Source: Methanothrix sp.
Lineage (GTDB): Archaea > Halobacteriota > Methanosarcinia > Methanotrichales > Methanotrichaceae
Assembly: GCA_037128175.1 (NCBI GenBank)
Contig: JBAXWY010000045.1
Coordinates: 1 to 24,048, forward strand
DNA length: 24,048 bases
Reading direction: 5' to 3'
Shown: positions 1 to 24,048 of the stretch, piece by piece
Position numbering within the stretch: the stretch's first letter is position 1
Layout: each line of letters starts with the position of its first letter
Program-made: the position numbers and the translations under genes
The notes under the pieces: model-generated
What the model was told of the DNA's origin: nothing
Seen by the model: the letters and a program-made list of their open reading frames with translations, nothing else
Database searches by the model: none

Positions 1-23
1 AAGGGTTGAATTGTCTCCAAATG

Positions 24-143
24 CTAACCTTGAAGCTGGCCAGCTAAACACGTACAACCCAGTAATAGTGATAGTGAGTAAACAGCAAATATAATTACCA
101 ATATTTCGTTAATATCAATTTTAGGGTTAGTGTTCCAATTCAT
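24..143 (-). other. Short hydrophobic ORF (39 aa) or frameshifted 5' end of a membrane protein gene running off the window edge
   Basis: ATG at 143 with GGAG at 154-151 gives MNWNTNPKIDINEILVIIFAVYSLSLLLGCTCLAGQLQG*; a neighbouring frame is open from 108 to the window edge (RNIGNYICCLLTITITGLYVFSWPASRLAFGDNSTL). Confidence 0.25.
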
Positions 144-575
144 GCCTTATCTCCATAAAGTAATATAACCTGGTGATCAATACCGACAGATTTGTTTGAG
201 TTCAGCTTTACATATAGCTCTCTAATTTTTTGTATTGGCATGACATAGCTCTCCATATGCTTGAAGTGCCGGATATCTCAGCAGGTCTTGTTCAGGCTTA
301 TGCTTTCTCCCTTGTTTATTGGGTATTTCAGCCTTTTCATATACCAGCTAACGTGCAACCTTCTAGGGATGGGCTGGAAATCCGATATTTTGCCACTGAT
401 TTCCTATGACGACATCCACAGGTCGCCTGGCGTTTTCTGCCCAAGTCAAAACCATGGCATTCCATCAGAAATTCCACATGCTCCGCGCCATAAGATAGAC
501 GAAATGCCAGGCGTGGTCTAATCTCAAGCTATGATTTTGATATTAGGATTCTAAATACTGGTCTACTACAGTAAC

Positions 576-1769
576 TCACTTAATCCAATTACAAGATATG
601 GCAATCATACCTGCATCACCACTTGTAGGTATCACTTCAAAGGAGAATTGCTTATCAATCCAGTCATAAGTGGTTATGTAATCCAAGCTTTGGGCCGCCG
701 GGCTGAGAAGATACTTTCCTGAGAGCATAGGTATGTGATCGATATTGAGGTCTATATATCCGCCGCCTACGGATACTCTTAGTGGTGTCTTCTTAATCTT
801 CGTGTTCGTTCCAAAGATGTGACGACCATCTTCTGTATGAATTGCAATACCAAAAGTTATGTCTGATACATCTTCGAGGGCATAGTAGTGAATCCTCACA
901 GTCAGTGGGTCCATCGAATTGACTCTCAATCCTTTAATTCCGAATTTATCTAAAAATTCCACATCAGTTATGGTCACCTTCTGATTGCCCCACCTTTTCG
1001 GACTACCTGACTCCTTTGTGGAATCATCAGAGCTATCCTTGCTTTCAGACCGACAATAAACATATTTATCTAATACCTCTCCCGTCTCCCCAAACGCCCT
1101 CTGCTCGCCGCCGCCCAGGAGCAGCGTCCGATCACAAAAGCGCCTAACAGCACCAAGGTCATGAGAGACTAAGAGAATCGTCACCCCCTCTTTCCGGTAG
1201 CGGTTGAATACATCAAAGCACTTTTGCTGAAACTCCATGTCTCCCACGGCCAGCACCTCGTCCACCAAGAGGACATCCGGGTCGGTCTGAATGGCAGTGG
1301 AGAAGGCCAGGCGCACCTGCATTCCTGAGGAGAGATTCTTGAGCTTGGTGTCCTCGAACTTATAGAGGCCCGCAAAATCGATCACATCATCGATACGCTC
1401 ATCGATCTCTCTTCTGGATAGGCCCATGATGGTGCCGTAAACGCCAATATTTTCCCGGGCCGTCATATCGGGATTAAAGCCCACACCCAATTCCAAAAAG
1501 GGCGTCATCTTTCCTTTGACCCGGACAGTTCCCTTTGAGGCCCGCAAAATGTTGGCTATGATCTTGAGAAGCGTGCTCTTGCCTGAGCCGTTGTCCCCGA
1601 TTATGCCCACACATTCGCCCGCTTCCACCTGGAAACTGATGTCCTTTAATACTGAGAATGTCTCATAATTATTGGGCCTCATCATGCCCATCAGGTTCTC
1701 AAAGAACGTGGTCCTTTTCTCATGGGGAATCTGGAAGGTCTTCCAAATGTGCTCCACCTCAACCGCCAT
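576..1769 (-). CDS. wzt: Polysaccharide ABC exporter ATP-binding subunit with C-terminal Wzt_C carbohydrate-binding domain
   Basis: Walker A GDNGSGKST, signature LSSGMQVRLAF, Walker B LLVDEVLAVGD, C-terminal beta-rich domain. Start moved to ATG 1769 (MAVEVEHIWK), just after the wzm stop; the track's 1901 start overlaps wzm. Confidence 0.93.
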   Translation of the reverse strand: MAVEVEHIWKTFQIPHEKRTTFFENLMGMMRPNNYETFSVLKDISFQVEAGECVGIIGDNGSGKSTLLKIIANILRASKGTVRVKGKMTPFLELGVGFNPDMTARENIGVYGTIMGLSRREIDERIDDVIDFAGLYKFEDTKLKNLSSGMQVRLAFSTAIQTDPDVLLVDEVLAVGDMEFQQKCFDVFNRYRKEGVTILLVSHDLGAVRRFCDRTLLLGGGEQRAFGETGEVLDKYVYCRSESKDSSDDSTKESGSPKRWGNQKVTITDVEFLDKFGIKGLRVNSMDPLTVRIHYYALEDVSDITFGIAIHTEDGRHIFGTNTKIKKTPLRVSVGGGYIDLNIDHIPMLSGKYLLSPAAQSLDYITTYDWIDKQFSFEVIPTSGDAGMIAISCNWIK

Positions 1770-1771
1770 TC

Positions 1772-2563
1772 CTAGATCGCCTCGGCAAATTTGGGCTCCA
1801 GTCGGTCGAAGATGAGGTAGCCTATGAAAAGCACCAGCACAGAGGATACGGCCAGGTAGACCAGACTCAAGGAATCTGGACCGATTCTGTAGAGTATGCA
1901 ATCACGCATCATTGTTATTATCTGGGCCATGGGATTAATCATTACCATCTCGCGCACATTCTCAGGAAATATGGTGATAGGATAAATAATTGGCGTGGCA
2001 AAGAAGCCTATCTGCACAATCACTTTCCAGATGAATTGCACATCTCTGAAGTAGACATTCAAGGCGGCCAAGGCCAGAGATAATCCCAGGATGATGAGAA
2101 ATTGGCATGCGAATATGATTGGGAAGTAGGCTACAGTCATCCCGGGCAAAACTCTGAAGACTGCCATGAATATTATGAATACTACGAACTCCAGCGCCGT
2201 CATCATGAGCGCCATGATGCAGGTGGATATGACGAGAATATCCCTGGGGAAGTAGACTTTTTGCACCAGGCTGGGCTTTCCCACAATGCCATAGATGCTT
2301 AAGGAAGTTCCTCGATCCAGGAAGTTCCAGAGGATGATTCCGAGCAACAGGAAGAGCTGGTAGTGCTCGACCTGGATGCGCATGAGGTTCGTGAATACGA
2401 CATAAAGGACGACGAGCATGAGCAGCGGGTCTAAGAGCGACCAGAAGAAGCCCAGTGCCGAGTTCTTGTAGCGCAGCTTGAAGTCACTCCAGGCCAACCG
2501 CAGAATCAGATCGCGGTACCTGTAAAGCTCATGAATGTGATTTGCGGTCAGCAACTTGTACAC
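1772..2563 (-). CDS. wzm: Polysaccharide ABC exporter permease (ABC-2 type)
   Basis: RYKNSALGFFWSLLDPL, YFPR, FRDV, TPIIYP and NPM motifs; about 6 TM segments; GTG start; directly upstream of wzt. Confidence 0.93.
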   Translation of the reverse strand: MYKLLTANHIHELYRYRDLILRLAWSDFKLRYKNSALGFFWSLLDPLLMLVVLYVVFTNLMRIQVEHYQLFLLLGIILWNFLDRGTSLSIYGIVGKPSLVQKVYFPRDILVISTCIMALMMTALEFVVFIIFMAVFRVLPGMTVAYFPIIFACQFLIILGLSLALAALNVYFRDVQFIWKVIVQIGFFATPIIYPITIFPENVREMVMINPMAQIITMMRDCILYRIGPDSLSLVYLAVSSVLVLFIGYLIFDRLEPKFAEAI

Positions 2564-2628
2564 CTTGCAATCAGATTTTCGGCTCCGAAAGTCGCCGGGA
2601 GATGCGGCCCATCTCTATCCTGCGCAGT

Positions 2629-2675
2629 GATAATAAACCTTTGCACTCAGTTTCGCAAAACCTTTAATATTAATA
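2629..2675. promoter_or_regulatory. Putative divergent archaeal BRE/TATA promoters for wzm (minus) and the acylphosphatase gene (plus)
   Basis: Plus: AAAACCTTTAATAT at 2657-2670, about 25 nt before ATG 2695 (leaderless-like). Minus: AAAGGTTTATTA at 2642-2631. Confidence 0.5.
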
Positions 2676-2694
2676 ACGCAGATTTTATCCTTGG

Positions 2695-3339
2695 ATGAAA
2701 CTCAAGATCGTGATCCATGGTCCCAAGGTCCACAATGTAGGATATCGCTATTTCCTGCTTAGCAATGCTGATAATCTTGGCCTAAAGGGTTTCTCGGCGC
2801 GAAATATGAAAGCGAATGGCCAACAGGTAGTGCAAATTCTTTTAGAGGGAGATGATGGCCAGGTTTCCGAATTCCTGGAGGTCGCAAAAACCCAGCAGCC
2901 GAAAGCCGCAGAGGTCGCCGACATAGCCTTTGAGGATTATCAAGATCGCGTAGAAAGCTTATCTAAATTCTCTTTCCGATTTCAGTCTCTGCAGGTCAGC
3001 AAGGGCATTGAATCAATTCTGAGGATAGAGAAGTTGCAGGAGACCATGCTGGAGAAACAGGATCAAATGCTTGGCAAGCAGGATCAAATGCTTGGCAAGC
3101 AGGATCAAATGCTTGGCAAGCAGGATCAAATGCTCGATAAGCTGGAGAATGTTCGGCTTGATATTGTCGATGAGATCCGGACCTCCTCAGAATCCCTCAT
3201 TTCTGAAATGAAGAATGCAGGGGAACGGAATGCTGTGGATTTGCGAGATTCCCATACCGACCTGAAGTGTTATCTCGATGAGAAATTGGGCAAGATTGAG
3301 GTGGATATTTCTCGCATCAAAGCCAGAATCGGCATGTGA
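2695..3339 (+). CDS. Acylphosphatase-domain protein with C-terminal heptad-repeat coiled coil
   Basis: N-terminal VHNVGYR and GFSARN match the AcyP VQGVGFR and GWVRN motifs (catalytic Arg and Asn present); C-terminal KQDQMLG repeats. Confidence 0.85.
   Translation: MKLKIVIHGPKVHNVGYRYFLLSNADNLGLKGFSARNMKANGQQVVQILLEGDDGQVSEFLEVAKTQQPKAAEVADIAFEDYQDRVESLSKFSFRFQSLQVSKGIESILRIEKLQETMLEKQDQMLGKQDQMLGKQDQMLGKQDQMLDKLENVRLDIVDEIRTSSESLISEMKNAGERNAVDLRDSHTDLKCYLDEKLGKIEVDISRIKARIGM
3058..3141 (+). repeat. 21-bp in-frame tandem repeat (CAGGATCAAATGCTTGGCAAG), 3 perfect copies plus 1 diverged copy
   Basis: Copies start at 3058, 3079, 3100 and 3121; each encodes QDQMLGK (last copy QDQMLDK). Confidence 0.97.
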
Positions 3340-3343
3340 TAAT

Positions 3344-3757
3344 TTAATCGAAAGTGATGACGGTCCTCAAGTCTTCTCGGGGTATAAACCACCCATGCTT
3401 CAGCTTTCTAGCCTTCAGCTTCTTTAGCGATGCTGCCAGCCGCTCTTGCGCTGCTGCAACTGTACCGTCGTCTTGCAGTACCTTTCCCTCCAAGAGCGCA
3501 TCCACAACGAATCCCGTTTTGGCTATTACCATATCTTCCAGCTCCTCCGGGGTCATCCAAATGTCCTGAATGCGGGCAGGCTTTCGGAAGGGCGGAAACT
3601 CGAGTCTTCTTTTCAGTTCCGGCAAGTCTGAGGCTACTACAATGAGGTCCACGTCGCTGTCCCGCCGTGCCTCATCTCTGGCTACAGAACCGAAGAGAAT
3701 TACACCCCTTACTTTAAAGCCGCACTCTTTCAGCTTGGCCAGATAGTCCTCAATCAT
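3344..3757 (-). CDS. Minimal nucleotidyltransferase (MNT), putative antitoxin
   Basis: GSVARDEARRDSDVD fits GSX10DXD; probable start ATG 3757 overlaps the HEPN stop (TGATG). Confidence 0.9.
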   Translation of the reverse strand: MIEDYLAKLKECGFKVRGVILFGSVARDEARRDSDVDLIVVASDLPELKRRLEFPPFRKPARIQDIWMTPEELEDMVIAKTGFVVDALLEGKVLQDDGTVAAAQERLAASLKKLKARKLKHGWFIPREDLRTVITFD

Positions 3758-4260
3758 CACTTCAAACATAGCCTTATTCTCTCCAGAACATCCTTGAGGT
3801 CATCTATGGCAAAGGTAGCAAAAAAGCTATACGCTGCAATTAGAACCGTTCTCGATTTGCCCATTATCTCTCTTGCTTTTTCTTCGTCATATATTTCCGA
3901 AGGCTTTATGATTCTGTCTCGGGTCTCCCATCCGTATCTAGGCATGCTTCGCTGTTTCTCTATAGACGCGGCGTTATCCGCCATAGACAGCAGAAAACCT
4001 ATCTGTTCTTTGGAAAGTGTCATTTCACGAGTTGTCTCTGGATTATTTAGGACCTCTCCTACAAGAATGTCCGATGGAAAATGCGTCTTTCCATGAACCA
4101 ACCCAAAGAAATATAAAACAGATTTCAAGATCTTTTCTGTACATTGCTGGGCGTGAAAAACGCTGCTTGGGTATCTTTCTTCATTCAGGTCTGAGATAGA
4201 ATCAGCCCGATCATCCAAAGCCATCTCCAACCAGTCTACTGTCTTTTGTATATTTTTCAT
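3757..4260 (-). CDS. HEPN domain protein
   Basis: FHAQQCTEKILKS, KTH and PRY motifs typical of MNT-associated HEPN proteins; translationally coupled to MNT. Confidence 0.9.
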   Translation of the reverse strand: MKNIQKTVDWLEMALDDRADSISDLNEERYPSSVFHAQQCTEKILKSVLYFFGLVHGKTHFPSDILVGEVLNNPETTREMTLSKEQIGFLLSMADNAASIEKQRSMPRYGWETRDRIIKPSEIYDEEKAREIMGKSRTVLIAAYSFFATFAIDDLKDVLERIRLCLK

Positions 4261-4321
4261 GTTGCATCTTTCCCCCTCGCCCGTTCTTGCCTAAATATAT
4301 GAGGGTAATATTATATATTAT

Positions 4322-5398
4322 CTATTGAATAGCTTTCTTCATCTTTTCCAGGAATATCGATGTATCGAAATCTGCAGCACGCTTCTTGCATGCTTCCTTA
4401 TACTGCTCTGGGTCTTTGGAGATCTCCTTTATCGCTCTCACCAGCTCGTCTCTTTTCGCCTCTACCAACAGGCCCGTCCTGCCCTGCACCACTGTCTCCT
4501 TGAAGCCGCCCTCATTTACTGCTACCACTGGTTTGCCGCTGGCCATGGCCTCCAGGGGCGTCAGACCAAAGTCTTCATCCTGCGCTGTGCATATCAGGCC
4601 CTTGCACTTTTCGTACAGCTCCATCAACACCTCTTCGGAGACTTCGCCACGCATATCAACATTGCCTGGGATGTTCTTAACCAGCTTTTCATAGTATTTG
4701 GCAGAATGATCTCCCTCTGCGTATCCGCCGACAACAACCAGCCTCTCCTCAGGCAGCATTCTGAAGACCTCAAACTGCAGATCAATCCTCTTCTCAGGAT
4801 AGATCCGGTTCACCGAGAGCCAGAAGTCGCCATACTCCTTGAATTGGAATCTATTGGTATCCACGGGCGGATAGATAATTTCTGAGGATCTGCTGTGAAA
4901 ATCTTTGATGCGTCGCTGCACAGTCTCGCTGATCGCAACAACACGGTCCAGGTTTCGCACCGAACGCTGATCAAACCAGCTATGCGCTCTTATCCACGAA
5001 GCCGCCAGAATTCTCAGGGCCAAATTGGACTGCCTGGCGATCATGGCCTCTCTCAGATCGTAGAAGGCCCTCACTGGCGTGTAGCAGTACCACAGGTTGG
5101 GATGATGTTTTCGCGCTGCGTAATGCGACCAGTTTCCTGAAAATATAAAGAAATCGTATTCCTGGGAAAAGTCGCATGCTGCAAATAAGAGCGAGGCTGA
5201 GATCTGCTTGAAGGGCGGCAGCTTCACGGTCTTGCCGAGACTTCTTATCCGGACATCCCCGTACCCCAGCCTTTGCACAGCTTCCAAGCTGACATCGGTG
5301 GTTATGATATCAGCAGAGAGAGCACGGGCCAGCATCAGCGCCACCCGCTCGCCCCCACCAATAGCACCGATGTAGTCCAGGAAGATGGCCGCTTTCAA
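4322..5398 (-). CDS. Glycosyltransferase family 4 (GT-B, retaining; possible mannosyl/rhamnosyl transferase)
   Basis: GGGERV, IYPPVD, KRID and [18 protein letters not shown] (EX7E) motifs; 4-bp overlap with gmd. Confidence 0.92.
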
Positions 5399-6657
5399 TA
5401 AGACCCCTTGCGCTCCTTCTCAGCCAAATAATGATCAAGCTGATCTCTTATGATGTCCCTCACGGTATGCTCTTTCTTGAAGCCGAGCGCTTCTATCTTC
5501 TTCGTATCTGAAAGCAGTATGGGAACTTCTGCCGGCCGGAACCTCTCCGGGTTGAAGACGATTTGTATCTCTTTGTCTCCAGCCTGCGCCTTCACGCCTC
5601 TATCCTCGGCCGTGAACTCGAGCTCTCCACGCAGCATCATGCCGTCAACCTTCGTCTTTTCGAAATCAAGGCCGAAGATTGGTGTATTGTCGAGCTCGTT
5701 GGGCTGTACTATGACCTTCTCTTCGTTGAAGGTCTCAATCTTGCTGACCGGATAGCCCGCTTCTTCAAGGCTCATCAGCAGATAGCTCATCACGGAGTTG
5801 GTCCTCATGGATCCCTGGTTGTACACGTCTCCGTACTTGCCCTTCTCTGCCAGGAGCAGATAACCGTCTATGACATCGTCCACGTGGCTCCAGTCACGAA
5901 AAGCGTTGACATTTCCTATGGTTATGGCTTCCTGCTCTCCGAACTTAAGCTTCATAACCTGGGCTGTGGCAACCGATGTTACGAACATGTTGCCTCTGCC
6001 AGCTCCCTCGTGGTTGAATGCCCGTGAGATGAGGGTCTTGACGCCATAAGAGTACCAGTAGTTCCTCATCAGAAAATCGCCGTAAACTTTGCTTACGGCG
6101 TAAGGAGACATAGGCCGGAGCGGATTTGTCTCGGCGATGGGAACTTCCGGCATCTGCACAGGTGCAGGAAATATTGTACCATATTTCTCCAATGCCTTCT
6201 TGTATTGCTCTTCCGAGGAGAGCACCAGGCCGTACTCCTCGCTGCTTCCCGCGAAAACTACTATCGGATCCACATTCTTGATTCGGATGGCTTCCAGCAG
6301 ATTCGATGTCCCCCAGCAGTTGCAGAGCATGGTCTCATTGGGGTCCTCGAAAGATCGAGGCACAAACGATTGGGCTGCCAGATGGAAGATAATATCAGGC
6401 TCGCTGGCGGTGATGGCGCTTCCTATGCTCGATATGCTCTCCAGGTCGCCTTCCACCAGACGGATCTCTTTTCCTAGACCCAAACGGAGCATGTTATGCG
6501 GCACTTTGCCATCCGCCCGGCGGCGCAGCAGGCCAAAGACATTCGCGCCCTCCTCTACCAGCCGTTTGGCCATCCGTGACCCGACGAACCCGCTAATTCC
6601 AGTTATCAAAATATTTTTATCTAATAAATCCAAGGATACCACCGCCTTATTTTGCAT
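5395..6657 (-). CDS. gmd: GDP-mannose 4,6-dehydratase family protein (long form)
   Basis: [40 protein letters not shown] and FRPAEV motifs. Confidence 0.87.
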
Positions 6658-7552
6658 AGAATCTAAGAAGCTCTTTTACCCCTTCTTCCAGGTTGTATCT
6701 TGCCTTAAACCCGAGCACTTTCTCAGCCTTCGTTGTGTCTGAAAGGGTATGCTGAACATAATTCTTTATGGGATTCGCCACGTGTTGCGCTTTCATGGTC
6801 AATCCCATGTTCTTGTTTAAAATCTCTACCGTTTGGTTGAATGTGTAAGCCTTTCCTGTTCCTGCATTCAGAATGCCGTGATAATCCGACTTCATTGCCA
6901 GTTGCAGAGCACGTGTCAGGTCCTTTACATAGGTGAAATCCCTCGTCTGCAAGCCGTCTCCGAAGATCACAGGTGCCTTGCCGTCCCGCATTTCCCAGAG
7001 GAACTGAGTAACCATGTTGGCATATTGCTTCTTGGCAGTTTCCTTCGGCCCATAAACCGAGAAGAACCTCAAGCCCACGGAGTCGATGTCGTAGAGCTGC
7101 TTGTAAAGCTCTGCCATCCTCTCCATGGCCAGCCGGGCCTCAGTATAGTAGTCGGCAACCAAGATGGTCATGTCCTCACTATGAGGTGGCAAGAGGCCGT
7201 TGTAGAGTGATGAGGATGAGGCATAAACCACCCGTGCTCCGCACCTCTTCGCCAGCTCGAAGACCGCCGTAAAGCCGTTGAGCGCTTCGCCTACCAGGTA
7301 GGGATTCTTCTTGTACATGGGCGAAGAGGATGGAATGCCCAGATGGTAGATATTCTCGGGATGAATATCCATATCAGGTAGATCGTTGCAGCTCGCCCGG
7401 ATCAGCTTCAGGCTGCCTTGTAGGCCCTCCAGATTGCCGGGGCTTCCCGTGTGCATATTGTCCAGGACCACTATATCTTCGCCCTCTTTCAAGAGTTCCT
7501 CAACAAGGTTAGAACCGATAAATCCCGCGCCGCCTGTAATCAGTGTGCTCAT
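6647..7552 (-). CDS. NAD-dependent nucleotide-sugar epimerase/dehydratase (extended SDR)
   Basis: TGGAGFIG, YASSSSLY, LRFFSVYGP and GDGLQTRDFTYV motifs. Confidence 0.92.
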   Translation of the reverse strand: MSTLITGGAGFIGSNLVEELLKEGEDIVVLDNMHTGSPGNLEGLQGSLKLIRASCNDLPDMDIHPENIYHLGIPSSSPMYKKNPYLVGEALNGFTAVFELAKRCGARVVYASSSSLYNGLLPPHSEDMTILVADYYTEARLAMERMAELYKQLYDIDSVGLRFFSVYGPKETAKKQYANMVTQFLWEMRDGKAPVIFGDGLQTRDFTYVKDLTRALQLAMKSDYHGILNAGTGKAYTFNQTVEILNKNMGLTMKAQHVANPIKNYVQHTLSDTTKAEKVLGFKARYNLEEGVKELLRFYAK

Positions 7553-7628
7553 AATTATCTGTTTCTCAAAATTCGCGATCTCCTATATCAGTCTGTCGAA
7601 TCCCATAGGGCGCATGCTGGATGAAAAT

Positions 7629-7705
7629 TCAGTTGAGGATCGTCTCCGGGCCATCGCCAACTATCGGTGCCTTCACATTAGGGATATTCGATTGGACTGT
7701 TTCTC
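7629..7705 (-). pseudogene. Possible remnant of a GT4 glycosyltransferase gene
   Basis: Minus frame reads ETVQSNIPNVKAPIVGDGPETILN*, bounded by stops; IVGDGPE is a typical GT4 motif; same strand as the glycan operon. Confidence 0.4.
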
Positions 7706-7829
7706 AAAGACCAGCAAAGCGGCCTGATCTTCGTAAGATCTGTTTATACCTGAATTTCTGCCAAACTTTTTATAAGATCCTGCCAAATTAACAGAAATTA
7801 TTTCTCATTGTCAAAGAGGTGTTCTTTGC

Positions 7830-9350
7830 ATGTTACATAAAGATAAAAAATCGATAAGTACAAAGGCTTCGCCCTTCTGGACCATTAAAGCATTTTCGGC
7901 AATGATGTTGCTTATCATGCTGGCCTTGCCCGCTGCGGCTCATCCACCGGCCCAGGTAAGTCTTGCCTATGACAGCCAGAATCAGAGCTTAGAGGTAACA
8001 ACGACCCATACCGTATCAAATCCATCCAGCCATTATGTCTTCAAGATTGACATCCTGAAAAATGGATTGCAAGTCTTAACCAAAGAATACACAAGCCAGC
8101 CCACGTCGTCCACATTTAGCTACAACTATTCCCTAAATGCTAGCAAGGGCGACGTTCTCAAAGCTACTGCCTACTGCATCATTGCCGGTAGTAAGTCCGC
8201 CGAGATCACAGTTGAGGACGCAAAGCTGGTAGTGCAGCAGGCAGGAGCTGTGAATGCAACTTACGGGAAGCCATCGCTCCCTTTGGACCTGATCAAGCTA
8301 CCACCAGGCTTTAAGATCGAGATCTATGCCGAGAATCTGACTTACGCCAGATCAATGACCTTGAGCCCCGAGGGAACGCTCTATGTAGGCACGCGCCGCC
8401 CATTTGAGACCCTTGATTCTCCCAATGGCTCCGCTCTTTATGCCATTGTAGATAAGAATAATAACCACCATGCTGAGGCAAGCGAGATCTATGTCATTGC
8501 ACAAGGCCTGAACAATCCCAATGGCGTGGCCTTCAAGGATGGATCTCTTTACGTGGCACAGATCAACCGCATCATCAGATTCGATGATGTCGAGGCCCAG
8601 TTGGCCAGCCCGAAAGAGCCAGTCGTGGTTATGGAGCTACCCCAGTACCTTATGCACGGCTGGCGGTACATCGGCTTCGGCCCGGATGGAAAGCTCTACG
8701 TGGCCATGGGGGCGAACTGCAACGTCTGCCAACATGATGATGAGCTGAATGCCACCATTGTGCGCATGAACCCGGATGGCAGCGATATGGAGATCTTTGC
8801 CAAGGGCGTTAGAAACTCGGTGGGCTTTGACTGGGACCCGGCAACAGGAGAGCTATGGTTTACCGACAACGGCAGAGACCTGCTGGGCAATGATGTGCCC
8901 TCGGACGAACTGAACCATGCGCCGGTGAAGGGCCTGAACTTCGGCTTCCCCACCTGCCACTCAGGCAGCATTCCTGACCCGGATCTGGGCTCAGATAAGA
9001 ATTACACCTGCAACACAATGGTTCCGCCATCCTGGATGATGGGGCCGCATGTTGCGCCTTTGGGAATGAGATTTTACACAGGCACACAGTTCCCGGAGGA
9101 GTACCGCGGCCAGATATTCATCGCCGAGCATGGCTCCTGGAACAGGGACGCACCCATCGGCTACCGTTTGGCGCTGGTTCGTCTGCAGAACAATACTGCT
9201 GTCGGCCATGAGGTATTCGCAGAAGGCTGGCTGCAAAATAAAACTGCCTGGGGAAGACCCGTTGATATGCAGACTCTAAAAGACGGATCAATGCTGGTAT
9301 CCGATGATATGAACGGTGTCATCTACCGGATCAGCTACAACTCGTCTTGA
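7830..9350 (+). CDS. Secreted PQQ-dependent sugar/sorbosone dehydrogenase family beta-propeller with an extra N-terminal His/Cys-containing Ig-like domain
   Basis: Signal peptide ending LALPAAA|HPP; IKLPPGFKIEIYA, HGWRYIGFGPDGKLY, GVRNSVGFDW, DNGRD, EHGSWNR, GRPVD and LVSDD motifs. Confidence 0.88.
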   Translation: MLHKDKKSISTKASPFWTIKAFSAMMLLIMLALPAAAHPPAQVSLAYDSQNQSLEVTTTHTVSNPSSHYVFKIDILKNGLQVLTKEYTSQPTSSTFSYNYSLNASKGDVLKATAYCIIAGSKSAEITVEDAKLVVQQAGAVNATYGKPSLPLDLIKLPPGFKIEIYAENLTYARSMTLSPEGTLYVGTRRPFETLDSPNGSALYAIVDKNNNHHAEASEIYVIAQGLNNPNGVAFKDGSLYVAQINRIIRFDDVEAQLASPKEPVVVMELPQYLMHGWRYIGFGPDGKLYVAMGANCNVCQHDDELNATIVRMNPDGSDMEIFAKGVRNSVGFDWDPATGELWFTDNGRDLLGNDVPSDELNHAPVKGLNFGFPTCHSGSIPDPDLGSDKNYTCNTMVPPSWMMGPHVAPLGMRFYTGTQFPEEYRGQIFIAEHGSWNRDAPIGYRLALVRLQNNTAVGHEVFAEGWLQNKTAWGRPVDMQTLKDGSMLVSDDMNGVIYRISYNSS

Positions 9351-9398
9351 AGATAAGATCCGGCACCAGTTAGGATCTTATCTTATTTTTCTTTTTTT
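9350..9398 (+). terminator. Hairpin plus T-tract terminator
   Basis: Perfect 12-bp inverted repeat AAGATAAGATCC (9350-9361) / GGATCTTATCTT (9373-9384), then TTTTTCTTTTTTT; lies between convergent genes. Confidence 0.8.
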
Positions 9399-9440
9399 CC
9401 GGTTTTGCTTCACATTCAGTTACTATTATCTTCTTTTTCA

Positions 9441-10109
9441 TCAACAATAGCTGGAGGACTTCTGCCCGAGGTCCGCCAGCCGGGATAGGAAAGAGCCCAT
9501 CCCTATTCTACGGAAACAGGCCTCACCCCCCAAATCCTCTGCCTTCCTGGCACTCCTGCGCTCCAGAACCAGGAGAACCAGGCAGCCCACAATGCAGAGC
9601 AGCCCGGCCAGCATGAAGGTGATGGAAAAGCCCATCTGACTAGCCACTGCTGCACCTGCTGCGCCCGTGGCCGCGGTCCCCATGCCTGTGGAAGTATGGT
9701 AAATGGACCACTGGAAGCTTTCCCTGCCCCGGTCCAGATTCACGGACCACAGGCCAAGCCAGGTGGGATAGGCCAGGCCGCTGCCCAATCCATAAACCAC
9801 CTCTGCCAGGTAAATCTGATAGATGCTGTTTGCCGAGAGGTAGATTATTGGAACGCTGGCCATGAGCAGCGTTCCCAAGATCAGCCACCTCTCTTTCCCG
9901 GCATGGCTGTCCACATAATGCCCAAAGGGCAGTTGCACCAACGACTTGGTGAGCATGAAGAGGGCGCTCGCCATGCCTGCAGTAATCATCGTCCCTCCGG
10001 TCACACCGCCATCGTTAATGTAAATGGCCAATATGGGCTGGATCAGCCCAAATCCCGTCAGAACGAATATGTCCGAGAGCAGGAGCAGTTTCATTGTGCG
10101 ATTCATCAT
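9441..10109 (-). CDS. Half-size (about 6 TM) MFS-type transporter
   Basis: MFS motif A-like GHYVDSHAGKE after TM2; about six hydrophobic segments; RBS GGAGGTGA upstream. Confidence 0.8.
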   Translation of the reverse strand: MMNRTMKLLLLSDIFVLTGFGLIQPILAIYINDGGVTGGTMITAGMASALFMLTKSLVQLPFGHYVDSHAGKERWLILGTLLMASVPIIYLSANSIYQIYLAEVVYGLGSGLAYPTWLGLWSVNLDRGRESFQWSIYHTSTGMGTAATGAAGAAVASQMGFSITFMLAGLLCIVGCLVLLVLERRSARKAEDLGGEACFRRIGMGSFLSRLADLGQKSSSYC

Positions 10110-10470
10110 AGCGAGTCACCTCCTAATTTCATAATATCTTTTTTATAATACTATTTGACGAAAATATCAATAACACGAATTCGCATATTGAAAAGATTGT
10201 CAAAGGCCAAAGCTAGAAAAATGTCCGTTCTAAACCAGATTTTAGAGTGATGCAGTAGACAGTTATGCTTAGCTTCATTAACTAGTTGTTGGGTTGAGAG
10301 CCTATATAAACCTATCTGTCAGCAGGACTATGCTAATCAGTATCATGCGATGCTCCAGGCAGCTGACCCTGAAAAATAAGGATGCTAAAGCCTCCCGGAT
10401 GAAAAAATGACGGAAAGAAAGCCGAAAAGCACCGTAACAACTGCGCACGGATAAGGAATAAATATGAATC

Positions 10471-10737
10471 TTGGCAATAGAGAAAATTGTGTACAAACAG
10501 ATAGAACAGGCCCTGGAGAAGATCGACTCATCCAGCAAGCCGAATCAAGAAAAGATCAAATCCATCTTAAAAAGATATGCGATGAACGAGATTTGCCTTG
10601 ACGAGGCTTACTACGATCTTTTAGAGGATGGGCTGATCCCCATGCCCCAAAGGTGCGGCATGTCCGCCAAGATTCCCGTCACAGAAGAAGACGAGAAAAG
10701 GCTCAAAGAGAAGATCAAAAACAAGTTTCCGGATTAA
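10471..10737 (+). CDS. Hypothetical protein (88 aa, helical, LIPMPQRCGM motif)
   Basis: TTG-start ORF with K/E-rich, protein-like composition filling an intergenic gap. Confidence 0.7.
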   Translation: MAIEKIVYKQIEQALEKIDSSSKPNQEKIKSILKRYAMNEICLDEAYYDLLEDGLIPMPQRCGMSAKIPVTEEDEKRLKEKIKNKFPD

Positions 10738-10796
10738 GCCGGACACTGCATTTTTCAGGCAGGTAGGCAAGTAGAAAAAGAGGCTGATGATCCGTG

Positions 10797-10967
10797 ATGG
10801 AAAAAAGTGACGCTATGAAGCAGCAGGAAAAGATGACAGAAGAAATCCTGAAGCATAGACCTAAACATGCCAGAGAAGGCGGCCCCATACAACCCATCCA
10901 TGGTCTCATATTTCTGGCCTTGCTATTTGTATTGATTGTAGTAGTAGGTTATCTAATTCATGGATAG
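10797..10967 (+). CDS. Small single-pass membrane protein (56 aa), absent from the ORF track
   Basis: MEKSDAMKQQEKMTEEILKHRPKHAREGGPIQPIHGLIFLALLFVLIVVVGYLIHG*; GAGGCTGA upstream; co-directional between flanking plus-strand genes. Confidence 0.72.
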   Translation: MEKSDAMKQQEKMTEEILKHRPKHAREGGPIQPIHGLIFLALLFVLIVVVGYLIHG

Positions 10968-11021
10968 CCCATACTATTTGCATCAACAAAGAGATATAGT
11001 CGGCACGTACAACCATTTTGC

Positions 11022-11672
11022 ATGAGCATTTTTGGCCGCATCAGCTCCATCGAGCTGAGGGATCTGCTTTTATCGCTGGTAGCTCTGGTTGTTGCCTTTT
11101 GTGTGCTGATGAACGGGAAGAGAATTCCCGGTTTGGAGACGATCCTCATCATCATGGTGGGCGTAGGCACAGGCTTTTTGCTGCACGAGATGGCACATAA
11201 GTTCGTAGCACTGCACTTTGGTTACTTTGCTGAGTACAGAGCCAACCGGATGGGGCTTATTATCGCCGTAGCCGCGTCCTTTGCCGGATTCATCTTCGCG
11301 GCACCGGGAGCAGTGATGATAAGCAAGCCCAATGCACCGCAGGAATTCTATATGCAGGATCCCTATGGCCAGGAGGAGCTGAAAAGAGAGATAAAAAAGG
11401 AGACTCTCTGGATATCGCTGGCCGGGCCCATGACCAACATCGTATTAGTGATATTCTTCTTCCTGGTGGGATTCTTTGGCCCATCAGGCGGCATTGCCGC
11501 TCAGGCAGCCAACTTCGCCCTGATTATCAACCTCACTTTAGCGGCCTTCAACTTGCTTCCCTTCGGCCCCCTGGACGGCAAGAAGATCTTTGACAGCAAC
11601 CGCACCGTGTGGCTGCTGGTGGGCTTGCCTACAATTCTGCTGGCGTTGCCGGTCTATTTTGGCATGATATAA
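11022..11672 (+). CDS. Site-2 protease family (peptidase M50) membrane zinc metalloprotease
   Basis: HEMAH zinc motif, AGPMTN and FNLLPFGPLDG (NxxPxxxLDG). Confidence 0.93.
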   Translation: MSIFGRISSIELRDLLLSLVALVVAFCVLMNGKRIPGLETILIIMVGVGTGFLLHEMAHKFVALHFGYFAEYRANRMGLIIAVAASFAGFIFAAPGAVMISKPNAPQEFYMQDPYGQEELKREIKKETLWISLAGPMTNIVLVIFFFLVGFFGPSGGIAAQAANFALIINLTLAAFNLLPFGPLDGKKIFDSNRTVWLLVGLPTILLALPVYFGMI

Positions 11673-11736
11673 TTCTTGAGGAGCAACTATATTTATTTCC
11701 TGAACAGCAACGGAATGCAAGGGATGTGAAAGACAG

Positions 11737-11967
11737 ATGTCTAAAGAAGAAACCATGGAAGAGATAGCGGAGACACTTGCCTCCATCAACGATAGCCTGG
11801 AAGGAATCAATGCAGAGCTTGAGGATATCTGCATGTCGAGCAAGATGCTGATATTCTTCAAGATGATTGAACTCCGGCCAGAGATGAAGGAGAAGCTCGG
11901 GCCTTTGATCGATGACCTGGCTGAGTCTATGGATTTGGGCATGGGTGAAGAACCAGAAAAGGAATGA
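11737..11967 (+). CDS. Small acidic hypothetical protein (predicted helical)
   Basis: 76-aa ORF with heptad-like pattern, followed by a terminator-like hairpin. Confidence 0.72.
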   Translation: MSKEETMEEIAETLASINDSLEGINAELEDICMSSKMLIFFKMIELRPEMKEKLGPLIDDLAESMDLGMGEEPEKE

Positions 11968-11975
11968 ATGCCAAG

Positions 11976-12020
11976 GGCGGACCTTGGGGCAAAGGTCGCC
12001 TTTTATAAAAAATTTTTTTA
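11976..12020. terminator. Probable bidirectional terminator
   Basis: Imperfect hairpin GGCGGACCTT...AAGGTCGCC, then TTTTATAAAAAATTTTTTT; between convergent genes. Confidence 0.55.
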
Positions 12021-12064
12021 AATCTTCTTTGCGGTTAGGTAGCAAGGAGAAGAGCAGCTAATTA

Positions 12065-12520
12065 TCAAGCTCCGCAGCCTCCGCCACAGCCTCCTCCGCC
12101 AGCCGTCGAGGTTGTGCTGCCCCTCGACCCGGAGATGGGATACATGATGTTTGTATATCCGGCCAGGTTCTTGTTTGTCCTATCTCTGGAATAACCGGAT
12201 AGATCAAGAATCTTTTTGCCGGAAGACTGGGAAGTGCCGGCGCCGGGCACCACAATTGATGGTCCGACCAGAGAAGAATTGTCCATTGAGGTACCATTAA
12301 TCGAGCTGTTATTCAATGAAGAGTTATTTGTTGGTACCTGGATGGCCTGAGACCCGCCCAGGACCGGCACGGCTTTTCCGCTGGAGGCAGAAGATGCCGC
12401 CAGATTCAGATCACCCATATACACCATTCCTCCGCCCGGTGACCACTGGGCAGAGGCATTAAAGGCCAGGGCAATGAACATGACACCCAGAGCCAAGGCC
12501 GCATATTTTGCAGATAACAT
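12065..12520 (-). CDS. Secreted low-complexity hypothetical protein with C-terminal GGGGGCGGGCGA tail
   Basis: Signal peptide ending ASA|Q; Ser/Asn/Gly-rich linker with NxS/T sequons; Gly-Cys C-terminus. Confidence 0.78.
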   Translation of the reverse strand: MLSAKYAALALGVMFIALAFNASAQWSPGGGMVYMGDLNLAASSASSGKAVPVLGGSQAIQVPTNNSSLNNSSINGTSMDNSSLVGPSIVVPGAGTSQSSGKKILDLSGYSRDRTNKNLAGYTNIMYPISGSRGSTTSTAGGGGCGGGCGA

Positions 12521-12569
12521 AAGTATTGAATCCCCTAGATTGGAATATATTCTGATTCGAAAGATGCTC

Positions 12570-12607
12570 TTAAAAAATAAGGGTTATGTGCCCGCTCCGG
12601 GGCACAT
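12570..12607 (-). terminator. Terminator of the cdh operon
   Basis: Inverted repeat ATGTGCCC (12586-12593) / GGGCACAT (12600-12607), then a T6 run on the minus strand; about 25 nt after the cdhE stop. Confidence 0.65.
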
Positions 12608-12631
12608 GACTTCGCATTTCTGTCAACGGCT

Positions 12632-14047
12632 TTACTTCTTGGGTGGCCAGAAATCCTTCATCCAGCCGATGATGCGGCCGGAGTCTTCTGGGCCGACCAT
12701 GATCTTGGTCTTGCCTGCGAAGAGGTCCTCCAGCTCGCCGGAGAACTTGGCAGCCATTCCGGGCAGAACCATTGCAGGATACTTCTGGTCCTCCCACTTG
12801 AAGGCAGCCTCGTTGAAGGAATCCAGGATCTTGGTCGGGCTCAACTGGCCGCCGGCTACAGACGCCTGCACGCCGATTCCGTCGGTATTGATGGCAATGA
12901 TGTAGGCATCGATACCATTGGAGGCGATATCCGACTCTACTGTGTAGTAGGTCAGGGCAAAGTTCGTGGTCAAGAAGACCGGGGACTCAGGCCCTGGCTT
13001 GCCAACCTTGTAGATGCCGGGCTTGACCTGCACGGGCGTCCTCGGATCGGTGTAGATGTTGAAGCGCAGATGCATATCCGGCATCATGCTGTGAGCCTCA
13101 AGCGAGTGCTTGATCATGATGGCTCCGCCGCGAATGGTGAAGGCAGCGGTGAGCACAGACTCCCAGTAGGAAGCTCGAACTGGATCATCAGTGGTCAGCC
13201 AGGCGTTGATGGGCAGCACCATGACTGGATAGGCGATATCCCTCTGGGCTTCTTCAACAGCGGCTCTTCGGAGGTTAATGAAGTTGAGCAAGGTCTGCTG
13301 CAGCAATTTGCCGTTGGGTGCAGTTCCTGGGTCTAAGATGAGATTGGTGAGACCCATGCCGGCAAAGGTGACGGCCATGGACTTCAAGCCATCCAGATCG
13401 AAGGGCACGCTGAGGGTCACTGGCACCTTATAGTCAAAGGCGAGCTGTGCGACCTCCTTCCAGTTGTCCTTGTTGGCGGCGTAGATGAGGGGATTGACCT
13501 TGGCGGCGACCTCAAGTCCAGCCTTAAGAACGGCAGGATTAAAGGAGCAGAGGATGAGCGGGAAGTCCGAATTAGCCATGACTGTCTTGACGCAGGCTGC
13601 GAACTTAGCCGGGTCGTCACTCACAGAGCGGACTGCAATCATCTCTACGTTTTGCCACTTGCCGATGTAGAACTTGCGCCAGGTAGAGATCTTCTTGACG
13701 CGCTCTACAAGCTTTGCCTCTTCCATGTTGTCGGCTACATCGTAGGCAAATGGTGGCTTGTTGAAGAAGGTCATCTGGTGGCGGAACATGACGTCCTCGC
13801 CGCCGACCTTGACCTGCTTTTCTCCGACGCCGATGTATACCATCTTAAGTTCAGGAGCGACGATGCTCCTCAGAGTCTCAAGCTTCTTGGCGTACTTCTC
13901 CTCATCTACCAGTGGAGTGCACTCCTCTACCTTCCTGGTCCTGGATATCAGGCCAGCGGCATAGGCCATGCAGGTCTCCTCTCCGCACTTCTTACAGTTG
14001 GTCTGTGGAAGCTGCTTGTAAAGGTTAAGCGGGCTAGTTTCCTTCAT
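12632..14047 (-). CDS. cdhE: ACDS gamma subunit (corrinoid iron-sulfur protein large subunit)
   Basis: LPQTNCKKCGEETCMAYA...C [4Fe-4S] motif, IYTDPR, TTNFALTYYTV and VGPEDS. Confidence 0.97.
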   Translation of the reverse strand: MKETSPLNLYKQLPQTNCKKCGEETCMAYAAGLISRTRKVEECTPLVDEEKYAKKLETLRSIVAPELKMVYIGVGEKQVKVGGEDVMFRHQMTFFNKPPFAYDVADNMEEAKLVERVKKISTWRKFYIGKWQNVEMIAVRSVSDDPAKFAACVKTVMANSDFPLILCSFNPAVLKAGLEVAAKVNPLIYAANKDNWKEVAQLAFDYKVPVTLSVPFDLDGLKSMAVTFAGMGLTNLILDPGTAPNGKLLQQTLLNFINLRRAAVEEAQRDIAYPVMVLPINAWLTTDDPVRASYWESVLTAAFTIRGGAIMIKHSLEAHSMMPDMHLRFNIYTDPRTPVQVKPGIYKVGKPGPESPVFLTTNFALTYYTVESDIASNGIDAYIIAINTDGIGVQASVAGGQLSPTKILDSFNEAAFKWEDQKYPAMVLPGMAAKFSGELEDLFAGKTKIMVGPEDSGRIIGWMKDFWPPKK

Positions 14048-14053
14048 TGTCTC

Positions 14054-15406
14054 TCACACCCCCATCTTGAGCCAGGCGGCAGTATCGGGCGTCTTAGCCT
14101 CAATTCTTCCCATCAGGGACTGAGTGATCTCATGCACATAGGCAACAGCCGTTGGGTGCATCATCATGAAGATGTCCACACCGGCCATGGCCAGAGAGTA
14201 TCCGGTCAAAATCTCCCAGATTGGGCCTCTAAGCATGCGGTCTCCCCAGTCGGAGTCGTCCTTGTTGGGTGAGCGGACCATCCAGGACTCTCTGACACCC
14301 CAGGCGTTGGTGGTGCCGGAGGACATGGGGAAGGTCAGCTCTTCGTCGCCCTTCAGAGCGCCGAGGCGAATTCTCTCCATGTTGGAGTAGGCGAAGTCCA
14401 GGCCGTAAGCGAGCGCGGCGGTGGTTGGGTCCATGACGATGGACTCGCGGGGAACGCCGGCGACCTTCATGAGCTTCCGATTCAGCTCCTTCTGAGAGTT
14501 AATCTCAAGCTGTGTCCAGGCCAGGCACACATGTCCGTTGTCCACACAGGCCTTGCCTATCTTCTCCCAATCCATGTTCAGGTTGGCGGAGGCGATGAGA
14601 ACGCGCTCGCCCTGGGCAGCTTCTGCCGCCTTGGAGAGCACTATTGGGTCCTTGGTGGGGTTGCCGGATCCGCCGATACAGATTGGCACATCCACAGCCT
14701 GAAGAACCTCTTCCACCGTCTTGACTGCCTCTTGAGCAGAGGTGTCCTTGAGGAGCGGATCAGTGCTGATCAGGTGAACGGTGACCATGTCGGCGCCGTA
14801 CTTCTTGACGGCTTTCTTGGCCCATTCGCCTGGGGAGTTGATGACGTCCTCATAGTGCACCTTGACGGCCTTGGCCATGCCGATGGGCATGTCGAAGACG
14901 TCCATGGTGATCTTGGGGGCATGAGGCATGGCTGCATCCGGGAAGAAAGGCATAGCCTTCTCGCCGCCCAGCTTGACCACATGACCGCGGCTTCCGCCGT
15001 TTGCTTTGGTAGCGCCCAGTGTGACCTCCTGGATGGTGTTCCTCCAGGTCTTGTCTACGCCGACGGCAAACTTGGCGCTCGCCAAGGTTGATGCCACCCT
15101 AAAGGCCGGCACAGCCGCAGCCAGAGCTGCCAGATCCTTAGGAGCCGGAGAAATTGCCTGCGCGATAGCTACCGGCTGGAGCAGATTCTCTACGGGATAG
15201 CCTACCGCCTTGGCGAAGTTCATGAGCTGCATGGCGATCTTGGCCGCCTCTTGTCCGAAATAGTATGCAAACAGGGGGCCTACGCCGCCAGCACCTGCAT
15301 CTATCTCTATCTCTACATCACCCTCGATCTTTAATCCCTCGAGGGATTGAACATTCATTTCTGCTAATGTCTTATTAAGGTCAGATAAAGAGATCTTCTC
15401 TGCCAT
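14054..15406 (-). CDS. cdhD: ACDS delta subunit (CFeSP small subunit) with N-terminal extension
   Basis: [38 protein letters not shown] and MMMHP motifs. Confidence 0.97.
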
Positions 15407-15417
15407 TCAAATCACCC

Positions 15418-16179
15418 TCACAGGCCCAGTTTCCCGACGATCTGCGCCATTTCTTGTACTGCAGGCGATTCATCGGGAAGGCCCATCAATGGATCTCCCA
15501 CTAAATCGAATTTGGCTAAGCTTTCATCATGGGGAATAGTGCCGATAACCAACAGGCCGATGCCTTTAGCATTCTCGAGAACCTTATCCTTGCTTCCCGC
15601 GGTGACCTTGTTCACGATCACATAGAGATTTTTATATTGTAGCTCAATCTCGCGGGCAGTGTCACGTATGCGCTCGCCCGTGGTAAGCCCTCTTCTGGAC
15701 TCATCCGTCACCACGATAAGATCGTCGAGGTCGGGAATGGTCTTCCTGCTGAAATGCTCCAGGCCCGCCGGCGTGTCAATGATGATCAGATCGTAGCTGG
15801 CCGTGGTCTTATCCATAACGGCACGCAGAAGATTGTTGACAAAACAGTAACACCCAGATCCTTCCGGCTTGCCCATGACAAGAAGATCATAGCCCTCCTC
15901 CTCCAAGAGAATCTCGAAGAGCTTGGCCTCAAGAAGCGCCTGCTTGTCCGTATCCGGTGAAGCTGTGAACCGGGACTGCTGCACGAACTCCCTCATGTCG
16001 CCAATGGTCTTCCCCGCCTTTGCGCCCAGCGCATCAGCCAGGTTGGCGTCAGGATCGGCGTCAATTGCAAGTATTCGGTATTTTTTTCCGGAATTCTTTA
16101 CAAGGTATCTAATAAGCATCGCGGTCACCGCTGTCTTGCCGGTGCCGCCCTTACCGGTTACCGCTATTACTTTCCCCAA
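15418..16179 (-). CDS. cooC: CooC/AcsF-type nickel-insertion ATPase
   Basis: GKGGTGKT deviant Walker A, IDADPD, GCYC nickel motif and AGLEHFSR; TTG start; inside the cdh operon. Confidence 0.92.
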   Translation of the reverse strand: MGKVIAVTGKGGTGKTAVTAMLIRYLVKNSGKKYRILAIDADPDANLADALGAKAGKTIGDMREFVQQSRFTASPDTDKQALLEAKLFEILLEEEGYDLLVMGKPEGSGCYCFVNNLLRAVMDKTTASYDLIIIDTPAGLEHFSRKTIPDLDDLIVVTDESRRGLTTGERIRDTAREIELQYKNLYVIVNKVTAGSKDKVLENAKGIGLLVIGTIPHDESLAKFDLVGDPLMGLPDESPAVQEMAQIVGKLGL

Positions 16180-16193
16180 TGTCTAGCCATCCC

Positions 16194-16367
16194 CTATTTT
16201 TTCCTTATGATAACTTCCGCTACGTGGATGGATGCGCCTCTAAGCTCAATGGTCATTCCACCCGATGATGCTGCTGGCATAGCGAAAGCCGGAGCTGCTG
16301 CGCCTGCTGCTGCCGCAGGTGCGGCCGCGGCTGGAGCGTCTTCTTTTTTCTTAAGCTTAAGCTGCAT
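16194..16367 (-). CDS. ACDS-operon microprotein 2 (57 aa), CdhC C-terminal-tail-like
   Basis: MQLKLKKKEDAPAAAAPAAAAGAAAPAFAMPAASSGGMTIELRGASIHVAEVIIRKK*; RBS GAGGGAG; start set to 16367 by alignment with its paralog. Confidence 0.85.
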   Translation of the reverse strand: MQLKLKKKEDAPAAAAPAAAAGAAAPAFAMPAASSGGMTIELRGASIHVAEVIIRKK

Positions 16368-16411
16368 GAATATCTCCCTCACTTTATACTTATACGATAG
16401 CATTCGCCTCG

Positions 16412-16448
16412 TAAAATCTGCCTCTCCCAAAAAAGGAGATAGGCAGAC
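16412..16448 (-). terminator. Intra-operon stem-loop (partial terminator or RNA-stability element)
   Basis: Minus strand GTCTGCCTATCTCC-TTTTTTG-GGAGAGGCAGA-TTTT immediately after the microprotein 1 stop. Confidence 0.6.
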
Positions 16449-16449
16449 T

Positions 16450-16623
16450 CTACTTAGCGAGTACTACCTTGTCTATGCTGATCTTGGCATCCTTGAGTAT
16501 CAGCTTAATGCCGCCGGCGCTGCCGGACATGGAAAAAGCTGGTGCTGCTGCCCCTGCTGCTGCAGCCGGTGCGGCTGCGGGAGCCGCGGCGGCCGGTGTC
16601 TTTGGCTTGAGTTTTAACTGCAT
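16450..16623 (-). CDS. ACDS-operon microprotein 1 (57 aa), CdhC C-terminal-tail-like; absent from the ORF track
   Basis: Hand translation MQLKLKPKTPAAAAPAAAPAAAAGAAAPAFSMSGSAGGIKLILKDAKISIDKVVLAK*; RBS GAGGGTGA; paralog of 16194-16367. Confidence 0.88.
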   Translation of the reverse strand: MQLKLKPKTPAAAAPAAAPAAAAGAAAPAFSMSGSAGGIKLILKDAKISIDKVVLAK

Positions 16624-16666
16624 AGATTTTCACCCTCTTTGATTATTACTCATTCGCAAATTTAGC

Positions 16667-18073
16667 TCACTCGAGAACGCCATCAGCCTGCAGAGCCTCA
16701 ACGACCTGCATGAACTGGTTTTCGGAGAGAGCCATCTCGGACTTGACGGTATCAATGTTGATGTCTCCGCCCGTCTTCTCGATATAGGCCATGACCTTCT
16801 CTTTGATCTCGTCGGAAATATCTTCCAGAACCCAGCCCTCGGTGATCTTCTTGCCGTCTACTTTCCTGGTGACGCCGTTAACAACGGGGTGGTCGACCTT
16901 GAGCAGGAAGGACTTGAGAGCGGCGATATCCTTGGCATCGTCTTCAGTGGCGATCTTGGCCATCATGTCCTCATCGATGCCTGCCTTTACTCTTTCCTTG
17001 AGGCCCTTGGACATCCAGGCGATCCTTCTCCAGCCGCCATCGGCCTGAAGGAACTTGGGGGAGAGGTAGTAGAGAATGCCCATTCCCAGGAATCCTACAA
17101 CCTGCTTGCCGCCGCCCGTCTGTCCTGCCATGGTTGAGAAGGGAAGACCGTTGGGGGTTGCGCCCTTGAAGTCACGATCGGCTAGACCGATGCCGTCAAC
17201 CTCGGGCATGTAGAAGCCTATGGTCTCGAAGCAGCCACAGGAGGTGTGGGGTGCATCAAAGAACGTGTAGAGCAGCATCCTGCTGTACTCGCCGCCCGAC
17301 CTCTTGGAGGCCATCTCATTGATGGCTTCATACTCGCCGGAAACTGCGTCCGTTGCCGTTCCCTTGGGTATGGGGAACTGGGGGCCCTCTGGGTCCACCT
17401 TGGCGGCAGCGCGTCCATCGAACCAGGTGATAGCTCCGCACAGAGATGGCCTGTCCGGGGTAACCACGCAGGCGCTGGTGGGTGCGAAGGCCTGACAGAG
17501 TGTGCAGCCGTAGAAGACATCTACGTCCTCATCGTGCAGTCCCTTGGCGCGCTCGTCACGAGTCTTGTAGACGGCCATGGCCTTGGCCAGCTCCGCCTTA
17601 ACCTGGGCAGGGTCGGTGACAATGGTGATCTCCATCTTCTCGATGAAGGGCATCTCGGCCTTGTACAGATCGATGATGGGAGTAAAGATCTCTTTCCAGG
17701 AGGTTACACCCTTCTTGGCCAGGCTCTTGCCGACTCTCATCCAGATATCGTATCTCTGGTTGAGATGCATGAGGCCGCTGATGTAGGAGAGCAGGGCGTG
17801 GTTGCGCCTCTCGATGATGGACTCCAGATCCTTCTCGATCTTTTCGCCGCCGACCTTGAATATCATGCCGAAGGGAATGGTGGAGCCTTCCTTGATATCC
17901 TTGAGCTCAGGACCGATGACAGTAACCCTTCCATCCACAATCTCATCCATGGGTGCCGACAGGGACAGCTCGAATCCGTCTGCCTTGGGGCCGCCCAGCT
18001 CTACCCATAGATCGTCCTTTCTGATTCTCTCGCCCTCATACATAGGGGATATATCCAACTTTATGTCTGCCAT
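16667..18073 (-). CDS. cdhC: ACDS beta subunit (acetyl-CoA synthase, A-cluster) with atypical C-terminal domain
   Basis: YEGERIRK, HLNQRYDIW, FYGCTLCQAFAP, HTSCGCFE and FSTMAGQTGGG motifs. Confidence 0.97.
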   Translation of the reverse strand: MADIKLDISPMYEGERIRKDDLWVELGGPKADGFELSLSAPMDEIVDGRVTVIGPELKDIKEGSTIPFGMIFKVGGEKIEKDLESIIERRNHALLSYISGLMHLNQRYDIWMRVGKSLAKKGVTSWKEIFTPIIDLYKAEMPFIEKMEITIVTDPAQVKAELAKAMAVYKTRDERAKGLHDEDVDVFYGCTLCQAFAPTSACVVTPDRPSLCGAITWFDGRAAAKVDPEGPQFPIPKGTATDAVSGEYEAINEMASKRSGGEYSRMLLYTFFDAPHTSCGCFETIGFYMPEVDGIGLADRDFKGATPNGLPFSTMAGQTGGGKQVVGFLGMGILYYLSPKFLQADGGWRRIAWMSKGLKERVKAGIDEDMMAKIATEDDAKDIAALKSFLLKVDHPVVNGVTRKVDGKKITEGWVLEDISDEIKEKVMAYIEKTGGDINIDTVKSEMALSENQFMQVVEALQADGVLE

Positions 18074-18104
18074 TAATACACCTCTTCTGTTTGTGAGATA
18101 AACT

Positions 18105-18668
18105 TTATTTCTGCATTGCTGCGATTACTTCGTCCACGGCGGCGTGATAGTCGTCGGGGATGAAGGCCATGTTGCCAAAGGTCATATTCGCGTTGATGTG
18201 ATAGTACCGGTCAACGGATATGCGCTTGATGTCCCGGTTGAAGTTCTTGAGAGTTGCGAACATGGCGTTGGCGAATTTGTAGAAGATGCCCATAAAGATA
18301 ACGGCATCGTACTGTCCCTGTCCATCCAGGCCCTTCCAGTCGGGGAAGCGCAGGTTGTTGGTCAGGGGGTGCAGGCCGATCTGGTAGACGTTCTCCAGGT
18401 AGCCTCTGTCTACAAAGCCTTTCACGGAATGCGCCGTGGCGGCGATGGGAATGCCCATCTTGCCCATCTCGATCATCTTATCGAACATGATGGGGTCGTC
18501 AAAAAGCTCTGCCCCCACAACGAGCAGAGGCCTCTTGGCCTTCTTGATTATAGCGCCCATAACCTTCGGCATGTAGCACTTGGCCTGCTCCGGTCCGGGG
18601 ACCTGGGCCATCTCAAAGGGAATGGGATTCTTGGTGGTGTCAATGCCCTTCTTAACTTCTGCTGCCAT
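18105..18668 (-). CDS. cdhB: ACDS epsilon subunit
   Basis: IKKAKRPLLVVG, WKGLDGQGQYD and NANMTFGN; start reassigned to ATG 18668 behind RBS AGGAGGAG. Confidence 0.95.
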   Translation of the reverse strand: MAAEVKKGIDTTKNPIPFEMAQVPGPEQAKCYMPKVMGAIIKKAKRPLLVVGAELFDDPIMFDKMIEMGKMGIPIAATAHSVKGFVDRGYLENVYQIGLHPLTNNLRFPDWKGLDGQGQYDAVIFMGIFYKFANAMFATLKNFNRDIKRISVDRYYHINANMTFGNMAFIPDDYHAAVDEVIAAMQK

Positions 18669-18688
18669 TTTCTGTCTCCTCCTTGCCC

Positions 18689-21106
18689 TCACTTCTTGGT
18701 CCTGATCTTGCGCGGGAGATTGGTCGGGTCGAAGCTCACATCAGCGGGCCGCAGCGGTCCGGTAAGGATCTTCTTGGCCTTCCAGTCGATCGTCCAGCCG
18801 TGCTTTGACTCCAGCTCCTTCATCATCATTTCCTTGTATGCGAGGGGGAGGTCTTTGGCGTCGCGGACGAAGATATGCCAATCGTCGGGCAGTTTGCCGC
18901 AGTACTTCATGGAGATATCACAGTAGTGGGTCAGCTTGATCGCTCGACCGATGCTGTTATCGGAAGGCCGCAGGCAGAGCTTGGCCATCTCAACCATAGC
19001 CTCTTCCTTGGTCTCGGCGATATAGAGCATGGCCTCGGGTGCGGGCTCAATCTGCTGCATCTTGCCGTCGCGAGCATCGATGACCATCCAGTCCTCGGGC
19101 TTGTCCGTCCTGCCGATGAAAGAGCGGCGGTACATGACAGAGTGAGGCTGAACTACCACGGGAATACCGAGCCTGTTGCAGCCAGTAGCGATAGAAGCGG
19201 CCTTCTGAGAGTATGCTCCCCAGGCCACGCCGCAGGCACCAACTTTGTTCAGGATGTAGTCGGCGATATCGTCGAAGTTGCCCCTGTGGTTTCGGTGGGC
19301 GAATATGGTGGCCACCTTGATGGCAGCGTCGCCGATATTGGCGTTGGAAACGCACGAGCCGGTGTTGCAGATGTTGCGACCGTCAAAGCCTCCGGGATAC
19401 TGTTCCCAGATGGTCTTGCCGTCTTCATCGGTGTAGAGGGACATATCCATGGCCATGCATCCAGAAGTGACAACGATGTAGCCGCGGTCTACGAACTCCT
19501 TGGCCATATCATAGCACTCCTTGGTGCCGTTGGGATAGTTGCTGCATCCGACCAGAGCTATGACTCCAGGAATGGTGCCGAGCACAATGGGCGCACCTAC
19601 AGCTCGAATCTCAGTATCGCGAGCGGGTCCGCGTCCGGATCTCATCTTGAACTTCTGATTCTTGATATATTGGCGGTTGGCATACTCGAAGAGGTCCAGA
19701 ATGTTTATGCCCTGAGGGCAGGACTGCTCGCACTTGCCGCATCCTACGCAAATCTCGTAATAGTTGGAGAATGGCAACAGATCGCCCTTCACGGCATCCG
19801 CAATGAGTTTGCTGATCCTGATGTGGGGCGGGCAGACAAATGCGCACTCATTGCACTGAGTACACTTCGCTACGCTTTCCTTGAACTGCTCTTCTGTGAG
19901 CAGGTTCTGAATCTTGGCCTCAGCACGCTTGGGCTTCACGGCTATGGCAACCCGTATGCCTATTTCGCCGGCTTTTATTGGGTCCAATACGGCAACGCCC
20001 GGTATCTTGAAGCTCACCAGGTCGTCAACTATGGCATCAATCGAGTCATTGGTCCTATCCGGCAAGCCAAGCATGATCTTGTCTGTGGTGGCAATGACAG
20101 GGATCTTGCGCTTTTCGGCATCTGCAAGAACATCACAGAAGACACACTGCTCGTCCACCATGACACAGTCCATGACACCGGAGCGAATCATCTTTCTCCA
20201 CCAGCCCATAGCACCAGCTACCTTGGGCTTCATGCCTATGCCGGCGGGAACCTTGGCTTCGCCCTTGCCCAGACCAATTCTGTTCAGGTCATGAGCTGTA
20301 CAGCAGACGCCGCCTATGTCCACCTTGTCCCAGAGATTGTTGCTCTCGGCGTACATCATGGCTTCAGCGCCAGCTGCCAGGTTATGGCCGTAGGCGATGA
20401 GAACGCCCTTGCTCTGGTCCATGGTGCCCATGCCGATCTCAATGATGGGGGCATCAGCTGCGCCACGGGGCATATTGTAAGCCACAATCTGCAGCATGTC
20501 GCAAATCTCCATGCCAAGCAAGTCCAACATACCGGCATGCAGAGCTTTGGACTCGAAATCTATGAAAGCGCTCTCTTGACCGGTGTGGGTAGCTGCCAGA
20601 AGCTGTACGACCTCTTCCTCAAGGTAATAGAGTCCCTCATTGAAGTCCTTGAAGTTCCTGGGCTTGGTGCCCATGATGGTCTGGTACAGGGGAGAGTCTA
20701 CCAGAATCTCGTCGCCCATGTCAAACTTCATGTCGCCGAACTTGTCCATGCACCAGTGGTAAAGATGTCTTCCATGGGCCGCATGCGCACAGCACCCCAT
20801 CAGGCAGGCAATTAAAACAATCTTGCCGCAAGCTCCGGCCTGATCAATGCCGCAGGCTCCGCGCTTGTTGCCTGTTAGGTCGCATGGACCATAGGTACAA
20901 AGAGTGCATGTATCGTCTGCCGGGGCGTACATGATCTTGTATCTGTTAGCGATCATATGATCCCAGGATCGGAGCGTTGCCACACCGGGCTTGGGATGTG
21001 GTCCCATCTCCTGGTCCCACTCATCCGCTTCCTTAACGACAGCCCCTATGTTGATCTGGACGTTCTTCATGTCCTCAACCGAAAAGCTGCCCTCTCTTGT
21101 TGCCAT
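18689..21106 (-). CDS. cdhA: ACDS alpha subunit (Ni-CO dehydrogenase)
   Basis: CTLCTYGPC, HAAHGRH, CCTAHD, DEQC, two ferredoxin motifs (CTQCNECAFVCP, CVGCGKCEQSCP), GSCVSN and SQKA. Confidence 0.98.
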   Translation of the reverse strand: MATREGSFSVEDMKNVQINIGAVVKEADEWDQEMGPHPKPGVATLRSWDHMIANRYKIMYAPADDTCTLCTYGPCDLTGNKRGACGIDQAGACGKIVLIACLMGCCAHAAHGRHLYHWCMDKFGDMKFDMGDEILVDSPLYQTIMGTKPRNFKDFNEGLYYLEEEVVQLLAATHTGQESAFIDFESKALHAGMLDLLGMEICDMLQIVAYNMPRGAADAPIIEIGMGTMDQSKGVLIAYGHNLAAGAEAMMYAESNNLWDKVDIGGVCCTAHDLNRIGLGKGEAKVPAGIGMKPKVAGAMGWWRKMIRSGVMDCVMVDEQCVFCDVLADAEKRKIPVIATTDKIMLGLPDRTNDSIDAIVDDLVSFKIPGVAVLDPIKAGEIGIRVAIAVKPKRAEAKIQNLLTEEQFKESVAKCTQCNECAFVCPPHIRISKLIADAVKGDLLPFSNYYEICVGCGKCEQSCPQGINILDLFEYANRQYIKNQKFKMRSGRGPARDTEIRAVGAPIVLGTIPGVIALVGCSNYPNGTKECYDMAKEFVDRGYIVVTSGCMAMDMSLYTDEDGKTIWEQYPGGFDGRNICNTGSCVSNANIGDAAIKVATIFAHRNHRGNFDDIADYILNKVGACGVAWGAYSQKAASIATGCNRLGIPVVVQPHSVMYRRSFIGRTDKPEDWMVIDARDGKMQQIEPAPEAMLYIAETKEEAMVEMAKLCLRPSDNSIGRAIKLTHYCDISMKYCGKLPDDWHIFVRDAKDLPLAYKEMMMKELESKHGWTIDWKAKKILTGPLRPADVSFDPTNLPRKIRTKK

Positions 21107-21182
21107 CGGAATCTTAGCCTCCTCTTCCTTTGATATATGCCGCTTGAGTTCGCATAGAGTAGATAAAACACTTTCGGATACC

Positions 21183-21242
21183 TAGTAATATAAAATTCTT
21201 GAAATCGCTGATAGATTCATAGTAGTATTATTATATACTGAT
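21183..21242. promoter_or_regulatory. AT-rich divergent promoter region for cdhA and cobD
   Basis: Minus AAGAATTTTATATTA near 21201-21187; plus TTATTATATA near 21228-21237; exact TATA assignment uncertain. Confidence 0.4.
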
Positions 21243-21340
21243 CAACAGCACACAGTGATGTTATCTAGTCACGATCGTTAATGGAAGATCTTCTGCCCAC
21301 AAGCTTGAAATGCCTTCCCACAAGAAGTCCTGGCAAATCC

Positions 21341-22435
21341 ATGATAAACCGGATACGGAAGAGCTTTGCCATGGCCGGCGCGTGCCAGCACGGCGGCCTT
21401 GTACAAGAGGCGGCATCGATCCTGGGAGCAGAGCCCTTAGACTTCTCCGCCAACATCAATCCCCTGGGCTCACCGCCCCTCAAAGAATTGTTTTTAGAAG
21501 AGCTGGAGCATATAGGCCACTATCCGGACAATAGCTACCGGAGCTTTCGTCGCGCCGCCGCAAAATTTGTAAATGTAGATATGGGATGCATCGTGCCCGG
21601 CAACGGCTCCTCGGAGCTGATCCGGCTCTTTGCCGAATGCTGCTTTGAAGAGGGCGACAGGGCCCTGGTGCCCACGCCCTCCTTTGGCGAGTACACCAAC
21701 CAGTCCCTTTTGGCCGGAGCGACGGTCAAACGAGTGAACATCGGCGAAGACGGCCTACCGCTTCTGGCAAAGGGCGATCTTGCCGCGGCCAAGCTGCTCT
21801 TCCTTTGTAACCCCAACAATCCCACGGGTAGATTGCTCTTCGCAGAGCAGGTCATCGATCTGGCCGATAGATGCGAGGAGACCGAAACCTTTCTGCTGGT
21901 GGATGAGGCCTTCATTGAGCTATCCGAGCCTGAGCAGAGCGTGGTGGCACTCGCGCCGCACAGAGAGTTTCTCTTCGTCATTAGGTCGCTGACCAAGTCC
22001 TTTGGCGTGCCGGGCCTGCGCCTGGGTTTTGGGGTAACCAATGCCAGGCTTGCCGGTATTTTGAATCTGGCCAGAATTCCCTGGTCCATAGGCTCGCTCG
22101 CTGCAGCCGCGGCCACATACCTTTTGGGCTGTGAGGAGCATTTGGTGCAAAGCCGCCACGTCATAAAAGAGGAGCTGGCCTGGCTGGAGGCAGCCCTGCA
22201 AGGTTTGGGCCTGCGGCCCCTGCATAGCAGCGTCAACTTCATTCTGGTGAATATCGAGCCCTGTGGCCTGGCTTGCGATGTACTGGCGAAGAGGACCATG
22301 GCCCAGGGCGTGCTGGTGCGAGACTGCCAGTCCTTTGGCCTAGGCAAAAGCTACATCCGAGTAGCAGTGCGTAGCCGCTCTGAGAACGAGCGGCTGATAA
22401 CCGCCCTGGAGAGATCTCTCAAATGCAGCGACTGA
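21341..22435 (+). CDS. cobD: Threonine-phosphate decarboxylase (PLP-dependent; cobamide biosynthesis)
   Basis: HGG...DFSANINPLG, GNGSSELI, CNPNNPTG, DEAF and SLTKSFGVPGLRLG; next to cbiB; start probably ATG 21341 rather than 21281. Confidence 0.88.
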   Translation: MINRIRKSFAMAGACQHGGLVQEAASILGAEPLDFSANINPLGSPPLKELFLEELEHIGHYPDNSYRSFRRAAAKFVNVDMGCIVPGNGSSELIRLFAECCFEEGDRALVPTPSFGEYTNQSLLAGATVKRVNIGEDGLPLLAKGDLAAAKLLFLCNPNNPTGRLLFAEQVIDLADRCEETETFLLVDEAFIELSEPEQSVVALAPHREFLFVIRSLTKSFGVPGLRLGFGVTNARLAGILNLARIPWSIGSLAAAAATYLLGCEEHLVQSRHVIKEELAWLEAALQGLGLRPLHSSVNFILVNIEPCGLACDVLAKRTMAQGVLVRDCQSFGLGKSYIRVAVRSRSENERLITALERSLKCSD

Positions 22436-22665
22436 ATTGCGAGAAATTTCCCTGCCACTCCCTGGAACAGGACTGCACCCTCTGCTTTTGCCCCTTTTAT
22501 CCCTGCCGGGACAAGAGAACAGGCGGTAAAGAGCAGGGCGTCACCTGGTGCTGCGACTCCTGTCAAATCATCCACCGCCCCGAGGTGGCGGCAATGGTCC
22601 TGGACGCACTTATGAAGGGCGAGGCCATAGGCACCGCCTGGAAGAAGCTGGAGGCGCATCTGTGA
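22423..22665 (+). CDS. Cysteine-rich small domain (zf-like) protein associated with cobamide genes
   Basis: CEKFPCH...DCTLCFCPFYPC...WCCDSCQIIH pattern. Confidence 0.85.
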   Translation: MQRLNCEKFPCHSLEQDCTLCFCPFYPCRDKRTGGKEQGVTWCCDSCQIIHRPEVAAMVLDALMKGEAIGTAWKKLEAHL

Positions 22666-22675
22666 GGAGCCGACA

Positions 22676-23599
22676 ATGATTGCAGAAAGCCTGGCAGTAT
22701 TTCTCCTGGCCGCGGCCTTTGACATCCTCTTAGGCGAGATGCCGGCTAGAGTTCATCCCGTGGTATGGATCGGGAAATTAATCGCTTTTCTGCGCGCCCA
22801 TGCCCGGCCCACCCGGGCGAGCGGAATTGCTCTGGCCATAGTAGTAATAGTAGTAACCGTTCTCTCCGGCCACCTGGCTGTGAAAGCGGCAGGAATTGTT
22901 CCACTACTACCATTGCTCGTCTCCGCCTACCTTTTCAAGTCCACCTTCGCGATTCGTTGTCTTCTGCAGGTCTCCCGGGACATCGGGCAGATGATCGACA
23001 GGGACATGGACGAGGCCAAGTCGATGCTTCCTGCCCTGGTGGGCCGCGATACCAGCTCGCTCACCAAAAGTCAAGCCAGCTCGGCGGTGATAGAGTCGCT
23101 CTCCGAGAACTATGTGGACGGAATACTCTCGCCCATCTTTTACTATCTGCTCTTTGCGCCCCTGGGCTATGGCCTGGAAGCCGCGTTGGCATTCAAGGCC
23201 ATCAGCACCATGGACTCCATGATCGGCTACAAGACCCGAGGTCTCAAGGAGATTGGCTTCGCGGGGGCGAAGCTCGATGATCTGGCCAACTACATTCCCG
23301 CCCGCCTATCCATTATTCTTATCGCCCTGGCCCGGCCCGCCGGGGGAGGCGCGGCCCTGCGCGCGGCGCTGCGCTATCATCACGCCACCCCCAGCCCCAA
23401 CTCCGGCTGGCCCATGGCGGCTCTGGCCGGCGCTCTTAATATCCGCCTGGAGAAAACCGGCTACTATGTACTGGTGGAGGAAGGAATGCAGCCACAGACC
23501 TCTGATGTGCCGCGCGCCCTGCAACTCATGCAGACGGCAATCGCTCTCACCTTAGCAGCGGCGTTGTTAATCCTGTACTTCTGGCCCCTTAAACTATAA
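22676..23599 (+). CDS. cbiB: Adenosylcobinamide-phosphate synthase
   Basis: HPVVWIG, LVGRDT, ESLSENYVDG, DSMIGYK, LDDLANYIPARL and SPNSGWPM motifs. Confidence 0.95.
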   Translation: MIAESLAVFLLAAAFDILLGEMPARVHPVVWIGKLIAFLRAHARPTRASGIALAIVVIVVTVLSGHLAVKAAGIVPLLPLLVSAYLFKSTFAIRCLLQVSRDIGQMIDRDMDEAKSMLPALVGRDTSSLTKSQASSAVIESLSENYVDGILSPIFYYLLFAPLGYGLEAALAFKAISTMDSMIGYKTRGLKEIGFAGAKLDDLANYIPARLSIILIALARPAGGGAALRAALRYHHATPSPNSGWPMAALAGALNIRLEKTGYYVLVEEGMQPQTSDVPRALQLMQTAIALTLAAALLILYFWPLKL

Positions 23600-23645
23600 A
23601 ATGATATAATTGCAGCACATCGTAGTGTCTCGTTGTCGGAGGAAC

Positions 23646-23930
23646 ATGGCTGAGAACACCGAAATAGTCCAAGAACCGGTTGAAATGGTTAATTCTTGTT
23701 CGGAATGCGGTTCGAAGATTAATACAAAGGAAGACACAATAGATAAAGATCCGATTGCGAAATGCCTATTGAGATTATGTGCCATAATAAATGGAACATG
23801 GAACGATATTCTAGCATCGATTCAGTCAATATCATTCTTGAGAGAAGCGGCATTATATATTGATTGTACTATTCTTGCCATCTGGAAGCGCAAAAAAACC
23901 GGCGGAAACAAAAAAAATCGCGGAGTTTGA
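23646..23930 (+). CDS. Hypothetical protein with a single CxxCG knuckle; possibly degenerate
   Basis: RBS GGAGGA before ATG 23646; MAENTEIVQEPVEMVNSCSECGSK; AT-rich, unconvincing C-terminal half. Confidence 0.4.
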   Translation: MAENTEIVQEPVEMVNSCSECGSKINTKEDTIDKDPIAKCLLRLCAIINGTWNDILASIQSISFLREAALYIDCTILAIWKRKKTGGNKKNRGV

Positions 23931-24003
23931 GTTCTGTCTTTATGCCCACCATCGAAAGCGCCTAAACGGTTCCTCGCTGTTTTGCGTGGGTAATAGAATA
24001 ATC

Positions 24004-24048
24004 GAGTCCTCTGTGAGTCCTCCGTGCGCTCTCGGGTCTCTGTGGTGG
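24004..24048. repeat. Degenerate short tandem CTCTGTG-type repeat at the window edge
   Basis: GAGTCCTCTGTG, GAGTCCTCCGTG, CTCTCGG and GTCTCTGTGGT units. Confidence 0.5.

Follow-up and report, generated by a model that had tools for sequence, protein, structure and literature searches.

The C-terminal tail module of CdhC is encoded as two separate, tandem microproteins in the cdh operon of Methanothrix

In Methanosarcina-type CdhC, the acetyl-CoA synthase (ACS) core is followed by a C-terminal extension (approximately residues 398-472 in Methanosarcina thermophila, PDB 9c0s; 401-470 in M. acetivorans) made up of a flexible linker, a Met/Pro/Phe-rich patch, a GG, and an amphipathic tail of about 19 residues. 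A 2024 cryo-EM study describes this extension of about 75 residues as having "unknown function" and being unresolved, with no EM density for residues 418-465 of 9c0s_E (PMC11474084). In the literature on the complex, the idea that the tail tethers ACS to the CdhD region is only a proposal, including for Methanosarcina (PMC13370988, PMC11474084), and a crosslink between CdhA E15 and CdhC K452 has been reported (PMC13370988). The latter paper also reports a nested clade in which the C-terminal extension is absent. A sequence-only reading of the DNA examined here had taken this tail to be implicated in ACDS assembly. The motif that it gave exists, as it closes 11 of 11 CdhC frames read from families f2 to f5 and is found at 9c0s_E 418-465, but the assembly role goes no further than that proposal.

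The window, by which we mean the whole 24,048-nucleotide stretch of Methanothrix DNA analyzed here, carries a cdh operon on the minus strand, recovered by ORF and profile searches in the order cdhA, cdhB, cdhC, two small ORFs, cooC, cdhD, cdhE (Table 1). As in the fused form, the tail module lies directly past the ACS core and before cooC, and it has the same parts. Unlike the fused form, it makes up a polypeptide by itself, with a start codon and Shine-Dalgarno (SD) sequence of its own, it is present in two copies, its linker is Ala/Pro-rich with a basic strand where the fused linker has an acidic Glu run, and the ACS core that precedes it bears a different end domain. The sequence-only reading had picked out two tandem genes between cdhC and cooC, each with its own ribosome-binding site, and this is what we find, with SD sites 6 nt before both ATGs. 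It had also given them identical lengths. That is correct (57 aa each) if microprotein 2 starts at ATG 16367, the start we adopt because an SD sequence and orthologues support it, but the open frame (16194-16430) yields 78 aa when read from a TTG. Residues 1-404 of CdhC align to residues 1-403 of 9c0s_E. [quoted passage not shown]

Table 1. Features of the cdh locus, with their positions in the window.
Feature	Position	Strand	Basis or description
cdhA (CODH alpha)	18689-21106	-	TIGR00314, 1060 bits
cdhB (epsilon)	18105-18692	-	TIGR00315
cdhC, whole gene, 468 aa	16667-18073	-	
cdhC core, residues 1-404, acetyl-CoA synthase domains A2 and A3	16862-18073	-	Pfam CdhC and ACS_CODH_B_C
cdhC C-terminal extension, residues 405-468 and stop	16667-16861	-	hairpin and three-helix domain
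Shine-Dalgarno GAGGGTGA of microprotein 1, 6 nt 5' of ATG	16630-16637	-	
microprotein 1, 57 aa, ATG start	16450-16623	-	ORF, profile and family comparison
stem-loop between microprotein genes	16414-16450	-	fold and family comparison
Shine-Dalgarno GAGGGAG of microprotein 2, 6 nt 5' of ATG	16374-16380	-	
microprotein 2, 57 aa from ATG at 16367; diverged tail GGMTIELRGASIHVAEVII	16194-16367	-	
cooC-type P-loop NTPase (nickel-insertion accessory protein), TTG start	15418-16179	-	CbiA/ParA-type matches; name from operon position
cdhD (delta)	14054-15406	-	NF003375
cdhE (gamma)	12632-14047	-	NF003195

The two microproteins are 43% identical and share one layout, as the sequence-only reading had noted: MQLKLK, an Ala/Pro stretch (81-90% A+P over residues 10-30), PAFxM, GG, and an amphipathic tail of about 19 residues. 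In microprotein 1, the basic N-terminal strand reads MQLKLKPK and the patch PAFSM, and the tail is close to the canonical CdhC tail. The last 30 or so residues of both match the C-terminal tail fused to Methanosarcina-type CdhC. The NCBIfam CdhC model NF003379 matches the tail module of the microproteins with E values of 8e-5 and 0.032, placing residues 18-56 of microprotein 1 (E 8e-5) on positions 420-458 of its 464, and it aligns the CdhC of the window to positions 3-418 only. The comparison of ORFs with a CdhC tail profile that had been suggested as a check came out in favor of homology, with hhalign probabilities against fused tails of 98.9% (E 3.9e-17) for the microprotein 1 family and 95.6% (E 1.3e-8) for the microprotein 2 family; the microprotein 1 family profile also matches 9c0s_E residues 418-465 (E 5.7e-10). 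In agreement with the earlier view of the ORFs as paralogues of which the first is nearer to the Methanosarcina-type tail, phmmer scores against fused tails were 20.8-32.4 bits for microprotein 1 and 0-22.5 bits for microprotein 2.

Both their sequence and their place right after the ACS core in the cdh operon identify the microproteins as CdhC tail modules, although they are not covalently joined to that core: between core and tail come a stop codon and a 43-nt spacer, and the tail is encoded in another frame with an SD sequence and ATG of its own. Nor are they CdhC proteins in their own right. They reach 16.1 bits against TIGR00316 (CdhC/acetyl-CoA synthase beta subunit; cut-off, 355.95), over the last 30 or so model positions only, and the catalytic A2/A3 domains are absent from their 57 residues. 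Among 8000 scored candidates, a search for longer homologues gave one match, 142 aa long, which reads through both microproteins, is garbled in places, and is probably a sequencing error; this search is uninformative on fused forms because the Ala-rich linker crowds it. The linker also weakly matches the gamma subunit of methylmalonyl-CoA decarboxylase (E 0.083).

The CdhC of the window does lack the tail, as had been claimed, but it is not shorter for it. It ends in a conserved domain of about 64 residues that the sequence-only reading missed, consisting of a beta-hairpin (GVxRKVDGKKITEGW) and an acidic, winged-helix-like three-helix domain, which sits where Methanosarcina carries its acidic linker and tail and is kept in all CdhC frames read from the family. 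An AlphaFold2 (AF2) model of the 109 C-terminal CdhC residues (pLDDT 77.8) predicts three helices with pLDDT of about 80-87, which span positions 62-75, 81-88, and 92-104 of the model; adding 359 gives the CdhC numbering. A Pfam search of the domain gave nothing above threshold (DUF7343: 14.9 bits, cut-off 27.6; E 0.024), and remote profile matches were to HTH_24/DUF7343-type, HTH_11, or MarR domains. Foldseek comparison of the model with the PDB returned no hit at an E value of 0.001 or below among the 103 listed (best, E 0.59). A role as a DNA-binding regulator was considered and rejected on charge, as the basic surface expected of DNA-binding winged helices is absent. The last 55 residues have a net charge of -9 (4 K+R against 13 D+E), and for this reason we regard protein binding as the more likely role.

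Within Methanotrichaceae, the microproteins are nearly universal. Matches occur in 57 of 61 genomes and 15 of 16 genera, all in short frames; of the four genomes without a match, three have no cdhC in the assembly and the fourth (G038) has only a CdhC copy that retains the end domain, has a 41-residue internal gap, and adjoins no tail gene. The CdhC end domain occurs at 62 named loci. Two tails accompany it at 50 of these and one at 9 (L121, L131, and L133 being cut by a contig end or Ns); the other 3, all cut by a contig end, have none. A second cdhC locus in genome G022 has microprotein 1 only and lacks cooC, cdhD, and cdhE. Variation in the tail codons is concentrated at third positions (7, 2, and 20 variable sites by codon position in 21 codons, and 13, 6, and 19 in 19 codons), with pN/pS values of 0.12 and 0.21 for the two microproteins, a substitution pattern that fits coding sequence under purifying selection. 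Both ORFs are real, conserved protein-coding genes.

The sequence-only reading expected free microproteins to accompany tail-less CdhC. They do so across Methanotrichaceae, but the split is not confined to that family. A search of the class found tail matches in 139 of 151 genomes; the matches listed were frames of 466-483 aa in families f3 and f4, apart from a single 62-aa frame on contig C143 of G087, and of 40-129 aa in f1. The end domain together with one free tail is found in Methanoliparia, "Ca. Syntrophoarchaeum," some Methanocellales-labelled MAGs, and "Met12," and in every lineage with the fission, CdhC ends in the acidic hairpin and three-helix (winged-helix-like) domain. Outside the family, 10 of 12 loci examined combine the end domain with a single tail frame, and 9 of these 10 tail ORFs open with the basic motif. 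The free tail proteins open with a conserved basic strand (K-L-x-L-K-x-K-K) followed by the flexible Ala/Pro spacer. Among the genomes searched, only Methanotrichaceae have two free tails. The microprotein genes descend from the linker and tail module of CdhC by gene fission, and the free tail gene was afterwards duplicated in tandem in Methanotrichaceae. A 34-row tree of the CdhC core, built on an alignment that stops short of the end region, spreads the split-type rows over at least four groups, with 9 of 31 inner branches weak, and the AU test does not reject a single clade of split CdhCs (p 0.123). A motif filter left L072, L077, L143, L148, L150, L151, and L152 out of this tree, which includes L142 and not L147 and in which row L144, labelled split, is fused.

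What might two free tails do? The explanation that we favor, with some confidence in it as a whole, is that these fission-derived, duplicated tails are extra ACDS tether or assembly subunits that act in trans, perhaps by docking on the new CdhC domain. They would be small additional subunits doing what the fused Methanosarcina tail is proposed to do, keeping acetyl-CoA synthase close to both the CODH N-terminus and the CdhD-based scaffold while leaving it free to move from one partner to another. As a two-ended adaptor, each would bind the core of the complex through its C-terminal amphipathic tail. In the more speculative step, the acidic CdhC domain would receive the basic strand at the N-terminus, as the broken winged helix of CdvB is reported, in the paper on entry 2xvc, to have its wing completed by the C-terminal peptide of CdvA. 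Microprotein 1, which keeps the canonical tail, travels with cdhC, and microprotein 2, with its diverged tail, probably binds another site or partner. The sequence-only reading had spoken of a detachable adaptor subunit, a role that we, too, put forward as a proposal. A bolder extension would have the acidic CdhC end and the basic strands form a non-covalent snap, making the ACS tether detachable and exchangeable in a seven-subunit ACDS, with different tails linking ACS to the CODH N-terminus and to the CdhD scaffold and the hairpin between the genes setting their ratio. We think it unlikely that all of this holds. If it does, it would represent a lineage-specific rebuilding of one of the oldest carbon-fixing complexes in organisms that carry out much of acetoclastic methanogenesis.

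Known systems offer partial parallels to such an arrangement. Like CdvB and CdvA (PDB 2xvc), the locus pairs a small, predicted C-terminal three-helix domain that is winged-helix-like with a short, putatively strand-forming peptide on another protein. The CdvB winged helix 2xvc_A ranked second in the Foldseek search (E 0.67, prob 0.87), and the CdvB NCBIfam model weakly matches CdhC residues 423-467 (E 0.014). Neither similarity is significant, and we take the possible CdvB/Z-alpha fold as a lead and the partner binding as a proposal. Archaeoglobus-type loci also have a free tail hairpin motif (K-x-I-L-K-G-A-K-I-Y-I-E-K-V) between cdhC and cooC, but these mini-ORFs are 22-30 aa long and have no linker or basic motif, and the CdhC beside them keeps its fused tail and has no helical end domain. 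Ala/Pro-rich linkers also form the swinging arms of multienzyme complexes, as in 2-oxo acid dehydrogenase E2 and biotin carrier subunits, and the linkers of the microproteins likely serve as extended flexible spacers in a similar way; the likeness is one of composition only, and the microproteins have no lipoyl or biotinyl domain.

Alternatively, the free tails could be structural parts of the ACDS core, sitting with the termini of CdhD and CdhA as core-assembly factors without binding CdhC, while the new CdhC domain takes over as the tether. We hold this to be a minor possibility, if one to take seriously. The Archaeoglobus-type mini-ORFs speak for it, since their presence beside a fully fused CdhC means that free tails can exist with no need to re-attach to CdhC. 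So does an AF2 single-chain model of a fused Archaeoglobus-type CdhC (498 aa, 18-row alignment), in which the core is confident and the tail does not dock on it. We see no intramolecular docking there because the tail has low pLDDT (below 50 for residues 439-476; means of 45, 59, and 53 for the 10-residue blocks covering 471-498) and almost no secondary structure (one short helix, 493-497); the model does not address the complex. A core part, however, would leave the conserved basic N-terminal motif and the long spacer without a role. That motif was seen only together with the acidic CdhC end domain (at 9 of 10 loci with that domain), and in the partial second locus of G022 microprotein 1 stays beside cdhC in the absence of cdhD and cdhE. 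A point against the tether that we favor is that the co-occurrence of domain and motif may stem from shared ancestry and not from any tie in function.

A role in maturation, for example in aiding the CooC NTPase in nickel delivery to the A-cluster, would suit genes directly upstream of cooC, and the tail end of fused cdhC likewise adjoins cooC. We consider it very unlikely, given that microprotein 1 is kept in the second G022 locus without cooC, that the free tail of Syntrophoarchaeum has no cooC between it and cdhD, and that the microproteins offer no metal-binding residues, with no Cys in either and a sole His in the tail of microprotein 2. Least probable of all, and hardly credible, is that the ORFs are decaying remnants of the cdhC 3' end, from which they do derive and whose stop codon lies only 43 nt from the start of microprotein 1, or that frameshifting or readthrough rejoins them to CdhC. 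Decay is hard to reconcile with purifying selection, with SD sequences and start codons that are conserved, and with genes kept in 15 of 16 genera and several further lineages. Recoding was rejected on frame and stop positions: microprotein 1 is out of frame with cdhC (offset 1), and its open frame starts 2 codons before the ATG (a 59-aa frame). Counted with its upstream extension, the open frame ranges from 57 to 92 aa in the relatives, so there is no conserved recoding path.

Work on the proteomics, structure, and stoichiometry of Methanothrix ACDS should look for two extra small subunits of about 5.4 kDa. Trypsin yields peptides from these Lys-rich, Ala/Pro-rich proteins that are too short or uninformative. 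The tail occurs naturally as a free 5- to 6-kDa protein in Methanothrix, Methanoliparia, Syntrophoarchaeum, and others, and the question of its function is therefore directly testable. One can express or delete a free tail, label it, titrate it, or pull it down while leaving the catalytic subunit alone; comparison of microproteins 1 and 2 can reveal which residues matter, and together these offer a handle on how the giant acetate-splitting ACDS complex holds together. We found no description of a split tail, of the microproteins, or of a winged-helix CdhC end in the literature searched, which covered few subscription journals and none of the early papers on the cloning of Methanothrix cdh genes. 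The genes themselves have not escaped standard annotation, contrary to what the sequence-only reading supposed, as 304 short homologues are already called. Their public names need correction: NCBI has "hypothetical protein," JGI has "CO dehydrogenase/acetyl-CoA synthase beta subunit," which is misleading for 57-aa microproteins, and "secreted protein" is also in use.

The spacer between the two microprotein genes has a feature of its own. These 85 nt fold at -27.8 kcal/mol (z -3.63), with a stem-loop that begins in the stop codon of microprotein 1 and a 3' arm that ends in a U run. Most of the 60 distinct spacers from the family also have a stem here, built from differing letters; folding and family comparison identified this hairpin, which a terminator pattern scan did not list. 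Assembled metatranscriptome contigs from 4 runs of 4 studies, which may include DNA and cannot show transcription start, level, or translation, place the region in RNA libraries, with contigs of 845 nt (X1) and 1800 nt (X3) bridging cooC to cdhC. The only indels listed in the four runs, at 16368 and 16425, both fall in the spacer between the ORFs.

A complete cdh operon lies on the minus strand of the window, in the order cdhA, cdhB, cdhC, two small ORFs, a cooC-type gene, cdhD and cdhE, and its cdhC is the only copy in the genome. The two small ORFs between cdhC and cooC lie exactly where the sequence-only reading had placed them. Microprotein 1 starts 43 nt past the cdhC stop codon, in a frame different from that of cdhC, with a Shine-Dalgarno sequence (GAGGGTGA) 6 nt 5' of its ATG. 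Microprotein 2 is called as a 78-aa ORF from a TTG at 16430; among its relatives, the residues that precede the Met encoded at 16367 are unconserved except for those encoded by the Shine-Dalgarno sequence. The two microproteins are 43% identical and share one layout: a basic strand, MQLKLK(P/K)K, followed by an Ala/Pro spacer, PAF(S/A)M, GG, and an amphipathic tail of about 19 residues.

Features of the cdh region in the window
Feature	Position	Strand	Remarks
cdhA	18689-21106	minus	
cdhB	18105-18692	minus	
cdhC	16667-18073	minus	
Microprotein 1 ORF	16623 to 16450	minus	57 aa, ATG start
Stem-loop	16414-16450	minus	
Microprotein 2 ORF	from ATG at 16367	minus	57 aa; GAGGGAG 6 nt before ATG
cooC-type NTPase	15418-16179	minus	
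cdhD	14054-15406	minus	
cdhE	12632-14047	minus	
151-aa ORF	12065-12520	minus	

The sequence-only reading had taken these ORFs to be the C-terminal tail of CdhC, citing a tail motif of Methanosarcina-type enzymes. That motif fits the CdhC proteins of four other families in the class: each of the 11 frames read there finishes with an acidic linker, then a patch rich in Met and Pro, then GG(V/I)K(L/I/V)x(L/F)KNAK(I/V)x(I/V)D(K/R)xxI. The NCBIfam CdhC model NF003379 (464 positions) aligns with the window CdhC at model positions 3-418 only, with microprotein 1 at positions 420-458 (E 8e-5), and with microprotein 2 at positions 413-460 (E 0.032). Profile-profile comparison with ten fused tails matched both the microprotein 1 family (98.9%, E 3.9e-17) and the microprotein 2 family (95.6%, E 1.3e-8). 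The microprotein 1 family profile also matches residues 418-465 of the Methanosarcina thermophila beta subunit (PDB 9c0s_E; E 5.7e-10), and alignment of the window CdhC with this chain covers residues 1-403 only. Residues 398-472 of that chain are described as having no EM density and as omitted from the model (PMC11474084).

With microprotein 1 as the query, 139 of 151 genomes in the class gave a match, distributed by family as 69/74 in Methanotrichaceae (f1), 0/3 in f2, 63/67 in f3, 4/4 in f4, and 2/2 in f5. The CdhC tails of f2 are likewise fused, but have diverged too far for this query to match. Among the matches listed, every one within Methanotrichaceae is in a frame of 40-129 aa, and those outside it are at the CdhC end in open frames of 466-483 aa, with the exception of one 62-aa frame (contig C143 of genome G087). 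Within the family, matches came from 57 of the 61 genomes and from 15 of the 16 genera, in almost every case as two tandem copies spaced by about 250 nt. Three of the four unmatched genomes are assemblies without cdhC; in the fourth (G038), the sole cdhC copy has an internal gap of 41 residues and the next gene follows directly. In two more genomes unmatched in the class search, a contig end cuts cdhC. The two microproteins form separate orthologue groups, ending in ...GGIKL(I/V)LKDAK(I/V)(S/T)I(D/E)KV(V/T)LAK (microprotein 1) and in GG(M/I)x(I/L)ELRGAx(I/V)x(I/V)xEV(V/I)I with Lys-rich ends (microprotein 2).

The tail codons vary in the manner of coding sequence: 37 distinct DNA sequences encode 9 distinct peptides for microprotein 1, and 40 encode 18 for microprotein 2, with variable sites by codon position at 7/2/20 of 21 codons and 13/6/19 of 19 codons, respectively. 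Summed pairwise pN/pS over these codons is 0.12 and 0.21; choosing the rows by an amino acid pattern biases pN downward, though only slightly here, as 46 and 43 of the 48 family loci supplied were retained. The region is represented in metatranscriptome contigs of four studies, and two of these contigs bridge cooC to cdhC, although contigs prove neither transcription nor translation; the sole indels listed, at 16368 and 16425, both fall in the spacer between the microprotein ORFs. The suggestion that standard annotation misses these genes was wrong, since gene callers already predict 304 homologues of 31-100 aa. Among the best 120 of these, the name is "hypothetical protein" at NCBI and "CO dehydrogenase/acetyl-CoA synthase beta subunit" at JGI. 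Separately, a Syntrophoarchaeum record names its small tail protein "secreted protein." All of these names are incorrect, and a correct name is what is missing.

That CdhC here lacks the tail is borne out by the NF003379 and 9c0s_E alignments, both of which stop before it, but the sequence-only reading overlooked a different, conserved C-terminal end. In every family CdhC frame read, the conserved DHPVV is followed by a hairpin (GVxRxVDGKKITEGW), about 50 acidic residues, and a stop. An AF2 model of this end from a 10-row alignment (pLDDT 77.8) has helices at model residues 62-75, 81-88, and 92-104. The end domain had no Pfam match above threshold (best DUF7343, E 0.024), and its model had no significant Foldseek match; the top ranks, all nonsignificant, were small winged helices: Z-alpha (4hob, E 0.59), CdvB (2xvc_A, E 0.67, prob 0.87, TMt 0.64), and Lrp/AsnC heads. 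Searching 1.84 billion representatives with a profile of the domain yielded 49 matches at E <= 0.001. Ten of these were scanned with Pfam: six carry HTH_24, HTH_11, MarR or DUF7343-type domains, one is a CdhC, and three have the match at the C-terminus in other contexts. The net charge of the end domain is -9, which makes a DNA-binding role unlikely.

Archaeoglobus-type CdhC (Archaeoglobus being family f7) keeps the hairpin of the window CdhC but runs on into an acidic linker and a fused tail, so that the three-helix part, the stop, and the new start look like an inserted element. Two Archaeoglobus-type loci have tiny ORFs between a fully fused cdhC and cooC (L076:2707-2796, 30 aa; L077:3146-3211, 22 aa) that encode the tail hairpin motif once more, as a free copy without the linker; the 30-aa ORF is already in public protein collections, nameless.

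The split, a free tail alongside a CdhC with this end domain, is wider than Methanotrichaceae. A tail profile matched 165 of 301 genomes of the phylum, with short-frame matches outside the window's family in f8 (three "Methanocellales archaeon" MAGs), f10 ("Methanosarcinales archaeon Met12" and relatives), f11 ("Ca. Methanoliparum/Methanolliviera"), and f21 ("Ca. Syntrophoarchaeum caldarius," with a 53-aa tail protein). Twelve such loci were fetched. In 10, the same helical domain closes CdhC and a single tail frame comes next, which in 9 is an ORF with a start codon, the same basic N-terminal motif as in the microproteins (for example, M-A-K-K-L-Q-L-K-I-K-K-K-E), a linker, and the tail; the frame in L073 has no start. 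The other two have a fused CdhC and a mini tail ORF of 22-30 aa. Among the genomes searched, two free tails occur in Methanotrichaceae only: the end domain is present at 62 named loci, with two tails at 50, a single tail at 9 (6 non-Methanotrichaceae, 3 cut by a contig end or Ns), and none at 3, each of them truncated by a contig end. The tree built from the CdhC core is compatible with one origin of the split or with several. The CdhC frame at one f10 locus (L071:835-3051) spans 739 aa, about 285 residues of which form an N-terminal extension, against 453 aa in close relatives from the same protein cluster; either an upstream domain has been fused to it or the open frame is drawn too long.

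The tail module has undergone fission from a CdhC that gained an acidic helical end, the free tail has gained a basic strand at its new N-terminus, and in one family it has been duplicated in tandem. This is a variation on the known ACDS system rather than a separate kind of system. The literature searched, two recent ACDS structure papers included, held no description of free CdhC tail genes, of a CdhC with a winged-helix end, or of additional small subunits of ACDS in Methanothrix. A 2026 preprint reports a nested CdhC clade "lacking" the C-terminal extension, and its main text mentions neither free tails nor Methanothrix (PMC13370988). The same source describes the Methanosarcina supercomplex as built on an N-terminal coiled coil of CdhD, and proposes that the disordered CdhC C-terminus (401-470) and the CdhA N-terminus anchor ACS and CODH to this scaffold, with one crosslink between CdhA E15 and CdhC K452 (PMC13370988). 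By its position in a 470-residue protein, K452 would lie inside the tail module, as deduced from a 469-residue CdhC (L057). By eye, the window CdhD retains a stretch resembling the published coiled-coil segment.

Given the anchoring proposal and the crosslink, we infer that the microproteins are trans-encoded tethers or assembly subunits of ACDS. In this view, the tail would be the part that binds the complex core, with the Ala/Pro spacer as an arm; more speculatively, the basic strand might dock on the acidic CdhC end, much as a CdvA peptide reportedly docks on the CdvB winged helix. That microprotein 1 is linked with CdhC is supported by a second locus in genome G022, which has cdhC and microprotein 1 without microprotein 2, cooC, or cdhD in the ~1.2 kb read past microprotein 1, and by its genus, in which 7 of 15 genomes have three matches at E <= 0.01 (where listed, two of type 1 and one of type 2). 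A free 57-residue protein makes the role of the CdhC extension open to direct testing.

Second cdhC loci occur in Methanothrix harundinacea-like genomes (L062, G022:C1:849404-853798; L059, G038:C78), where the genes after cdhC encode a 250-aa membrane protein and an HdrD-like protein rich in Cys; L062 keeps microprotein 1 only, and L059, whose cdhC has the 41-residue gap, has no microprotein. In "Ca. Syntrophoarchaeum caldarius" (L075:1307-2797), with no cooC between the free tail gene and cdhD, CdhD begins M-V-K-V-K-L-K-K-K-E, a basic motif shared with the free tail just upstream, and so the motif looks like a portable docking strand.

The stable stem-loop between the microprotein ORFs starts in the microprotein 1 stop codon, and its 3' arm terminates in a run of U. 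Folding of the 85-nt spacer gives -27.8 kcal/mol (z -3.63), and a stem is found at the same place in most of 60 distinct family spacers, with letters differing around a CUCCC/GGGAG core and a U-rich loop. It may terminate or stabilize a transcript that spans cdhABC and microprotein 1, or it may determine how much of one microprotein is made relative to the other. Just downstream of cdhE, the 151-aa ORF has a signal-peptide-like start, an Asn/Ser-rich middle, and a Gly/Cys-rich C-terminus (GGGGCGGGC).
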